From the NCBI GenBank assembly GCA_027451365.1, contig DAIDJN010000005.1, forward strand, positions 1-64,000: DNA of 64,000 nucleotides. The letters are read 5' to 3'. This document shows positions 1 through 64,000 of this stretch, piece by piece. This DNA comes from Phycisphaerales bacterium. GTDB taxonomy: Bacteria; Planctomycetota; Phycisphaerae; WQYP01. How positions within the stretch are numbered: the stretch's first letter is position 1; every line of letters begins with the position of its first letter. A program made the position numbers and the translations under genes. The notes under the pieces were generated by a model. That model was not told the DNA's origin and made no database searches. It saw only the letters and a list, made by a program, of their open reading frames with translations.

Positions 1-126
1 ATTCCAGGGGTCGAGGCCATCCTCGCCTTAAGAGCAGCCTGGAAAAGTCAGGATGCCCGCTGGGAACGGCTGTGGGCCAACCGACCCGCCTACGTTATGA
101 CAAAGACAATAAAAAACGCAGCATAA
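1..126 (+). CDS. C-terminal end of a transposase, ISKra4/ISLre2-like (partial, runs off window start)
   Basis: Frame 1 reads IPGVEAILALRAAWKSQDARWERLWANRPAYVMTKTIKNAA* (TAA 124-126). G-x-EAILALR...W..LW resembles ISKra4/ISLre2-type transposase C-termini. Not in ORF track. Confidence 0.7.
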   Translation: MPGVEAILALRAAWKSQDARWERLWANRPAYVMTKTIKNAA

Positions 127-140
127 ACTGTCACAGGCCC
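1..140 (+). mobile_element. Right end of an insertion sequence inserted into the DUF692 gene
   Basis: Transposase stop is followed by ACTGTCACAGGCCC (127-140). DUF692-like coding sequence on the - strand ends abruptly at 141 (...VWKLY). The other IS end is outside the window. Confidence 0.65.
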
Positions 141-851
141 GTAGAGTTTCCACACCGGGTCGAGTACGGGATGATCGTGGGTATCCAGAATATACTTTTC
201 AAATTTGGAGTGGCCAGCAACATGAATCTGGCCCACCCGGTCAGGGGGAATTCCGTTCAGATAATCAACGGGATTAAAATTATGATTCTTTGAGGACACA
301 TAAATATTGTTCACATCCAGAAGAATGCCGCAATCCGCTCGGTCCACCACTTCAGACAGAAACTCCCACTCCGTCATTTCGGATTGATGAAATTCGGCAT
401 AACTGCTCACATTTTCCACGCATATCGGCACCTCCAGAAAATCCCGCGCCTGGCGAATGCGTTGCGCAGTAATCTTCGCGGCGGCAAAGGTGTATGGCAT
501 CGGCAGCAGATCATGGCTGTAAGTTCCATCCACACTGCCCCAGCACAAATGGTCAGACAGAAATGGCGTTTTTGTACGTTTTACCAGTGACTTAAGCCGA
601 CGCAGGTGCTCGCGATTCAGTTTATCCGCAGAGCCAAAATACATTGCCACGCCATGCTGCACCACCTGGTATTGTTCCATTATCTGGTCCAGAATCTGCA
701 ATGGTCGCCCCGCATCAACCATGTAATTTTCTGAAACAATTTCAAACCAGTCCACCGTCGGCTTTTTTGAAAGGATATGCTGATAATGGGGCACCCGAAG
801 ACCAATACCAACCCCCAAATTAGTAAAGCCGTTATGCGGATTCGCAGGCAT
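90..851 (-). pseudogene. DUF692 / MNIO (multinuclear non-heme iron oxidative enzyme, BufB-like), 3'-truncated by IS; native part 141-851
   Basis: Motifs GIGLRVPHY, WFEIVSENYM, QHGV, SDHLCW, HDLLP, ENVSSY, LLDVNNIYV, QIHVAGH, LDTHD. ATG at 851 with GGAG upstream. After VWKLY the frame runs into IS sequence (GPVTVYAAFFIVFVIT*) and lacks the usual TL(L/I)EWD C-terminal segment. Confidence 0.85.
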
Positions 852-863
852 GTATGACTCCAG

Positions 864-906
864 AAAAAAACGGAAAGGGGCCGGGCCATTGGTCGGCCCG
901 CGCCCC
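864..906 (-). terminator. GC-rich hairpin plus U-tract between precursor and maturase genes
   Basis: - strand reads GGGGCGCGGGCCGACCAATGGCCCGGCCCC then TTTCCGTTTTTTT, just upstream of the DUF692 RBS. Confidence 0.6.
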
Positions 907-982
907 TGTGCAACAACCATTCTTCAGATCAACCGAACCCCAACAGGATTGCGGTTCAAAAAACAGGGATTTTGGACTGAAG

Positions 983-1285
983 TTACTGGCCACCGGTGGT
1001 CATCGGATTCTTGGGAATCATCGTGTTGCAGCCGCCTTTACCCTTGCAGGAATTCTTACCCGCGCAGGAATGGGTGGCAGTTTTGCATCCGCCCTGACCT
1101 TTGCACTTGTTCAACCCCTTGCAATGATGAGCGCCCGCAGCCATGGTTGTGAAGCCAGCCGTCGCCTGCATTCCGGCAATACTTAACGAACCGCTGGATG
1201 CGTGTGCCGCGCCAGCCAGCATACCAACGACCGCAATGCCGGCAAGCGTAGCGGTTGTACCCGCAATGTTTTTATTGATTTTCAT
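983..1285 (-). CDS. BufA2-like (bufferin-type) secreted Cys-rich RiPP/metallophore precursor, 100 aa
   Basis: ATG at 1285 (MKINKN...) with AAGGA RBS. Sec signal ending AAHA. Two tandem C-x-G-x-N-x-CKG-x-GGC units (CKGLNKCKGQGGC, CAGKNSCKGKGGC). Directly upstream of DUF692. Confidence 0.85.
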   Translation of the reverse strand: MKINKNIAGTTATLAGIAVVGMLAGAAHASSGSLSIAGMQATAGFTTMAAGAHHCKGLNKCKGQGGCKTATHSCAGKNSCKGKGGCNTMIPKNPMTTGGQ

Positions 1286-1996
1286 TTCAAGTTCCTTAAA
1301 AAGAGTGTGATTCAACAATTTTCCAGATGTTAACATTAACACCCGAATACATATTCATATCCTGGGCGTTCAGCCCCATATTGAGGCCGGTTTCAACCCA
1401 TTTGATCCATTGATTAACGTCATTTGTTCCGGTTCACTCGTCCTTTCCGGTAATTTTGCCCTGACTGCCTTCGGTCATTGACTGCCCGAATCACCGTCGT
1501 CCGGAACAGTTGACGCATCAGCATTTTTTTGCGTTCATACCTTGCGACTCTGGGGGATACCTGAGCAATCGCCTTAAGGCATTCGGCATAGTGTGAAATG
1601 ATCGTCAGCTCATTGTTCACACCACCCAACGCTCCGGGCTGGAATGGCTCGGCATTACCCAGCCGCGCCCGCCTGGATGGTTAGTCGGAGGCTGTAGTCA
1701 GGTCTTACACATATACCCCGAATAATTTTAGGCAGGCCCCTGCCGTTTGACGCATTTACCATTAATGATCACAATACCGGACAGGCTGGAACCGGAAATT
1801 CGATGAAACGGGAAGGGAAGACCGGTTGACCCACTTTTCATTTCAGAAGAAGCGCTGCCATTTTTGAACTGAGCCTTGTCGGACGGGGCGGCCGCCCCCG
1901 ATGCGCTTTTTCCATTGCGTTATCCGCTAAGGCTGGTAACGCATAGAATCCGCACGCGCCCGCAGATGGATCACACCTCGCAAAAGACCGCCCACA

Positions 1997-2018
1997 CCGG
2001 ATATCCATTATAATCCGG
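1997..2018 (+). promoter_or_regulatory. Candidate -10 box (TATAAT 2009-2014) overlapped by inverted repeat CCGGAT-N10-ATCCGG, upstream of the MFS-ars operon
   Basis: Sequence ccggatatccattataatccgg, about 100 nt upstream of the MFS start. No clear -35. Confidence 0.3.
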
Positions 2019-2118
2019 CCAGCCCTGTAAGATTCGCGACCCGTCGGCGACTAATCGCACAGCCAGCCGCGAGTGCGGGCGGTCGAATTACATAATCTAT
2101 GTTCAAAGGATATAGTTA

Positions 2119-3378
2119 ATGCTGCACGGCACAACCGAAAACTCCTTATCTTCCCACATAACTCCCGCACGCGATGTTCGCACGATTATCTTCATCGCTT
2201 TCCTTGGACTATTCCTTTCAGGCTATAACAACTTCATGATCGCCATTGCTCTTATCGAACTTCAGCCGCGCTTCGATCTTGGACCGGTGGCATTGGGAAT
2301 GATTCTGGCCGCGACTTTTATGGGCATGCTCGTCGGCGGGGTTACCCTCGGCCATCTGGCCGACAAAATCGGCCGCCGTCCAGCCATGATCATCAACACT
2401 GCGGCCGTCGCAATTTTTGCCCTTTTGTCCGGTATAGTCACCAACCCGATCGAACTGATTGTCATGCGTCTGCTGATAGGCATTGGCATTGGCGCTGGAT
2501 ATCCCATTGGGTCTTCCTTTGTGGCCGATGTCAGCACCGCCAGCGCACGCGGCCGAAATATGACCTTGGCGTTTTGCGGCTGGGGATTTGGCGCCTTGGG
2601 GTGCGGCCTGACGGGGTGGCTGCTGTTAACCATTTGCCCGCCTGTAGTCGGTTGGCGATACATGCTCGCATCGGGGGCGGTTCCGGCACTGGTGGCACTT
2701 GTGGTAATTACAATCCGAAAACTGCCGGAATCCCATTCCTGGAAACATTGCCGCACACTCGAAGCACTTCCATTCCGTGCCCTGTTTCGACCGGGGATCG
2801 GACGCTTAACACTGGCCGCTTTGCTTCCATGGTTTCTGATGGATTTGCCGGTTTACGGCATCGGGCTGCTAATGCCCACTTTGCTTAAGGAACTTCATGT
2901 TGGTGGCTCAAACATTGTGGTATTGAGCACCTGTATATTGTCGCTGTTTACGCTTGTTGGCTTTTTTTTCGCGTACCTTACTATTGACCGCACGGGCCGA
3001 AGGCCGCTTCAGATCATTGGTTTTCTGGGCATGGCGGTTCTTTTTGGCATTTTAGCGATGGAAGGAACCGGCATCCATCTATTTCTGCTGCTGGCATTGT
3101 TCGCGGGAATTCAGGTGTTTGTGAATGCCGGCCCCAACACCACAACATGGATTGTCGCCGCCGAGGTTTTTCCGACCCGTTTGCGAGCCAGAGGCCAAGG
3201 CAGCGCTACCGCGTTTTCCCGAATTGGTGCCGCTTCCGGCGCCTTTTTTCTGCCTGTTATAAATGCCAGGGCGGGCCTGAGCACCGCATTTACGCTGGTT
3301 GCCATTGCCAGCGTTCTTGCGGCTATAATTACTTTGATCTATTTGCCGGAAACGGCACGGCAGGAATTGCCGCATTAA
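2119..3378 (+). CDS. MFS transporter, sugar-porter/Pho84-PHT1-like
   Basis: About 12 hydrophobic segments, motif A (GHLADKIGRR), LIGIGIGAGYP, and NAGPNTTTWIVAAEVFPTRLR resembling Pho84/PHT1 phosphate:H+ symporters. Ends with LPET. Confidence 0.85.
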   Translation: MLHGTTENSLSSHITPARDVRTIIFIAFLGLFLSGYNNFMIAIALIELQPRFDLGPVALGMILAATFMGMLVGGVTLGHLADKIGRRPAMIINTAAVAIFALLSGIVTNPIELIVMRLLIGIGIGAGYPIGSSFVADVSTASARGRNMTLAFCGWGFGALGCGLTGWLLLTICPPVVGWRYMLASGAVPALVALVVITIRKLPESHSWKHCRTLEALPFRALFRPGIGRLTLAALLPWFLMDLPVYGIGLLMPTLLKELHVGGSNIVVLSTCILSLFTLVGFFFAYLTIDRTGRRPLQIIGFLGMAVLFGILAMEGTGIHLFLLLALFAGIQVFVNAGPNTTTWIVAAEVFPTRLRARGQGSATAFSRIGAASGAFFLPVINARAGLSTAFTLVAIASVLAAIITLIYLPETARQELPH

Positions 3379-3398
3379 TTGCAATAAAGGAGCGCATT

Positions 3399-4565
3399 AT
3401 GGCAGATGCCGTCAGCAGTGTGGTTGATTCCGTCCGCAATACCTATTCGGATGCGGCGCGGCAGCGACAGGAAAACCTCTGCTGCCCGGTTGTCTACGAT
3501 CCGAAATACCTGAAGGTCATTCCCAAGGAAGTCCTGGAACGGGATTATGGCTGCGGCGATCCTTCACAATTTCTACGCAACGGTGATACGGTGCTGGATC
3601 TTGGCTCCGGCGGTGGAAAAATCTGCTTTATCGCGGCCCAGGTCGTTGGACCTGCCGGCCGTGTGATTGGCGTGGACATGACCGATGACATGCTGGAACT
3701 CGCTCGCCGCAGCAAAACTGTTGTCGCACAGGAAATCGGTTACGACAACGTCGATTTTCGCAAAGGGATGATTCAGGACCTGCGGCTTGATCTGGCGGAT
3801 ACCGAAACATTCCTGGCCGCCCATCCAATTGCGACCTTGACGGATCTGCACCGGTTTGAAGCGCACCAGCAGCGGCAGCGCCACCAGCGGCCACTGGTGG
3901 CCGATGAATCTGTCGATGTAATTGTATCCAACTGTGTGCTGAATCTGGTTGCGCCAACAGAAAAAGCGCGGATGTTTACGGAAATGTTCCGAGTTTTGCG
4001 TACCGGCGGCCGCGTTGCGATAAGCGATATTGTAAGCGACGAAGATGTCCCTGCCGATATGCGCGGCGATCCGGATCTGTGGTCCGGCTGCGTCAGTGGA
4101 GCCTTGCGCGAGGATGAATTTCTGGAAGCTTTTGAACGCGCCGGCTTTTTTGGAATTCACCTGGCCAAACGGGATTCGACCCCCTGGCGAACCGTGCGAG
4201 GCATTGAATTCCGCAGTGTGACCGTAACCGCCCACAAGGGGAAACAAGGCCCCTGCCTGGAGAAAAATCAGGCGGTTATTTATGCCGGCCCGTGGAAACA
4301 GGTAGTGGATGATGATGGTCATATTCTGCTGCGCGGCAAACGTATGGCCGTATGTGATAAAACGTTTCGCATCATGACCAGTCCGCAGGGGCCTTACGCC
4401 CAAGATATTTGCGGCATTGAACCGGTGACCGAAGTCCCGGCAGACCAAATTAAACCTTTTGCCTGCAAGGGCATCAGCCTGCGCGACGTCCGGCAGACCA
4501 AGGGGCACGACTACACGGCCAGCTCCCAGGCCGTCGCATCTTGTACCACCGACGGGTGCTGTTGA
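3399..4565 (+). CDS. arsM: Arsenite S-adenosylmethionine methyltransferase (ArsM family)
   Basis: ATG 3399 after AAGGAG. Cys motifs [28 protein letters not shown] motif [19 protein letters not shown]-terminal GCC. Followed by arsS. Confidence 0.85.
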
Positions 4566-4620
4566 AAGACAATTGTTATTCCATTCTTACCTGTTATATG
4601 GCCGCCCACCAAGGAACTTC

Positions 4621-5664
4621 ATGATGAACCTGCAAATCTTAAACGCACCGTTGGAAAACCGTTTTGACCAGCGTCTGGCCGCGTCCGGTCAACAGGAGTT
4701 CTCCGGGCAAAGCCTGGGCACTGTACAGGTAAACATTGGTCTGAAGTGCAATTTGGCCTGTCACCACTGCCATGTCGAATCTTCCCCCAAACGCACCGAA
4801 GAAATGAGCTGGGAAACCATGGAATGGGTCCTGGCGGCGGCCCGGCGAGCCAAAGCCCGCACACTGGATATCACCGGCGGTGCCCCCGAAATGAATCCAC
4901 AATTCCGCCGTTTGGTTATCGCCGCCCGCCAACAGGGGCTGGAGGTCATGGTGCGCACCAATTTAACGATTATGCTTGAAGAGGGTTTTACCGATCTGCC
5001 GGAATTCTATGCGGCCCATGGCGTGCATCTGATCGCTTCATTGCCGTGCTATCTGGAAACCAATGTGGACCGCCAACGCGGCAAGCATGTCTACCAGGAA
5101 AGTATTGATGTGATTCTGAAGCTTAATGCTAAAGGCTACGGCATTAACCCGCATTTGCCGCTGGACCTGGTTTATAACCCCGGCGGCCCATCGCTCCCGC
5201 CGGATCAGGCTCGGCTGGAAACCGCCTATCGCGGGGAATTGTCCAAGCGTTTCGGCATTCAGTTCACGAAGCTATATACCATCACCAATCTGCCACTGGG
5301 CCGGTTCCTGCACGATCTTCAAAGACAGGGTTATGCGGAGAAATACCAAGTGCTTCTGGAAAACGCCTTTAACCCGGACACACTGGACGCATTGATGTGC
5401 CGCCATCAACTGCATGTCGGCTGGGATGGAAGTCTTTATGATTGTGATTTTAATTATGCCCTGAAGCTGCCAGCGCAAGGCCGGCCCCACATCCGCGATT
5501 TTGACCCCGCCACATTTCTTGCGCGGCGGATAGCCACCGGCGATCACTGTTTCGGCTGCACGGCGGGCTGCGGGTCTTCCTGCGGCGGAAGCCTGGTGGA
5601 AAATTCCGCCGCCGGTTCCGGCATTGATTTACAAAACAACTGTAAGACCGGGGCCTCCGCATAG
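4621..5664 (+). CDS. arsS: Arsenosugar biosynthesis radical SAM protein ArsS (DUF3641 C-terminus)
   Basis: QVNIGLKCNLACHHCHV (CxxxCxxC), LDITGGAPEMNP, ASLPCY, LDLVYNP, LMCR, YDCDFN, HCFGCTAGCGSSCGG. ATG 4621 after AAGGA. Confidence 0.9.
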   Translation: MMNLQILNAPLENRFDQRLAASGQQEFSGQSLGTVQVNIGLKCNLACHHCHVESSPKRTEEMSWETMEWVLAAARRAKARTLDITGGAPEMNPQFRRLVIAARQQGLEVMVRTNLTIMLEEGFTDLPEFYAAHGVHLIASLPCYLETNVDRQRGKHVYQESIDVILKLNAKGYGINPHLPLDLVYNPGGPSLPPDQARLETAYRGELSKRFGIQFTKLYTITNLPLGRFLHDLQRQGYAEKYQVLLENAFNPDTLDALMCRHQLHVGWDGSLYDCDFNYALKLPAQGRPHIRDFDPATFLARRIATGDHCFGCTAGCGSSCGGSLVENSAAGSGIDLQNNCKTGASA

Positions 5665-5712
5665 ACTAATCGGGAGTGACGTGCGGAAGGAAAGTGTTGT
5701 TTCCGCGCACAA

Positions 5713-7350
5713 ATGAACTCGTTTGGAAATGCGGCAATGTCAACATCGAAAAAAGCATCGGGCGTAGCCCAAATCGTTCAAGTTCTTGCAATGCTGGGCA
5801 TTATCGCGGCTCTGGTTATTATTTCCCGGATCCTGCCTGTGGGGCAGGGGATCGCACATCTGCATGGCTGGCTGAATCACCTTGGACTGGTCGGTATTGG
5901 TGCCTACATCCTGATTTACATCGTCGCCACAGTTTTACTGGTTCCCGGTGCGGCCATCACGCTTCTGGCCGGCGTGTTGTATGGCCCGCTCTGGGGTACA
6001 CTGATTGTCTCCATCGGGGCCACACTTGGCGCGTCGGCCGCCTTTTTGCTGGGCCGTTTCGCATTCCGTGAAGGCGTGGAACGGGCGACCGGGAAAAATC
6101 CGAAATTCAAGGCAATTGACGCGGCCATTGGTACCAACGGCTGGAAAATTGTTGCGTTATTGCGGCTTTCGCCGGTGGTGCCATTTAACCTAAGCAACTA
6201 CTTTTTCGGCTTAACCGGCATCGGCTTTGGACCTTATGTGCTGGCAAGCTGGATATGTATGTTGCCGGGCACACTTCTTTATGTTTACCTGGGCTATGCC
6301 GCCAGTCAGGCCGCGGGCGGCGGAGGGCAGTCCGTCGGCTGGCTGCATTGGACGCTGGTCTGCGTCGGACTGGCGATCATCCTGCTGGTTACCATTTATA
6401 TCACCCGTCTGGCCAAACGCGCGTTGGTCAATGCATCTGGAGTTGCTGAAATGCCGCAAACAGATCAGTCCGCACAACCCGTCATAACCGGCTGGACAAA
6501 GCGCACCACGGTACTGGCGGCAATTGCGGTCCTGATGCTTAGCGTTGCCGCCTGCACCTGGATCAAACGGTCCGCACTAGTCGGCCTGTTCGGCCCGCCA
6601 CCGGTGAAACTCGTTAATAAATTCCACAACAGACCGGGCGGTCCGGTGTTCAGCAATCAGGAATTTAACACAGTGGTTTCCACGTACGTGCACCCCGGCG
6701 GATGGGTCAATTATGTTGGCCTGGCTGCGCATCCGCAAAAACTGAATGCCTATATCGCCTCCCTGGCCAACGCACCTTTTGCGCAACTTGGTCGCAATCA
6801 AAAGCTGGCCCTGCTGATTAACGCATACAACGCCTGCACCCTGCGGCTGATTCTGGATTATTATCCGAGCATCAAATCCATCATGGACATACCATCCGAT
6901 CAGCGCTGGGCGGCGATGCGATGGAACATCGGTGGAAAACGATATAGCTTGGAAAGCGTGGAACTTATGCTGCGTACGGATTTCGCCGATCCGCGCATTC
7001 ACTTTGCCATTGTGTGCGCTTCCATCGGCTGCCCTCCGCTTCTCAATGAAGCCTACGAAGGCAACACAGTTGAAGCACAACTGCAAAGCCAGGCGGAATA
7101 TGTCAACAACAATGCCCGCTGGTTGCGTTTCAGCAAATCGGGCAAAACCGTTCATCTGACGAAACTTTACGACTGGTACGGCGGAGATTTCACCCAGGCG
7201 GCAGGATCCGTGCTTAAATTCGCGGCACGCTACAATAAACAGCTTGCCGCAGACATTGCCGCGGATAAACCGCCCCAAATTGTATTTAAATCTTACAACT
7301 GGAATTTGAACAGCATACAAAATGAACCTGCATCTGGAATACAACGATGA
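5713..7350 (+). CDS. TVP38/TMEM64 (DedA superfamily) membrane domain fused to DUF547 domain
   Basis: N-half has LLVPGAAITLLAGVLYG and LLRLSPVVPFNLSNY. C-half has VNYVGL, LINAYNA, DPRIHFAIVCASIGCPPL, LYDWYGGDF, YNWNLN. Start may be 5737. Confidence 0.85.
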   Translation: MNSFGNAAMSTSKKASGVAQIVQVLAMLGIIAALVIISRILPVGQGIAHLHGWLNHLGLVGIGAYILIYIVATVLLVPGAAITLLAGVLYGPLWGTLIVSIGATLGASAAFLLGRFAFREGVERATGKNPKFKAIDAAIGTNGWKIVALLRLSPVVPFNLSNYFFGLTGIGFGPYVLASWICMLPGTLLYVYLGYAASQAAGGGGQSVGWLHWTLVCVGLAIILLVTIYITRLAKRALVNASGVAEMPQTDQSAQPVITGWTKRTTVLAAIAVLMLSVAACTWIKRSALVGLFGPPPVKLVNKFHNRPGGPVFSNQEFNTVVSTYVHPGGWVNYVGLAAHPQKLNAYIASLANAPFAQLGRNQKLALLINAYNACTLRLILDYYPSIKSIMDIPSDQRWAAMRWNIGGKRYSLESVELMLRTDFADPRIHFAIVCASIGCPPLLNEAYEGNTVEAQLQSQAEYVNNNARWLRFSKSGKTVHLTKLYDWYGGDFTQAAGSVLKFAARYNKQLAADIAADKPPQIVFKSYNWNLNSIQNEPASGIQR

Positions 7351-8891
7351 CCGATTTCCCGTCACTGAACCTTCCCGCCCTTCAGCCGCTGGATTCATAC
7401 AATCAGGCTTTGGCCGCCCATGTGCATCCGGCGGATTGGGTGAATCCAAACCCCCGGCCGCAATACGATCTGGTGGTCATCGGCGGAGGCACCGCCGGTC
7501 TTGTGACGGCCGCCGGTGCGGCGGGTCTCGGAGCGAGCGTGGCGCTGATCGAACGGGAGTTACTCGGTGGCGACTGCCTGAATGTCGGATGCGTGCCGTC
7601 CAAGGCTTTGATCCGTTCGGCTGCGGCCTGTGCGGATATCCGTTCTGTCGCGGAATTTGGGGTAAAATTAAGCGGCGATCCAATCACTGATTTTCCCGCC
7701 GTCATGCAACGGCTTCGCCGTCTGCGATCCGGCATCAGCGAACATGATTCGGCCGCCAGATTCCGTTCGCTTGGCGTGGATGTATTCATCGGTTCGGGCC
7801 GCTTCACCGGACGCCAGACCATCGAAGTCAATTCCAGCAGTCTGCGATTCAGGCGAGCGGTAATCGCCAGCGGTGCCCGCGCGGCGGTGCCCCAAATACC
7901 GGGTCTGGAGGCCACCGGATTTCTCACCAACGAAACCATCTTTTCCCTGACACATCTGCCACCGCGACTGGCGGTCATCGGAACCGGCCCCATCGGCTGC
8001 GAGCTTTCCCAGGCGTTTGCCCGCCTGGGATCAAAAGTGCAACTGCTGGGGGGCGGCCATCTGTTTCTGGCCGCCGAAGATCGCCAAGCCGCCGACCGTG
8101 TGGAAGCTGCACTGGTTAATGATGGCGTGGAGATTATTTCCGATCAGTCCATTCTGCGAATCGCGCCCACCGCGGACAACCGAAAAGTGATTTATTTTTC
8201 AGGTCCGGGCAGTGTATCAAGCATCACCGTGGACACCATTCTGGTGGCCACAGGGCGCACACCCAATTGCCAAGGGCTTAATCTGGAGGCAGCGGGAGTG
8301 GCCTGGGAGTCGCGCCAAGGCGTACTGGTGGATGATTTTCTCCGCACCAAAAACAAAATGATATACGCCGCTGGAGATGTCTGTTCCGCCTTCAAATTTA
8401 CCCATGCCGCGGACGCCATGGCCCGTATTGTTTTGCGCAATGCCCTTTTCTTTGGACGCGACCGGGTAAGCAATCTTATAATTCCGCACTGCACCTATAC
8501 CGATCCGGAAGTCGCCGGCGTCGGACGGTCCGAGTCGCAGCTAAAAAAAGCCGGAATCCGCTTCAAGACCATTCGGGTGGACATGAAATCAATGGACCGC
8601 GCGATTCTGGAAGGGCAGACCGACGGCTTTTTAGAAGTACATCTGGCTGCAGGCAAGGACCATATCCTTGGGGCCACACTCGTCGCCCGGCACGCCGGCG
8701 AAATGATATCCGAGTTGGCCCTGGCTATGACCGCGGGACTGGGCCTTTCAGCCATTGCCAAAACCATTCACCCCTATCCCACGCAGTCGGAAATATTCAA
8801 ACGGGCTGGCGACGCCCTCAGCCGCACGCGTCTAACCCCGCGAACCGCCAGAATACTCCAGGCACTGATCAAAATCCGCCGCTGGATGTAA
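7347..8891 (+). CDS. MerA-like pyridine nucleotide-disulfide oxidoreductase (no HMA domain, no C-terminal Cys-Cys)
   Basis: VIGGGTAG, GGDCLNVGCVPSKAL redox disulfide, GTGPIGCE, YAAGDV, HPYPT. ATGA overlap with the upstream gene. Confidence 0.85.
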   Translation: MTDFPSLNLPALQPLDSYNQALAAHVHPADWVNPNPRPQYDLVVIGGGTAGLVTAAGAAGLGASVALIERELLGGDCLNVGCVPSKALIRSAAACADIRSVAEFGVKLSGDPITDFPAVMQRLRRLRSGISEHDSAARFRSLGVDVFIGSGRFTGRQTIEVNSSSLRFRRAVIASGARAAVPQIPGLEATGFLTNETIFSLTHLPPRLAVIGTGPIGCELSQAFARLGSKVQLLGGGHLFLAAEDRQAADRVEAALVNDGVEIISDQSILRIAPTADNRKVIYFSGPGSVSSITVDTILVATGRTPNCQGLNLEAAGVAWESRQGVLVDDFLRTKNKMIYAAGDVCSAFKFTHAADAMARIVLRNALFFGRDRVSNLIIPHCTYTDPEVAGVGRSESQLKKAGIRFKTIRVDMKSMDRAILEGQTDGFLEVHLAAGKDHILGATLVARHAGEMISELALAMTAGLGLSAIAKTIHPYPTQSEIFKRAGDALSRTRLTPRTARILQALIKIRRWM

Positions 8892-9417
8892 AGCGTTATT
8901 TTTACATGTATGCGCAACGCCTTCATCAATGCGACCGTTATCAGGGAACGACCTGCGGCTTTTGCGGTTTATCCCGACATATCGTGACAGGTCAGTACGC
9001 CAAATAGGTGCAGGTCTGGAGACCTACACTACAATTCTACAATCCGAAAAACGTTCCACGATTGTTCGCGCAGAGTACAAGTTGGCGGCCGTCACATTCA
9101 GCGAAAGATCGACCGCGCAAAAAGCGCCAGTGCAATGACCAGGCAAATCGGCCCCCACCAGTGCATCGGAATAAAAAAGAGGCTGTGGTGCCGGCGATTA
9201 ATTGTAAATTCCTCGCCGGTCTGTTTGTCGATGACCGTCTGATTGGACCTGCGCGCAAGCATATTACCCAGAAACCAGCAAATCGCCGCAGAGCATAGCA
9301 GGGAAATGGCGAATGGCCATTTATGGTGATCATAATATCCCGGTCCCCAAAGCGCATTGAACAGCAGATTAAATAATAAGGAAGACCCAAAAATAATAAC
9401 TGCCACAAGAAAACCTA

Positions 9418-10648
9418 GTGCTTTGTCAACGCAAAATATTAGGATATGGCAGTAGCCCGCACGGTAGCGGGTGAGTTTGTAGGTAATAGAGCAAGGACGC
9501 TCATATGCAAAAGAAATATATCGTGCGGTTGTCGGATGAGGAACGTCGCGAGTTGTCAGAGGTGGTTCGCAAGTTCAAAGGGACGAATGAAAAGGTGCGG
9601 CGTGCCCAGATTCTTCTGAAAGCTGACGCGGATGGGCCTTGTTGGACAGATCGGAAAATCGCCGAGGCCTTCGGCTGTCGCACCAAGACAGTGGAGAATG
9701 TTCGGGAACATTTGGTGGAGCGGGGTTTCAAGCAGACACTTAACGGTGTCAAGCGGGCGACCAGTCCGACACCGAAGTTGCTTAATGGTCAGCGGGAAGC
9801 GCAGATTATAGCGGCCCGTCTGGGGCCACCGCCTCCCGGATATGCCAACTGGACCCTGCGTTTACTGGCCCGCCGCGTGGTGGAATTAGAGATCGTGGAA
9901 ACCATCAGCCACGAGACGGTGCGTCAGACATTAAAAAAAATGGCATGACGAATCGGAAGATCGAATATTGGGTCATTCCTCCGGAGGCCGATGCTGAGTT
10001 TACCGCCAGCATGGAGGAAGTGCTCGCCACCTACGCCCAACCGTATGACGCGGCCAAGCCGGTCTTATGTATGGATGAACAGCCGGTGCAACTTTTGAAG
10101 GAGACCCGCCAGCCGATTCCGGCAACCCGGACGCATGCGCGTCGGGTTGATTATGAGTACGAGCGGGCCGGCACCGGCACGATCTTCATGTTTACCGAGC
10201 CGCTGGCGGGCTGGCGAGAAGTCCAGGTTCGGGCCACCAAGACCAAGGCTGATTGGGCCCAGGAGATGGCGCGGTTATTGGAGGGGCGGTATGCCGATTG
10301 TCCGCGTGTGGTGCTGGTATGCGACAACCTCAATACGCATACCAAGGGCGCTTTTTACGAGGTATTCGATCCTGAGCGTGCCCGGCAACTGGTAAGCCGT
10401 TTGGAGTTTCGACATACCCCCAAGCACGGTAGTTGGCTGAATATCGCGGAAAATGAACTCAGTTCTCTGACACGACAATGTGTTGCCGGAAGGCGGTTCG
10501 GTGACCTTGAGACACTACGCCACGAAACGGCTGCGTGGTCGTCCGATGTCAATGCAAAACAAAAAGGCGTCCAATGGCACATGCAGATAGCAGACGCCCG
10601 CAGAAAACTCATCAGCGTTTACCCTAAAATTATGACGTGACAAAGCAC
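9418..10648 (+). mobile_element. IS630-family insertion sequence, complete
   Basis: Terminal inverted repeats GTGCTTTGTCA (9418-9428) and TGACAAAGCAC (10638-10648). TA duplication at 9416-9417 and 10649-10650. Reconstructed target CTAG. Confidence 0.95.
9505..10640 (+). CDS. IS630 transposase in two overlapping ORFs (9505-9948 HTH; 9945-10640 DDE), probable -1 frameshift
   Basis: RRAQILLKAD, WTLRLLA, ISHETVRQTLKK, then A8 tract at 9933-9940. Second ORF has CMDEQP, VCDNLNTH, TPKHGSWLNIAE. Confidence 0.92.
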
Positions 10649-10790
10649 TAGCCCCTGCCAGATGATAAATAATGGCGACATGCGATGTTTTCTCCATAAA
10701 GTCCGACCTGCTGAATTTGGCGTATGCTGCGAAAATCAGCCCAACGGCATAATAGCGATAGCCCGAAAGATTGAATCCGACGGCCACGCG

Positions 10791-11033
10791 TCAATTGAAC
10801 CGGTCTTGCCTTCTGACCGAGCCAAATGATTTACAATGCCTGCACCAGCGTCCGCGGCCAAGTGTGGCCCAGGTAATCAGGTAAACACCGGTCGGCAGAA
10901 GGATGATAGCCAAAAGCCAACACCACGGGTAAAAAGGCGCCAATCCGACAATCGCAGCCACTAGCAACCCTGATATCAAGAGCCGGCCGCGGGGTTTGAG
11001 AATTAAATCTCCGCCACAGATTTTGCATTGCAT
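10791..11033 (-). CDS. Small membrane protein with split CxxC...CxxC zinc ribbon
   Basis: MQCKIC, two hydrophobic helices, RWCRHCK. GGATAGG upstream of ATG. Confidence 0.65.
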   Translation of the reverse strand: MQCKICGGDLILKPRGRLLISGLLVAAIVGLAPFYPWCWLLAIILLPTGVYLITWATLGRGRWCRHCKSFGSVRRQDRFN

Positions 11034-11271
11034 AACAACCTATCCCAAAAGCAGCAGAGGAACTGTCAACTCATGTAGATTAAACATGGCTACTGTATAT
11101 GTCAATTTTCGCAGACGGCGGGGCATTGCAAGGGGTGGCATTTTTCGTGGCGAACTCAATTCATTGGTTTAACAATCAGTGGCGGGCACATAGCACCTGG
11201 AACGGTTATTGGGGCAGCCCCAAATTTCTGTGGCGCGGCTGTGCGGAAAATGCGAACCGTTTTCAGGCATA

Positions 11272-11457
11272 GTTGGGGGCGGACCGGGGGGGTGGCGGGA
11301 CACAAGCCGCTCATACTGTAGCGGCCAGACAGTCGCGGTTAATTCCCGGCAGGCGGACTTCTGGCCTGAAGGAATGTAGCGGTCGCGGGCCCCTGATGCC
11401 CCGGACCGCTTCCACGAAACCTCCGGTGTAAATCGCAAAGACGTGGCTAAACCCAAC
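11272..11457. ncRNA. Candidate structured RNA, 6S-like rod with central bubble
   Basis: Nested complementarity in a non-coding gap: GTTGGG/CCCAAC, ACCGGGGG/CCTCCGGT, GTGG/CCAC, GGGACACAAG/CCTGATGCCCC, CCGCT/AGCGG and apical GGCCAGA..AGTC/GACT..TCTGGCC. Strand unresolved. Confidence 0.4.
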
Positions 11458-11655
11458 GGTCATGGCGCATAAATTCGCAGCGGCGGTCGAAAATATAAAC
11501 TGTTTTGCCGAAGCGATGGAGATGTACCGCACTGAAAAGCCGTTTAAATTCCGGCGGCGGCAAAATAGAATTGTTCTTGGAAGCGAAGCGCCCGGTTATC
11601 ATAATGGACGTTCCGCCGTACTGGAACAGACAGGATTGCAAAAGGACCCGACTGC

Positions 11656-12996
11656 ATGACCAAGTTACGAATATCGCCTGACGAATCACATGAATCCCGT
11701 TTTGCGCAAAGGAAATGGACAGGAAATGTGTCGGCATTCTGGCAGATATTGCGAGGCCGGATGGCCGACGATCGCATTACCCAGCGAGCGGCGGCGCTGA
11801 CCTACAACACACTTTTCAGCCTGCTACCGACGCTGGTTCTGGCGCTGGTGATTATGTCGCTGGTGCTTTCCGGAAAGCAGATTCAGCAGGAAGAAACGCA
11901 ATTAATCAGTCGGCTCGGATTAAATCAGATGCAGACGCGGGGCGCAAGTTCGACGCAACCATCGCTGTTTGTCAATACGATCATCAACCAGATTCAGACC
12001 ATGCGTTCGGTACTCAAAAGCCCGACGACGGGCATTGTCGGCTTTATTACCCTGCTATGGGGAGCGATCAGCCTGATGCTGGTCATTGAAGCCGCCTTTA
12101 ATGATATTTATCGTGTCACGACCAAACGGCCGTGGGTACGCAAATTTGTTCTGTACTGGTCTGTTTTATCATTAGGTCCCCTGGCGGCGGTATTTTCGCT
12201 TTTTCTGTCGGCCAAACTCTTCTCGGTGGCCGAGTCATTAAAGGCGGTAAGCATCGTGTTTACGCCAATCAGCATTCTGGTCAGCTACGCGGGTGACTGG
12301 GTTCTGTTTCTGGTCTTTTATAAACTTATCCCCAATACGAACGTTAAATTCCGGGCGGCGGCGACGGGGGCTTTGGCCGCCACACTTTTGTGGGAAGTTG
12401 GAAAATATGGTTTTGGCCTGTATGTGAAAGACTTGGCAGGCTACGGCAAATGGTACGGCAACCTTGGCCTGATACCGTTGTTCATGTTCTGGATATATAT
12501 TACTTGGAATTTCGTACTAATGGGGCTGGAAGTGGCGTTTATCACGCAATATTTTGGCATATTGCGACGCCGCTATGTGCTGGGTCGCGGATTTCATATG
12601 CCCCTGATTGACGCCCGCTGGGTCCTGCCACTGGGAGTGCTGCTGGTGCAGCATTTTAAGAACGGTGAAAAGATTTCAGCCGACAAGGCGGCTGGCGAAT
12701 TGGGCATTCCGCTGGAAGCAACCACTCACTTGCTGGGCGCATTGGCCAAAGTCGGCCTTGTTCACACTTTAGACGGCCTGCCCCCGCAATTTGTACTGGC
12801 TAAAGCGCCGGAAGACATCTCGGTGGAAGACCTGCTAAAAGCCGCCAGCGAACGCTGCCAGCTGGTGTCTGATTCCGCGCATGCGGCTTCCACCGGTGAT
12901 CCGCTTCTTCGCACGACGAAACTTGTTGAGATGCATACCACGGAAAACGACTGGCACAAGCGGCACACGCTGGCCAATCTTGCCGCGGGTGAGTAA
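11656..12996 (+). CDS. YihY/virulence factor BrkB family membrane protein with C-terminal Rrf2-like wHTH
   Basis: AAALTYNTLFSLLP, IEAAFNDIY, LYWSVLSLGP, YGKWYGNLGLIPLFMFWIY; C-terminal LAKAPEDISVEDLL. Confidence 0.9.
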   Translation: MTKLRISPDESHESRFAQRKWTGNVSAFWQILRGRMADDRITQRAAALTYNTLFSLLPTLVLALVIMSLVLSGKQIQQEETQLISRLGLNQMQTRGASSTQPSLFVNTIINQIQTMRSVLKSPTTGIVGFITLLWGAISLMLVIEAAFNDIYRVTTKRPWVRKFVLYWSVLSLGPLAAVFSLFLSAKLFSVAESLKAVSIVFTPISILVSYAGDWVLFLVFYKLIPNTNVKFRAAATGALAATLLWEVGKYGFGLYVKDLAGYGKWYGNLGLIPLFMFWIYITWNFVLMGLEVAFITQYFGILRRRYVLGRGFHMPLIDARWVLPLGVLLVQHFKNGEKISADKAAGELGIPLEATTHLLGALAKVGLVHTLDGLPPQFVLAKAPEDISVEDLLKAASERCQLVSDSAHAASTGDPLLRTTKLVEMHTTENDWHKRHTLANLAAGE

Positions 12997-13126
12997 TGAC
13001 TAAAGGTGTGATCACCCGCGCCACGACAAGCCGCGACAGGACTCTGACAGAGATGGCGATCCAGGGCGTAAACCTCCAGTGTTTTTTTGACTGGATGTGA
13101 TTCTTTGAAAGCGCAGGAGCAACGGT

Positions 13127-13711
13127 ATGGCGAAAACCGATAAGTCGAGTTCTGAACCAGGGTTCTCCCTGGGCGGATATCTGCTGATTGCCACACCCGC
13201 GCTGCTGGATCCGAACTTTTACCGGGCCGTCATACTGCTTATTCAACACGACCAGCAGGGTGCGATGGGCGTGATTCTTAACCGGCCGCTCAATAAGACC
13301 ATTGGCGAAGCATGGCTGCAGGTAAGCGACACAGTGCTGACAAATGCCCAGCCGCTCCATGAAGGCGGCCCCTGTCCGGGTCCGCTTCTTGCGCTGCACA
13401 AAATGAAACCCCACACCGATATGGAAGTCGCGAAAGGTATTTATGCGGCCATTTCCAGCGAATCGGTTACAGCGCTTGTTGAGGGCAACGTTGCGCCGGT
13501 TAAGTTCATATTTGGAAATGCGGGCTGGTCGCCGGGACAATTGGAAGTTGAGATCCGCGAAGGCTCGTGGCTGCTTTTACCGGGCCGACCGGATACGGTA
13601 TTTGGTCCCACCGAAGGATTGTGGCTGCGCCTGACGCGCGAGGCCTCCCGCCGGGCGGCAGCACCGTCTATTCCAGATCATATTGTACCCACCGACCCGC
13701 ACATGAATTGA
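13127..13711 (+). CDS. YqgE/AlgH (UPF0301) family protein
   Basis: LLIATPALLDPNFYRAVIL, GAMGVILNRP, GGP, GWSPGQLEVEIREGSW. AGGAG RBS. Confidence 0.92.
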   Translation: MAKTDKSSSEPGFSLGGYLLIATPALLDPNFYRAVILLIQHDQQGAMGVILNRPLNKTIGEAWLQVSDTVLTNAQPLHEGGPCPGPLLALHKMKPHTDMEVAKGIYAAISSESVTALVEGNVAPVKFIFGNAGWSPGQLEVEIREGSWLLLPGRPDTVFGPTEGLWLRLTREASRRAAAPSIPDHIVPTDPHMN

Positions 13712-13923
13712 CCCTACGCATCACGGCGCACATGTTCAACCCATGTTGCTGTCAGATTCTGTTGGCCAATCGGCGAACATCCGCCACGGCGCAAACATGC
13801 GGCATTTATGGAAACAACATATCATAAAATATGTAGTTATGTCTATAGTTTTAATCTACCTTATCCTGCAGGTGAATGCGTGGCCACCAGAATTCTTTGC
13901 GTCATTTCCTGCCTTTATGTCAT

Positions 13924-14439
13924 TCAGAACGCGGTTGGCTGAATCATTTCCCGGTAGGTGACCTGGTAGCCAACGCTGGCAAACAGCGCTTGCGCCGCGG
14001 GATTGCGATCCGCGGCAATCAGCCGCACTTGCGAGACGCCCTGGCGACCGGCCCAATGACGGGCTTCGTTGAGCAACGCCGCGGCGATGCCTCTCCGCCG
14101 AAATTCCGGCAAGACCGCAATTTCATGAATAAAGGCGTAACGCTGACAGACGTAAATCGGAATCTCATTCATCAGATTGGCCACCAGCGTTCCGGCAAAC
14201 AGGGCATCAGATCCGTCAGTTTGGGGCACATGTGCACACAAAACCAGCCATTGCGGATCGCTTATGACGCGGCTCAACCATTGCGGATATTTTTCTGAAA
14301 CGTCCGACCGCAGACTCCATCGCAAAGGCGAATATTCTTCATGCTGTCTTTCTACACGCAGGCAGAGGTCAGAAACATTCAGCACATCGGCCGCAGTCGC
14401 GGGCGAAATAAGAACCGGTTTAGGAGTCGTATCAGCCAT
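13924..14439 (-). CDS. GNAT family N-acetyltransferase
   Basis: IHEIAVLPEFRRRGIAAALL acetyl-CoA motif and NPAAQALFASVGY. Confidence 0.88.
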   Translation of the reverse strand: MADTTPKPVLISPATAADVLNVSDLCLRVERQHEEYSPLRWSLRSDVSEKYPQWLSRVISDPQWLVLCAHVPQTDGSDALFAGTLVANLMNEIPIYVCQRYAFIHEIAVLPEFRRRGIAAALLNEARHWAGRQGVSQVRLIAADRNPAAQALFASVGYQVTYREMIQPTAF

Positions 14440-14515
14440 GCGTAAATTATACCCGCGCGCCGTCTGCGGGCCAGGCCGCCCATCGTGCGCGTACGCAACC
14501 AGTTTGGCTTGGCCA

Positions 14516-16849
14516 TTATTTCGATGCCGGTGCGTGCACGCAGGCGTAAAGCAGAATATTTTCCGCCAGTTTCTGCGACCAGCGCGGTGTTAAACCGGAA
14601 ATTCCCCAGCAGTTTGTGCCAAGGAGGCCGGAAGTGACATCCGACCGCGACACCACCACCGCCCAGCGGTGATCGAGCCTAATCCCGAAAAGGCGCGGCT
14701 TGGTCCGCGAGTGATGGCGGGTTTCATTGTAAAACTTTCGATAGGCAACATGTCGAAGGTTGTTGCCAGACAGTGGCCCGGCAAATTTTCCGGTAATGAT
14801 GGCGGCGTTCGCCGGCACACGACGCAACGGCCGTTCGGGATACATTTTCGCAAGCAAGGTCTGAACCGCCGCGGTAAACACCGAGGAACCACCCGCCGAA
14901 TCAATAAACAGCATTCCACCATGGTCGAGATAATTTTTAACTGAATCCATATCCGCTGAAGTCGGCATCCAGGCGGCGGTCCCGGTCAGGTGCAGCAGAG
15001 GAACGGCCTTTCCGTTGGCGGAGATACAGGAAATATTTTTCACCTTCACCGCCAGGCCGAAATGCAATGCGGCCAGCCTCGCCAGGCGCGGCCACGCGCC
15101 TGGCTCTGGATTCCAGTTGCCTTTGTACTTAACCAGGCCCAAAGTGATCGATTTTGTCGGCGGCGAAGCCGGAGCCGGCACATGCAGGGTTTGCAGGCGA
15201 TCGGGCAGAAAGCTTTTGCCGGTTGCGTATAGATAAAGATTTTCCGCCAATTGCCAGTCGACCGTGCGCGAGTATTGCCGGCGCTGCCAGATTCCTCCAA
15301 TATCCACCGGACTGACGATCCAGGTATCTCGCACGCCGTTGGAAAGTCCGAAAAGCGGTGTGTAAACATGCAGCCACGGGCGAACGGTATAAATCAGGCT
15401 TTTTCTGGATAGCTTATGGAATTCGTAATTGCCTCCCTGAACCTGCTGCGCGATTTTCATAATGCCATTGCGAAAACCGATTGAGCCTCGCACCGGTGAA
15501 CAAAACACCATACCGCCCGCGTTGACGAACTTGCGCAACCGGGCAATTTGCCCGCTGGAAAATTGCGGAGCACGGAAGCCGGACATATACAAAACCGGCG
15601 CATTGAGCCAACGGCGAGCGGGCGTGTGGATATTTACCACCTGCCAGTTGAGCGGCGTTTCAAACGTGCTTCCCATCCAGGAACAGACATTGGCAAGATC
15701 ACGCGGATGTGCATTCCAGCGGCCAAAATAATGGTGCGTATACTCCAGCTTGTTCATGAACACCGGATTTAACCCGCGATCCAGAACCAGCAAAGCATAG
15801 GCGGTGCTGGCGATTGGTGAAACATCCCAGAAACAGCCGGGCCAGCTTCCATCCGGCTGCTGCATGTTGACAAGGGTGCGCGCATAGTCGCGGTACCAGT
15901 CGTGCGTACCAAAGGTGGCCAGACCGCTGGCCAGTCCGGTACGCACCACCCCGTACATTGCGTACGTGTTGTTCTGATTTGGATCAAAATTCCGGTTAAG
16001 CCAATGCAGCCCTAGCGCAACCGCCGGGTCGCGAACCGGTCGAACGCTTGAACTGTTGGCATTCAGAAACTCATCGCTGATAAACAGACTGGCCAGGCCG
16101 GCCGGCGTGAAAATCTGGCCACGGGTCGTTGAACGTGCCGGCCGGCCAACAAATCCCCAGTAGCCCCAGTCGCCACTCTGGTGCTGCGCCAACATCCAAT
16201 GCTGCCGCGCGATGCGCCAATAGCGGCGCGGAATCTCAAGGCCGTGGTGGGCACACGCCCAGACCCCAAGATTGCCATATTGCGTGTTCGAACTGTCCCA
16301 ATTTCCCGGGCTTGTTGGAAATTTCTGTGTGCGGCCAGGATAGATCGCATAAGAATAGCCCCCATCCAAATGCATACTGTGCAGCAGAAAGCGGGCATCG
16401 TAAGCGAAGGCAGCGTTGGTATTCCAAATTCGCTTTTTGGGTAAAAGCGCCAATGCATTTGCCTGGAACGATGCAACATAAGTGGCGTGGGGGCGGAGTT
16501 TTATTACAAACGGAATCGCACCCTTAAGCGGATCATCGAAAAGATTCACACTTTTAAGATGCAATGACTGCTGAACATAAAGAAGGGATTCAAGCACCAG
16601 CGCGGTCTGCCCACCATACACACTGGCAGACGGCCCGCCACCGATGCCGGCTCGCTGCCCGCGTTCCCAGAACAGATGTTTTCGCGACTTGGTTAAAAGA
16701 AAATGTACACCTTTCCGGATCGCCCCAATAACCTCTAACGATGAAACACCCTGCGCCCCGGCGGGAGTAACCTGAAAACCCAATCCCAAAAGTCCGGCGA
16801 GCATCAGGAAAAGAACCGAATGCGGAGATTTTAGCGAACGGTGCTTCAT
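14516..16849 (-). CDS. Secreted protein with prenyltransferase/squalene-oxidase-type repeats and tandem DUF4159 domains
   Basis: Signal peptide; QHQSGDWGY, QQPDGSW, DSSNTQY; two repeats LRKFVNAGGMVF and VKNYLDHGGMLFIDS. Confidence 0.75.
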   Translation of the reverse strand: MKHRSLKSPHSVLFLMLAGLLGLGFQVTPAGAQGVSSLEVIGAIRKGVHFLLTKSRKHLFWERGQRAGIGGGPSASVYGGQTALVLESLLYVQQSLHLKSVNLFDDPLKGAIPFVIKLRPHATYVASFQANALALLPKKRIWNTNAAFAYDARFLLHSMHLDGGYSYAIYPGRTQKFPTSPGNWDSSNTQYGNLGVWACAHHGLEIPRRYWRIARQHWMLAQHQSGDWGYWGFVGRPARSTTRGQIFTPAGLASLFISDEFLNANSSSVRPVRDPAVALGLHWLNRNFDPNQNNTYAMYGVVRTGLASGLATFGTHDWYRDYARTLVNMQQPDGSWPGCFWDVSPIASTAYALLVLDRGLNPVFMNKLEYTHHYFGRWNAHPRDLANVCSWMGSTFETPLNWQVVNIHTPARRWLNAPVLYMSGFRAPQFSSGQIARLRKFVNAGGMVFCSPVRGSIGFRNGIMKIAQQVQGGNYEFHKLSRKSLIYTVRPWLHVYTPLFGLSNGVRDTWIVSPVDIGGIWQRRQYSRTVDWQLAENLYLYATGKSFLPDRLQTLHVPAPASPPTKSITLGLVKYKGNWNPEPGAWPRLARLAALHFGLAVKVKNISCISANGKAVPLLHLTGTAAWMPTSADMDSVKNYLDHGGMLFIDSAGGSSVFTAAVQTLLAKMYPERPLRRVPANAAIITGKFAGPLSGNNLRHVAYRKFYNETRHHSRTKPRLFGIRLDHRWAVVVSRSDVTSGLLGTNCWGISGLTPRWSQKLAENILLYACVHAPASK

Positions 16850-17347
16850 CGGCTTGACTCCGTAAATACTGACAATCCATATTATTTAGCCGCAGGCAAA
16901 GTGTGCGGAAAACGATCAGCCCAGAGGATTCACCGAATAAGGGATATTTCATCGAAAAGTGACACAACAGCCGAGCGCAAGAAAGATTCCTCCGCCGGTG
17001 GAACCGCCAAACCCAAGTTATGCAACTGTTTCATGTTTTGTATCATATCCATGCGTACACCGCGAGTCAAGCGATTTTACGCATCAGTACCGCGATTGCT
17101 CAGGCCTTGGGACCAACCTTGGCCGCCGCACCGCGGATACATCCACCGGGCCCGATTTTCTCGGACATTATCCATTTATTGGAATACAACCACTCTTGTG
17201 ATTTTTTTCAGGATCTATCCATTGCTTCACCACCACATTCGGGTTTCGATATGAGAAGTTATCCCTCGTGAGAAAGTTTGGCAAATACCCCAGACCATTT
17301 TACTGATGCCCCTTTTCTAAATTGCGGTTTTCTAATATCTTCTGGCC

Positions 17348-18160
17348 ATGGCTATCGCCGTGTCGGCATGTATTATTTGCAAGAATGAGGCGGACAAAAT
17401 CCGCGTCTGTCTGGATTCATTGAACTGGTGCGCGGATATTGTCGTGGTTGATTCCGGTTCGACCGATGCGACAGTTTTGATCGCCCGGCAGCACGCCACC
17501 AGGCCGCGGGTAATTCACCATGACTGGCAGGGCTATAGCCGCCAGCGGGAATTTGCCGTTCAGGCCTGCGCAAATCCGTGGGTTCTGGCATTGGATGCCG
17601 ACGAAGAATGTTCACCCAAACTGGCTCGTGATATACAGAATATATCCGAGGCGGCGGCTGCCCAAATTGCCATATTTGAAATGCCGCGAAAAAATTACCT
17701 CGCGGGCAGGTTTGTGCGATGTTGGTCACCGGATTATCAATCGCGACTGATACATCGAGATCGCGTGGAATGGGACATCAGTGCTCTGCCGGAAAAACGC
17801 CAGCCACGGCCCGAGTTTATCTCCACCAAATTGGGCGGAGCAATTCTGCACAACCGCCTGACACCCTATCGGAATACTGATTTTAATGACGGACCCGTAA
17901 TGGCCGAGCGTGCCGCCCTGCTGGCCACTCAAATGGCCGCGTGCGGCAAACGTGCCACACTTTTTAATATGCTTACACGGCCATTGTTTACTTTTCTGAA
18001 ATACTATGTGCTGCGCGGCGGGTTCTTGCAGGGACGCTTCGGTCTTGCAATTGCCTATAAAACAACCGTAGGCGTGGTGCTAAAATATAGTCTGCTGTAC
18101 GCACGGCAGAATCTGGCTTCGGAAACCGACCGCAGCCCAGCCAACCCATCCGAAAAATAG
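17348..18160 (+). CDS. Glycosyltransferase family 2 (WaaE/KdtX-like)
   Basis: IICKNEA, VVDSGSTD, WVLALDADE, FLKYYVLRGGFLQG. Confidence 0.9.
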   Translation: MAIAVSACIICKNEADKIRVCLDSLNWCADIVVVDSGSTDATVLIARQHATRPRVIHHDWQGYSRQREFAVQACANPWVLALDADEECSPKLARDIQNISEAAAAQIAIFEMPRKNYLAGRFVRCWSPDYQSRLIHRDRVEWDISALPEKRQPRPEFISTKLGGAILHNRLTPYRNTDFNDGPVMAERAALLATQMAACGKRATLFNMLTRPLFTFLKYYVLRGGFLQGRFGLAIAYKTTVGVVLKYSLLYARQNLASETDRSPANPSEK

Positions 18161-18650
18161 TCGCAAAATAGCGCGCTGGCACAAATCGGGAAGTCGCGTC
18201 TGGCCTAACGAGCAAGGCAGGTGCATTAGTGTCAGACAGCCCTGCCCCCATGAAAAACCATCAGACGATAAGCCGCAGCAGTTGTCGCTGGGCGATGTGC
18301 GTGCTATTCTCAAAGTGGAAAATGTGACGTTATTCACATTTAAGAACATAAATGCCCTTTATGGCCATCCGGACGGGTTGCAACATCGAACTTATTGTCC
18401 GGTGAATCGCCAATCCGACGGCATGGCAAAACAAGGGCATATAATTGTTTGCGTTTCAAGCCCTATATGACCGAAACTCATAAAGGGGCGGCGAAACGAG
18501 GTACCAGTTGGGCAAGCGCGGTTTTGTCGCTGGCGCGGCTGAAAGCGTCCAAAGGATTTGGACAACAGAAATTGCAGTTGTTGCAGTCCATAAAAAAAAT
18601 GACCAACCGACGGCATCGCCGCATGATGGACACAAGGAAACGAACCAACC

Positions 18651-21380
18651 ATGGCTGTTAAACCAAAACCAACCGGAAAAGCGCTGGTGATTGTCGAGTC
18701 GCCTGCAAAGGCTAAAACAATCAATAAATACCTTGGAGACTCCTATATCGTAAAGGCGTCAATGGGGCATGTGCGCGACCTGCCGACCAAAGATATTGGC
18801 GTTGATATTGAAAAGAATTTCGCACCAACATATGAAATTCTCGCAACACGAAAAAAAATTATTGGGGAATTACGGGCGGCCTCTAAAAATTCAAGACAGG
18901 TTTATCTGGCCACAGACTTGGACCGGGAAGGCGAAGCCATTGCCTGGCACTTGCGCCATGCGCTTGGCCTGAAGGATGATGAAGTTCAGAGAGTCGTGTT
19001 CAACGAAATTACCAAGGGTGCCATTCTTAAGGCGTTTGATCAACCACGACGGATTGATCAGGATAAAGTAAACGCCCAGCAGGCCCGGCGAATTCTAGAT
19101 CGGTTAGTCGGATATAAAGTTTCACCGCTTCTTTGGAAAAAAGTTTCGCGGGGTCTTTCTGCCGGACGCGTGCAAAGCGTGGCGGTAAAAGTGATTGTGG
19201 ATCGCGAAAAGGAAATTGCCGCCTTTATTCCCGAGGAATACTGGAAATTGCAGGCCTTTTTTACCACTGATATGGTGCGCGCAGGCGCATTAGGCTCACA
19301 ATGGCGGGAATTTCTGCTTGGAGATGAAGAAGACACTGCTGACGATGGAACAGATTCCGCGCCGACGCCGACCGCCGGCCCCTCCGGACAGCAAAAGCGA
19401 ACCTGGTTGGAGCAAAACAAAGCCTTTCGGGCGGATCTGGTGGAATTCGATGGGAAGAAATTTGATCCCAAGAACGTGGACGATGCCCGCCGCGCTGCCG
19501 AGGCCGTGGGCTTAGAACAGGTCTCCCAGGTAACCGTGGAAAATGACGGCACCAACGGTCCGCGCGGCATACCGATGCGCGGACCGGCAAAACTCCTCAC
19601 GCGCATCACCGGCGAGGTACCCGCCAGCGGAAAGGGACGCAGCTATGTGGTGCGGTCGCTTACCACAAAACCATCCACATCCCGCCCGCCTGGCCCGTTC
19701 AGTACGAGCACGCTTCAACAGGCCGCAAGCAACCAGATGGGCTTTGGCGCGCAGCGTACTATGCGGACCGCCCAGCAACTTTATGAAGGGGTGGAATTAC
19801 CCGGTCAGGGTGCGGTCGGCTTAATCACCTACATGCGAACCGATTCGCAGAATATCAGCCAGGACGCTTTGGCAACAGTTCGCACATTTATCGGCAAGGA
19901 ATTCGGCGCCGGCTACCTGCCGGAAAGCCCCAATTATTTCAGTTCGCGGCAAGGCGCACAGGAAGCGCACGAAGCGATTCGTCCGACTGATGTGACGCTT
20001 AAGCCCGAGGATATCCGGGCGTCATTAGGGGAGGACCAGTTCAAATTATATGAACTGATCTGGAAACGGTTTGTCGCCTGCCAGATGATGCCGGCCCAAT
20101 GGATGGTCACCGAGGCCCTGATTGAATGCCGCTCCGCCGACCGCAAGGAAGACCCCACACAGCGTCCCGTTTTCAAAGCCACCGGCCGCGCGCTGAAATT
20201 TGACGGCTTTACCCGCGTGGCGGGAGTCTGGTCGCGGTTTGATGAACAATTGCTGCCGACGTTGGTGGCAAACCAACCGGTATCACCACTTGATTTAACT
20301 CCGACCCAGCATTTCACCAGTCCGCCCCCCCGCTTTACGGAAGCCAGCCTGGTGAAGGCTCTGGAAACCGAGGGTATTGGCAGACCCAGCACCTACGCAA
20401 GTATTATCGCCACCATACAGGACCGGCAATATGTGCAATTGCGGGATCGACGGTTTTTCGCGACCGATCTGGGCATTAAGGTCACGGAAAAATTAATCGA
20501 AGGCTTTCCGGATCTTATGGAGTTGGGCTTTACCCGTAAAATTGAAAGCGAACTCGACCAGATTGAAGAATCGCACCGCGACTGGGTGGAGGTAGTTCGC
20601 GATTTTTACGATCCGCTGGCGCGAGATCTGGCCACCGCGGAAGACCGCATGACCCACGCACGCGCCGAAGCGACCCCTTCGGAACATAAATGTCCGAAGT
20701 GCGGCGCGATGATGGCTTATAAGCTTTCCAAACGAGGAAAAACATTTTTATCCTGTTCGCGTTACCCTGAATGTGATGGCGCTTCGAATATTGATTCCGA
20801 AGGAAAGCCGGCACAACTGGATATCACCGATTACAAATGCCCGAACTGCGGTAAACCAATGATCCGCCGAATGGGCCGGTATGGCCCCTTCTTCGGCTGT
20901 TCCGGCTATCCGGAATGTAAAACATTGCAGCAGGCCGACCGCAAAACCGGCCTGCCACTGCCTCCCAAACCGCCACCCAGACCAACCGGCTTGAAATGTC
21001 CCAAATGCCACAAAAAGGAATTGGTGGTGCGCAGCGGAAAGCGCGGCGATTTTTTAAGCTGCCTCGGTTTCCCGCGGTGCCGCATGACTCTGCCTGCGGA
21101 GCGGCTGGAAGAATTTTTAGCCCTCAATGAACAAAAGGCATGGCCACCGGCGGACATTCTGGCAAAATTCGGTGGAAAACCCGCCCCTGCGGAAATAGAA
21201 CCTGCAGAGACTTTAAAGCCGGCAAAACGCACGGCCAAAGCGGCGGCCAAACCCGTGACAAAGCCGCCGACCAAAGCCACGAGGAAACCCGCAGAAAAGC
21301 CTTCCGTAAAAGCGCCGGCACCACTGGCTGGTGGGCCCACACGAAAAGTTGTGGCAAAAGCCCCATCGGCGTCTGCGTAA
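18651..21380 (+). CDS. topA: DNA topoisomerase I (type IA)
   Basis: LVIVESPAKAKTI, ATDLDREGEAI, SAGRVQS, ITYMRTDS, QEAHEAIRPT, GIGRPSTY; three C4 zinc ribbons and a Lys/Pro/Ala tail. Confidence 0.98.
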   Translation: MAVKPKPTGKALVIVESPAKAKTINKYLGDSYIVKASMGHVRDLPTKDIGVDIEKNFAPTYEILATRKKIIGELRAASKNSRQVYLATDLDREGEAIAWHLRHALGLKDDEVQRVVFNEITKGAILKAFDQPRRIDQDKVNAQQARRILDRLVGYKVSPLLWKKVSRGLSAGRVQSVAVKVIVDREKEIAAFIPEEYWKLQAFFTTDMVRAGALGSQWREFLLGDEEDTADDGTDSAPTPTAGPSGQQKRTWLEQNKAFRADLVEFDGKKFDPKNVDDARRAAEAVGLEQVSQVTVENDGTNGPRGIPMRGPAKLLTRITGEVPASGKGRSYVVRSLTTKPSTSRPPGPFSTSTLQQAASNQMGFGAQRTMRTAQQLYEGVELPGQGAVGLITYMRTDSQNISQDALATVRTFIGKEFGAGYLPESPNYFSSRQGAQEAHEAIRPTDVTLKPEDIRASLGEDQFKLYELIWKRFVACQMMPAQWMVTEALIECRSADRKEDPTQRPVFKATGRALKFDGFTRVAGVWSRFDEQLLPTLVANQPVSPLDLTPTQHFTSPPPRFTEASLVKALETEGIGRPSTYASIIATIQDRQYVQLRDRRFFATDLGIKVTEKLIEGFPDLMELGFTRKIESELDQIEESHRDWVEVVRDFYDPLARDLATAEDRMTHARAEATPSEHKCPKCGAMMAYKLSKRGKTFLSCSRYPECDGASNIDSEGKPAQLDITDYKCPNCGKPMIRRMGRYGPFFGCSGYPECKTLQQADRKTGLPLPPKPPPRPTGLKCPKCHKKELVVRSGKRGDFLSCLGFPRCRMTLPAERLEEFLALNEQKAWPPADILAKFGGKPAPAEIEPAETLKPAKRTAKAAAKPVTKPPTKATRKPAEKPSVKAPAPLAGGPTRKVVAKAPSASA

Positions 21381-21428
21381 GACCGCTTCTGTGCCAACGC
21401 ACGGCCAAAGTTCATATCCATTCGCAGG

Positions 21429-21911
21429 TTAAGCTGGCTTAACGCTGGCGACGATTTCCACTTCCACCGTGCTACCCAATGGCAGCGCATTGGTTCCCAC
21501 AGCCGCCCGGGCGTGCCGGCCCGCTTCTCCAAAAATTTCCACCAACAGATCGCTGGCACCATTGGCTACCAGCGGCTGATTGTGGAAGTCGGGTTCACAG
21601 GCTACATAAACCGTCAATTTAACGATACGTTCCAAACGGTTCCAATCTTTAAGACACGCATCGTACAGCACAGCCACCGCGTTAATGGCCGCCAATCGGG
21701 CGGCGTCACGTCCCTGTTCCACACTTTGAACTGTCGGAACATGGCCCTGAAACAGCACCTTGCCATCCCGACTCGGCAATTGACCACTCACAAACACCAG
21801 CGATCCGGCTTGCATGCCGATTTGAACGTAGGGCAGATACGCCGCCACCGGACGGGGTACTGGCGGAATCGTAACTCCCAGACGGGCCAGATTCTTTTCA
21901 ACATCGCTCAT
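21429..21911 (-). CDS. RidA/YjgF family protein
   Basis: ATG 21911 after GGAG. PVAAYLP, FVSGQLP, ANGASDLLVEIFGEAGRHARAAVG, VEVE. Confidence 0.92.
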   Translation of the reverse strand: MSDVEKNLARLGVTIPPVPRPVAAYLPYVQIGMQAGSLVFVSGQLPSRDGKVLFQGHVPTVQSVEQGRDAARLAAINAVAVLYDACLKDWNRLERIVKLTVYVACEPDFHNQPLVANGASDLLVEIFGEAGRHARAAVGTNALPLGSTVEVEIVASVKPA

Positions 21912-22212
21912 CAGACACTCCATACATTGCCAAATGGTCACGCCATCGTTTTGGCTGCAACCGTGATGCGCGCCGCGTACGACGGCATACAGACCACCCG
22001 TGCTTCCAATGCGACATGGCCCGGCGATGGTTAACGGACGGAATCCTACCATCGGACCGCCTGAATGTAGTATAATGTAATAAGACATGGGCGGTCAGCA
22101 GACTGGTGGATTCCGGAGTGTGAGTCGCAAATGGCGATTCGAGCCATTGGCTGACCGTTGAATAAAGTCCTGCGGAAGCGATCCGGATCTTTCGCGGACC
22201 AGGAAATGAAAA

Positions 22213-23061
22213 GTGAGATGTATGATGTGTTGGGTCAAATCCGCTCTGACGACCGTAACTTTTTTTAGCCTCGCCGCGATGGCTGGCTGCGCTGGCCAGA
22301 CAAACAATCCGCTTGTACGCGCGCAGCCATCCATTCTGGCAAATCTGCCCTATCGGCCATTTATGCCGCAGCCGGATGGATCATCGAATTCGAGGCCCGC
22401 CGTTCAAGCGGCCTACAACAACCCGCCCGCTTTTACCGGGGAATCCCAAACCACAACCGGCGGAAGCTCCGCCGAATGGACACCAGGCGCGACGGCAAAC
22501 CAAAATAGCGTCGTTGACAGCCAGGGCGCGGGCAACGACACCAGCGGACGCACAGCGGATAAAGGCCCCCCAGCCGATGCGACCGCAACAGGTTTTCCCG
22601 CACACCTCAGCGGAACACACCGCTCTGCGGCCAGCCCACCGGTCACTCCGGCCATACCAGATATTCAGCCGGTCACCACCGGTACATACAGTTTTACGCT
22701 GCCGCACAACGTCAGCAGTTTTAAGAAATTCGGCGACACGCTTCAGGAATATCTGCTGTACTACGGTATCCCGCATCCCAATCAAAAGCCGTTTCTGACG
22801 ATGGTCGTCGCAGCGCACGTACGGCCGGCCTGCGTGGGAAACCCGCTGTTTCGCGTGCATTCCAACCGTACCTTTATTCTGAACCGTCTTTCCGCACGAG
22901 AATATACCGGTTATACCACTGCGGGAATGCCGTTCGCTGAATTGATACTTTCCCATGGCAACCACGGAGACCGCCTGGACGCTTTGGCCGTTGTGCCGAA
23001 CAATACCCAGCGGAAAATAGCGCTTAAAATTCTTGCAAGCATTCACTTCAAGGCCAATTGA
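22213..23061 (+). CDS. Putative lipoprotein with Pro/Ser/Thr-rich linker
   Basis: Hydrophobic N-terminus ending AMAGC (lipobox), low-complexity linker, C-terminal globular part. TATAAT at 22071-22076 upstream. Exact start uncertain. Confidence 0.6.
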   Translation: MRCMMCWVKSALTTVTFFSLAAMAGCAGQTNNPLVRAQPSILANLPYRPFMPQPDGSSNSRPAVQAAYNNPPAFTGESQTTTGGSSAEWTPGATANQNSVVDSQGAGNDTSGRTADKGPPADATATGFPAHLSGTHRSAASPPVTPAIPDIQPVTTGTYSFTLPHNVSSFKKFGDTLQEYLLYYGIPHPNQKPFLTMVVAAHVRPACVGNPLFRVHSNRTFILNRLSAREYTGYTTAGMPFAELILSHGNHGDRLDALAVVPNNTQRKIALKILASIHFKAN

Positions 23062-23113
23062 CCCGTATTTGCTCCGCCGCGGTACCCCGCTTTCGCAACG
23101 ACCGGAAACAAGG

Positions 23114-23947
23114 ATGGCTGAATTCTTGGAAAAGAATCTGGAACTTCTGGCCCGCGGCCCATGGGCGGCCTCCGCCGTACAAGTTAGCCTGGTTGGGCCG
23201 CCTGATATTTCAGATGAGGCGGCGCGGGAAATCGACCGGCTTTGGGAACTGGAAATTGCCGCAGCAAAACAGGAAAACCGCCTGCTTTTCAACGGTGGAA
23301 TTCTGTATCTCAAGCGCGCCGTCGCAACTTCCGGCGGGCTGCGCCTTGAACTGGGCACAGCAGATTACAAAACATTTCTGATTACAACCTTGCGCCACCA
23401 CGCCCGGTTTGCTACTCATTTTCCCGGCTGCATCAGGCCCGCGTTGGGCAATAGCGCTCTATTGACCTGTGGCCCGGATATTATTCTGGGAGTGCGAAGC
23501 CGTCGCGTGGCCGCCTATCCTGGAATGGCTCATCTGATTGGCGGAGTATTGGAAAATCAGCCGACGAAAACACCCGAAGCCGTCGCTGGCCCCCGCCGCA
23601 ATGCCAGCCTGCTGCAGAACCATCTCCTGCGCGAAATTCAAGAAGAACTCGGTCTGATGGCCGACGATCTGGCCGAGGTCCCGCGCGTGCTTATGTTGGT
23701 TCAGGACGGATTGCTGCATCAGCCGGAATTGATCTGGCATTGCGAAATTACCGCTTCCGCCATGGAAAAAGCCGCCCACGGCACATCCGCACAGGACCGC
23801 CACGAACACGACCGCATTCTGCGGATCAGCCTGAGTCAGGCTGCGGGACATTCGGTGGATGACATTGCAATAACGCCCGCCACCGCGGCCGCTATTGACA
23901 TGCTGCAAAGGATCAACCGGCCAAACGGGCCTCATGCCATTGCATAG
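23114..23947 (+). CDS. Nudix-like hydrolase (NUDT22-like)
   Basis: LFNGGI, ADYKTF, GVRSRRVAAYPG...GG, LLREIQEELGL partial Nudix box. Start uncertain. Confidence 0.65.
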   Translation: MAEFLEKNLELLARGPWAASAVQVSLVGPPDISDEAAREIDRLWELEIAAAKQENRLLFNGGILYLKRAVATSGGLRLELGTADYKTFLITTLRHHARFATHFPGCIRPALGNSALLTCGPDIILGVRSRRVAAYPGMAHLIGGVLENQPTKTPEAVAGPRRNASLLQNHLLREIQEELGLMADDLAEVPRVLMLVQDGLLHQPELIWHCEITASAMEKAAHGTSAQDRHEHDRILRISLSQAAGHSVDDIAITPATAAAIDMLQRINRPNGPHAIA

Positions 23948-26469
23948 GGGTCCACATCCACCACCACACTTCCAGGAAATTTGTGCAGAAGGCCGTGCCC
24001 CCGAACCGTTGCCAGAAGCTGCTGAAGCGGCATTGCCGCGGTTGAAAAGAGCAATATTTCCCGTCGATGTTCGTCATCTATACGTGCCATTGCGGGAAGT
24101 TGTGGTCCGTTCATCCGCACCGGAAGCTTGTGAAGGACAATAGAATCCTGAATATAATCAGCTATCTGGCGGCAAGTTGCGTCCGCAGTGTCCGCCTGTT
24201 TATGGGTGACAATAAACCGTACAATCCGGCCATACGGTGGATAACCAAATTCCTTTCTGTGCGGCAATTCGCTTTGCACAAAACCCGGATAATCGTGCCG
24301 CGTCGCATGAACAATGGCTGGCTCGTCCGGCTGCATGGTCTGCACCACCACCGTGCCTTCCGCGCCCGCCCGCCCGCTGCGACCGGCCACCTGACAGACC
24401 AGGTCGAACGTCCGTTCCGCGGCCCGAAAGTCGGGGCTGGTCATGGCCAGGTCCGCATTCAACACGCCAACCAGGCGAACATTGGGAAAGTCCAGTCCTT
24501 TGGCGATCATCTGCGTGCCCAGCAGAATATCCAGTTCGCCGGCGCCAAAAGCCTCCAGTGTCTGTTTGTAATCCGATGCTTTGCGCATCGAATCGCTGTC
24601 CATACGTGCAGTACAGCTTCGCGGAAACTTTCGCGCCAGTTCCTCCTCCACCCGCTGGGTTCCCTGTCCAAGCTGAATCAGCCGCGACTGGCAGTCCGGG
24701 CAATGGTCCGGCAGAATTTGCGAAGTCAGACAATAATGACATTTGACCAGCGCATCATGTCCGCTGCGAATAATGCGATTCAGGTGCACGACCATCGTTG
24801 CGTCGCAATGGTCGCACATCATCACCCACGGGCATTTGGCACAAGCCAGATAATGGGCGTAGCCTCGCCGGTTTAACAGCAGAATAGCCTGTCCTTTCTC
24901 CGCCAGCGTCTTTTTTAATTGAAATTCCATCGTCGTGGAAATTGCGTGAAGGCCCCGCCGCTGCCGATGTTCTTCCCGCATATTGACCACCACCACCCGC
25001 GGCATGCGTACATTGTTCGGACGCGACGTCAGCCGCAGCAGCTTATAGTGCGGGTTCTGTGCCGCATTGTGCCAGCTTTCCAATGAAGGAGTGGCCGAAC
25101 CAAGCAACACCGGAACGCCCGCAAGTTGCGCCCGGCGGATGGCCACATCGCGCCCATGATAACGCGGGGCGCTGTCCTGCTTGTACGACGTGTCATGTTC
25201 CTCATCCACCACAATCAGACCAAGGTTTTCCACCGGGGCAAACACCGCCGACCGCGCGCCCACAATCACCTGTGCCCAGCCGGAGGCGATGCTTTGCCAG
25301 TATTGATGACGCAGCGAATTCTTCATGCGGCTGTGCAGCACCGCAACCCGCTCAAATCGCGCCGTAAAACGCGCTGCCGCCTGCTGGGTAAGCGAAATTT
25401 CAGGCACCAGAACAATCGCCCGACGCCCGGTGGCCACCACCTTTTCGATACACCGTATATAAAGTTCCGTCTTGCCTGAACCGGTTACGCCATGAATCAG
25501 ACGCACTTTAAATTCAGGCTTTTCAAGCAATGGCAGAATATCATTATAAACCGCGGTCTGTTCCGCCGTTAATTGCGTAACCGGACGCTGGTGCAGGGTG
25601 GACGTTTCCCCGCCATCGGTCGCCGAATCAGCCGGATTTTCAGAATTGGATTTTATGGCCAGCAGCCCCATCTGAATAAATCGCTTAAGCATGGGGCGCG
25701 ACAGGCCACCCGGTTTAACCAGTTTCTGAATTTCCAGCGGGCCGCTCACCAACGCCTCAGCCACCTTGCGATATGCGCTGCGGCCGCGAGTTGAAAGCTT
25801 TTCCATGACCGCCGCGATTTTGTCAGCCTCCAGCGCGGGCAGTAATACCGTCACCCGCGTCGGTACGCGCGTTTGGCGTTTCACAGCCGCGGGCATAATA
25901 CCTGCGAGAACCTGCCCCTGCGGACAAAAGTAATAATTGGAAATCCATTCAGCGAGGCGCATCAATTCGGCCGAAAATGGTTCAATTTCTGTCAGAACCT
26001 GATGAATAGGCTTGATTGTATTGGACGCTGTGGTTTGCGGCCCATCCAGTGCGGCTGGAAGCTCGCCAGTTTCATCTTTGGTGACAGACGTACCGGCGCC
26101 CGGAACTTTCTGACCCAAATCGCCCCATAAGCCCGGTTCCTCCGATTTGGCCCACTGTGGCAATGCGCGGATTTTCGCCACGCGCGGTGGCTTATCGGAA
26201 TTGCTGAGCAATTTGACTGGATGAAGCACCGGCGCCGAAGCATCCAGCCGCACGATGGTGCCCGTGACAATTTTATTCCGTCGGCCCAGTGGCACCTGCA
26301 CCCGCCGACCCACAGCAGCCACCGCGACTAAGTGCGGCGGAATGCGATAGTCCAGCAGCCGATCAATGCCCTGGTCAAGTGCCACGCAGGCAAATTCCGG
26401 AACAGGCGTGGACAAACGTTCCAGCGCAACAGAAGGCGAAGCGTCAACATTTTCCGGGGCGGTCATCAT
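23932..26469 (-). CDS. priA: Primosomal protein N' (replication restart helicase)
   Basis: GVTGSGKTE, LVPEISLT, VDEEHD, LGSATPSLES, LNRRGY, four CxxC pairs, GTQMIAKGLDF, QVAGRSGR, VDVDP. Confidence 0.97.
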   Translation of the reverse strand: MMTAPENVDASPSVALERLSTPVPEFACVALDQGIDRLLDYRIPPHLVAVAAVGRRVQVPLGRRNKIVTGTIVRLDASAPVLHPVKLLSNSDKPPRVAKIRALPQWAKSEEPGLWGDLGQKVPGAGTSVTKDETGELPAALDGPQTTASNTIKPIHQVLTEIEPFSAELMRLAEWISNYYFCPQGQVLAGIMPAAVKRQTRVPTRVTVLLPALEADKIAAVMEKLSTRGRSAYRKVAEALVSGPLEIQKLVKPGGLSRPMLKRFIQMGLLAIKSNSENPADSATDGGETSTLHQRPVTQLTAEQTAVYNDILPLLEKPEFKVRLIHGVTGSGKTELYIRCIEKVVATGRRAIVLVPEISLTQQAAARFTARFERVAVLHSRMKNSLRHQYWQSIASGWAQVIVGARSAVFAPVENLGLIVVDEEHDTSYKQDSAPRYHGRDVAIRRAQLAGVPVLLGSATPSLESWHNAAQNPHYKLLRLTSRPNNVRMPRVVVVNMREEHRQRRGLHAISTTMEFQLKKTLAEKGQAILLLNRRGYAHYLACAKCPWVMMCDHCDATMVVHLNRIIRSGHDALVKCHYCLTSQILPDHCPDCQSRLIQLGQGTQRVEEELARKFPRSCTARMDSDSMRKASDYKQTLEAFGAGELDILLGTQMIAKGLDFPNVRLVGVLNADLAMTSPDFRAAERTFDLVCQVAGRSGRAGAEGTVVVQTMQPDEPAIVHATRHDYPGFVQSELPHRKEFGYPPYGRIVRFIVTHKQADTADATCRQIADYIQDSIVLHKLPVRMNGPQLPAMARIDDEHRREILLFSTAAMPLQQLLATVRGHGLLHKFPGSVVVDVDPYAMA

Positions 26470-26852
26470 GTGGGAATTATACGATACCAGATAAAATCTG
26501 CCGCCGCTTTGGCCAAAAATGAGAGTCCCGCATCGGTCACCGCGCGTAACCGCGGGGTGGAATCCGCCCTGGGTGCCGACCAAATGCGCCATTTGAGGTA
26601 TTCGCAATTGCTTGCTTCTTGGCGATAATAATGAAGGCCAACAGGACGCACCCGCACAAAAGCGGCCCTGTGGCCGGTTTTAGCGATCCGCCATTGGAGG
26701 ATAAAGGCAATTGATGGACGCACTGCCGGTCGGGTGATCTCTCACACCTGCAAATCAGGATTGACCGAGCACTGGAAACATTGGCAGATATAATTTAAGG
26801 GTGGCACCCGGCAGGGTTGCCCTATGATGCGGTTACGGCGAAGATATAGGGA

Positions 26853-28058
26853 ATGGAGCATTCAGAAACCACATCGCTGCCGCGCACACCCGGGACGCTT
26901 ATTACCAGCAACGCAGACATTGCGCGGCTGTGCGACCACTTGCAAAGTGCCGGAGCATTTGGCGTGGATACGGAGTTTATCGGGGAAACGTCTTATGTGC
27001 CGATCCTTTGTCTGATTCAGGTTTCCACCACCCAGCGGGTGGAATTGATTGACCCCCAAGCGGGCGGCGATCTGGGTCCGCTGCTGAAGCTGGTGGCGGA
27101 TCCGGCAATTGTCAAAATCTGCCATGCCGGTCAGCAGGACCTGGAAATCCTGCATCACATAGGCGGACTGACCCCCGCCAATATGTTTGACACTCAGATT
27201 ATCGCCGGACAGATCGGTGTGGGATATCCACTGTCTTATGGCAAACTGGTCAGCCATTTTTGCGGCGTGGACCTGGAAAAAGCGCATACGTATTCAGACT
27301 GGAGCCGACGCCCGCTTTCACCGGCGCAATTTGAGTATGCCGTGGATGATGTGCGGTATCTGCCGCTGATACACCAGCGGATTGACCGGATTCTTAAGGA
27401 AACCGGCCGCACGCACTGGGCGCAGATGGCCTGCGACGAGCTGTGCGAGTCGGCCGCGGCCCCGCTGCAGCCGCGCGAACTATACCGGAAAATCAAAACA
27501 GCGAAATCGATGCGTCCCGTGCAGCTTGCGGTTCTGCGCGAACTGACCGCCTGGCGAGAACAACTTGCGTTTGAACACAATATGCCGGCCCGCACATTAA
27601 TGCCGGACAATGTGCTGCGCGACATCGCCAAACTTCTGCCGCGGCACCTGCCGCAGTTCAATCAGATTAAAGATTTCCCGCGTCCGGAAGCGCGCAGCTA
27701 TGGACCGGCTATACTGGAACTGATTGAAGCGATCCGCCAGATGGAAGAAAGCAGCTATCCGCAACCGGACCCGGACCCACTGGACACGCCGGAAAGCCGG
27801 GTGTTTGGAGAATCGCTGTGGGCCGCGGCTCAGAGCATTTGCCTTGGCCAGTCTGTCTGCACAGGGGTGGTAACATCGCAAAGTCAGGTTCTGGCGCTGG
27901 CGGACGCGGTCTTTTCCGGATCGGCGGTCGATGGACATTCAGTGATGCGCGGCTGGCGCAAGGAATGCCTTGGCCACACGCTGTTGAATTTTGCCCAAGG
28001 CACCCAGCAGATCACGCTTCAATTCAAAAACCGAAAATTGCAATCGACACTTTTGTGA
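26853..28058 (+). CDS. rnd: Ribonuclease D (DEDD exonuclease plus HRDC)
   Basis: GVDTEF, CLIQV, HAGQQDLE, FDTQI, SDWSRRPLS, YAVDDVRYL, WREQLA. Confidence 0.93.
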   Translation: MEHSETTSLPRTPGTLITSNADIARLCDHLQSAGAFGVDTEFIGETSYVPILCLIQVSTTQRVELIDPQAGGDLGPLLKLVADPAIVKICHAGQQDLEILHHIGGLTPANMFDTQIIAGQIGVGYPLSYGKLVSHFCGVDLEKAHTYSDWSRRPLSPAQFEYAVDDVRYLPLIHQRIDRILKETGRTHWAQMACDELCESAAAPLQPRELYRKIKTAKSMRPVQLAVLRELTAWREQLAFEHNMPARTLMPDNVLRDIAKLLPRHLPQFNQIKDFPRPEARSYGPAILELIEAIRQMEESSYPQPDPDPLDTPESRVFGESLWAAAQSICLGQSVCTGVVTSQSQVLALADAVFSGSAVDGHSVMRGWRKECLGHTLLNFAQGTQQITLQFKNRKLQSTLL

Positions 28059-28068
28059 AACGGAAGTC

Positions 28069-29952
28069 ATGTGCGGCATCGCGGGATTGATTCAATGGAC
28101 CGTCGGGGCGGCACAAAATACCGCCGAAGCCGCCGACGCGGTGGATAAACTGCTCAAATACCGCGGTCCGGACGGCGCGGGTCGATTCACCGCCGCGGCA
28201 CCGCGGTCCTGCACGCTGGTACACCGGCGGCTGGCGATTCTGGATCCTGTCGGCGGCGGCCAGCCAATGGCCAATGCCGACGGCTCAGTACAAGTCGTAT
28301 TCAACGGCGAGATTTATAATCATCGCCAATTGCGGCAGGAACTTTCCCGTGCGGGGCATCAATTTATAACCGATCACAGTGATACGGAAGTACTGGTTCA
28401 CGGCTGGCGGGAATGGGGGACGCGTCTGCCGGAAAAACTGCTGGGCATGTTCGCATTCGCCTTGTGGGACCGGGCGGCGGATTCGCTTTTTCTGGCGCGC
28501 GACCGCATGGGCCAGAAGCCTCTGTTCTATCATGCCAGACAAGATCAACTCGCGTTCGCCAGTACGTTGCCAGCCCTGCTGGCGTGGCCGGACATTCCGC
28601 GGCGGGTCACAACAGACAAACTGGCCGCCTATCTTTTTCATGGTTACTTGCCACCGCCAGATACTATTTATGAAGATATATGGCAACTGACACCAGGAAG
28701 CTGGCTGCTGGCCGCACGGTCAGGCATCAGGCAGGAAGTGTTCTGGCGACCACGGTTAAACGCGGATGGGCACGCCGGTTCGGCGGCTGATATCGTTCAT
28801 TCATTAGGCCAACTGCTTGGCGACGCTGTGGAATCTGAACTGGAAGCGGATGTTCCGATTGCGTGTTTTCTGTCAGGTGGAATCGATTCGAGCATTATTG
28901 CAGCGCTCATGCAAAAAATCCGGCGGAAAGTCGGAGGCAGGCCTGTTTGTACGATAAATGTGGCGTTTTCCGATGCCGATTTTGATGAAAGCAGCCATGC
29001 GGCACAGGTGGCGCGTTATATTGGATCCCAGCATCAGTCGTTTACTCTTGAACCGATGAACGGATCAATTGACACGCTGGACTGGCTGATGCAGATGACG
29101 CTGGGGCAGCCATTTGCGGATTCATCCATTCTGCCTACCTACTATGTCGCAAATTGCGCCCGCAGGCTGGCACCTTGCGCCATCAGCGGCGACGGAGCCG
29201 ATGAACTTTTTGGAGGGTATGACCGGTACCGTGCGGTGGATATGCTGGAAAAATGGCCGACCATGACGCGGTGCGGCGCAGGTATGCTCAAATGCGTCTC
29301 CCGCCGACCGAGACTCGAACGTCTGAAGCGCGCCACCGGCAGCCCGGATATTCTGGCGGGCTATGGCTGCCTGATGGAAATATTTCCAGCGGAAACGCTG
29401 CACTGCTGTTTCCCCGGTCTGTCCGACGGGTCCCCGGCACGGAATTGGCGGATCGCGCAAGATGGCGCGGCTGCGGCTTTTCGCCGAATGATGGTGCTGG
29501 ACCAGTCGCACTATCTTCCCGGCGATGTGTTGTGGAAAGTGGACAGTGCGTCGATGGCCTGCGGGCTGGAGGTACGAAGTCCCTTTCTGGATCATCGAAT
29601 CGTGGAATTCGCCAACAATCTGCCTGACAAGGACATTTTGAATTTCCGCCGGGGAAAACTGGCGCTGCGACGGGCATTTGGGGGTTTGCTGCCGACGGAA
29701 ATCTGGCGGCGCCGCAAGCATGGGTTTGCCGCGCCGGTCGGCAAGTGGCTGGCCGGGCCCCTGTCTGAAGACTGGAAGGCGATAGTGTGTGGCCCGAATT
29801 CCCTTACCGCTAGAATTACCGCTTCGGGTTTTGCCGAGTCGCTGCTGACCGACCAGCGGACGGGCGCACAGGATCATACGCATCGGATGTTTTCACTATT
29901 AATGCTGGAATTGTGGTGGCGGCATTTTCGGCCGACTCTGGTAACCGGCTAG
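28069..29952 (+). CDS. asnB: Asparagine synthase (glutamine-hydrolysing) family amidotransferase
   Basis: MCGIAG, RGPDG, HRRLAILD, FNGEIYN, SDTEV, LSGGIDSS, SGDGADELFGGY, LEVRSPFLD. Confidence 0.93.
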   Translation: MCGIAGLIQWTVGAAQNTAEAADAVDKLLKYRGPDGAGRFTAAAPRSCTLVHRRLAILDPVGGGQPMANADGSVQVVFNGEIYNHRQLRQELSRAGHQFITDHSDTEVLVHGWREWGTRLPEKLLGMFAFALWDRAADSLFLARDRMGQKPLFYHARQDQLAFASTLPALLAWPDIPRRVTTDKLAAYLFHGYLPPPDTIYEDIWQLTPGSWLLAARSGIRQEVFWRPRLNADGHAGSAADIVHSLGQLLGDAVESELEADVPIACFLSGGIDSSIIAALMQKIRRKVGGRPVCTINVAFSDADFDESSHAAQVARYIGSQHQSFTLEPMNGSIDTLDWLMQMTLGQPFADSSILPTYYVANCARRLAPCAISGDGADELFGGYDRYRAVDMLEKWPTMTRCGAGMLKCVSRRPRLERLKRATGSPDILAGYGCLMEIFPAETLHCCFPGLSDGSPARNWRIAQDGAAAAFRRMMVLDQSHYLPGDVLWKVDSASMACGLEVRSPFLDHRIVEFANNLPDKDILNFRRGKLALRRAFGGLLPTEIWRRRKHGFAAPVGKWLAGPLSEDWKAIVCGPNSLTARITASGFAESLLTDQRTGAQDHTHRMFSLLMLELWWRHFRPTLVTG

Positions 29953-30017
29953 TGAACTTTCGCGCTTAACGGAGCCCCATTTTAGAACAGGAATTCGCCA
30001 ACGAATTTCAACGAAGA

Positions 30018-30058
30018 AAGGGCGAAATCCGAGGCTTTAGCCATCGAATTCCGCCCTT
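30018..30058 (-). terminator. Hairpin between convergent asnB and PEP-CTERM genes
   Basis: - strand AAGGGCGGAATTCGA...TCGGATTTCGCCCTT followed by TCTTC. Confidence 0.55.
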
Positions 30059-30111
30059 GCGTATCACATTCGCGACACCGTTTGAGCAACGTGGATTTTC
30101 ACGAAAATGCG

Positions 30112-30831
30112 TCAGGCCGTGCGACGGCGTCGACCAACAAGTAGCAAAGCCGCGCCGCCAAGGCCAATGACGGCCAGCGATGCGGGTTCGGGTGCCGCGG
30201 CGGGGTTGGTAAACTGGATATTTCCGATGTCAAATGCCCAAGGACCAGACGTGCCGCCATTCCACGCGGGAAATGCGTTGAGCAGGAATTGCAGATAGCT
30301 CTGCCCGCTTGCCGGTGCGGTAATACCGGCTAAAGGAATTGTCTCAGAGACAAGGGTAGAATCGGGATTTGAAGCGGGAATACTAACGGTGACAGAAGGA
30401 GAAAGGCCTGGTTCACTGCTTCCGGCAGATCCCTGCCACCCCATCGCACCAATTGTCAGACTGTTCCCCGGATAGAGCGTGGAGCCAGTGGTATTTGGAA
30501 AAAGGATATCAAACGAGATATCCTGGTATGATGCCCAGTTGGAGGCGGTAAACCCGGGAGTTTGAAATTGCAGACCGGCGTAGTATTGTGAATTTTGCGG
30601 AACGCTCACCTGCAGCATGTTCCCATCCGCAGTACCGGAACTCACTATGGACAGTGTCTGGCCATTCCACGCGCCAACTTCCGTTGGTGCAGTTCCGACC
30701 GTATCCTGGCTGAAATTATCAATAACAACATTGGCTTGGGCGGCATCGACATAAAGCAGGCCGAACCCGGCGACGGCAGCGACCACCGCCACAGACACCA
30801 TTTTTGACCATCGGAATGCAGAACACTTCAT
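30112..30831 (-). CDS. PEP-CTERM surface protein, 239 aa
   Basis: ATG 30831 after AAGGAG; signal peptide ending AQA; C-terminus APEPASLAVIGLGGAALLLVGRRRRTA. Confidence 0.9.
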   Translation of the reverse strand: MKCSAFRWSKMVSVAVVAAVAGFGLLYVDAAQANVVIDNFSQDTVGTAPTEVGAWNGQTLSIVSSGTADGNMLQVSVPQNSQYYAGLQFQTPGFTASNWASYQDISFDILFPNTTGSTLYPGNSLTIGAMGWQGSAGSSEPGLSPSVTVSIPASNPDSTLVSETIPLAGITAPASGQSYLQFLLNAFPAWNGGTSGPWAFDIGNIQFTNPAAAPEPASLAVIGLGGAALLLVGRRRRTA

Positions 30832-31092
30832 ATAACTCTCCTTGAACAGAACAACTTCCGACGCCCTCCAACCTCGGACAACCAGAACATTTCTGGATGA
30901 TTCCGTTTGGACCGGCGAACGCGAGCAGATTAACAAAGCCGACAAATTGTCAAATCGATCGATGCGGCCGAACAATTGCAACGACGTTACTATAAAATGG
31001 GAACAACGGGTCCGCCACTACGTACAGCGCAAAAACATTTGCTTATAGCGTAAGGTTATCGCGAGACATCGCAGCCGATGGGATTGATCCAA

Positions 31093-33348
31093 TTAAACCA
31101 GGTCGCCATAAATAATGCCGCGTCCACTGGTGCCGATATAGACCCGCCCAAAAACCCGCGGGTCGCCGGCAATGGCATTGATATAAAAAAACTGCTGTCG
31201 GTCGTCGTTTATCCGTCGCCAGTCTTTACCCTGATTGTCCGACCGATAGAAGCCGTATTGGCCCGCGACAATCCCGACGATAAAAACGGCCGGATAGCGG
31301 CCATCGGGCGCGGCCATGCCAAAGCCGATGTTGTAGGCCTGATTGACACCGGCAATGCGGCGGAATTTCGCGCCTGCATTGGCGGAAAAATACAGCCCGC
31401 TATTGCCAGCAAGCCACAAATGGCCGGGAAGGCCCGGCGGATTCTTCAATTCCAGTAAGTCGCGGGGAACGGCACCCACCCGCGAAAAGCGTTCGCCGCC
31501 ATCATGGCTGATCCACAACCGCGACTGGCCACGGTTGACGCCGTAGAACCGGCCGGCTACGGACCGGTCGCTGCTGATCTCCGTCCCTGCGGGCAGATTT
31601 TCACAACGGTTCCACGTTTGACCGCCATTACGGGAAACGTGCGGTAACGCCCGATCTGGCGTACAGACGACAGACCTGGCCATGGCACAAACCGCAATAT
31701 GGCCGCCGCCGTCACCGGGGGCGCCGGAAGCAAACATTTTCCAGGTTCGACCGCCATCTACCGAGATGGCTCCATGCGAATTCTGGCCGCCGAAAACGCG
31801 CACGACATAACCGGGCTTTAACTGGGCGAAATCTATATCTGTATTGGACCCAAAGCTGGGATTAAACATTCCCTGTGTCGGCGACTGGCGCAGATCGTCA
31901 TGGCGAAATCCGTCGATATCATAAACCGTGCTCAGGAGATGTGGCCCCTGAGGCGGACTGAGAAGCTTGTTGACAACGGTTTCCTCCAAACCGCGGCAGT
32001 CAAAGCTCCAATCGGCAACGCCGCCGCGGTCCGCAGCCCGCAGATTATGGGTGGTAAACAATCCGCAGCCGGTGGTATACATCGCCGTTCCAGGCTCATG
32101 CGGGTCAATCTGGAGACTGCCGATCCAGTTGGTGGCCCCGACGGTATTTCTGTGCCATTTAATCCAAGGGGCACCGCCATCGGTCCAGAGGCCGTCATGG
32201 CCGGGGCTGATGGAGGTCCAGTTTGCGCCGCCATCGGTACTGCGAAACAGGGAATCGCCCCGCGCCCATCGGCAGAAAGAACTGGTCATGATGGTGCGCG
32301 GATGATGTGCGTCCAGGGTCATGGTTCCATAGCCGAAGGAATCATGGCCGGATGGCCGGACCGGGGTAATATTTTTCCAGGTTCCCTGGCGTGTGTCCAA
32401 ACACCAGACTGCGCCATCGGTCATGGAATTGGGACCCGGTTCAAGACCATAGCTTATATACATATTGCCATCTTTTGCAAGGACCGCATGGTTGGGCCTC
32501 AGACCCGTCGGCTGCCCGTCCACCGGGGCCCAGGTGCGTCCGGCATTGTGACTGACAAAAAGACTTTCCTGATGAGTGGAAACGGCTACATACACCCTTG
32601 GCGTGGGTGTGCCTGGCGCGCCGCCCTGGGCGTCAAACACCACGCATACCAGGCCAATGCCCGTGCCGTCACCGGCGGTGGGAAAGGATTTTATCCGCCG
32701 CCATGCGCGGCCGTGGTTGTCCGTAAGCCAGAGGCCGTCCGACCGCGAACCGAAAAGCAGGCGAGCCGGAAAATTCGGGTCCACCATTAAGCGTTCGCCA
32801 TTAAAACGTCCCGGTTCATTGCCGCCAAGCTTTATGGGCAATGGCGAGCGCCGCCAGGTTGTACCCATATCTTCGGAGCACAGGATAGCTCCGTTGGGAG
32901 CCCACCACTGGGTATACATTCCCGCGGCCAAATAAACGCGTCGCGCGTCCGTGGGGTCCACAGCAAGGCTGTCGATGCCGGAAAGATTGGAATCCTTGCG
33001 ACCGATCCAGTCGGTGATCGGCGTCCACGCGGCATCATAAGAGTTCCGCCGATAGGCCCCGCCTACATCGGTGCGCGCATAAACCAGTCCGGGCCGACGA
33101 GGATGCGGAATAATTCCAGTTACAAATCCACCTCCACGAATCGCAACATTGCGCCACTGGTAGTTCCGGGCTTCGCCACCGGTGGATGCCGCGGGCGTTT
33201 CGGTGGCGGCGCAGCCGGAACAGACGGCGGCGGTTGCAGCGAGGGCCAGAAATCCGCGGCGCGATGTTCCTTTGCGACTACGGGAGCGGACTAGTTTTGT
33301 CGCAACATCCGCTTCCGGCGGCCGACTGGTTTGGGATTTGGTATCCAT
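31093..33348 (-). CDS. GH74 xyloglucanase/endoglucanase-like beta-propeller, Tat (lipo)protein
   Basis: SRRGFL twin-arginine motif and CSGC; WRNVAIRGGGFVTGI, YARTDVGGAYR, GLEET, YDIDGF; several BNR S-x-D-x-G-x-x-W boxes; GRVYIGTSGRGI. Confidence 0.88.
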   Translation of the reverse strand: MDTKSQTSRPPEADVATKLVRSRSRKGTSRRGFLALAATAAVCSGCAATETPAASTGGEARNYQWRNVAIRGGGFVTGIIPHPRRPGLVYARTDVGGAYRRNSYDAAWTPITDWIGRKDSNLSGIDSLAVDPTDARRVYLAAGMYTQWWAPNGAILCSEDMGTTWRRSPLPIKLGGNEPGRFNGERLMVDPNFPARLLFGSRSDGLWLTDNHGRAWRRIKSFPTAGDGTGIGLVCVVFDAQGGAPGTPTPRVYVAVSTHQESLFVSHNAGRTWAPVDGQPTGLRPNHAVLAKDGNMYISYGLEPGPNSMTDGAVWCLDTRQGTWKNITPVRPSGHDSFGYGTMTLDAHHPRTIMTSSFCRWARGDSLFRSTDGGANWTSISPGHDGLWTDGGAPWIKWHRNTVGATNWIGSLQIDPHEPGTAMYTTGCGLFTTHNLRAADRGGVADWSFDCRGLEETVVNKLLSPPQGPHLLSTVYDIDGFRHDDLRQSPTQGMFNPSFGSNTDIDFAQLKPGYVVRVFGGQNSHGAISVDGGRTWKMFASGAPGDGGGHIAVCAMARSVVCTPDRALPHVSRNGGQTWNRCENLPAGTEISSDRSVAGRFYGVNRGQSRLWISHDGGERFSRVGAVPRDLLELKNPPGLPGHLWLAGNSGLYFSANAGAKFRRIAGVNQAYNIGFGMAAPDGRYPAVFIVGIVAGQYGFYRSDNQGKDWRRINDDRQQFFYINAIAGDPRVFGRVYIGTSGRGIIYGDLV

Positions 33349-33831
33349 GGCCCGAGCTTCTCCAAAAATATTCAGGTGGCGGCGTGGGCCAGGACAGAAT
33401 CCCGTATCCCAAACTCCGACTATATTTAACGCGATAACCGCTTAAGCCAGCCACCATGATAATCGCAAATGTTTTTCGTATCAGCGCAGAGGTTCGCGCA
33501 CGCCATGACGAGACAACCAGTGGCGGCAAGGGAATCGCCGGTTGGGAAATACAGCGGTGGACAGACTTTTATGGTTTGATTCAGCTTCCGCAATCCGGTT
33601 TGAGATAAAAGATGGCCCCCCTTTTAAAAGCCTTCGCTTTATTATGGTCCATTGCGGTTTAAATCGATAGCTGCATTGCATCTCACAATGGCGGGGATTT
33701 GCAGTTCAGGAGGCAAGACGGATTCGCAAAGATTTATGTCACGCGGGAGACGCATAGATTGGAACTTGTAATCGGTCCCCACAGGCCGGGGCCAAAAGCG
33801 CTGGTTGCGAAAAATCAGCCGCCTTTTTTAC

Positions 33832-35277
33832 TCATTCTGGCCTTGGGGTGGAAGGTGGGTCCATTTTCGGTTCGGCGAGTTCGGAATCCGTACGGCTGCT
33901 CTGTTCCAGAACACCGCCAGCCCGATGGCCGGATGATTTTTCTCTTTCCAGCCAGTGGCGAATTTGCGCATCGAGATCATTAACGTCGGTCAATTTTTGT
34001 CGCGGTATATATAACCCCGGATCCCGCGTCCGGAACAAATGGTAACAGACCAGGGAAACAATATCTTCCGGATTCGGAACGGGTGAAAATTCCGCGGCCG
34101 TGTTCTCGGCAACGGCTTGGGCTTTCGGTTTGGGCTGAACAACGGCATTCATGGCGTCGATGGCGGTCTGCTGGCCGCAAGCGTTGGCGGAAAAGCAGTC
34201 GGCTGCGGCCCGCAGCCACTGATGACAGATGAAAGCACCATCGGCCAGGTATTCAGCTGCGCGAACCTGTGCCAACCGCCAGATGCCGCGACCAGTCATG
34301 ACAAACGGTTCTATCCAACGGCTTGTTTTTCCCGGCTGCAACATCAGATACCCCCATTGGGCGATGGGCGCAAGATGGTTCAACCCGGCAAGGGAAAGGT
34401 CATCGAGTTTTTTTAGTTTATCGCGAAATTTGCCCGCCTGACGATATTCCAATTGCGCTGCGGCGCTGCGCATCTGGCCTTCCAAAGTTCGCCGCGCGGT
34501 GGAGTGTGGTTCCTGATGCGGGTCCGCATTCCATTGCACAAGGAAATTGATTGCCGCATGCACGGAAGCCAAGTATTGGGGCATGGGCACGGTACCATCG
34601 CATGGCGCGGGGCACTGGCCCATGTCTTTGTAGGCACAGGCACGGCCCCGCGGGGATTGGCGCAGAATATCTTCGTATCTGCACAGGTCAAAAATATCGG
34701 ATAGTTCATGGACAAGCCTTTGCGCGTTAGCGCGTCCGCCGATCGGACCAAACGTGACCGCCGGCTCCGGAGGAATTTTTGTGCCGATATGAAAAAATGG
34801 GGCTTCGGCCTGTGGATGAATGCTGATATACCACGCCGGTTTCCAGCCAAGCATTTTATTAAATGATTGAGGAAACAGCGACCGCGCCGCCAGGCTGTAG
34901 ACCCAGTTGCCCCAGAATCCACTACCCACACAGCAATAGCTGATGGAATGGGTAAGTGCGGCATAATCCACATGCGGCCCACCAGTCGAAGCGGCGGGAG
35001 CATCGTCACCGGGTGGCGGACCGTCCAAAATCGGGGCCGGGGCCGTCGGCGTTGGATGCATCAATTTGGCCGCCGGGCGCAGCCTGCGCAAAACAGCCGC
35101 CCGCAGATCTGCGGTGGCCGCCAGAAGAACCGTCGCCGAATCGATCGAGGAAAACACGTAAACGCCGGGCTTCGCGGGAATGGACATGCCGTCGTTTAAC
35201 TGCGAATACAGAAGGTTCCGGAACCCGCTGTTTTGCAGAGCTGCGGGACAGGAATCCGATGAAGGCATGTGCGTCAT
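33832..35277 (-). CDS. UvrC/Cho-like protein: degenerate GIY-YIG, Cys4 cluster, UVR coiled coil
   Basis: PAKPGVYVF, FGP, DLCR...RACAYKDMGQCPAPC, MRSAAAQLEYRQAGKFRD. Confidence 0.7.
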   Translation of the reverse strand: MTHMPSSDSCPAALQNSGFRNLLYSQLNDGMSIPAKPGVYVFSSIDSATVLLAATADLRAAVLRRLRPAAKLMHPTPTAPAPILDGPPPGDDAPAASTGGPHVDYAALTHSISYCCVGSGFWGNWVYSLAARSLFPQSFNKMLGWKPAWYISIHPQAEAPFFHIGTKIPPEPAVTFGPIGGRANAQRLVHELSDIFDLCRYEDILRQSPRGRACAYKDMGQCPAPCDGTVPMPQYLASVHAAINFLVQWNADPHQEPHSTARRTLEGQMRSAAAQLEYRQAGKFRDKLKKLDDLSLAGLNHLAPIAQWGYLMLQPGKTSRWIEPFVMTGRGIWRLAQVRAAEYLADGAFICHQWLRAAADCFSANACGQQTAIDAMNAVVQPKPKAQAVAENTAAEFSPVPNPEDIVSLVCYHLFRTRDPGLYIPRQKLTDVNDLDAQIRHWLEREKSSGHRAGGVLEQSSRTDSELAEPKMDPPSTPRPE

Positions 35278-35322
35278 GGGTGATTCCCCATCCTGTCACC
35301 TGTCCGCATGATGGCGACAGAT

Positions 35323-35796
35323 TCACACCGGCATACCGGTAATTTCGGACTCAAAAACCAGTGTGTTATTGCATATCCCCTGGCATTGGGCGATGACGCG
35401 TCGCCGCGACATGGTTACCATTTTGGCAATCAGGTAGAGCGTAGCGGGCGGAACGATAGAACCGCGAAACCGGGTATTGTCCGCCTTGACGAAACCGAGA
35501 AATCCCATATCCGGAAACAGAACGTGGGTCATATAGGAACAGAGTTGGGCTGCCGCCTCGAGAATAATCACGCCCGGCATAAGCGGACGCCCGGGAATAT
35601 GTCCGCGAACCCAGAACTCGTCCACGGCAACGTATTTCACTCCCACCACGGTCGCGTTGGGCAGATCGACATGGATAATGCCAGATAACTGCTCCATTTC
35701 AAACCGGTGGGGATTAATTTTGCGAATGTCTTCTATTGGTGTGACAATGCGATTCAGGTCAAGCGCGGCGAGGTCATAAAGGAAAGCTGCGGCCAT
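35323..35796 (-). CDS. fabZ: 3-hydroxyacyl-ACP dehydratase, FabZ family
   Basis: NPHRFEM, EFWVRGHIPGRPLMPGVIILEAAAQL, RFRGSIVP. Confidence 0.85.
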   Translation of the reverse strand: MAAAFLYDLAALDLNRIVTPIEDIRKINPHRFEMEQLSGIIHVDLPNATVVGVKYVAVDEFWVRGHIPGRPLMPGVIILEAAAQLCSYMTHVLFPDMGFLGFVKADNTRFRGSIVPPATLYLIAKMVTMSRRRVIAQCQGICNNTLVFESEITGMPV

Positions 35797-36180
35797 CGGG
35801 AAGTCCTGTCCGGGTTTAAAATTAAAACGGCATATCCATGCGACAGGCAGCCTGCCACAAAAGCATCAGGCGACGCGCCGCAAAACTGCAGGCGTCAGGC
35901 CCAAAATGGAACCCAAACCCATCAATGGGGAAATTCTGACGCGCCTGAAAAGTTATAAGGCAGGCCAAGCCGAGCGGCAAGCGTCATAATGGAATTTTCC
36001 GACGCAAAAGTGCAACGCCTTTTTTAAGAGCATCGTCGCAGGCAACCGCGCCAGGCCCGATTGCCATGGGATGGCCTTAATGGAGCCTGCGCTGTCATGC
36101 GCACACTCCGTCGGACGCAGCAAATCAAACAGAACAATCGCGTTACGGACAAGATGGTCCGATGCGGATCAAACAACATG

Positions 36181-36218
36181 CCGGCGGGCCGCGCCGCGAC
36201 CGGCGCGAAAACCGCCGG
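36181..36218 (-). terminator. GC hairpin just downstream of the Hc1-like gene
   Basis: CCGGCGG/CCGCCGG and CGCGCC/GGCGCG arms, 10 nt after the stop codon; weak U-tract. Confidence 0.45.
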
Positions 36219-36228
36219 GGACATACAT

Positions 36229-36405
36229 TCAGGGATTCTGATTGCGCAGGTCCAGAATTTTTACGCGGATATTCTGGGCCATTTTGCGAATGTCCTGCAT
36301 GGCTTTGCGCACCCGCGTGCCGGCCTGCTTGTTTCCGCCACTGGCCTTGGCGACATCTTCGGCAACTTGGTCGACAATCTGTTTGAGTTGCTGATATTCT
36401 TCCAT
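36229..36405 (-). CDS. Histone H1-like protein Hc1 family, 58 aa (not in ORF track)
   Basis: AAGGAG RBS then MEEYQQLKQIVDQVAEDVAKASGGNKQAGTRVRKAMQDIRKMAQNIRVKILDLRNQNP*. GNK-x-AGTR-x-RK is the Hc1-family signature. Confidence 0.88.
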   Translation of the reverse strand: MEEYQQLKQIVDQVAEDVAKASGGNKQAGTRVRKAMQDIRKMAQNIRVKILDLRNQNP

Positions 36406-36653
36406 GATTAACGCTCCTTAGGAAAATGTAGCACAATCGGCTGGTGCGAAGAATGGACTATCCATGGAAACGCACCAACCTACCGCCTGAACCCATTATC
36501 GGCCCCCGAAGCCTTGGAATTTAAATAAAAATACCAATTTTTCTGGTTTGCGATTATTTGCAAGATGGCCAATCCTGAACCGGCCTTAGATAGCGACCTC
36601 CGCCTTGCGCCATGGGAGACGACGCATTCGACCACAAGCTTGCTCGGCGAACC

Positions 36654-37673
36654 TTAATGGATGCCCTTTTCGGCGAGCCAACGCTCGGCATCTATGGCGG
36701 CCTTACACCCCATACCGGCGGCTGTTATTGCCTGGCGATAAACCGAATCCGCGCAATCTCCGGCGGCAAAAACCCCCTCCACACTGGTCAGAGATCGGAA
36801 CGGGTCTTTAAGGACAACATATTTTTTCTCATTCAATTCCAGTTGGCCCGCCAGAAAGGCAGTGTTGGGTGTATGGCCAATGGCGGCGAACATTCCGCTG
36901 CAATCAAGAATGGTGGTCTGGCCGCTCTGGAGATTTTTCACCCGCACGCCGGTAACGCCCTTTTCGTCGGTTCCCAGAACTTCTTCAACGGCTGAATTCC
37001 AGACCGGCTTGATTTTGGGATTGCCCAGTGCCCGCTGGGCCATAATTTTGCTGGCGCGAAATGCGTCCCGTCGATGCACCATGTAGACAAGCGTGGAGAA
37101 CTTCGTCAGGTAAGTGGCTTCCTCAACAGCGGAATCGCCCCCCCCTACCACCACCACGGGCTTATCACGAAATCTCGGCAAGGCACCATCGCATACTGCG
37201 CAGGCGGAAACGCCATTGTTTTCAAACTTGCGTTCACTTTCCAAGCCCAGGTAATTGGCGGCGGCACCGGTGGAAATAATCACGCTGTGGGAACGCAACA
37301 GTTCCTCACCATCGCCGTTTAGTTCATCGGAATGCCAGATTTTAAATGGCCGGGCGCTTAAATCGATTTTGGACACAAATGAGCTTTTTACCAGGGTGCC
37401 GAAGCGTTCTGCCTGCTGGCGCATGACACCCATCATTTTCTGGCCATCTATGCCATGTTCGAAGCCGGGATAGTTTTCAACTTCCGTGGTGAACATAAGC
37501 TGGCCGCCCGGCATGCGTTCCCGGCTCAAACCATCGCCCGCAAGGACAATGGGGCTAAGATTGGCGCGGGCCGCATAAATGGCTGCGGTCCAGCCGGCTG
37601 GTCCGGAGCCGATGATGGCAACTTTTTGAATGTCTGACAAGGCAATATCTCCAAAATTCTTATCGCGAGGCAT
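36654..37673 (-). CDS. trxB: Thioredoxin-disulfide reductase
   Basis: [51 protein letters not shown]. Start overlaps upstream stop (TAATG). Confidence 0.96.
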
Positions 37674-38551
37674 TATATGCGTGGATTCTCTTCCGGCCAG
37701 TCGGCGGTCGCCCCATGGGCGAAAAAGCGTCCGTTGTGGCGGCGGATATCAATGGGCCATGCAAACGCAGCGGAAAGTTGTGTGGGGGTAAATACATCTT
37801 CCGGATGGCCACTGGCAATTGTGTTACCTCCCGCATTCAGCAGCAAGGCACTCGCGGTGTCCGGCAGAATTTCTTCCAAAAAATGACTGACCATGACAAT
37901 GGCGGGCGGGTTCTGTCGCGTGCGTAAATCCGCCAGCAGGCGCAACAGATTTTCCCGCGTAGGCAGGTCCAGTCCGTTGGTGGGTTCATCCAGAAGAAGC
38001 AGCGCTGGCCGGTGCACCAAGGCCCGCGCCAGCAGACAACGCATCCGTTCACCTGTGGAAAGTGTCATAAACCGCTGATTCCGTCGCGGAAAAACATGAA
38101 ATTGGGCCAGCAGTTCATCGCAACGATCCCAATGTTCCGGCTGCGGATGGTCGTAGGCAAGCGTAAGGGTTCCGAAAAAGCCGGTGCAAACGGCCTGCCT
38201 CGCCGTCAGGTCGTCGTCCATCGGATAAAGGCTTAAAGCCTCTACAATGGCCAGATTCCGCCGCAAAGCCAAAACCGAAAATTCCCCCAGCGTATGCCCT
38301 AGAACCCGCACCGTACCACTGGTGGGCCAGACGTAGCCGGCAAGCATGCGCATAAGCGTTGATTTACCTGAACCATTCGGCCCGACAATGGCCCCGCTGG
38401 CACCGGCCGCCAGACGCCAGGTTATATTCTGGAGAATCGCACGGTCCGCACGATTCAGACAAACATTTTCCAGTTCAAACGAAAAGGCCGGCGCGGCAAT
38501 GGGCGGCGTTTCGGCTGCCCTCGCGGCAATTTCTGATTTTGGCAAGCCCAT
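37673..38551 (-). CDS. ABC ATP-binding protein (ModF/YlmA-like)
   Basis: [24 protein letters not shown]. Confidence 0.9.
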
Positions 38552-38917
38552 GCTTTATCCCGATGCAAGTGCCCGAAGTTCATGCCAGTCGGCGGAAAGG
38601 CAATGTTAATCTGAACGGATTATTCGGGCAATCTGATAGGGGTTGGGCGAAAAGGCAGGGATGCGGCCGATCGCTTCCGTCGGCCCGGCGATCCTGCGTG
38701 GTGCGGCCATTGACAATTTGCCAGCAACGGCGAAATTAATTCGAGGGCGAAAAATTAGATGGACCGCGGGGTTGGCGTCTTTGACGGTTGTATCCTGCCG
38801 GCGTGACGGCTTGCGCCAAACACCCGTTTGACGAGGCAAAATGCCGGTTCGGCTTGTGCGGCACTTCGATCGACGGGCGTTTATAATACAGTGTCTTTCG
38901 ATTTAAGAGGTTCAAAA

Positions 38918-39508
38918 ATGAATGGAATGAATCCCAAGGTGGATGGATATGTGAGAAAATCCAGCGCATGGCGGGATGAATTGGGAAAATTACGAACGAT
39001 CCTTATAGGTTGCCAATTGACCGAAGAAGTGAAGTGGCGCCATCCCTGTTATACATTTGGCACTAGGAATATTGTGATAACGGGACGATTTAAAGAATAC
39101 TGCGCTCTTACGTTTGTTAAAGGCGCGTTGTTAAAAGATCCCCATGGCATTCTTAAAAAGCCCGGAGAGAATACCCGGATTGCGCGCGTGATTCGGTTCA
39201 CCGGAATCCAGCAAATATTGAATCTGGAATCCATTTTAAGAGACTATATTTACGAAGCGATTGAAGTGGAAAAAGCTGGATTAAAACTGACTTTGATCAC
39301 GAATTCAGACCTGATATTTCCGGCGGAATTTAAAAAGAAATTGGAGGACCTTCCCGCGCTCAAAACCGCTTTCGAGGCATTGACACCCGGAAGACAAAGA
39401 GCCTACAACCTCTATTTTTCCGCAGCCAAGCAATCCAAAACCCGGCTGGCAAGGGTGGAAAAATGCATGGGACGGATTTTGCGCGGCAAGGGATTTAACG
39501 ATCTTTAA
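38918..39508 (+). CDS. YdeI family protein (DUF1801 plus OmdA domains)
   Basis: MNPKVDGY, LTEEVKWRHPCY, FEALTPGRQRAY, AKQSKTRLAR. GAGG RBS; TATAAT at 38882-38887. Confidence 0.9.
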   Translation: MNGMNPKVDGYVRKSSAWRDELGKLRTILIGCQLTEEVKWRHPCYTFGTRNIVITGRFKEYCALTFVKGALLKDPHGILKKPGENTRIARVIRFTGIQQILNLESILRDYIYEAIEVEKAGLKLTLITNSDLIFPAEFKKKLEDLPALKTAFEALTPGRQRAYNLYFSAAKQSKTRLARVEKCMGRILRGKGFNDL

Positions 39509-39742
39509 TTCCGCCAAATGTTTCGGGGAATGACATGCAATCGGATTGTCGTATCGGCATTTTATTATTCGCAAACCGCAGACCATCGGCCAAGCGGCAT
39601 TTTCGCTCCGGGCGGTGGAATCAGGATGCTTTTCGCACCGGCGAGATTAGATAAAGCCAAAGCGCCAAAGCTGGGGCGAATGTTCGTCGCCCGAGCCTTG
39701 GTTATTGGCTGTCTGCAAATCGACGAACCTTCGGGCCTAGCA

Positions 39743-40675
39743 TTACGGCAAAATGGCTGGAACGCCGGCCACTTCGCCAAAGGGCTTTTCCAGGCCATAT
39801 ACCAGCCGCGCGGCCCGCACGGTGTTGCGAAGCAACATGGCCACAGTCATGGGGCCGACACCGCCGGGAACCGGCGTTATCCAGCCGGCAATGGGGTGCA
39901 CGGAATCAAAATCCACATCGCCCACCGTGCGCCAGCCAGAGCGGCCTTGAGCGTCCACGGAGGCGACGCGGTTAATACCGACATCAATGACCACGGCTCC
40001 GTGGCGAATGTGCCGCTGGTCAATGAGTCCGGGTTTGCCCACAGCCACCACCACCACATCCGCACGGCGGGTATGGGCAATAAGATCGCGCGTGTGAATA
40101 TCGCAAAGCGTGACGGTCGCACCGCGTTCAGAAAGTAAAAGCGCCGTCGGTTTGCCGGTGATGCGGCTGGCCCCCACCATTGCCACTTCGCAACCGGCGA
40201 GCGGAATGCCAGTGGATTCAATTAACGTAACGACCGCCAGCGCGGTACAGGGGGCAATAATGGAATGGCCGTACACCACATGGCCAATGTTACCGGGATT
40301 AACCCCCTCCACATCCTTGAGCAGATCAATGGCATATTGTGACTGTTGGGAATTAATTTGAGGCGGCAACGGCATGTGGAGCATAATCCCGGTAACAGAC
40401 GTATCCCGTGCCAAGTCCCCAAGAAGGCCGTCAAGTTCCTGCTGCCGGACCGATTGGGGTAATTCGCGGAGGGTGTATTGAATGCCAAGTTCCCCACAGG
40501 TCCGGGCTTGATTTTCCGCGTACACGCGCGCCGCCGGCGACTGGCCGGCCAGCACGGCGACCAGCCGAATGGGCAGGCCTTCTTCACGAAGCTTGTGGAC
40601 TTCGCGGGCAACATCCATTTTGATGCGGGCTGCGATGGCTTTACCATCAATTAATGCGGCATTTTGCGCCACCAT
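39743..40675 (-). CDS. folD: Methylenetetrahydrofolate dehydrogenase/cyclohydrolase
   Basis: IDGKAIA, KDVEG, PCTA, VIDVGINR, GDVDF, ITPVPGGVGPMTVAML. AGGAG RBS before ATG 40675. Confidence 0.95.
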   Translation of the reverse strand: MVAQNAALIDGKAIAARIKMDVAREVHKLREEGLPIRLVAVLAGQSPAARVYAENQARTCGELGIQYTLRELPQSVRQQELDGLLGDLARDTSVTGIMLHMPLPPQINSQQSQYAIDLLKDVEGVNPGNIGHVVYGHSIIAPCTALAVVTLIESTGIPLAGCEVAMVGASRITGKPTALLLSERGATVTLCDIHTRDLIAHTRRADVVVVAVGKPGLIDQRHIRHGAVVIDVGINRVASVDAQGRSGWRTVGDVDFDSVHPIAGWITPVPGGVGPMTVAMLLRNTVRAARLVYGLEKPFGEVAGVPAILP

Positions 40676-40878
40676 TCTGGTTCTCCTGCTTACCACCCGC
40701 GGCATGCGGAAGGCGAGCAAGGAAGTATAACAACAGGCTGCCTGAGGTTCACACCGCCGAAAAATTTGCCGGTGATGGCCTTGTCATAAGCCGCTGCAAC
40801 CGGTAAAGTCCCGCATTCCGGTAGTTTTGATATATTCTGTAAATTTCGATTGTCATTTTTTTAATGGAATATTGACAC

Positions 40879-43488
40879 ATGCAAAGATTCCGGCAAACCT
40901 TAAGAAATAAAATCGGCGTCGCACAGTTTTTTTTATGCGGCGGACTGGCTATCACCGCGATGATTCTGGCCCTGGCGGTTCCGGGTTGCACGACTTCGTG
41001 CCGCTCTCCGGTCGGAGAAAGGCTGGATTCGTCCAACGAAGTCACCTTCACCAAATTGACCGCAGCGGAAATAGACGCCCGCGCCAACGCGCTGCTGGCT
41101 CGCATGACACTGGCCGAAAAAGTGGAACTGATGGCGTTTAAAGGTTCGCTGGATACACCGGGCATCAAGCGGCTTGGCATTCCTGAACTTGTTATGAGCG
41201 ACGCATCCGTCGGTGTGCGGCGGTTCTATCCGTCGGTGGCGTATCCAGCATCCATTTGCCTGGCGGCCACCTGGAATCCGGGGCTTGCCAGGCAAACCGG
41301 CGTGCAGTTAGGCCGTGACTGCCGTGCTCGAGGAATTTCCGTTCTGTTTGGCCCCGGTGTGAACATCATGCGGGAAAGCCAGGGCGGCCGCAATTTTGAA
41401 TTTATGGGTGAGGACCCGTTTCTGACCAGTCGGCTGTCAGATCAATGGATAGAAGGCCTGCAGTCCCAGCGTGTGGCGGCGTGCGTGAAGCATTTTGTGG
41501 GAAATGAACAGGAAACCAACCGTTTTGTCATTAATTCCGTTGTCAGCCGCCGCGCGCTGGAGGAAATTTATCTGCCGCCATTCCGCGATGCGATTGTCAG
41601 GGCGCACTGCTGGACGATAATGGCGGCTTACAACCAGTTGAATGGCACGTATTGTTCAGGCAATCATTTCCTGCTGACGGATCTGTTACGGAATCGCTGG
41701 GGGTTTAAGGGCGTGGCGATGTCGGACTGGGATGCGACCCACAGCACACTTGGGTCGCTGAAAGCCGGGCTGGACCTTGAAATGCACTCACCTAAATATT
41801 ACAATATGACTACGATTCCGCCTCTGCTTGAATCCGGCCAGTTATCGATAAGCAATATCAACACCCACGTGCGGCGCATGTTGCGCATGATGATTGCGAT
41901 GGGCTTCATAGGCCACCCGCAAAAAAAATCCTGTATTCCGCTGGATAATCCGGCAGGAGAGGCCGCCGCCATGAAAACGGAAGCACAGGGTGCGGTGCTG
42001 CTGAAAAATGCGGGGCATTTTCTGCCGCTGACGGCCAAATCAATCAAATCCATTGTGGTTCTCGGTCCCATGGCGTCACCGGCGGTCACCGGAGGCGGTG
42101 GCAGTTCCTATGTCCGTCCGATCGGCCGGCCCGTGAGCATGCTGGCGGCCATCCGTAAGGCCGCTGGACCGGATGTGACGGTACATTATATTCCTTACCC
42201 CGGAAAATCAGCGGCATTCCAAAGGCAGCCGAAATGGCAAACCAATTCCGGCAAACCAGGATTGATGCTGCGAATTTACAATCAGTACATTACCAACAAC
42301 AACCTGACCATTACCACCAAACCGATCAGCCAGCGGATTGTCAGGCGGCTGGGCACACCGCTGGAATTGTCGGCCAACGTACCGCTGCCGGCCAACTTTT
42401 CCGCCGTCTGGACCGGAGAGTTCATTCCCGCCCATACCGGCGAATACATGATGAAAATGCTCTGCAACGGCGGCGTGGATATTTATATCAATGACACATT
42501 GATTGTGGAACAATGGCGGCCGGCCCCGCTGATTCCGTATCTCAATGCGTTTCATTTTATTAGTGGCCATGTGTACCACATAAAGTTCCTGATGCATCCG
42601 ACCGGCGCGCCATCCACCTATGTGACTTTCGGCTTGCACCGGCTGACTGGTCCGTTGCTGGCCAAACGCTATGACGCACAAATACGCGCCGCCGACGCGG
42701 TGGTTGCCTGCGTCGGCTACGGCCCGCGCATTGAACGGGAAAATCTGGACAGAACGTACCAACTGTCCGCGGATCAGGATGAATACCTGCGAGAGGTTTC
42801 ACGGCTGAATCATCGCACCTTGGTCGTGGTGAATGCCGGCGCCGGCATTGCCATGCACAAATGGATTCATCAGGTAGATGGCCTGTTGTATGCCTGGTAT
42901 CCCGGCCAGAACGGCAACACTGCGATAGCCGATATTATTTTTGGCGGCATTAATCCCTCCGGACATCTGCCCGACACTTTCAGCCGACGCCTTCGTGACG
43001 AACCGGCGTATGGCCATTTTCCGGGTCACCACGATACGGTTCATTTTAAGGAAGGGATTTTCGTCGGCTACCGATGGTATGACAAAAAGAAAATTACCCC
43101 GCGTTATCCCTTTGGTTTCGGGTTATCCTACACAACCTTCGCCATGAATCATCTGGCATTGGCGGCCACTGGCGGCGGACGGCAACGCGTGATTGCCGCG
43201 GCCATTGCGGTCACAAACACGGGCAAGCGTGCCGGCGCGGATGTGGTGCAGTTTTATGTGCGTCCACCCCATGGATCGGTGGTACGGTGCGTGCAAAATT
43301 TAAAAGGCTTTAAGCGTGTGAATTTGCAGCCCGGCCAGACGAAAATTGTAACTGTCGCTCTGCGTTGGCACGACTTCGCGTTTTACAATACCAAACTGGG
43401 CCGCTGGCAGGTGCCGCATGGAAGTTATGGAATTGCGGTGGGCGATTCGAGCCGCCACATTGTGGCCACCGGCGAGGTGAAATGGTGA
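40879..43488 (+). CDS. GH3 beta-glucosidase with PA14 insert and Fn3-like C-terminus, probable lipoprotein
   Basis: MTLAEKV, GGRNFEFMGEDP, VKHF, MAAYN, MSDW (nucleophile), VLLKN, AWYPGQ, NPSGHLP, YPFGFGLSY; lipobox AVPGC. Confidence 0.93.
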   Translation: MQRFRQTLRNKIGVAQFFLCGGLAITAMILALAVPGCTTSCRSPVGERLDSSNEVTFTKLTAAEIDARANALLARMTLAEKVELMAFKGSLDTPGIKRLGIPELVMSDASVGVRRFYPSVAYPASICLAATWNPGLARQTGVQLGRDCRARGISVLFGPGVNIMRESQGGRNFEFMGEDPFLTSRLSDQWIEGLQSQRVAACVKHFVGNEQETNRFVINSVVSRRALEEIYLPPFRDAIVRAHCWTIMAAYNQLNGTYCSGNHFLLTDLLRNRWGFKGVAMSDWDATHSTLGSLKAGLDLEMHSPKYYNMTTIPPLLESGQLSISNINTHVRRMLRMMIAMGFIGHPQKKSCIPLDNPAGEAAAMKTEAQGAVLLKNAGHFLPLTAKSIKSIVVLGPMASPAVTGGGGSSYVRPIGRPVSMLAAIRKAAGPDVTVHYIPYPGKSAAFQRQPKWQTNSGKPGLMLRIYNQYITNNNLTITTKPISQRIVRRLGTPLELSANVPLPANFSAVWTGEFIPAHTGEYMMKMLCNGGVDIYINDTLIVEQWRPAPLIPYLNAFHFISGHVYHIKFLMHPTGAPSTYVTFGLHRLTGPLLAKRYDAQIRAADAVVACVGYGPRIERENLDRTYQLSADQDEYLREVSRLNHRTLVVVNAGAGIAMHKWIHQVDGLLYAWYPGQNGNTAIADIIFGGINPSGHLPDTFSRRLRDEPAYGHFPGHHDTVHFKEGIFVGYRWYDKKKITPRYPFGFGLSYTTFAMNHLALAATGGGRQRVIAAAIAVTNTGKRAGADVVQFYVRPPHGSVVRCVQNLKGFKRVNLQPGQTKIVTVALRWHDFAFYNTKLGRWQVPHGSYGIAVGDSSRHIVATGEVKW

Positions 43489-44113
43489 AGCCGTGGCCAA
43501 TTCACTTATAAAATGGATGTGACTTTGGCAGGCGAACCTCCAGGCAATCGAATCTGCGGAAAATCGATCACATTCGGGCGAATTGGAGATTTCAGGGCAA
43601 TCGCATGTAGAATTCCCCCCCCAATAACTCGCGCCCGCGCAAGGTATTTATAAAAGGCATTTCTTGTGAGCAGGCCCTTGCATCAGGAACTTTGTCATGA
43701 CGCAGGTTTTTCCTTATTTGTGGGGAAGTGAAAAGATGGCGTCATAACAGGCGTTTTGGGGTGCCTGTGCGCCAGTGGCCGCAGATGGATAATGACGTTG
43801 TCATTTCCGCCAGGTTATCCTGACTTCCCCCGTCGGGGAACCCAAAGCCATGAGTCTCCGGTGTAAACGCAAGCGTTGTGGCCGAAGCACGCACTACCTG
43901 TTCCAAACCCGGCCCGCCTGATTCCACATGCGATTGCCCTGTTGGATATTTCCAGTTCGCCTGAAATTTGTTGGCAATTTAACCGCAGATCAACTACAAC
44001 CAACAGTATCTAGAGGCCTTTTAGTTACAATGGCGAGTACGCCCAGTTATTGAGTACTGCCGTGGCAAAGTGTACGATGTACGCGCCCGGACCTGCAAAA
44101 AAGGGAGAAAACC

Positions 44114-47100
44114 GTGACATCAACAGCGATTTTGTCGTCAAAATTGATCCCCCGTCGGGGCAGGATGCTGGTATTTCTGGCGGCCGCCATGAGTCTGACC
44201 GTGGGCAGATCGACTTGCCTGCAAGCCGACACTGTGAACCTCGTACAGGTAACGGGACAGAATGGCACATTAACTTCCGACGCTCAGGATGCCCAAGCCA
44301 ATGCGACTTCCAGCGCACCGAGTAATACAGCTATTGCCAAAGCTGGAAGTGGCGGTATTTTTCCACAAAATACCGATGCGACTAATGGCGAGATAAATGG
44401 GGGTACAGCCAATGCAGTTGCCGAAGACTCAAATTTTCAGGCTATCAACAGCTCAGCTATTAATTCCATTGCACAAGCGGTTGGCGGAAACGGTGGGAGC
44501 GCCATGTATCTTTCCGGTAGCCAAATCGTTGGAGTGCCAGGTACGGGCGGAGTTGCTGAAGCCAGCGCACTTGCGAACAATGCGGTATTAAATGGAAATT
44601 CCACAGCCGATATTTTCGCCCACGGGGGAACGGGCGGCTATGTCACATATACGGATTCGTCCGGAACGATTCGTTCTGAAGGCAACAGCGGCGGTAACGC
44701 CTACATATCCGGCGGCTCTTACGCCGTTGGCAATGGAACCGCAAATTTGGAGGCCATTGCCAATGGGGGTAACGGTGGAACTGGCCAGAGCGGATTGAAT
44801 GCCGGAATGGGCGGTACCGCACAGCTTGGCACACTTTTTGGCCAATCTGACAAGGGAAACGTCAACGTTTCAGCTACAGCCACAGGGGGAAATGGAAGCA
44901 CCGGGAGCAGCGAAATTCTCAGCAATGCCGTGGCTGGCCAGACAAATGGCAACCTATCTCTATCCCAAACTGCGGTTGGTGGCTCATCGTATCGCTCCGG
45001 AGTCGCCGGAGGCAATGCACAAAGCAGTTTGAAAGTAAACGACAGTCCATTGGCATCTGGCTCACCTATTTTAACACCATCTAATTTAACACTCACCGTT
45101 GTAGCAACAGGTGGAAATGGCGGGCCACCAAGCCCCGGGGGGACTGTTGGGGGCGCAGGCGGCAGTGGTCAGGTCAGTGCGGTCGGCATCCTGCTTGGAC
45201 GAAGAAATGTCACGATCAACGCCACGGCCACGGGCGGCAATGGATTACTCGGTGGCGGTATAGCGCTGAGCACAAATGGCGCAGGAGCCGGTGGGATCGC
45301 TGAGCTTGGCATGCTTTTTGGCCGATCTGACATGGGAAATGTCAGTGTTTCCGGCACGGCCATTGGAGGCAATGGAAATAGCGGTGCCGCAGAGAATCTC
45401 TCCAATGCGGTCAATGGCCAGACGGCGGGAAACCTTTCCCTTTCCCAGACAGCTGTGGGTGGAAATTCACTGGATGCGGGTGCCAGCGGCGGCTATGCCA
45501 GCAGTTTGCTGAATGAGGATTATTCAACAGGTACTATAATCGTCGCCCCGTCCAGTCTTTCACTGACCGTTGCGGCTACAGGTGGCAATGGTGGCCCCGT
45601 CGGCAACGGGAATGCTGGAGTTGTCAGCGCCACTGGAATACTTACCGGTGCCGGGAATGTAACCATTAACGCCAATGCCACGGGTGGCAATGGCGGCGTC
45701 GACATTAATGCAGGCATATCAAATGGATATATGTTTGGCGCCGGTGGCGCGGGCACATTGGGCAGTATTCTTGGCCAGTCGGGAACCGGCAATGTATGCG
45801 TTTCCGGAATCGCCACTGGCGGCGGTGGAAATGGTGGTATTCAGGAGATTCTTTCTGATTCGGTCAATGGCCAGACGGCGGGAAACCTTTCCCTTTCCCA
45901 AACCGCCATTGGTGGTACGGCAGTGGCTGCTGGCACCAGCGGCGGATATGCCAGCAGTTCGCTGATGAAGGATTATTCACAGGGCAATACGATTTCGCCC
46001 GCCAATTTATCCCTGTCGGCCATCGCCACCGGAGGCAACGGTGGTGCGGGTTTTGCAAGCGGACTGGCAGCTATTCCAGGTGGCAATGGCGCCAATGGTC
46101 GGGCGAGTGCCGAGGGAATTCTGGCCGGCGGCGGAAATGTGAGCATTAACGCGATTGCCACCGGCGGTAATGGGGGAGCCGGTGTAAATCCGGTTATATC
46201 CAACCGCGGCATTGGAGACGCTACGTTACCGGGTCAGGCGGGCACTGGTTCACTTGGCAAAATTTTGGGTGAATCAGGTACAGGAAATGTCAGCGTCTCC
46301 GGCACTGAAATGGACGGAACGGGCGCAGTTGGCGCGAGTGTTGAATTAAATAATGCAGTCGAGGGTCTAACTACAGGAGGCCTTTCTCTTTCCCAGACAG
46401 CAGTGGGCGGAAATTCACTGGATGCCGGCGCCAGTGGAGGATATGCCAGCAGCAGATTGAATTCGGTTTATTTTGCCAGCCAGACCAATGCTCCATCGAA
46501 TATTTCACTGGCCGTGTCTGCTACCGGCGGCAATGGCGGTGCCAGATTTGCATATGGGGGAAGTGCCACAGTCGCCGGCGCGGGGGCCAATGGGAATGCC
46601 AGTGCCGAAGGAATTTTAGCAGGCAGTGGCAATGTCACGGTCAGCGCCACGGCAATTGGAGGTAACGGAGGCGCAGAAACCTTTGGGACCGCCTTGGGAA
46701 CTTACGGAGTTGGGGGAATTGGCCAATTTGGTACATCACAAACTTATGGCCAATCCGATACCGGAAATGTGACGGTATCGGTAACCGGCATTGGGGGCAA
46801 TGGACAACATGGTGCTGATGAAAATCTAAATAATGTTGCTGCAGGCCAGACTACGGGCAATCTTTCTCTTTCTCAAACGGCCATCGGTGGCAATGGTGAA
46901 GGCTCCGGCGGGAATGGTGGAATTGCCAACAGCGCGTTAAATGAAGGTTACAATAATTCCGGCGAAATTAATCCGTCTGGACTTACCCTGAATGTGGATG
47001 CCACCGGCGGAAATGGGTCAGCGGCATATTTTGACACCGCGTCACCAGCGGACAGCACGCTGGCTGGGGATGGCGGCAACAGCACCGCCGTGGCAACAGG

Positions 47101-49681
47101 TATTCTTGCCGGCAGCGGAAACGTAAACATTACGGCTGTTTCCACCGGGGGTAATGGTGGAGCAGGTTATTTTGTCCCGAGTTCCAGCCTAACAACGAAT
47201 TACAGCGCCGTCGCCGGTACGGGCGGTACGGGCGGACTTCACATTTCTGGCCAATCGGGAACAGGCAATGTCAGCGTATCTGGAACGGCAATTGCCGGGA
47301 ACGGCCTTACCGGAATTAACGAATCAATGCAGGATGAAGCGTCAGGAAGCACAATGGGGAACCTTTCCCTTTCCCAAACCGCCATCGGCGGGTCTGCATT
47401 AGGGGCAAAGAACAATGGGGGCATAGCATCCAGTATTTTAAATGAGAATTATACGGTCGCACCAATTATTCCGTTAAGCCTCAATTTGACACTGGCAGCT
47501 ATCGGCGGCAATGGCGGGCCGACGAATGGTCTGGCGGCTGGTGGAGCGGGCGGCGCCGGAACTATCAATTCAAATGCTGTCATGACCGGCAATAGAGCTG
47601 TCACCATTACGGCGACCGCAACCGGCGGCAATGGCGGGGCGGGTCTGACCAGTACCGGGACAGACTTTGGTGCAGGTGGCATGGGTCAACTGGAACAGAT
47701 TTATGGCCAATCGGACACGGGCAATGTGACGGTGTCCGCCACCGGAATAGGCGGCAATGGAGAGAATGGGTTCAATGAAGTTCTGGGCAACAACACAATC
47801 GGTCAAACTGCGGGAAATCTGGCCCTTTCCCAGTCGGCAATCGGTGGAAATGCTTTGGGAACTGCCGGCAGCGGCGGATATGCACGAAGCGATCTATTTC
47901 AAAATGATTCGATCGGAGGAATAGTGGCACCGTCAAACCTTTCACTGACCGTTGCGGCAACAGGTGGCAATGGCGGCCCGGCCGCTGGAACCACGGGTGG
48001 CGGCAATGGTGCCAATGGATCGGTGTCCGCCGTTGGGGAGCTTTCCGGGGGCGGAAATGTCACGATCAATGCGACGGCCACCGGTGGTAATGGCGGCACA
48101 GGAATAAGCGGAGCGGGTTATGGAAATGGCGGCACCGATGAATTTGGACAAATTAATGGCCAATCCGGCACGGGAAATGTCAGTGTTTCCGGCACGTTTA
48201 TTGGTGGGAACGGCCAAAATGGTGCGGCGGAACAATTCAGCAATGTCGTATCGGGCCAAACCGCAGGCGACCTGACACTTTCCCAGAGGGCTGTTGGCGG
48301 ATCCGCCCTGGGCATGACCGGCAATGGCGGCGACGCAAGCAGCCAACTAAGTCTGAAGACCAGCGCCGCAAATCTGGCGGTTTTCACCACTGCCACTGCC
48401 GGTGCCGCCGGGCAAGTCAACAATACCAATCAGCCGTCCGGACTGGCAGGCATTGCCAGCGCTTGGAGCGATGCGAGCAACCTTACGGGCTCTGTTACCG
48501 CCAACGCGGTGGCTTTCGGTGGTCAGGGTAGCAGCACTCTTACCATGATGGCTCCGTCAGCGGGCGGCGCGTCCCAGGCCACAGCAGATGCGGTTACACC
48601 AGGCGATTTTGCCGCCAGTGCCGTGGCCAAATCCACGGGCGGTCTTGCCGGAACCAACGCCCAGCTAAACAGTGGATACTTCACGTTGCCAGTCTTCGCC
48701 ACGGCAAATGCCACCTCGGGCGGCGGACCGGTGGTGGCCACCGCGCAGGCGTTGAATCCATCCGGTGGAAACAGTACAGCAACTTCCGATGGAACCTCCA
48801 GCGGCGGTTCGGTTTCCAGTAACGCGACTGCCACGGGCACCAATTTTGGGATGGCGTTGGCTGATGCTACCGGTTCCGGAAATTCCGGCTCCGCAGCAGC
48901 TGCCAGTCAATTGATGTTCGGCGCGACAAATTCAAATAACACTGTCAATTTTGTCGAATCTGTACAGACCGCGGCCACATCCGCTGTAATTACCGGCAAT
49001 ACTGTAAAGACCGAAGCATTTACCGACTTAGGCGGAGACCCACGATCCGAAAGCAATGCTTCCGGACTTCAGGCCGCCGCCTACGCCACGGTCAACCCCA
49101 TAAGCACGGCTGTACAGAGTATTCTTAATGCCAGCCCAGGTCTTTCCGCTAATTTTAATATTGGTCAGCAGGGTACACATCCAATAGCCAACGTCGGCGG
49201 AATTTTTACCTTGGCGTTGCATGCCGGCGGAGCTTCCGCCAGTCCCCAGACCTATTCAGCCAGCGCCACGGAATTACTAAATCGCGCCGCCTTGGGATCA
49301 TCGATTCAGGATATGCTGATTGGTGCCGGCGCGATTCAATTTGCCGGTACGGGCACGATTCAATTCACCATAACAGACAACGGCGTAACGGCTGTCAACC
49401 AGCAGTTTGATTCGCTTGCCGCGGCGGCGAATTATTTATCTGGCCGCACTTTTGACTTAGGATCGTTCAGTGGCCTTTCAAACAGTTCCGGAATGTCGTC
49501 ACTTGATGTTACTTTGCAAATGACCACCGCGGATTCCGCGGCCATGTTTGATCCGCAGGTTCTGACAGCCAACGGCACACTTGGAGCCGGGGCGGTCCCT
49601 GAGCCGGCCGAACTGGCGCTGCTGGCAGCAGGGATTGCGCCACTTCTACTGATTCGGCGGCGCAGATTCGGCCGCGAATAA
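44114..49681 (+). CDS. Giant Gly/Asn/Ser/Ala-rich repetitive PEP-CTERM surface protein, 1855 aa
   Basis: GGGAG RBS before GTG; signal-like N-terminus; long internal repeats; C-terminus VPEPAELALLAAGIAPLLLIRRRRFGRE. Confidence 0.9.
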   Translation: MTSTAILSSKLIPRRGRMLVFLAAAMSLTVGRSTCLQADTVNLVQVTGQNGTLTSDAQDAQANATSSAPSNTAIAKAGSGGIFPQNTDATNGEINGGTANAVAEDSNFQAINSSAINSIAQAVGGNGGSAMYLSGSQIVGVPGTGGVAEASALANNAVLNGNSTADIFAHGGTGGYVTYTDSSGTIRSEGNSGGNAYISGGSYAVGNGTANLEAIANGGNGGTGQSGLNAGMGGTAQLGTLFGQSDKGNVNVSATATGGNGSTGSSEILSNAVAGQTNGNLSLSQTAVGGSSYRSGVAGGNAQSSLKVNDSPLASGSPILTPSNLTLTVVATGGNGGPPSPGGTVGGAGGSGQVSAVGILLGRRNVTINATATGGNGLLGGGIALSTNGAGAGGIAELGMLFGRSDMGNVSVSGTAIGGNGNSGAAENLSNAVNGQTAGNLSLSQTAVGGNSLDAGASGGYASSLLNEDYSTGTIIVAPSSLSLTVAATGGNGGPVGNGNAGVVSATGILTGAGNVTINANATGGNGGVDINAGISNGYMFGAGGAGTLGSILGQSGTGNVCVSGIATGGGGNGGIQEILSDSVNGQTAGNLSLSQTAIGGTAVAAGTSGGYASSSLMKDYSQGNTISPANLSLSAIATGGNGGAGFASGLAAIPGGNGANGRASAEGILAGGGNVSINAIATGGNGGAGVNPVISNRGIGDATLPGQAGTGSLGKILGESGTGNVSVSGTEMDGTGAVGASVELNNAVEGLTTGGLSLSQTAVGGNSLDAGASGGYASSRLNSVYFASQTNAPSNISLAVSATGGNGGARFAYGGSATVAGAGANGNASAEGILAGSGNVTVSATAIGGNGGAETFGTALGTYGVGGIGQFGTSQTYGQSDTGNVTVSVTGIGGNGQHGADENLNNVAAGQTTGNLSLSQTAIGGNGEGSGGNGGIANSALNEGYNNSGEINPSGLTLNVDATGGNGSAAYFDTASPADSTLAGDGGNSTAVATGILAGSGNVNITAVSTGGNGGAGYFVPSSSLTTNYSAVAGTGGTGGLHISGQSGTGNVSVSGTAIAGNGLTGINESMQDEASGSTMGNLSLSQTAIGGSALGAKNNGGIASSILNENYTVAPIIPLSLNLTLAAIGGNGGPTNGLAAGGAGGAGTINSNAVMTGNRAVTITATATGGNGGAGLTSTGTDFGAGGMGQLEQIYGQSDTGNVTVSATGIGGNGENGFNEVLGNNTIGQTAGNLALSQSAIGGNALGTAGSGGYARSDLFQNDSIGGIVAPSNLSLTVAATGGNGGPAAGTTGGGNGANGSVSAVGELSGGGNVTINATATGGNGGTGISGAGYGNGGTDEFGQINGQSGTGNVSVSGTFIGGNGQNGAAEQFSNVVSGQTAGDLTLSQRAVGGSALGMTGNGGDASSQLSLKTSAANLAVFTTATAGAAGQVNNTNQPSGLAGIASAWSDASNLTGSVTANAVAFGGQGSSTLTMMAPSAGGASQATADAVTPGDFAASAVAKSTGGLAGTNAQLNSGYFTLPVFATANATSGGGPVVATAQALNPSGGNSTATSDGTSSGGSVSSNATATGTNFGMALADATGSGNSGSAAAASQLMFGATNSNNTVNFVESVQTAATSAVITGNTVKTEAFTDLGGDPRSESNASGLQAAAYATVNPISTAVQSILNASPGLSANFNIGQQGTHPIANVGGIFTLALHAGGASASPQTYSASATELLNRAALGSSIQDMLIGAGAIQFAGTGTIQFTITDNGVTAVNQQFDSLAAAANYLSGRTFDLGSFSGLSNSSGMSSLDVTLQMTTADSAAMFDPQVLTANGTLGAGAVPEPAELALLAAGIAPLLLIRRRRFGRE
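44800..48350 (+). repeat. Eight diverged ~450-500 bp coding repeats within the giant PEP-CTERM gene
   Basis: Anchor L(S/A/T)LSQ(T/S/R)A(V/I)GG occurs eight times, near 44950, 45430, 45885, 46380, 46860, 47360, 47820 and 48270, with GQS(G/D)xGNV and ATGGNGG motifs. Boundaries approximate. Confidence 0.85.
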
Positions 49682-49688
49682 TAGCTAT

Positions 49689-50759
49689 TTACCAGGCGCC
49701 GGTGGCGACGTTGCGGACGGGAACCATGACAATGTCATAGGGTGGCGTGGCAGCCGGAACGGTGGGGCATTTGACTGACCTTCCGATGGTTGGTACTTTC
49801 CCGCCGCCCAAAAGCGGGTGCCGCTTGTGCGGCGAAGCAAACGTAAAAATATTGTCCTGATTCTGCCCCACATAGGGACTTACCTCAAACGACACATGGT
49901 CATCACCAAAGCCAACGTTCTGGCCGGCACCGCCATGATTACCGGAATTAAAAATGCTTTTCTGAGCGACGCGATTCAACGGTTGCGTCGGATCGCGATA
50001 GGCCCACTGCATTTTTCCTTTTTCAGTTTTATCCAGGGCCGGTGCCATATCGCTGACCACGGCAACATCAGAGCCATCGTTGGCGTTCCACCAGGGCGCG
50101 GGATTATCGCCCGCCCAGGGGAATGCGATGGAATAACTCTCACCCCGACCAGGCTTACCGAATTTGCCACCAATGTATCCAAAGTTACTGTAGCAGGTTG
50201 GCAGGGCATTGCCATTTTGTACGTACTGATCGCTGGGTTGGTTGGCGATTGGATCGGACGGGCAAATAAAGCTTTTGGGTGTAATCTGATTTTCCAGAAC
50301 CATAACCCACAGACAGGCCAGTGGAGAGCCTTCATGCAGACCGCGACTGCCGGCCTTGAAAAATGCCAGCGGCTGGTTCGCGCCAACTTTCCCTGATTTC
50401 GGCTTTCCCTGCGGCGCATACAATGCGCGCATGACCCGCGCCGGCGCGCCCATGCCATGGCGCGGATTACCGGGCGAATTTTCGTAGTGACCTTTTAATG
50501 GCGGCATGACCAGTGGAAATATATTTCCATTGGTTTGCGCATAAATAACCATGGATTGAATAATTCCGCGAACGTTGGCTGAACAGACGGCCCTATTGGC
50601 CAATTCGTGCGGCCTTGAGATTACGGCCAAGGCCAGGAAGGTCAGGGTGGTCAGGCAAACCGCCAGCATCCCGGCATCGGCAAAACCGTGCGAAAACCGT
50701 GACTCATGGCCGCCCGACGAAAGACCCGTGTATGGATATGACTTATGATGATTCGTCAT
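49689..50759 (-). CDS. Planctomycete DUF1559-like / pilin-type protein with H-X9-DG-like C-terminal motif
   Basis: ELANRAVCSANVRGIIQSMVIYAQ, FICPSD, SYS, NHGGAGQNVGFGDDHV. AGGAG RBS before ATG 50759. Confidence 0.7.
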   Translation of the reverse strand: MTNHHKSYPYTGLSSGGHESRFSHGFADAGMLAVCLTTLTFLALAVISRPHELANRAVCSANVRGIIQSMVIYAQTNGNIFPLVMPPLKGHYENSPGNPRHGMGAPARVMRALYAPQGKPKSGKVGANQPLAFFKAGSRGLHEGSPLACLWVMVLENQITPKSFICPSDPIANQPSDQYVQNGNALPTCYSNFGYIGGKFGKPGRGESYSIAFPWAGDNPAPWWNANDGSDVAVVSDMAPALDKTEKGKMQWAYRDPTQPLNRVAQKSIFNSGNHGGAGQNVGFGDDHVSFEVSPYVGQNQDNIFTFASPHKRHPLLGGGKVPTIGRSVKCPTVPAATPPYDIVMVPVRNVATGAW

Positions 50760-50795
50760 TCGACTGCTCCTGTTTTTTTTGACCAAAGTGCATAC

Positions 50796-52493
50796 TTAAT
50801 CGCGCATCATTTCAAGCAACATAATCGCACCGAGATACTTCAACGACGCCGCGGGAATATAGGCCTTCACCCGTAAAACCGGCCCGCGGCTTTGAGCGCT
50901 GATTGCAAACCATGGACTGAAGGCGACAAAAAAGCATTTTTCAAGCATATATTTCCGCATTGCCCGCACAACAGGTGCACGATCAAGCGGGTCGTGATTG
51001 TTTTGCACGTTGGCCACGGTGGCCGCCAGAAGGGTGTTTTCCACATTCGCCCCGCTGATCAGGTGATGCCCCACAAGCCCGCTCTCCACATCAAGGCCGT
51101 TAGCCCCGATCGTCACCACCTGTTCCAGATGACGCAATTCCTTCTGGGTAAAACCGACGGGCGCACCCGGTTTGACAGGTGCCATACGAATGGTGAAGGT
51201 GGAAAATGGGACACCGGCAATCGTGCGTGCGGATTTTGACTGCAACGGCTTGAGATACATACCATTGCTTTTCATCATCGCCGTCCAGCTTTGAGCCAAC
51301 GCCAGCAGATTGTGCTGATGGGCGGCAAAATGGTTTGCCATATCGGCAGACGTGGAAATGGAAACAGCGCGAAAGACCGGCGGCTTATTCATATTTACCG
51401 GCAGCATTTCCAGAGACCGGGTTATTGGATGCGTAAGGCCGCGCAGTGTCGCCAGCCATGGTTTCAGAAAAGCACTCTGGCTATGACCCAAGGCGGGATC
51501 TGCCTTGCTGATAAAGTCATCAAATGATTGGCACCATCTGCGCAGAGCCTGCGGGTTTGTGGCCATGGCACCGGCGACCGTAAATTGCGTATCCGGCAGG
51601 CCGGCCAGTGGCCGAGCGCCAAGCACCGGGCAGGCCGGCACGAAATCCGCAGTGGCTGAATGCTTCTGAAAATTGATAAACGCCTGAACGGATATTCCGT
51701 GACTATGCGGGTGGGCGACCAGCAGCACAATCTTGGCTTGTTCGATCAGATCGATCGCGGCATAAAGGGCACAGACGAAGGGCAGCATCTGTTGCCGGCG
51801 ATTTTTCGACCGGGCAAATTGAACATTTAGGGAGTCTATGAAGCGGTCGATACTCTGGATGGTATACTGACGTCCGGCACGGACGTTATCGAGCACACAG
51901 ATTCCCGGCTGCCGCAAGGCGGCGACCTCGGCCGCGGAAAGTTTGCCGGTCCAGAACTTTCTGGCCGCCAGAAAAGCCTTGAGCGTTCGGCGGCTGCGGG
52001 CACGCACAACATATGGTCCGCTTTGCACCGCCCAGGCGGTGATGACGTTATTCGATCGCAACTGGAAAATTCCGCCACGGTGGCGCGTTAGTTGTTCATG
52101 GCGGAATAAATGGCGCAGATGGGTGGACGGCAACAGATAGACGTGCGGCGCCGGAATGGTACCGGGCTGCGGATTTTTGTAGGGCATTTGAACAAGGACG
52201 ACGGTTCCGTGAAGGTCCATGGCGTGAAAGTTGAGTTGCAATGCGCTGACAAATCCGGTCAGTGCGTCGGGGCTTTGGGGCAGCGGAACGGCGCGTTCCA
52301 TTCGCGCCAAGCGTTGATTCAATCGACCGATATCATTGGCCACCAGAAACCACTGGGCATCGGCTGGAATAAGATTTAATATTTTGCCACCGGCGTCCGG
52401 TGCGGCCCGGACGCCAGCAACGAACGCCTGGCAAACAGTCATGGCGAAAGCAGCCACGACCAGGTTGAACAAATGCCTCAGAAGCGTGCGCAT
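50796..52493 (-). CDS. Secreted hypothetical protein
   Basis: 565-aa ORF with signal peptide (...GVRA) and GGAG RBS; no recognised motif. Confidence 0.7.
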   Translation of the reverse strand: MRTLLRHLFNLVVAAFAMTVCQAFVAGVRAAPDAGGKILNLIPADAQWFLVANDIGRLNQRLARMERAVPLPQSPDALTGFVSALQLNFHAMDLHGTVVLVQMPYKNPQPGTIPAPHVYLLPSTHLRHLFRHEQLTRHRGGIFQLRSNNVITAWAVQSGPYVVRARSRRTLKAFLAARKFWTGKLSAAEVAALRQPGICVLDNVRAGRQYTIQSIDRFIDSLNVQFARSKNRRQQMLPFVCALYAAIDLIEQAKIVLLVAHPHSHGISVQAFINFQKHSATADFVPACPVLGARPLAGLPDTQFTVAGAMATNPQALRRWCQSFDDFISKADPALGHSQSAFLKPWLATLRGLTHPITRSLEMLPVNMNKPPVFRAVSISTSADMANHFAAHQHNLLALAQSWTAMMKSNGMYLKPLQSKSARTIAGVPFSTFTIRMAPVKPGAPVGFTQKELRHLEQVVTIGANGLDVESGLVGHHLISGANVENTLLAATVANVQNNHDPLDRAPVVRAMRKYMLEKCFFVAFSPWFAISAQSRGPVLRVKAYIPAASLKYLGAIMLLEMMRD

Positions 52494-52694
52494 GCTTTTT
52501 TCTCCACCGACTCATTGCTGTTTATCGCAGATGAGAATAACCATGGCTTGCGGCGTTGGCAACCTCCAGAGATTTTGCCAATCGTGAGTAAAATGGATGA
52601 TCACTTAATAACATTCGCGTTCAACGAATGCATATGTATTATATCTGCAGGAAAGTGCAAGGGTTCGGCTTGATGCGAGGCCCAAGCCAAGGAA

Positions 52695-54641
52695 TTACCG
52701 GGAGATATTACGTCCTGCCGGGACGATGGCCAGATGACGCGGAACGTTCGTAATAACGGTGATTCGCACAAAACGTCCGCGGGCGGTTTGGATACCTTCA
52801 AACCAGTTGCGGCGATAATATATGGTGTGATCCTTTTTCAGCAGCGCCAGCACCCGCCGATCGACAACAATCGCGTATTTTTTTGCGCCCGCCTGTAACG
52901 GATGCCCAACCGTTCCAAAAGGCACTCCAGCCAAAAGCGGCGGTCCGCCGCCGAAAAGTTTTACATTGCCACCACTGTAAAACACCAAAGTCGGTTCGAT
53001 ATAACCCGCCGCCGCCAGATGGTAACCGCGCTGGGCCAGCAATTGCATTTCCATTCCGGCACGGCGGCTTATGGCAATCTGCCGGATGGCCGGTAGTGAA
53101 ATGGAATCGGCCAGCAACAGCGCCACAGCAAAGGTAAACACCGTGACAAACGGCCAGGCTGGACGATTCCAACTCATGGCACCCGCCACACCCACGGCAA
53201 TCAGCGCTGCGGCGGTAGGAACCACAAATTTGAATTCCCTACCATGCAATGGCACCAACAGCTTCCAAGCGGCAACGACCGCGAAAAGCCCCAGAAAAAT
53301 CCAGATTGCCATCCAGACCCAGCGCGCGGCGGCAAACCAGGCCGCCCCCAGGACGTCGGTCATGCGATGCCAGCTTTGCACCAGTGTGTCGGCACAAAGA
53401 ATAATGAGTGGAATATATAAAGGCAGCACATATTGCACCATTTTTGTGGCAATACATTCAAAAACAATCCAGGCAGGGACAATCCAGGCCAGAAGGAACT
53501 GATACGCCGTGCGATCAAGCACAATGGCGGTTCGGCCACGCACGCGGCGAAATAAATGGTAGGCCGCGGGAACCAGAAGGACGCTCCAAGGCCAGAACGT
53601 GACCCAAATTGTAACCAGATAAAACCCAGGCGGTGCCCCATGATGCTGCAAACCGGAAGTGGTGCGCTGCACAAGATTCTGATTCAACATTTCGGTTATC
53701 AGCCGGCCTTGTGTAGCCAGCCAGGCGGCGATAAACCATGGACATATCAAAATAAGAAGGAATATCAATCCGCGGATCGGTCGCAAATTGCCCACCCATC
53801 GCCAATTGCCACCCCCCACCGCCGCGGCCAGCAGTTTTGAAAGCGAACCAAACGGCTTTCTAAAATCGGCCTTTCTAAATTCGCCGGGCAAGCGGCCATT
53901 GAAAATGGAAAGAGCCAGAACCGTGCACAGCACGAATATGGGCGTCACTCCCTTGGTAAGAATACCCGCCGCCATTGCCGCCCAGAAGGCGATCGCCATT
54001 TTTCTGGAAAATTTACCGGCGGCGGCGGGTGAAGCCTGATTCAGCAGTTGTCCATCTTCCATGTTTTCCAAAGTATGAACCTGCGGAAGAAGTTGTGCCG
54101 GTGCCACCGAGCGATTCCAGGCATCCCATGCCGACCAGAGACATCCCATGGTCAGCGTGGTGAAACAGATCATGACCGAATCGGCGGTGGCCAGACGGGA
54201 TTCGGCGAAAAAAAGAGCGGTGACGGATAGCATAAGGGCGGCCAAAAGCCCGGTCAGGCGACCAAAGCGCTTGCCAGCTATCCAGTAAACCAGTATCAGC
54301 GTCATCGAACCGAAAATAACGCTGGGCAGCCGGGCAGCCATGGTATTAATGCCGAATATTTTATAGCTGATGTCCATAAGCCAGTAGATGACTGGCGGTT
54401 TGTCCGGCCGCAGGACACCATCAAAACGCGGCACAATGAAATTTCCGCTGTTAAGCATTTCGCGAGCTGCCTGGGCGAAACGCGGTTCGTCACGGTCAAA
54501 CAGCGGAATGCGGCCAATCCCCGGAAAATAAAGGGTACACGCAAGAAGCAGAATCAGCAGAATATCTTCCCAGGTCCACCATCGGGGGGCCATTCTTTTT
54601 TTTGTTTGTTCCACGCACGCATCCTGAACGCCAAAATCCAA
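52695..54641 (-). CDS. ArnT/PMT-family (GT-C) membrane glycosyltransferase
   Basis: LFDRDEPRFAQAAREM, RPDKPPVIYWL, AARLPS, GILTKG, TKMVQYVLP. Start may be 54593. Confidence 0.9.
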   Translation of the reverse strand: MDFGVQDACVEQTKKRMAPRWWTWEDILLILLLACTLYFPGIGRIPLFDRDEPRFAQAAREMLNSGNFIVPRFDGVLRPDKPPVIYWLMDISYKIFGINTMAARLPSVIFGSMTLILVYWIAGKRFGRLTGLLAALMLSVTALFFAESRLATADSVMICFTTLTMGCLWSAWDAWNRSVAPAQLLPQVHTLENMEDGQLLNQASPAAAGKFSRKMAIAFWAAMAAGILTKGVTPIFVLCTVLALSIFNGRLPGEFRKADFRKPFGSLSKLLAAAVGGGNWRWVGNLRPIRGLIFLLILICPWFIAAWLATQGRLITEMLNQNLVQRTTSGLQHHGAPPGFYLVTIWVTFWPWSVLLVPAAYHLFRRVRGRTAIVLDRTAYQFLLAWIVPAWIVFECIATKMVQYVLPLYIPLIILCADTLVQSWHRMTDVLGAAWFAAARWVWMAIWIFLGLFAVVAAWKLLVPLHGREFKFVVPTAAALIAVGVAGAMSWNRPAWPFVTVFTFAVALLLADSISLPAIRQIAISRRAGMEMQLLAQRGYHLAAAGYIEPTLVFYSGGNVKLFGGGPPLLAGVPFGTVGHPLQAGAKKYAIVVDRRVLALLKKDHTIYYRRNWFEGIQTARGRFVRITVITNVPRHLAIVPAGRNISR

Positions 54642-54714
54642 TCAACCGGTTAAGAATATAGGCGGGTTGTGCGGGCAGGGCCAGTCCCCGGACCTGCAAC
54701 GGCAGGAAGCCGGT

Positions 54715-55926
54715 TCAACTTGCCCCAGTTGCCAGCCCCGGCATGACCGGTATCGCCGCCCGGCTTTCCGCCGGGTTGTACCGTTCACCGAGGCTGTAAT
54801 GCACCGGAACTCCGTCCTTGGTATGCAGCAAATAATAGCCGCCGCGGTCCACGAGTTCTTCATAAGGTCCAAGCACGCACTTACCCATGGGCGTCGGAAT
54901 AGTGAGCAGGGGCACACGTGTGCCGGGCGCGGAAGCTAAAGCGCGCAATATAAATTGGCTTTCCGGCAATGTCAGCCGATGCTGGGGCAGAGTGCCATCA
55001 GGGAACGGATGAATAAGATAGTACGGTTTGACGGTTACCCGCCCGCTGTCCAACCGATCATACATATCGGTAATAATGGCAGCATCGTTGTTAATCCCGC
55101 GAAACAGCGGATGCTGTGTCATCATGAGAGGTGGACGCGCCGGTGTCAGCCGGACAAGAATATCCAAGACTTCAAGCAGCACAGGCGTTACTTCTCGCGG
55201 ATGCACGACATGCAGAATATAGGAATTCGGGGCAAGGTCGGCAATGGCCTTTTGCAGTGCGGTGTTGCGCATCAGCCGGTTCGGATACCAGACCGGCTCC
55301 CGCGTGTGAATACAAACAGTAATGCGTCTGGAAACACGCTGATTCAGCCGTTTGACGCGGTGGGCCAGATGGGTAAGCACGCCAGCACCCACTGCCAGCG
55401 GGTCACCGCCGCTTAGGATAATTTCACGCAGCTCGGCCAGCCGGGGTGATGTTTCCGCCTGGTCAAACATGGCGTCAATTTCGGCATGGGTAATGGTGCC
55501 CGGCGTCACATCGCGATTCTTCAGATAGCAGTAGCGGCACAGCCCACTGCAAAAGTCGGTGACGCGCAACAGGCTTTCGTATCGGTATTTTTGAATCCAT
55601 CGCGGATGGTCTACGACTTTTTCGGCAAGTTGAAACGAATCCCAGCGTTCAGTGCCTGTGTCATACAATTCGCCGCTGTTTGGCAGCACCAGATCCCACA
55701 GCGGATCGTCCGGCAGATTGGTGAGAATATTTTCCACATAAAACCGCGGCAGACGGAAGGTGAATGTGCGGGCAACCTCTTCCATTTCAGCCAAGCGCGA
55801 GGCGCTGATACCGGGCAATGCGGCCGACAATGCGGCGACCGAGGTCAACAGGTCCGGGTTGTCATTGGAAGGATGATGCTGTGCGATTTCCACAATATCA
55901 AGCGATTTATTCTGTAAGACAGTCAT
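54715..55926 (-). CDS. KamA-family (aminomutase-like) radical SAM protein, divergent
   Basis: DDPLWDLVLP, QKY, CSGLCRYC, EIILSGGDPL, IHTREPVWYP, HVVHPRE, QHPLFRGINND, KPYYL, PMGK. Confidence 0.85.
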   Translation of the reverse strand: MTVLQNKSLDIVEIAQHHPSNDNPDLLTSVAALSAALPGISASRLAEMEEVARTFTFRLPRFYVENILTNLPDDPLWDLVLPNSGELYDTGTERWDSFQLAEKVVDHPRWIQKYRYESLLRVTDFCSGLCRYCYLKNRDVTPGTITHAEIDAMFDQAETSPRLAELREIILSGGDPLAVGAGVLTHLAHRVKRLNQRVSRRITVCIHTREPVWYPNRLMRNTALQKAIADLAPNSYILHVVHPREVTPVLLEVLDILVRLTPARPPLMMTQHPLFRGINNDAAIITDMYDRLDSGRVTVKPYYLIHPFPDGTLPQHRLTLPESQFILRALASAPGTRVPLLTIPTPMGKCVLGPYEELVDRGGYYLLHTKDGVPVHYSLGERYNPAESRAAIPVMPGLATGAS

Positions 55927-56230
55927 TCCAGTTTACTCCACAGCTCATTATACGCCAGGCATACCCCAATCGCATAGTCTCGCTGATCCGAAAACCGGCC
56001 GCCCAAATAGTAAAACAGGTTGACTTTTCGTCCATTTTCAGACATAGTCCAAATTATGAATATAGCGCCATTCAATTTCATTCAACTGTCCGGCCCGGAC
56101 TTCTGGTTTGGCGGCATGTATTTTACCACCGGCTGGCGTCGGCGGACTTGAGATTGTTATCCAGAGTTTCTTTATCATCCTCAAGCCCGCCGAAAGACGG
56201 GCTTTATTTGTTTTACGACAGGATTTCATC

Positions 56231-56359
56231 ATGCAATCGACTATCGCCATGTATATCCAGCAAAGCTTGCAGTTGGCGGACGACGCCCTGCGGCTGGCGC
56301 ATCAGATAGAACAACAGATCGACCCCATTCGGCCCCGGGAGAGGCTTTGGCGATTCTGA
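56231..56359 (+). CDS. 42-aa small ORF upstream of DAHP synthase, possible leader peptide
   Basis: AGGA RBS; MQSTIAMYIQQSLQLADDALRLAHQIEQQIDPIRPRERLWRF*; 58 nt before aroF. Confidence 0.4.
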   Translation: MQSTIAMYIQQSLQLADDALRLAHQIEQQIDPIRPRERLWRF

Positions 56360-56417
56360 CCGCGTCGGTCAGGTAAAATCGAAAAAGAAAACAACACGCA
56401 AACGAAAGGAAGCAACC

Positions 56418-57440
56418 ATGATTATTGTAATGGAACAGGGTGCGACAGACGGACAGGTGCAGCATGTCGTGGATCTGGTGCGGGAAATGGGTCTCCGTGA
56501 ACATGTCATTGTCGGCACGGAACGGACCGTAGTCGCCGTGCTCGGAGACGACCGTGCCAAGGACAAAGACAAACTGGAAAACGCCGGTGGTGTGGAAAAG
56601 GTCATGCCGGTTCTGGCACCCTATAAAATGGCCTCACGTGAAGTAAAAAAAGAACGTTCGGTTGTGCCGCTGGGCGGTCGGCTCGGTGGAACGGCCGGTG
56701 GAAAAAAACTGGCGCTAATCGCTGGTCCCTGTTCCGTGGAAGACCGTGTGAAACTGCTGGAAATTGCACACATGGTGAAAGATGCGGGCGCCACCGGCCT
56801 GCGGGGTGGTGCATTCAAACCGCGTACCAGCCCGTACGCCTTTCAGGGTATGGGAGAAAAAGGTCTGGAAATTTTGGCCGAAGCCCGCGAACAGACCGGT
56901 CTGGCGGTGGTAACTGAAATCATGTCCATAGATCAGGTGGAACTGGTCTGCCGATATGCGGACGTGCTGCAGGTTGGCGCAAGAAACATGCAAAACTTCA
57001 ATCTGCTATGGGCGGTCGGCGAACAGCGCAAACCGGTGTTGCTGAAACGCGGCATTGCGGCCACGCTGGAGGAATTCATGCTGGCGGCGGAATACATCAT
57101 GTCCCGCGGAAACAGCCAGGTTATTTTATGCGAACGGGGCATTCGCACATTCGAAACGCATTGCCGCAATACGCTTCCTCTGGCCACCGTGCCGGAGGTT
57201 CATCGCATCAGCCACCTGCCGATTCTGGTCGATCCATCCCAGGGAACCGGACACGCACATCTGGTGCCGGATATGTGCAAGGCGGCGATCGCCTGCGGGG
57301 CGGACGGCCTTATTATTGAATGCCACAACGACCCTGAACACGCGCTTACAGATGGCGCTCAATCCATTACACCCGCCACATTAAAGGCAATGTATGGCAC
57401 GCTGAAAAAGCTGGCCGCCGCGGTGGACCGCGAAATTTAA
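56418..57440 (+). CDS. aroF: 3-deoxy-7-phosphoheptulonate (DAHP) synthase, type I-beta with N-terminal regulatory domain
   Basis: IAGPCSVE, GGAFKPRTSPYAFQG, QVGARNMQNF, LLKRG, LCERGIRTFE, VDPSQ, ALTDGAQS. Confidence 0.96.
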   Translation: MIIVMEQGATDGQVQHVVDLVREMGLREHVIVGTERTVVAVLGDDRAKDKDKLENAGGVEKVMPVLAPYKMASREVKKERSVVPLGGRLGGTAGGKKLALIAGPCSVEDRVKLLEIAHMVKDAGATGLRGGAFKPRTSPYAFQGMGEKGLEILAEAREQTGLAVVTEIMSIDQVELVCRYADVLQVGARNMQNFNLLWAVGEQRKPVLLKRGIAATLEEFMLAAEYIMSRGNSQVILCERGIRTFETHCRNTLPLATVPEVHRISHLPILVDPSQGTGHAHLVPDMCKAAIACGADGLIIECHNDPEHALTDGAQSITPATLKAMYGTLKKLAAAVDREI

Positions 57441-57634
57441 ATGGGCCTCCGGCCGCCGCTCTACTTGCAGGAAGCGCTTGATATTCAAGTGGTTCCTGCC
57501 CAACGACGTCGCCCGAGTTTTCGGAATCCGAAAATGGACGGAAAATTTCGTTTCGGAAAGCGGGAACGCGCATTCGAATTCTATTTGACTGCGCATTAAA
57601 ACCGCCGGGTATCGGAGATGCGCCGGCAATTATG

Positions 57635-59407
57635 TCAGGCGAGACGCCCTTCCAGGGTCCGATTCTCAGCACGACCGGCGACCTGCGCCGCCCGCAGCAG
57701 AAGAAGACCGATGATCAGCATGACGGCGGCGCAAAATGCAAAAGAGAGCCTCCCGGCCAGCGAATTGGGAATAAGTACAAAAAGACCTATCACCACGCCA
57801 TAGCTCGTGGCCAGCGCACCAAGCACGCGAAACAGCGGCCCGGAATGACTTGCGGTATTCTGCTTGTCTTCGGTGACCGGCGTGGCGAGTTTCTGCGAAA
57901 GGTCTTCTATCGCCTGTCGCTGGACTGAATCCGATTTCTTGTAAAACAGACCGGTTGTAAAAAACCATGCCGAAGACACAATCAGCATGGCGAAAATCGG
58001 CAGGAAGAATGTGGCGTCCACCTTTTCAGCATGGCTTAACCCAAGCGGAAACATGCTGTGCAGAATTCGGTGCCGAGCAAGATAAATCCCCACTGACGTA
58101 ACCAGACCCACCGTCGCGGTACTCCAGCCAGACCAGCCCGGCGTACGAAGATACATAAAACCCAGCGCCATGGGTATTGACAGCGGCAGTATGAACAGAC
58201 CGGCGACAAGGTTCGTCAGGTTAAAAAGACCCATCAGTTTGCAATAGCTGAAAAAAATTCCGATGGAAATCACAATGGCGCCAAAAATCAAGGTGAGCCT
58301 TTTACTGATGCGCAAGAGTTTCTTCTCATCCGCATCGGGATTCATGATTGGCAGATAAAAATTCCGCACCACCACGCCGACACCCTGATTCAGCACGGCA
58401 TCCAGGTTGGTAATGGTGGCCGCAAAAATGGTGCTCACCAAAAGCCCGATCATGCCGTGAGGCATGGTGGCCAGGCAGACGGCCACATAAGCCGCTTCCG
58501 AAGGATGTTGCAAATGTGGAAACTCAGCATGCAGATTCATGTGGGTGGCGACGGCGCTTAGCGATGGAATAATCCAGATGACCGGAGCGATAAGCATCCC
58601 GATAACAGGAATAATGACCATTCGTCGGGCAGTGCGGTCGGAACGCAGCATCAGAAATTTTTGAGAATTTTCCACACTGTTTGCGGATACAATATTCAGC
58701 AGTGTCATGGCGATAATCCAACTGACGATGAACCCAAGCGGGACCTGCGAAGTCCAGGAAAAATAGCGGGCCGGGACTTTGTGAATCAAGCCGGAAATCC
58801 CCCCCACCGCCGGCTGATGCACAGCCAGAAACGCGGCCACAGCCGTAATGCACAAAACCAGCACCATTTGAATAAAATCATTGACGGCTACCGCCCAGGC
58901 ACCGCCGAAGTATGACACAAGGGTGATTAATACGCCGCAGGTGATCAGCGTGGCGGCAATGGAAACATGAAAAATAGAGGACATGAAAACCGCGACCGCA
59001 AACAGCACAATGCCTCCCGCGATAAGCAGCAGCGGTATTTTCACCCAAGTATAAAACTGCTGCGTTCCGCGGCCAAAACGCTGGTGAACAGCTTCCATCC
59101 AGGTAATGGCTCGCAAGCGGCGGAATCGCCTGGCGCTTAAAAACAGCAATGTCGTGAAGGCGAAACTGTTGGAAAAGTAGAGCGCCAGCACAAACGTGCC
59201 GCTGGTGAATACCTTGCCGGCGGCTCCGGTAAAAGTCCACGCGCTGAAATTCATAAACAGCGCTGCGCCGGTAATCCACCAGGGAATGACACCCGCAGCG
59301 CGAAAATAATCGGATGTATTCTTGCTTTGCATACGCAGCAGAACACCGGCGGCCAGAATAAGGCTGAAATAAATTGCGATGGCCAGATAATCATAAGATG
59401 AAAGCAT
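57635..59407 (-). CDS. Sodium:solute symporter (SSS) family transporter
   Basis: DYFRAAG..PWW, FSAWTFTGAAG, GGAWAVAVNDFIQ, GMIGLLVSTIFAAT; many TM helices. Confidence 0.9.
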   Translation of the reverse strand: MLSSYDYLAIAIYFSLILAAGVLLRMQSKNTSDYFRAAGVIPWWITGAALFMNFSAWTFTGAAGKVFTSGTFVLALYFSNSFAFTTLLFLSARRFRRLRAITWMEAVHQRFGRGTQQFYTWVKIPLLLIAGGIVLFAVAVFMSSIFHVSIAATLITCGVLITLVSYFGGAWAVAVNDFIQMVLVLCITAVAAFLAVHQPAVGGISGLIHKVPARYFSWTSQVPLGFIVSWIIAMTLLNIVSANSVENSQKFLMLRSDRTARRMVIIPVIGMLIAPVIWIIPSLSAVATHMNLHAEFPHLQHPSEAAYVAVCLATMPHGMIGLLVSTIFAATITNLDAVLNQGVGVVVRNFYLPIMNPDADEKKLLRISKRLTLIFGAIVISIGIFFSYCKLMGLFNLTNLVAGLFILPLSIPMALGFMYLRTPGWSGWSTATVGLVTSVGIYLARHRILHSMFPLGLSHAEKVDATFFLPIFAMLIVSSAWFFTTGLFYKKSDSVQRQAIEDLSQKLATPVTEDKQNTASHSGPLFRVLGALATSYGVVIGLFVLIPNSLAGRLSFAFCAAVMLIIGLLLLRAAQVAGRAENRTLEGRLA

Positions 59408-59598
59408 GAAGACCTTTCAATTTGAACTGACAGCATCGTCGTCCGATTTTGCACAGAGTTTAGAGGCCGCCGAAATTGAACACAAGCCCGATTCCACCCG
59501 CTGCCCGACGAGGCCAGCCATTGCGGCGTCACAAACCGCGGCTGAAAAGCTTCTTTGCAACAGATGATTGCGTATCACAAGAAGGAATCGTCATCACA

Positions 59599-62001
59599 TT
59601 AGTGCAATAGAATGCGACGTTTGTGCAATAAAAAGATGACTGTGCGTCGTGGCGAAAGTTTTAATATCTGGTCCAGTTTTATTAGTTTCCCAGAAATCAG
59701 ATCACGCGAATCCTGGCGGTCTCCCTTAAGCGGGGTGAAGGTCCATTCATGATGGCGCGAACAATTCATGCCAATAATCCATGGACCGTACCGCAAGACG
59801 TACAATCCAGCCCGCCCCAGGTAAGGACCATAGTGGCCGCGCCGGAACATACCATAATGCCCCGCGGTTTTAATATAACCGCGAGGCAGAACCGGGATGG
59901 GCATTTTTCCGCCAGCGTATGCTTCATGAATTCCGCTGTTAGGCGGAATAAAACCATGAAACTGCAATTGATCGATATCATCCGGGCGGATATACACCTG
60001 ACCGCTGGGCGTAAATTTGACCTGTTCATGGCAGCGCACCAGCCGATCCACCGTGGGGGTGGTGAAGTGAATTCGAGCCAATGCATTGATGCCCGCATAC
60101 GCACGATAATACAGCGACGCGTAAAGTCGCAGATGGCCCTGCTTCACGGCCACCACTCCATCCTGCGGATCGGCCCAGGCAACATTCTTCTGTCCCGGAG
60201 TCATGGGCAGACGCACGCCTGTGGCCGGCAATTTGATAACCGCCGCATACTGCTGCGGAATCTGCAGAAGAGATTTTATTATTGAACTGCTCGACGAATT
60301 CAGCAGCGGAACAATGGATTGAAAAAACTGATTGTCTCGCAGGCACTGCTGGGCATAGCCAACAATCGCACGTGATTTGATATTCGGCAACGCGGCACAT
60401 TCAAGTGAAAAACCCTGAATGTTGCGGTCTCCATAACAGACTTCTTCAGGATAAAGGTTGTGCCGCCAACCGATCACCCCCTCCAGTCGCATAGCGCGAT
60501 AGCCGCTATGGTCGGTACCCGGCTGCATGAAAAAGCCGCGAGCCTTGATCATTTTAATCAGTTGTGCGTTAATTTTTGGATTGCCGCCGGTGGCTTCAGA
60601 CATCTGCCACAGAAAATGCGTGATGGTTTCCCCATAGCTGGCCACATAGCCAAGCTCGCGCGAAAGACCAGCCTTGGTCACCAGATAATAATGATGTCCG
60701 AAAGGCCATTGCCAACCGTGAGCAAGCTTGTTTCCACGAAATGGGACCAGACCAATCGCTTCATACAGGTACCACAACGCTTTTTTTTCCGGCATGGCCA
60801 GGGATGGCTCCAGAATTTCCAGGCCGCGATTGGCTGTGTATATATTGTAATTCACGATCATGACCTGATTGGTATAAAACCGCTGATGGGTCTGTTCGTA
60901 GGCAATTGTCCGGGTTAGAAGCTTTGCCCAGGCCATGCGCCGAAGCACTCGTTTGCCGTCCACCAGCGTAATCGATTTATTCAGATACGGCACCAACGGC
61001 TTGTGAACCAGCATAATGGCCCGCCCGATCGGCCCGTAAAGCCGCCAGGAAATGTTGGCTTCGCTATGCTGCCCCTTTCCACATGCCAGAGCGTCAATAT
61101 CCCGGACAATTCTTGCGATAACGGCTGGGCGGTTATAAGCCGCGCACCACGGAATCGTATAGGCTCGGGCCAGCATTTCCAGCCGCTGAGGTCCATCAGG
61201 CGAATTTCCAAGAAGCATTTTCCGCAGCACGGAATTCACATGAAATTTCAGCTGCCGCAGAATTGCCCGGCCCGGGCCGGGCCGTCGAGGCGCTACCGGC
61301 CCGACACCGCGTGGGCTGTTGTCGGGCAGGGCAAAATAGGGCGACGCAGATATCCACGCCGCATATATTCCACGCGAAGGGCGCCGCAACTTATGCTGGT
61401 ATTGGGCGAAGGTGGCCGCATACATCCAGTCATAACCAATGGCTTGAACTGTCAGCCGGACGCTGGTTTTTCCACGGGTCAGTTTTTGAGGGAGCGGCTC
61501 GGTGACATAAAAAAAACGGCCGGGAAATGGTCGCGACGGTGTAAGACTTTCCGATCCGGCATTTTCCGCCCCACTGATCAGCCCATAATCGGACATGAAA
61601 CGGTATCCGACTTGCTGGCCGTTGCAATACAGCAACAGGCGGCCCAGGGCTTCGCCACGATCATTTCCCCAGTACCGCATGGTTATATAATTTCGAACGA
61701 TCGGGCTTACCCGCATCGTGAACGAAACCGTGCCGCCATAAATACTGGCCGGATGCAACGGCAGCAGCAGACGGGCCGTCTGGCCCAGGCCGCCGTTGAT
61801 AATAGCTGAATGCGCTGCCGCCAGATGATGGGCGGCCTCGCTTGTAAGAGTGCCAAAATAAATGGAATCAATTGGAGCGGAGGTTTGTGAGACGGGCCTC
61901 GCGTGCGCGGCGGCGTGGCCGCCGACGCGCCCCATAAAACACGTCCCTGCGAGCACCGCACAAATCAGACACCAGAAAGCAAGACGACAACTTACCCGCA
62001 T
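59599..62001 (-). CDS. Secreted 800-aa hypothetical protein, possibly glycan-active
   Basis: Signal peptide; motifs FYTNQ, GLSRELGYVASYGE, VIGWRH; upstream of the SSS transporter on the same strand. Confidence 0.7.
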   Translation of the reverse strand: MRVSCRLAFWCLICAVLAGTCFMGRVGGHAAAHARPVSQTSAPIDSIYFGTLTSEAAHHLAAAHSAIINGGLGQTARLLLPLHPASIYGGTVSFTMRVSPIVRNYITMRYWGNDRGEALGRLLLYCNGQQVGYRFMSDYGLISGAENAGSESLTPSRPFPGRFFYVTEPLPQKLTRGKTSVRLTVQAIGYDWMYAATFAQYQHKLRRPSRGIYAAWISASPYFALPDNSPRGVGPVAPRRPGPGRAILRQLKFHVNSVLRKMLLGNSPDGPQRLEMLARAYTIPWCAAYNRPAVIARIVRDIDALACGKGQHSEANISWRLYGPIGRAIMLVHKPLVPYLNKSITLVDGKRVLRRMAWAKLLTRTIAYEQTHQRFYTNQVMIVNYNIYTANRGLEILEPSLAMPEKKALWYLYEAIGLVPFRGNKLAHGWQWPFGHHYYLVTKAGLSRELGYVASYGETITHFLWQMSEATGGNPKINAQLIKMIKARGFFMQPGTDHSGYRAMRLEGVIGWRHNLYPEEVCYGDRNIQGFSLECAALPNIKSRAIVGYAQQCLRDNQFFQSIVPLLNSSSSSIIKSLLQIPQQYAAVIKLPATGVRLPMTPGQKNVAWADPQDGVVAVKQGHLRLYASLYYRAYAGINALARIHFTTPTVDRLVRCHEQVKFTPSGQVYIRPDDIDQLQFHGFIPPNSGIHEAYAGGKMPIPVLPRGYIKTAGHYGMFRRGHYGPYLGRAGLYVLRYGPWIIGMNCSRHHEWTFTPLKGDRQDSRDLISGKLIKLDQILKLSPRRTVIFLLHKRRILLH

Positions 62002-62300
62002 AGATCACTCCGAATAGTGTGTTATCTCTTTTAAGGCGGTACCAATCTTGTAAACGCGCGGTGCATTTTGCGATCCGTGCCGGCCTCCGCGTAAAACCGC
62101 CTATGGAGAATCTACCGCTTGACGCAGCCATTGACAATATCAGTTTGCGCTTTATTTTTATCAATTAGCGTCCGGCCCAAATGATCCCAAAATCGCGGGT
62201 TTGGTATTGGACGCCCGACCGAAGACGACATCAGCCGCTTGCGATAACAGCAGCGTTGCGATGTTCCCATAGGTAAGAACATGCGAAAGGCGGAAACATC

Positions 62301-64000
62301 ATGCAATGGTCGCTTGAAGCGGGAAAAATGCTTTTTCAATTCAATGGCCTGAAAGTTGAATTGAAGCTTACCGTACTGATAGCCGATCACTGGCACCAAT
62401 TGACATGGATTGCCACACCCAAAGGAGCCATGGCACAGGACCATGACACCAGCGTGAATATACATTTTTCCGCGGTCGATACACACTTCATGGATTACGA
62501 TTTGTCCTTTGAATCTGATGCGCCGCGACGGCTGCGGCTGGAACTTAGCCCGACTCCGACATGTCCAACTGCCGACTGCTTTCACCTGATTCCCGCATGC
62601 ATCTTTGGCGATAACAATCATGCCATGGTACATCCTAACGAATTCCCCACGCTGGCCCAGCCATCTGCGACCAATAAAGCGGCGGCGGAACTTTGGGAAT
62701 TCCGTGCCGACCGGGCATCGCATCCGGTCTCCATGGTATGTGCAAGCGCGGGCATTTTCGCCATTTCCATTGACCCATACAGCGCCGACGCACGTCAACC
62801 GGACGGCTTTATCCGCAATGGCGTGCTAAGTCGCCTGCCCGCCGGCTGTGGCGTCAGCCTTGGTTATGGCAATACGCCGTTCACATTTTTAGACAAGCGC
62901 AATTTCCAACCCCCCACGCAGCACCTCACCTGCGGTGCCTCAGCCAAAGGTACCATTTATATAATGCCCCGAGTCGGCCGGCAGGCGGTACATAAAATTA
63001 TTCGTCGGCTTTATTCGCAATACCATGACCGCCCCCGCCATCAGGCAACCCCGCGTCAGGGAATTGAGGCGCTGGCCCGCGCGTTTATTGACGTCAATTT
63101 CTCCGATGAATTCAACAATTACAGCAATCTCAAATGTCATGTACCCACAGACACAACGCTTCGATCATGGCGACCGCTGACTGAAATCGGCTGGACCGGC
63201 GGCAGCGTACTGGCCTATCCCCTGTTGCTGGCACAACATCTGTTTCCTGACCTGCGGTTTCCCAAACCGCCGGCACACATTCTGGATGATATTGTCAGCG
63301 TGTATCATCATCCCAGCGGCTTTTTTCGCGACGTTTACGGCCCCACACTTGTGGGAATGCCGCCGAATCAGCGGATTGTCAGCGGCGGCGTGAACGGGTG
63401 GTGGTCGGGCTTTATGCCCTCCACACAGGATCGACATTGCGCTTACACAAATGCCCACGCGGCGTACTATCTGCTGAAAGCAAGCCGCTTTGTGGAACGT
63501 ACCGGCGGACGGCCGCCCACGGCCTGGCTGGAAGCCGCGTGCAAGGTTCTAAGAACGGTGATGGCGCTTCAACGGGATGATGGAGCCTTCGGTTACACGT
63601 TCCACGTGGATCATCGCGCGGTGGACGACTGGAACGGGTTTGCCGGCTGCTGGTTTGTGCCGGCGCTGGTGCTTGCGGCAAATCTGACCGGCGAGACGAC
63701 TTTTCTTGCCGCCGCCCGTCGCGGACTGGCTTTTTACGCTCCGTTTGTCCGCGGACTCAACTGCTGGGGAACGCCCATGGACACATGGAAGAGCGTGGAT
63801 CAGGAAGGCGTGCTGGCATTTATAATCGGTGCCCGACTCCTGCATGAGCTTTACGGGGAAGACGATTGCCTGGAATTGCTCGCGATTGGCGCGGAATATG
63901 AATTTTTATGGCGCTATGGCTTTAAAGCCAGACCAGAATTGCCCCCGCTCAAAAATAGCCCCTGGAATTCCTGCGGTGGATCGGTTACATCTGTCTCCAA
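62301..64000 (+). CDS. Large hypothetical protein with likely (alpha/alpha)6 glycosidase-like C-terminal part (partial; not in ORF track)
   Basis: Frame from ATG 62301 (MQWSLEAGK...) appears open to the window end: FHLIPACIFGDNN, WEFRADR, EIGWTGG, LQRDDGAFGY, CWGTPMDTWKSVDQEG, SCGGSVTSVS. Confidence 0.75.
   Translation, partial: MQWSLEAGKMLFQFNGLKVELKLTVLIADHWHQLTWIATPKGAMAQDHDTSVNIHFSAVDTHFMDYDLSFESDAPRRLRLELSPTPTCPTADCFHLIPACIFGDNNHAMVHPNEFPTLAQPSATNKAAAELWEFRADRASHPVSMVCASAGIFAISIDPYSADARQPDGFIRNGVLSRLPAGCGVSLGYGNTPFTFLDKRNFQPPTQHLTCGASAKGTIYIMPRVGRQAVHKIIRRLYSQYHDRPRHQATPRQGIEALARAFIDVNFSDEFNNYSNLKCHVPTDTTLRSWRPLTEIGWTGGSVLAYPLLLAQHLFPDLRFPKPPAHILDDIVSVYHHPSGFFRDVYGPTLVGMPPNQRIVSGGVNGWWSGFMPSTQDRHCAYTNAHAAYYLLKASRFVERTGGRPPTAWLEAACKVLRTVMALQRDDGAFGYTFHVDHRAVDDWNGFAGCWFVPALVLAANLTGETTFLAAARRGLAFYAPFVRGLNCWGTPMDTWKSVDQEGVLAFIIGARLLHELYGEDDCLELLAIGAEYEFLWRYGFKARPELPPLKNSPWNSCGGSVTSVS

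Follow-up and report, generated by a model that had tools for sequence, protein, structure and literature searches.

The window, the whole stretch of 64,000 nucleotides that we analysed, carries a five-gene operon that we read, with a probability of roughly 0.65, as the front half of a widespread ArsS-type cluster. The operon likely makes dimethylarsinoyl-adenosine (DDMAA), and four transferase genes located at three other places in the genome would complete this product to an arsenoriboside or arsenolipid. We favour this reading because ArsS exceeds the cut-off of its family model, the cysteines of ArsM are invariant, and the scattered transferases are orthologous to those of related clusters and co-occur with arsS. 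We regard the operon as the variant, in this lineage, of a cluster already known, with its back half scattered.

The operon and its surroundings

The ORF coordinates confirmed the layout described in the sequence-only reading, with five genes on the plus strand separated by 20, 55 and 48 nt and, between the last two, an ATGA overlap. The genes encode an MFS transporter derived from phosphate:H+ symporters (2119..3378, 419 aa), a long-form As(III) SAM methyltransferase ArsM (3399..4565, 388 aa), the radical SAM enzyme ArsS (4621..5664, 347 aa), a DedA/VTT protein fused to DUF547 (5713..7350, 545 aa; recognised by Pfam, alignment and hydropathy) and a PRK06370-type FAD disulfide reductase (7347..8891, 514 aa). 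The Pfam domains, in gene order, are MFS; SAM methyltransferase; radical SAM with DUF3641; VTT/DedA with DUF547; and class I pyridine nucleotide-disulfide oxidoreductase. The DedA-DUF547 gene may start at the ATG at 5737.

We compared arsS neighbourhoods, as had been proposed from the sequence, and found the complete set of five whole genes, in unchanged order, in 4 of the 74 related loci and in one metagenome locus (L171), so the arrangement is not due to chance. The 74 loci partly overlap the set of 41 related genomes used below and the two sets of counts are not additive. The nearest named relatives of ArsS (66-79% identity) come mostly from Planctomycetota/Phycisphaerae MAGs, in line with the planctomycete host suspected earlier. 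An Rfam search returned no element, promoter and terminator counts were at the level of shuffled sequences, and the region upstream of the operon had no clear motif in common with 10 relatives.

The window begins with the end of a multicopy insertion sequence (1..141), which splits the bufferin maturase gene bufB. The N-terminal part of bufB remains on the minus strand at 142..851 (NF050167, 310.9 against a cut-off of 310 on ORF 93-851), and next to it lies a BufA2-like precursor (983..1288, minus strand; NF050166 score of 42.7, under the cut-off of 60). The rest of bufB, with a 9-bp duplication, was found at the end of contig C3 of the source genome assembly (G000, 93% complete; C-numbers denote its contigs), and the insertion sequence joins this contig to that of the operon. 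Contig C3 carries merR, merA with a C-terminal Cys pair, a merT-like gene, an ECF sigma factor and a rhodanese, identified by inspection and BLAST and not by HMM, and similar mer/ECF neighbours surround related loci. Downstream of the operon lies an IS630-family transposase in two ORFs (9505..10640, plus strand; NF033545). Given the mer, bufferin and insertion sequence surroundings, we place the operon in an Hg/Cu/As island.

The arsM-arsS core and its probable scattered partners

ArsS passed TIGR04167 with 418.3 against a cut-off of 300, the cysteines of its CX3CX2C motif (C43/C47/C50) are kept in 74 of 74 sequences, and the C-terminal DUF3641 domain is present. By analogy with its homologues, the enzyme likely uses SAM to turn DMAs(III) into DDMAA. 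ArsM stayed under the cut-offs of the three main NCBIfam models, scoring 356 of 500 for NF040538, 214 of 263 for NF008823 and 137 of 400 for NF038099. The best match is to the arsinothricin ArsM model (356 bits), as against 137 bits for the cyanobacterial arsenosugar ArsM. The protein has a SAM-binding fold and matches ArsM structures in the PDB, and C28, C52, C179 and C231 are found in 20/20 aligned homologues. Their spacing equals that of C30/54/181/233 in BgArsM as numbered in PMC8552651, a comparison of spacing and not a direct alignment. According to the same source, methylation by ArsM has been shown for homologues, and SsArsM together with SsArsS starts arsenosugar synthesis. ArsS is described to adenosylate DMAs(III) to DDMAA (PMC13598754), and removal of adenine is placed later in the pathway (bioRxiv 2026.04.29.721666). 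With ArsS over its cut-off and the four catalytic cysteines of ArsM kept, methylation followed by adenosylation is likely the core of the operon, as was proposed from the sequence. ArsM also ends in a C-x4-CC tail whose terminal CC is present in 20/20 homologues. We considered that this tail might serve the reductase in trans, but the idea was weakened by the lack of a long-ArsM match in 7 of the 12 family genomes that have both arsS and this reductase. Short ArsMs are near-universal (34/41 related genomes), and G000 has one that passes its cut-off on contig C51.

The sequence-only reading had noted that TIGR04282, TIGR04283, arsR, arsC and acr3 are absent from the window and had taken the operon for a self-contained module with a possibly different end product. 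The absence is real: genome-wide searches gave no TIGR04282, Acr3, LMW-type ArsC or ArsR-family match inside the window, and the sole TIGR04283 match there, at 17372-17683 with 40 bits against a cut-off of 182, belongs to a generic GT2. Neither self-containment nor a different product found support, as arsenosugar-type transferases are present in the same genome. An overlapping TIGR04283-like/TIGR04282-like gene pair lies at C42:43468-45347, so that at the gene level the missing transferases do lie elsewhere; the two proteins match no other NCBIfam model, and both are under the cut-offs (112.5 of 182 and 117.3 of 134, respectively). Orthologues of two further glycosyltransferases of the cluster were found at C19:69614-70975 (GT87-like, a name taken from its orthologues as the protein has no Pfam match of its own) and C63:45352-46080 (GT2). 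An arsR-arsC-acr3-arsM group is located at C51:183-3330, with acr3, arsR and arsM over their cut-offs and arsC under (142 of 174).

Downstream of the reductase, relatives carry four transferases (GT87-like, GT2, DUF2064 and TIGR04283-type GT2), sometimes as one fusion of ~1140 aa. The C42 DUF2064 protein falls into a 100/99 clade of 10 rows, five of them on arsS loci (careful tree, 32 DUF2064 rows), and the other three G000 transferases group with arsS-linked copies with supports of 100, 93 and 98 in quick trees that gave long-branch warnings. The DUF2064, GT2a, GT2b and GT87-like copies keep 26/32, 19/20, 59/61 and 40/42 conserved columns, with six of 32 lost in the C42 DUF2064 protein; judged by these columns, the scattered copies are intact. 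Nucleoside phosphorylase-family genes are present in the genome, and none of them was tied to the arsS cluster.

Among the 41 related genomes, arsS passed the cut-off in 14. TIGR04282 was matched in every one of these 14, in 10 cases on the contig of arsS, and in 5 of the 27 genomes without arsS. The C19 and C63 proteins have orthologues in one and the same set of 15 genomes, which includes 13 of the 14 arsS genomes. In 11/25 family genomes, arsS, TIGR04282, the C19 and C63 orthologues and the reductase are all missing; the 14 positive family genomes belong to 7 genera and perhaps to one subclade, and their co-occurrence is not independent.

The transporter, the DedA-DUF547 protein and the reductase

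The transporter is the distinctive member of the operon. Its best PDB match is PiPT, both by sequence and by fold (model pLDDT 90.7), which makes PiPT the closest solved relative. Although derived from phosphate symporters, the protein is not a proton symporter of the Pho84 type, and we rejected the Pho84 label: TIGR00887 gave 115.7 of a cut-off of 610.3, and the three proton-relay aspartates are lost. In PiPT, D45, D48 and D149 are described as the proton relay and Y150, F174, Q177, W320, D324, Y328, N431 and K459 as the pocket (PMC6761603; bioRxiv 2025.08.04.668567). Our protein has S34, N37 and G127 at the relay sites. Compared with the symporters PiPT, Pho84 and PHT1, it keeps six of the eight pocket residues (Y150, F174, W320, D324, Y328 and N431) and has Arg for K459 and Trp for Q177, two changes seen in the outgroup as well (36 and 31 of 80, respectively). 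The Asn at the D48 position corresponds to N29 of the uniporter GLUT1 and not to D27 of XylE, as compared in PMC6761603. The 40 closest homologues (at least 48% identity) form one clade with FastTree support of 100 in a tree of 117 rows, 36 of them full-length clade rows. Each relay site is acidic in 0/38 non-gap rows of this clade, as against 78/78, 78/78 and 79/79 among the next 80 homologues. Named members include Phycisphaerae, Acidimicrobiales, Dormibacteraeota and Steroidobacteraceae. Since the relay acids are lost while the pocket is mostly kept, the protein is likely a proton-uncoupled carrier, judged from its residues; it may instead be non-functional or differently energised.

In planctomycetes, the gene goes together with the long arsM, and arsM or its remnant adjoins it in 9/9 loci with a whole or partial MFS. 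The transporter was found in 4/41 related genomes, once as a partial copy, it is decayed in L056 and L110, and no copy was found in the sister genome; because of these absences and decayed copies, it is an accessory part of the operon. In other arsS loci, its slot is occupied or adjoined by PiT (5/74), by a PstS-like ABC system (2) or by a different MFS together with a metallophosphoesterase (7), and these alternative occupants favour a role in uptake. PiT was not found in the 93% complete genome; PstS is present. We found no match to the MFS in plasmids and none in 401 genomes of a second phylum, the latter in a search that had no positive control. Outside planctomycetes, the metagenome contexts of the clade (7 loci, 4 of them outgroup) are limited to L172, where a member adjoins a mer operon in a locus without ars genes, and L173, where the gene of a 49% identical member overlaps that of a TmpA-like dioxygenase. 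A PhnZ/TmpB-like HD oxygenase comes next in L173, and both oxygenases are under cut-off. The context in L173 hints at C-P/C-As substrates, as a single locus on a side branch. Our literature search found no study of this clade, which, lacking relay acids and keeping an oxyanion pocket, is a candidate carrier of organoarsenicals or phosphonates. It is conceivable, though doubtful, that the protein is an uncoupled offshoot of phosphate symporters for carbon-bonded oxyanions, with phosphonates on one branch and methylarsenate/dimethylarsinate here. Deliberate uptake of methylated arsenic would then be followed by reduction by the DedA-anchored flavoprotein, adenosylation by ArsS, loading of arsenoribose onto a lipid carrier, flipping by DedA and GT87-like transfer to the envelope.

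The DedA/VTT domain passed PF09335 (103.7 against 33.9) and is joined to DUF547 through its last TM helix. Its conserved motif at 75-79 is free of acidic residues; a first re-entrant tip that lacks them is a trait of the COG0398 DedA subfamily, to which the domain may belong. It also has no conserved cysteine, so DedA does not act as an electron relay. The C-x4-C of DUF547 is invariant (32/32), and the domain is likely exported and predicted to be periplasmic because of its hydropathy and the signal-like N-termini of stand-alone DUF547 proteins. For its function we obtained no PDB sequence match, only low Atlas scores (0.76 or less), and, despite a model pLDDT of 94.8, no Foldseek match and a best VIA Z of 5.5, results that point to no function. 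An apparent single ORF joining DedA, DUF547 and the reductase in L112 turned out to be a wrong-frame artefact. Export of a soluble product by DedA was supported by none of the results. In Synechocystis, Slr0305 presumably follows arsM-arsS. It is listed as a DedA protein with no arsenic link in the accessible part of PMC3836016. COG0398 DedA proteins are proposed to be scramblases, and their commonest fusions are to the PF07992+PF02852 reductase type (Todor et al. 2023, PMC10127716). The same VTT/DedA domain stands next to such a reductase here, but its fusion partner is DUF547, and its link to the reductase is one of translational coupling only.

The reductase is not MerA-like, as it had been called, but of the PRK06370 type: it passed NF004991 (PRK06370.1-3; 742.9 against 620) and failed the MerA model TIGR02053 (375.3 against 454.45). 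The hallmark of MerA is a C-terminal Cys-Cys, and a C-terminal Cys is absent from all 26 reductase tails compared; the true merA is on contig C3. The protein shares with MerA the FAD/NAD(P)H fold and the redox C-x4-C (C77-C82), and MerA provides its closest PDB sequences, but it lacks the C-terminal Cys pair and the NmerA domain and carries a His-Glu motif HPYPT-x-x-E and a basic C-terminal helix. Position 235 is Glu in 21/26 homologues, which we take to suggest NADH, and Gly in the window copy.

Pathway, alternative readings and known systems

In the pathway that we propose, an arsenic oxyanion would enter via Pst or via the MFS, the latter predicted to work without proton coupling, and the C51 ArsC would reduce arsenate. 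As their homologues do, ArsM would turn As(III) into DMAs(III), to which ArsS would attach the 5'-deoxyadenosyl group. The flavoprotein, anchored by DedA, likely keeps methyl-arsenic or enzyme thiols reduced, which is the weakest step. All steps after DDMAA are inferred, from domain types only: after removal of adenine, the DUF2064 and TIGR04283-like proteins, a polyprenol-phosphate-type GT2, a DedA scramblase and the GT87-like membrane transferase would pass the sugar on to an acceptor, either a lipid or part of the envelope.

The operon could instead work alone, stopping at DDMAA or free dimethylarsinoyl-ribose and exporting the product, with the scattered transferases moved to unrelated glycosylation. 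We consider this unlikely. The four transferases are indeed unlinked in the genome, the C42 pair is also unlinked to arsS in the sister genome and under both cut-offs, and TIGR04282 often occurs without arsS (43/147 arsS-negative genomes of the phylum), so it may have other roles. However, among 201 phylum genomes, arsS was found in 54, TIGR04282 in 94 and both in 51, which leaves arsS without TIGR04282 in only 3/54, with the caveat that fragmented assemblies are numerous and that related genomes do not count as independent cases. The unlinked arrangement is common: the two genes are at most 20 kb apart in 21 of the 51 genomes and unlinked in 30, twice far apart on one contig and 28 times on other contigs. 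In addition, nine more genomes with arsS loci, eight of them close to the operon, each gave a TIGR04282 (5/5) or TIGR04283 (5/5) match, and the scattered copies appear intact. One further genome in the TIGR04283 check has a locus of the same type (L047). A reversed order of reactions is very unlikely in our view. In that order, adenosylation of As(III) or MAs(III) by ArsS would precede methylation of the bulky organoarsenical by the long ArsM, a reaction that BgArsM is reported to carry out with AST-OH(III) (bioRxiv 2024.02.01.577332), leaving simple methylation to the short C51 ArsM. The arsinothricin model as best match and the second ArsM agree with this, but ArsM is under the NF040538 cut-off, the reported substrate for adenosylation by ArsS is DMAs(III) (PMC13598754), and the long ArsM, unmatched in 7/12 family genomes having arsS, is not needed after ArsS.

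The island also allows a mosaic in which the MFS, DedA-DUF547 and the reductase act in a general response to metal or thiol stress and share only their regulation with arsM-arsS. The adjoining mer contig, the bufferin genes and the MFS beside the mer operon of L172 point this way, and the accessible part of PMC10127716 links the common DedA-oxidoreductase fusions to aerobic metabolism and not to arsenic. The distribution of the genes makes it highly improbable nevertheless: the reductase family was found in 13/41 related genomes, 12 of them arsS-positive (two others, G031 and G038, have arsS but not the PRK06370-type reductase), only Synechococcus elongatus among 14 control genomes passes both the arsS and the reductase model, and DedA, DUF547 and the reductase stand together in 22/74 arsS loci.

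We thus retain the front-half reading. The arsS cluster is common in the phylum (54/201 genomes) and the copy in the window is not special. Since the pathway is frequently split, a single window is a misleading basis for naming the end product. The four transferases accompany arsS even where they are scattered, and this makes them named candidates for the steps after DDMAA, for which our literature search found no assigned gene. Our search also found no study of an arsM-arsS cluster in Planctomycetota, in agreement with the earlier remark that this chemistry is uncharacterised in the lineage; the neighbourhoods may already stand in Xue et al. 2019, the ArsM disulfide-cascade paper, Cheng et al. 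2021 or their supplements. The accessible part of PMC12159101 names only cyanobacteria as bacterial arsenosugar makers.

The arsenosugar pathway of Synechocystis PCC 6803, together with the NCBIfam arsenosugar families TIGR04167, NF038099, TIGR04282 and TIGR04283, shares with our genome the adjacent arsM-arsS genes, an ArsS over the cut-off and a TIGR04282/04283-like pair. The pathway predicted here differs in the long ArsM nearer to the arsinothricin model, the transferases unlinked and under cut-off, the extra MFS and the planctomycete host. The arsinothricin operon arsQML of Burkholderia has the same order of transporter, ArsM and radical SAM enzyme and a similar ArsM, but our operon has ArsS in place of ArsL, an MFS in place of the GntP-type ArsQ, and further partners.

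Contig junction and surroundings of the operon

A multicopy IS interrupts the bufferin maturase gene bufB, and the insertion is accompanied by a 9-bp duplication (window 1-851; G000:C3:28705-35009 in the source genome). The split bufB halves together with the duplication join contigs C3 and C5, and the neighbours of the operon are therefore merR-merA-merT, an ECF/anti-sigma pair and a rhodanese gene, as labelled by inspection and BLAST. Elsewhere in the window, a 1855-aa ORF (44114-49681) had no Pfam match at E 1e-12.

Relatives of the operon MFS

The nearest outgroup transporters (P0041-P0114) are largely archaeal MFS-PhoU_div (PF01865) fusions. These fusions retain the relay aspartates (equivalents of PiPT D45/D48/D149) that the operon MFS has lost, and the replacement of Q177 by W is common to many of the outgroup transporters. 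The source genome also encodes a paralogous MFS (35 %; G000:C59:13308-14723), which keeps all three relay aspartates and has Gly at the N431 site. By inspection, it is located after a large phosphoesterase-like secreted protein. At a metagenome locus (L173:1632-4701), TmpA-like and PhnZ/TmpB-like phosphonate oxygenase genes are overlapped by a relay-less MFS.

ArsM and ArsS variants and the alternative front end

A third ArsM-like methyltransferase of the source genome (G000:C66:7830-8819) scored 99.6 against 263, far under the cut-off. Two ArsM matches (G008:C14:3427-4257 and G039:C4:50263-51111) each contain one in-frame TGA and are possibly selenocysteine forms. In L153 (G034:C135:4600-6700), a single 1109-aa open frame encodes an ArsM-like domain together with a divergent radical SAM domain and adjoins DedA, GT2 and DUF2064 genes. 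Long open frames ending with ArsS were found at L073:8915-10951 and L079:7092-9242, the latter of which appears to be an ArsM-ArsS fusion.

In relatives, a different MFS and a calcineurin-like metallophosphoesterase lie immediately 5′ of arsS (L045:1240-3605, L049:4284-6209 and L055:2948-4861), sharing one open frame with arsS in L049 and L055. The search of 41 genomes for this metallophosphoesterase gave nine positive genomes and found none in the source genome. Such a front end could serve as a salvage route for arsenosugar phosphates.
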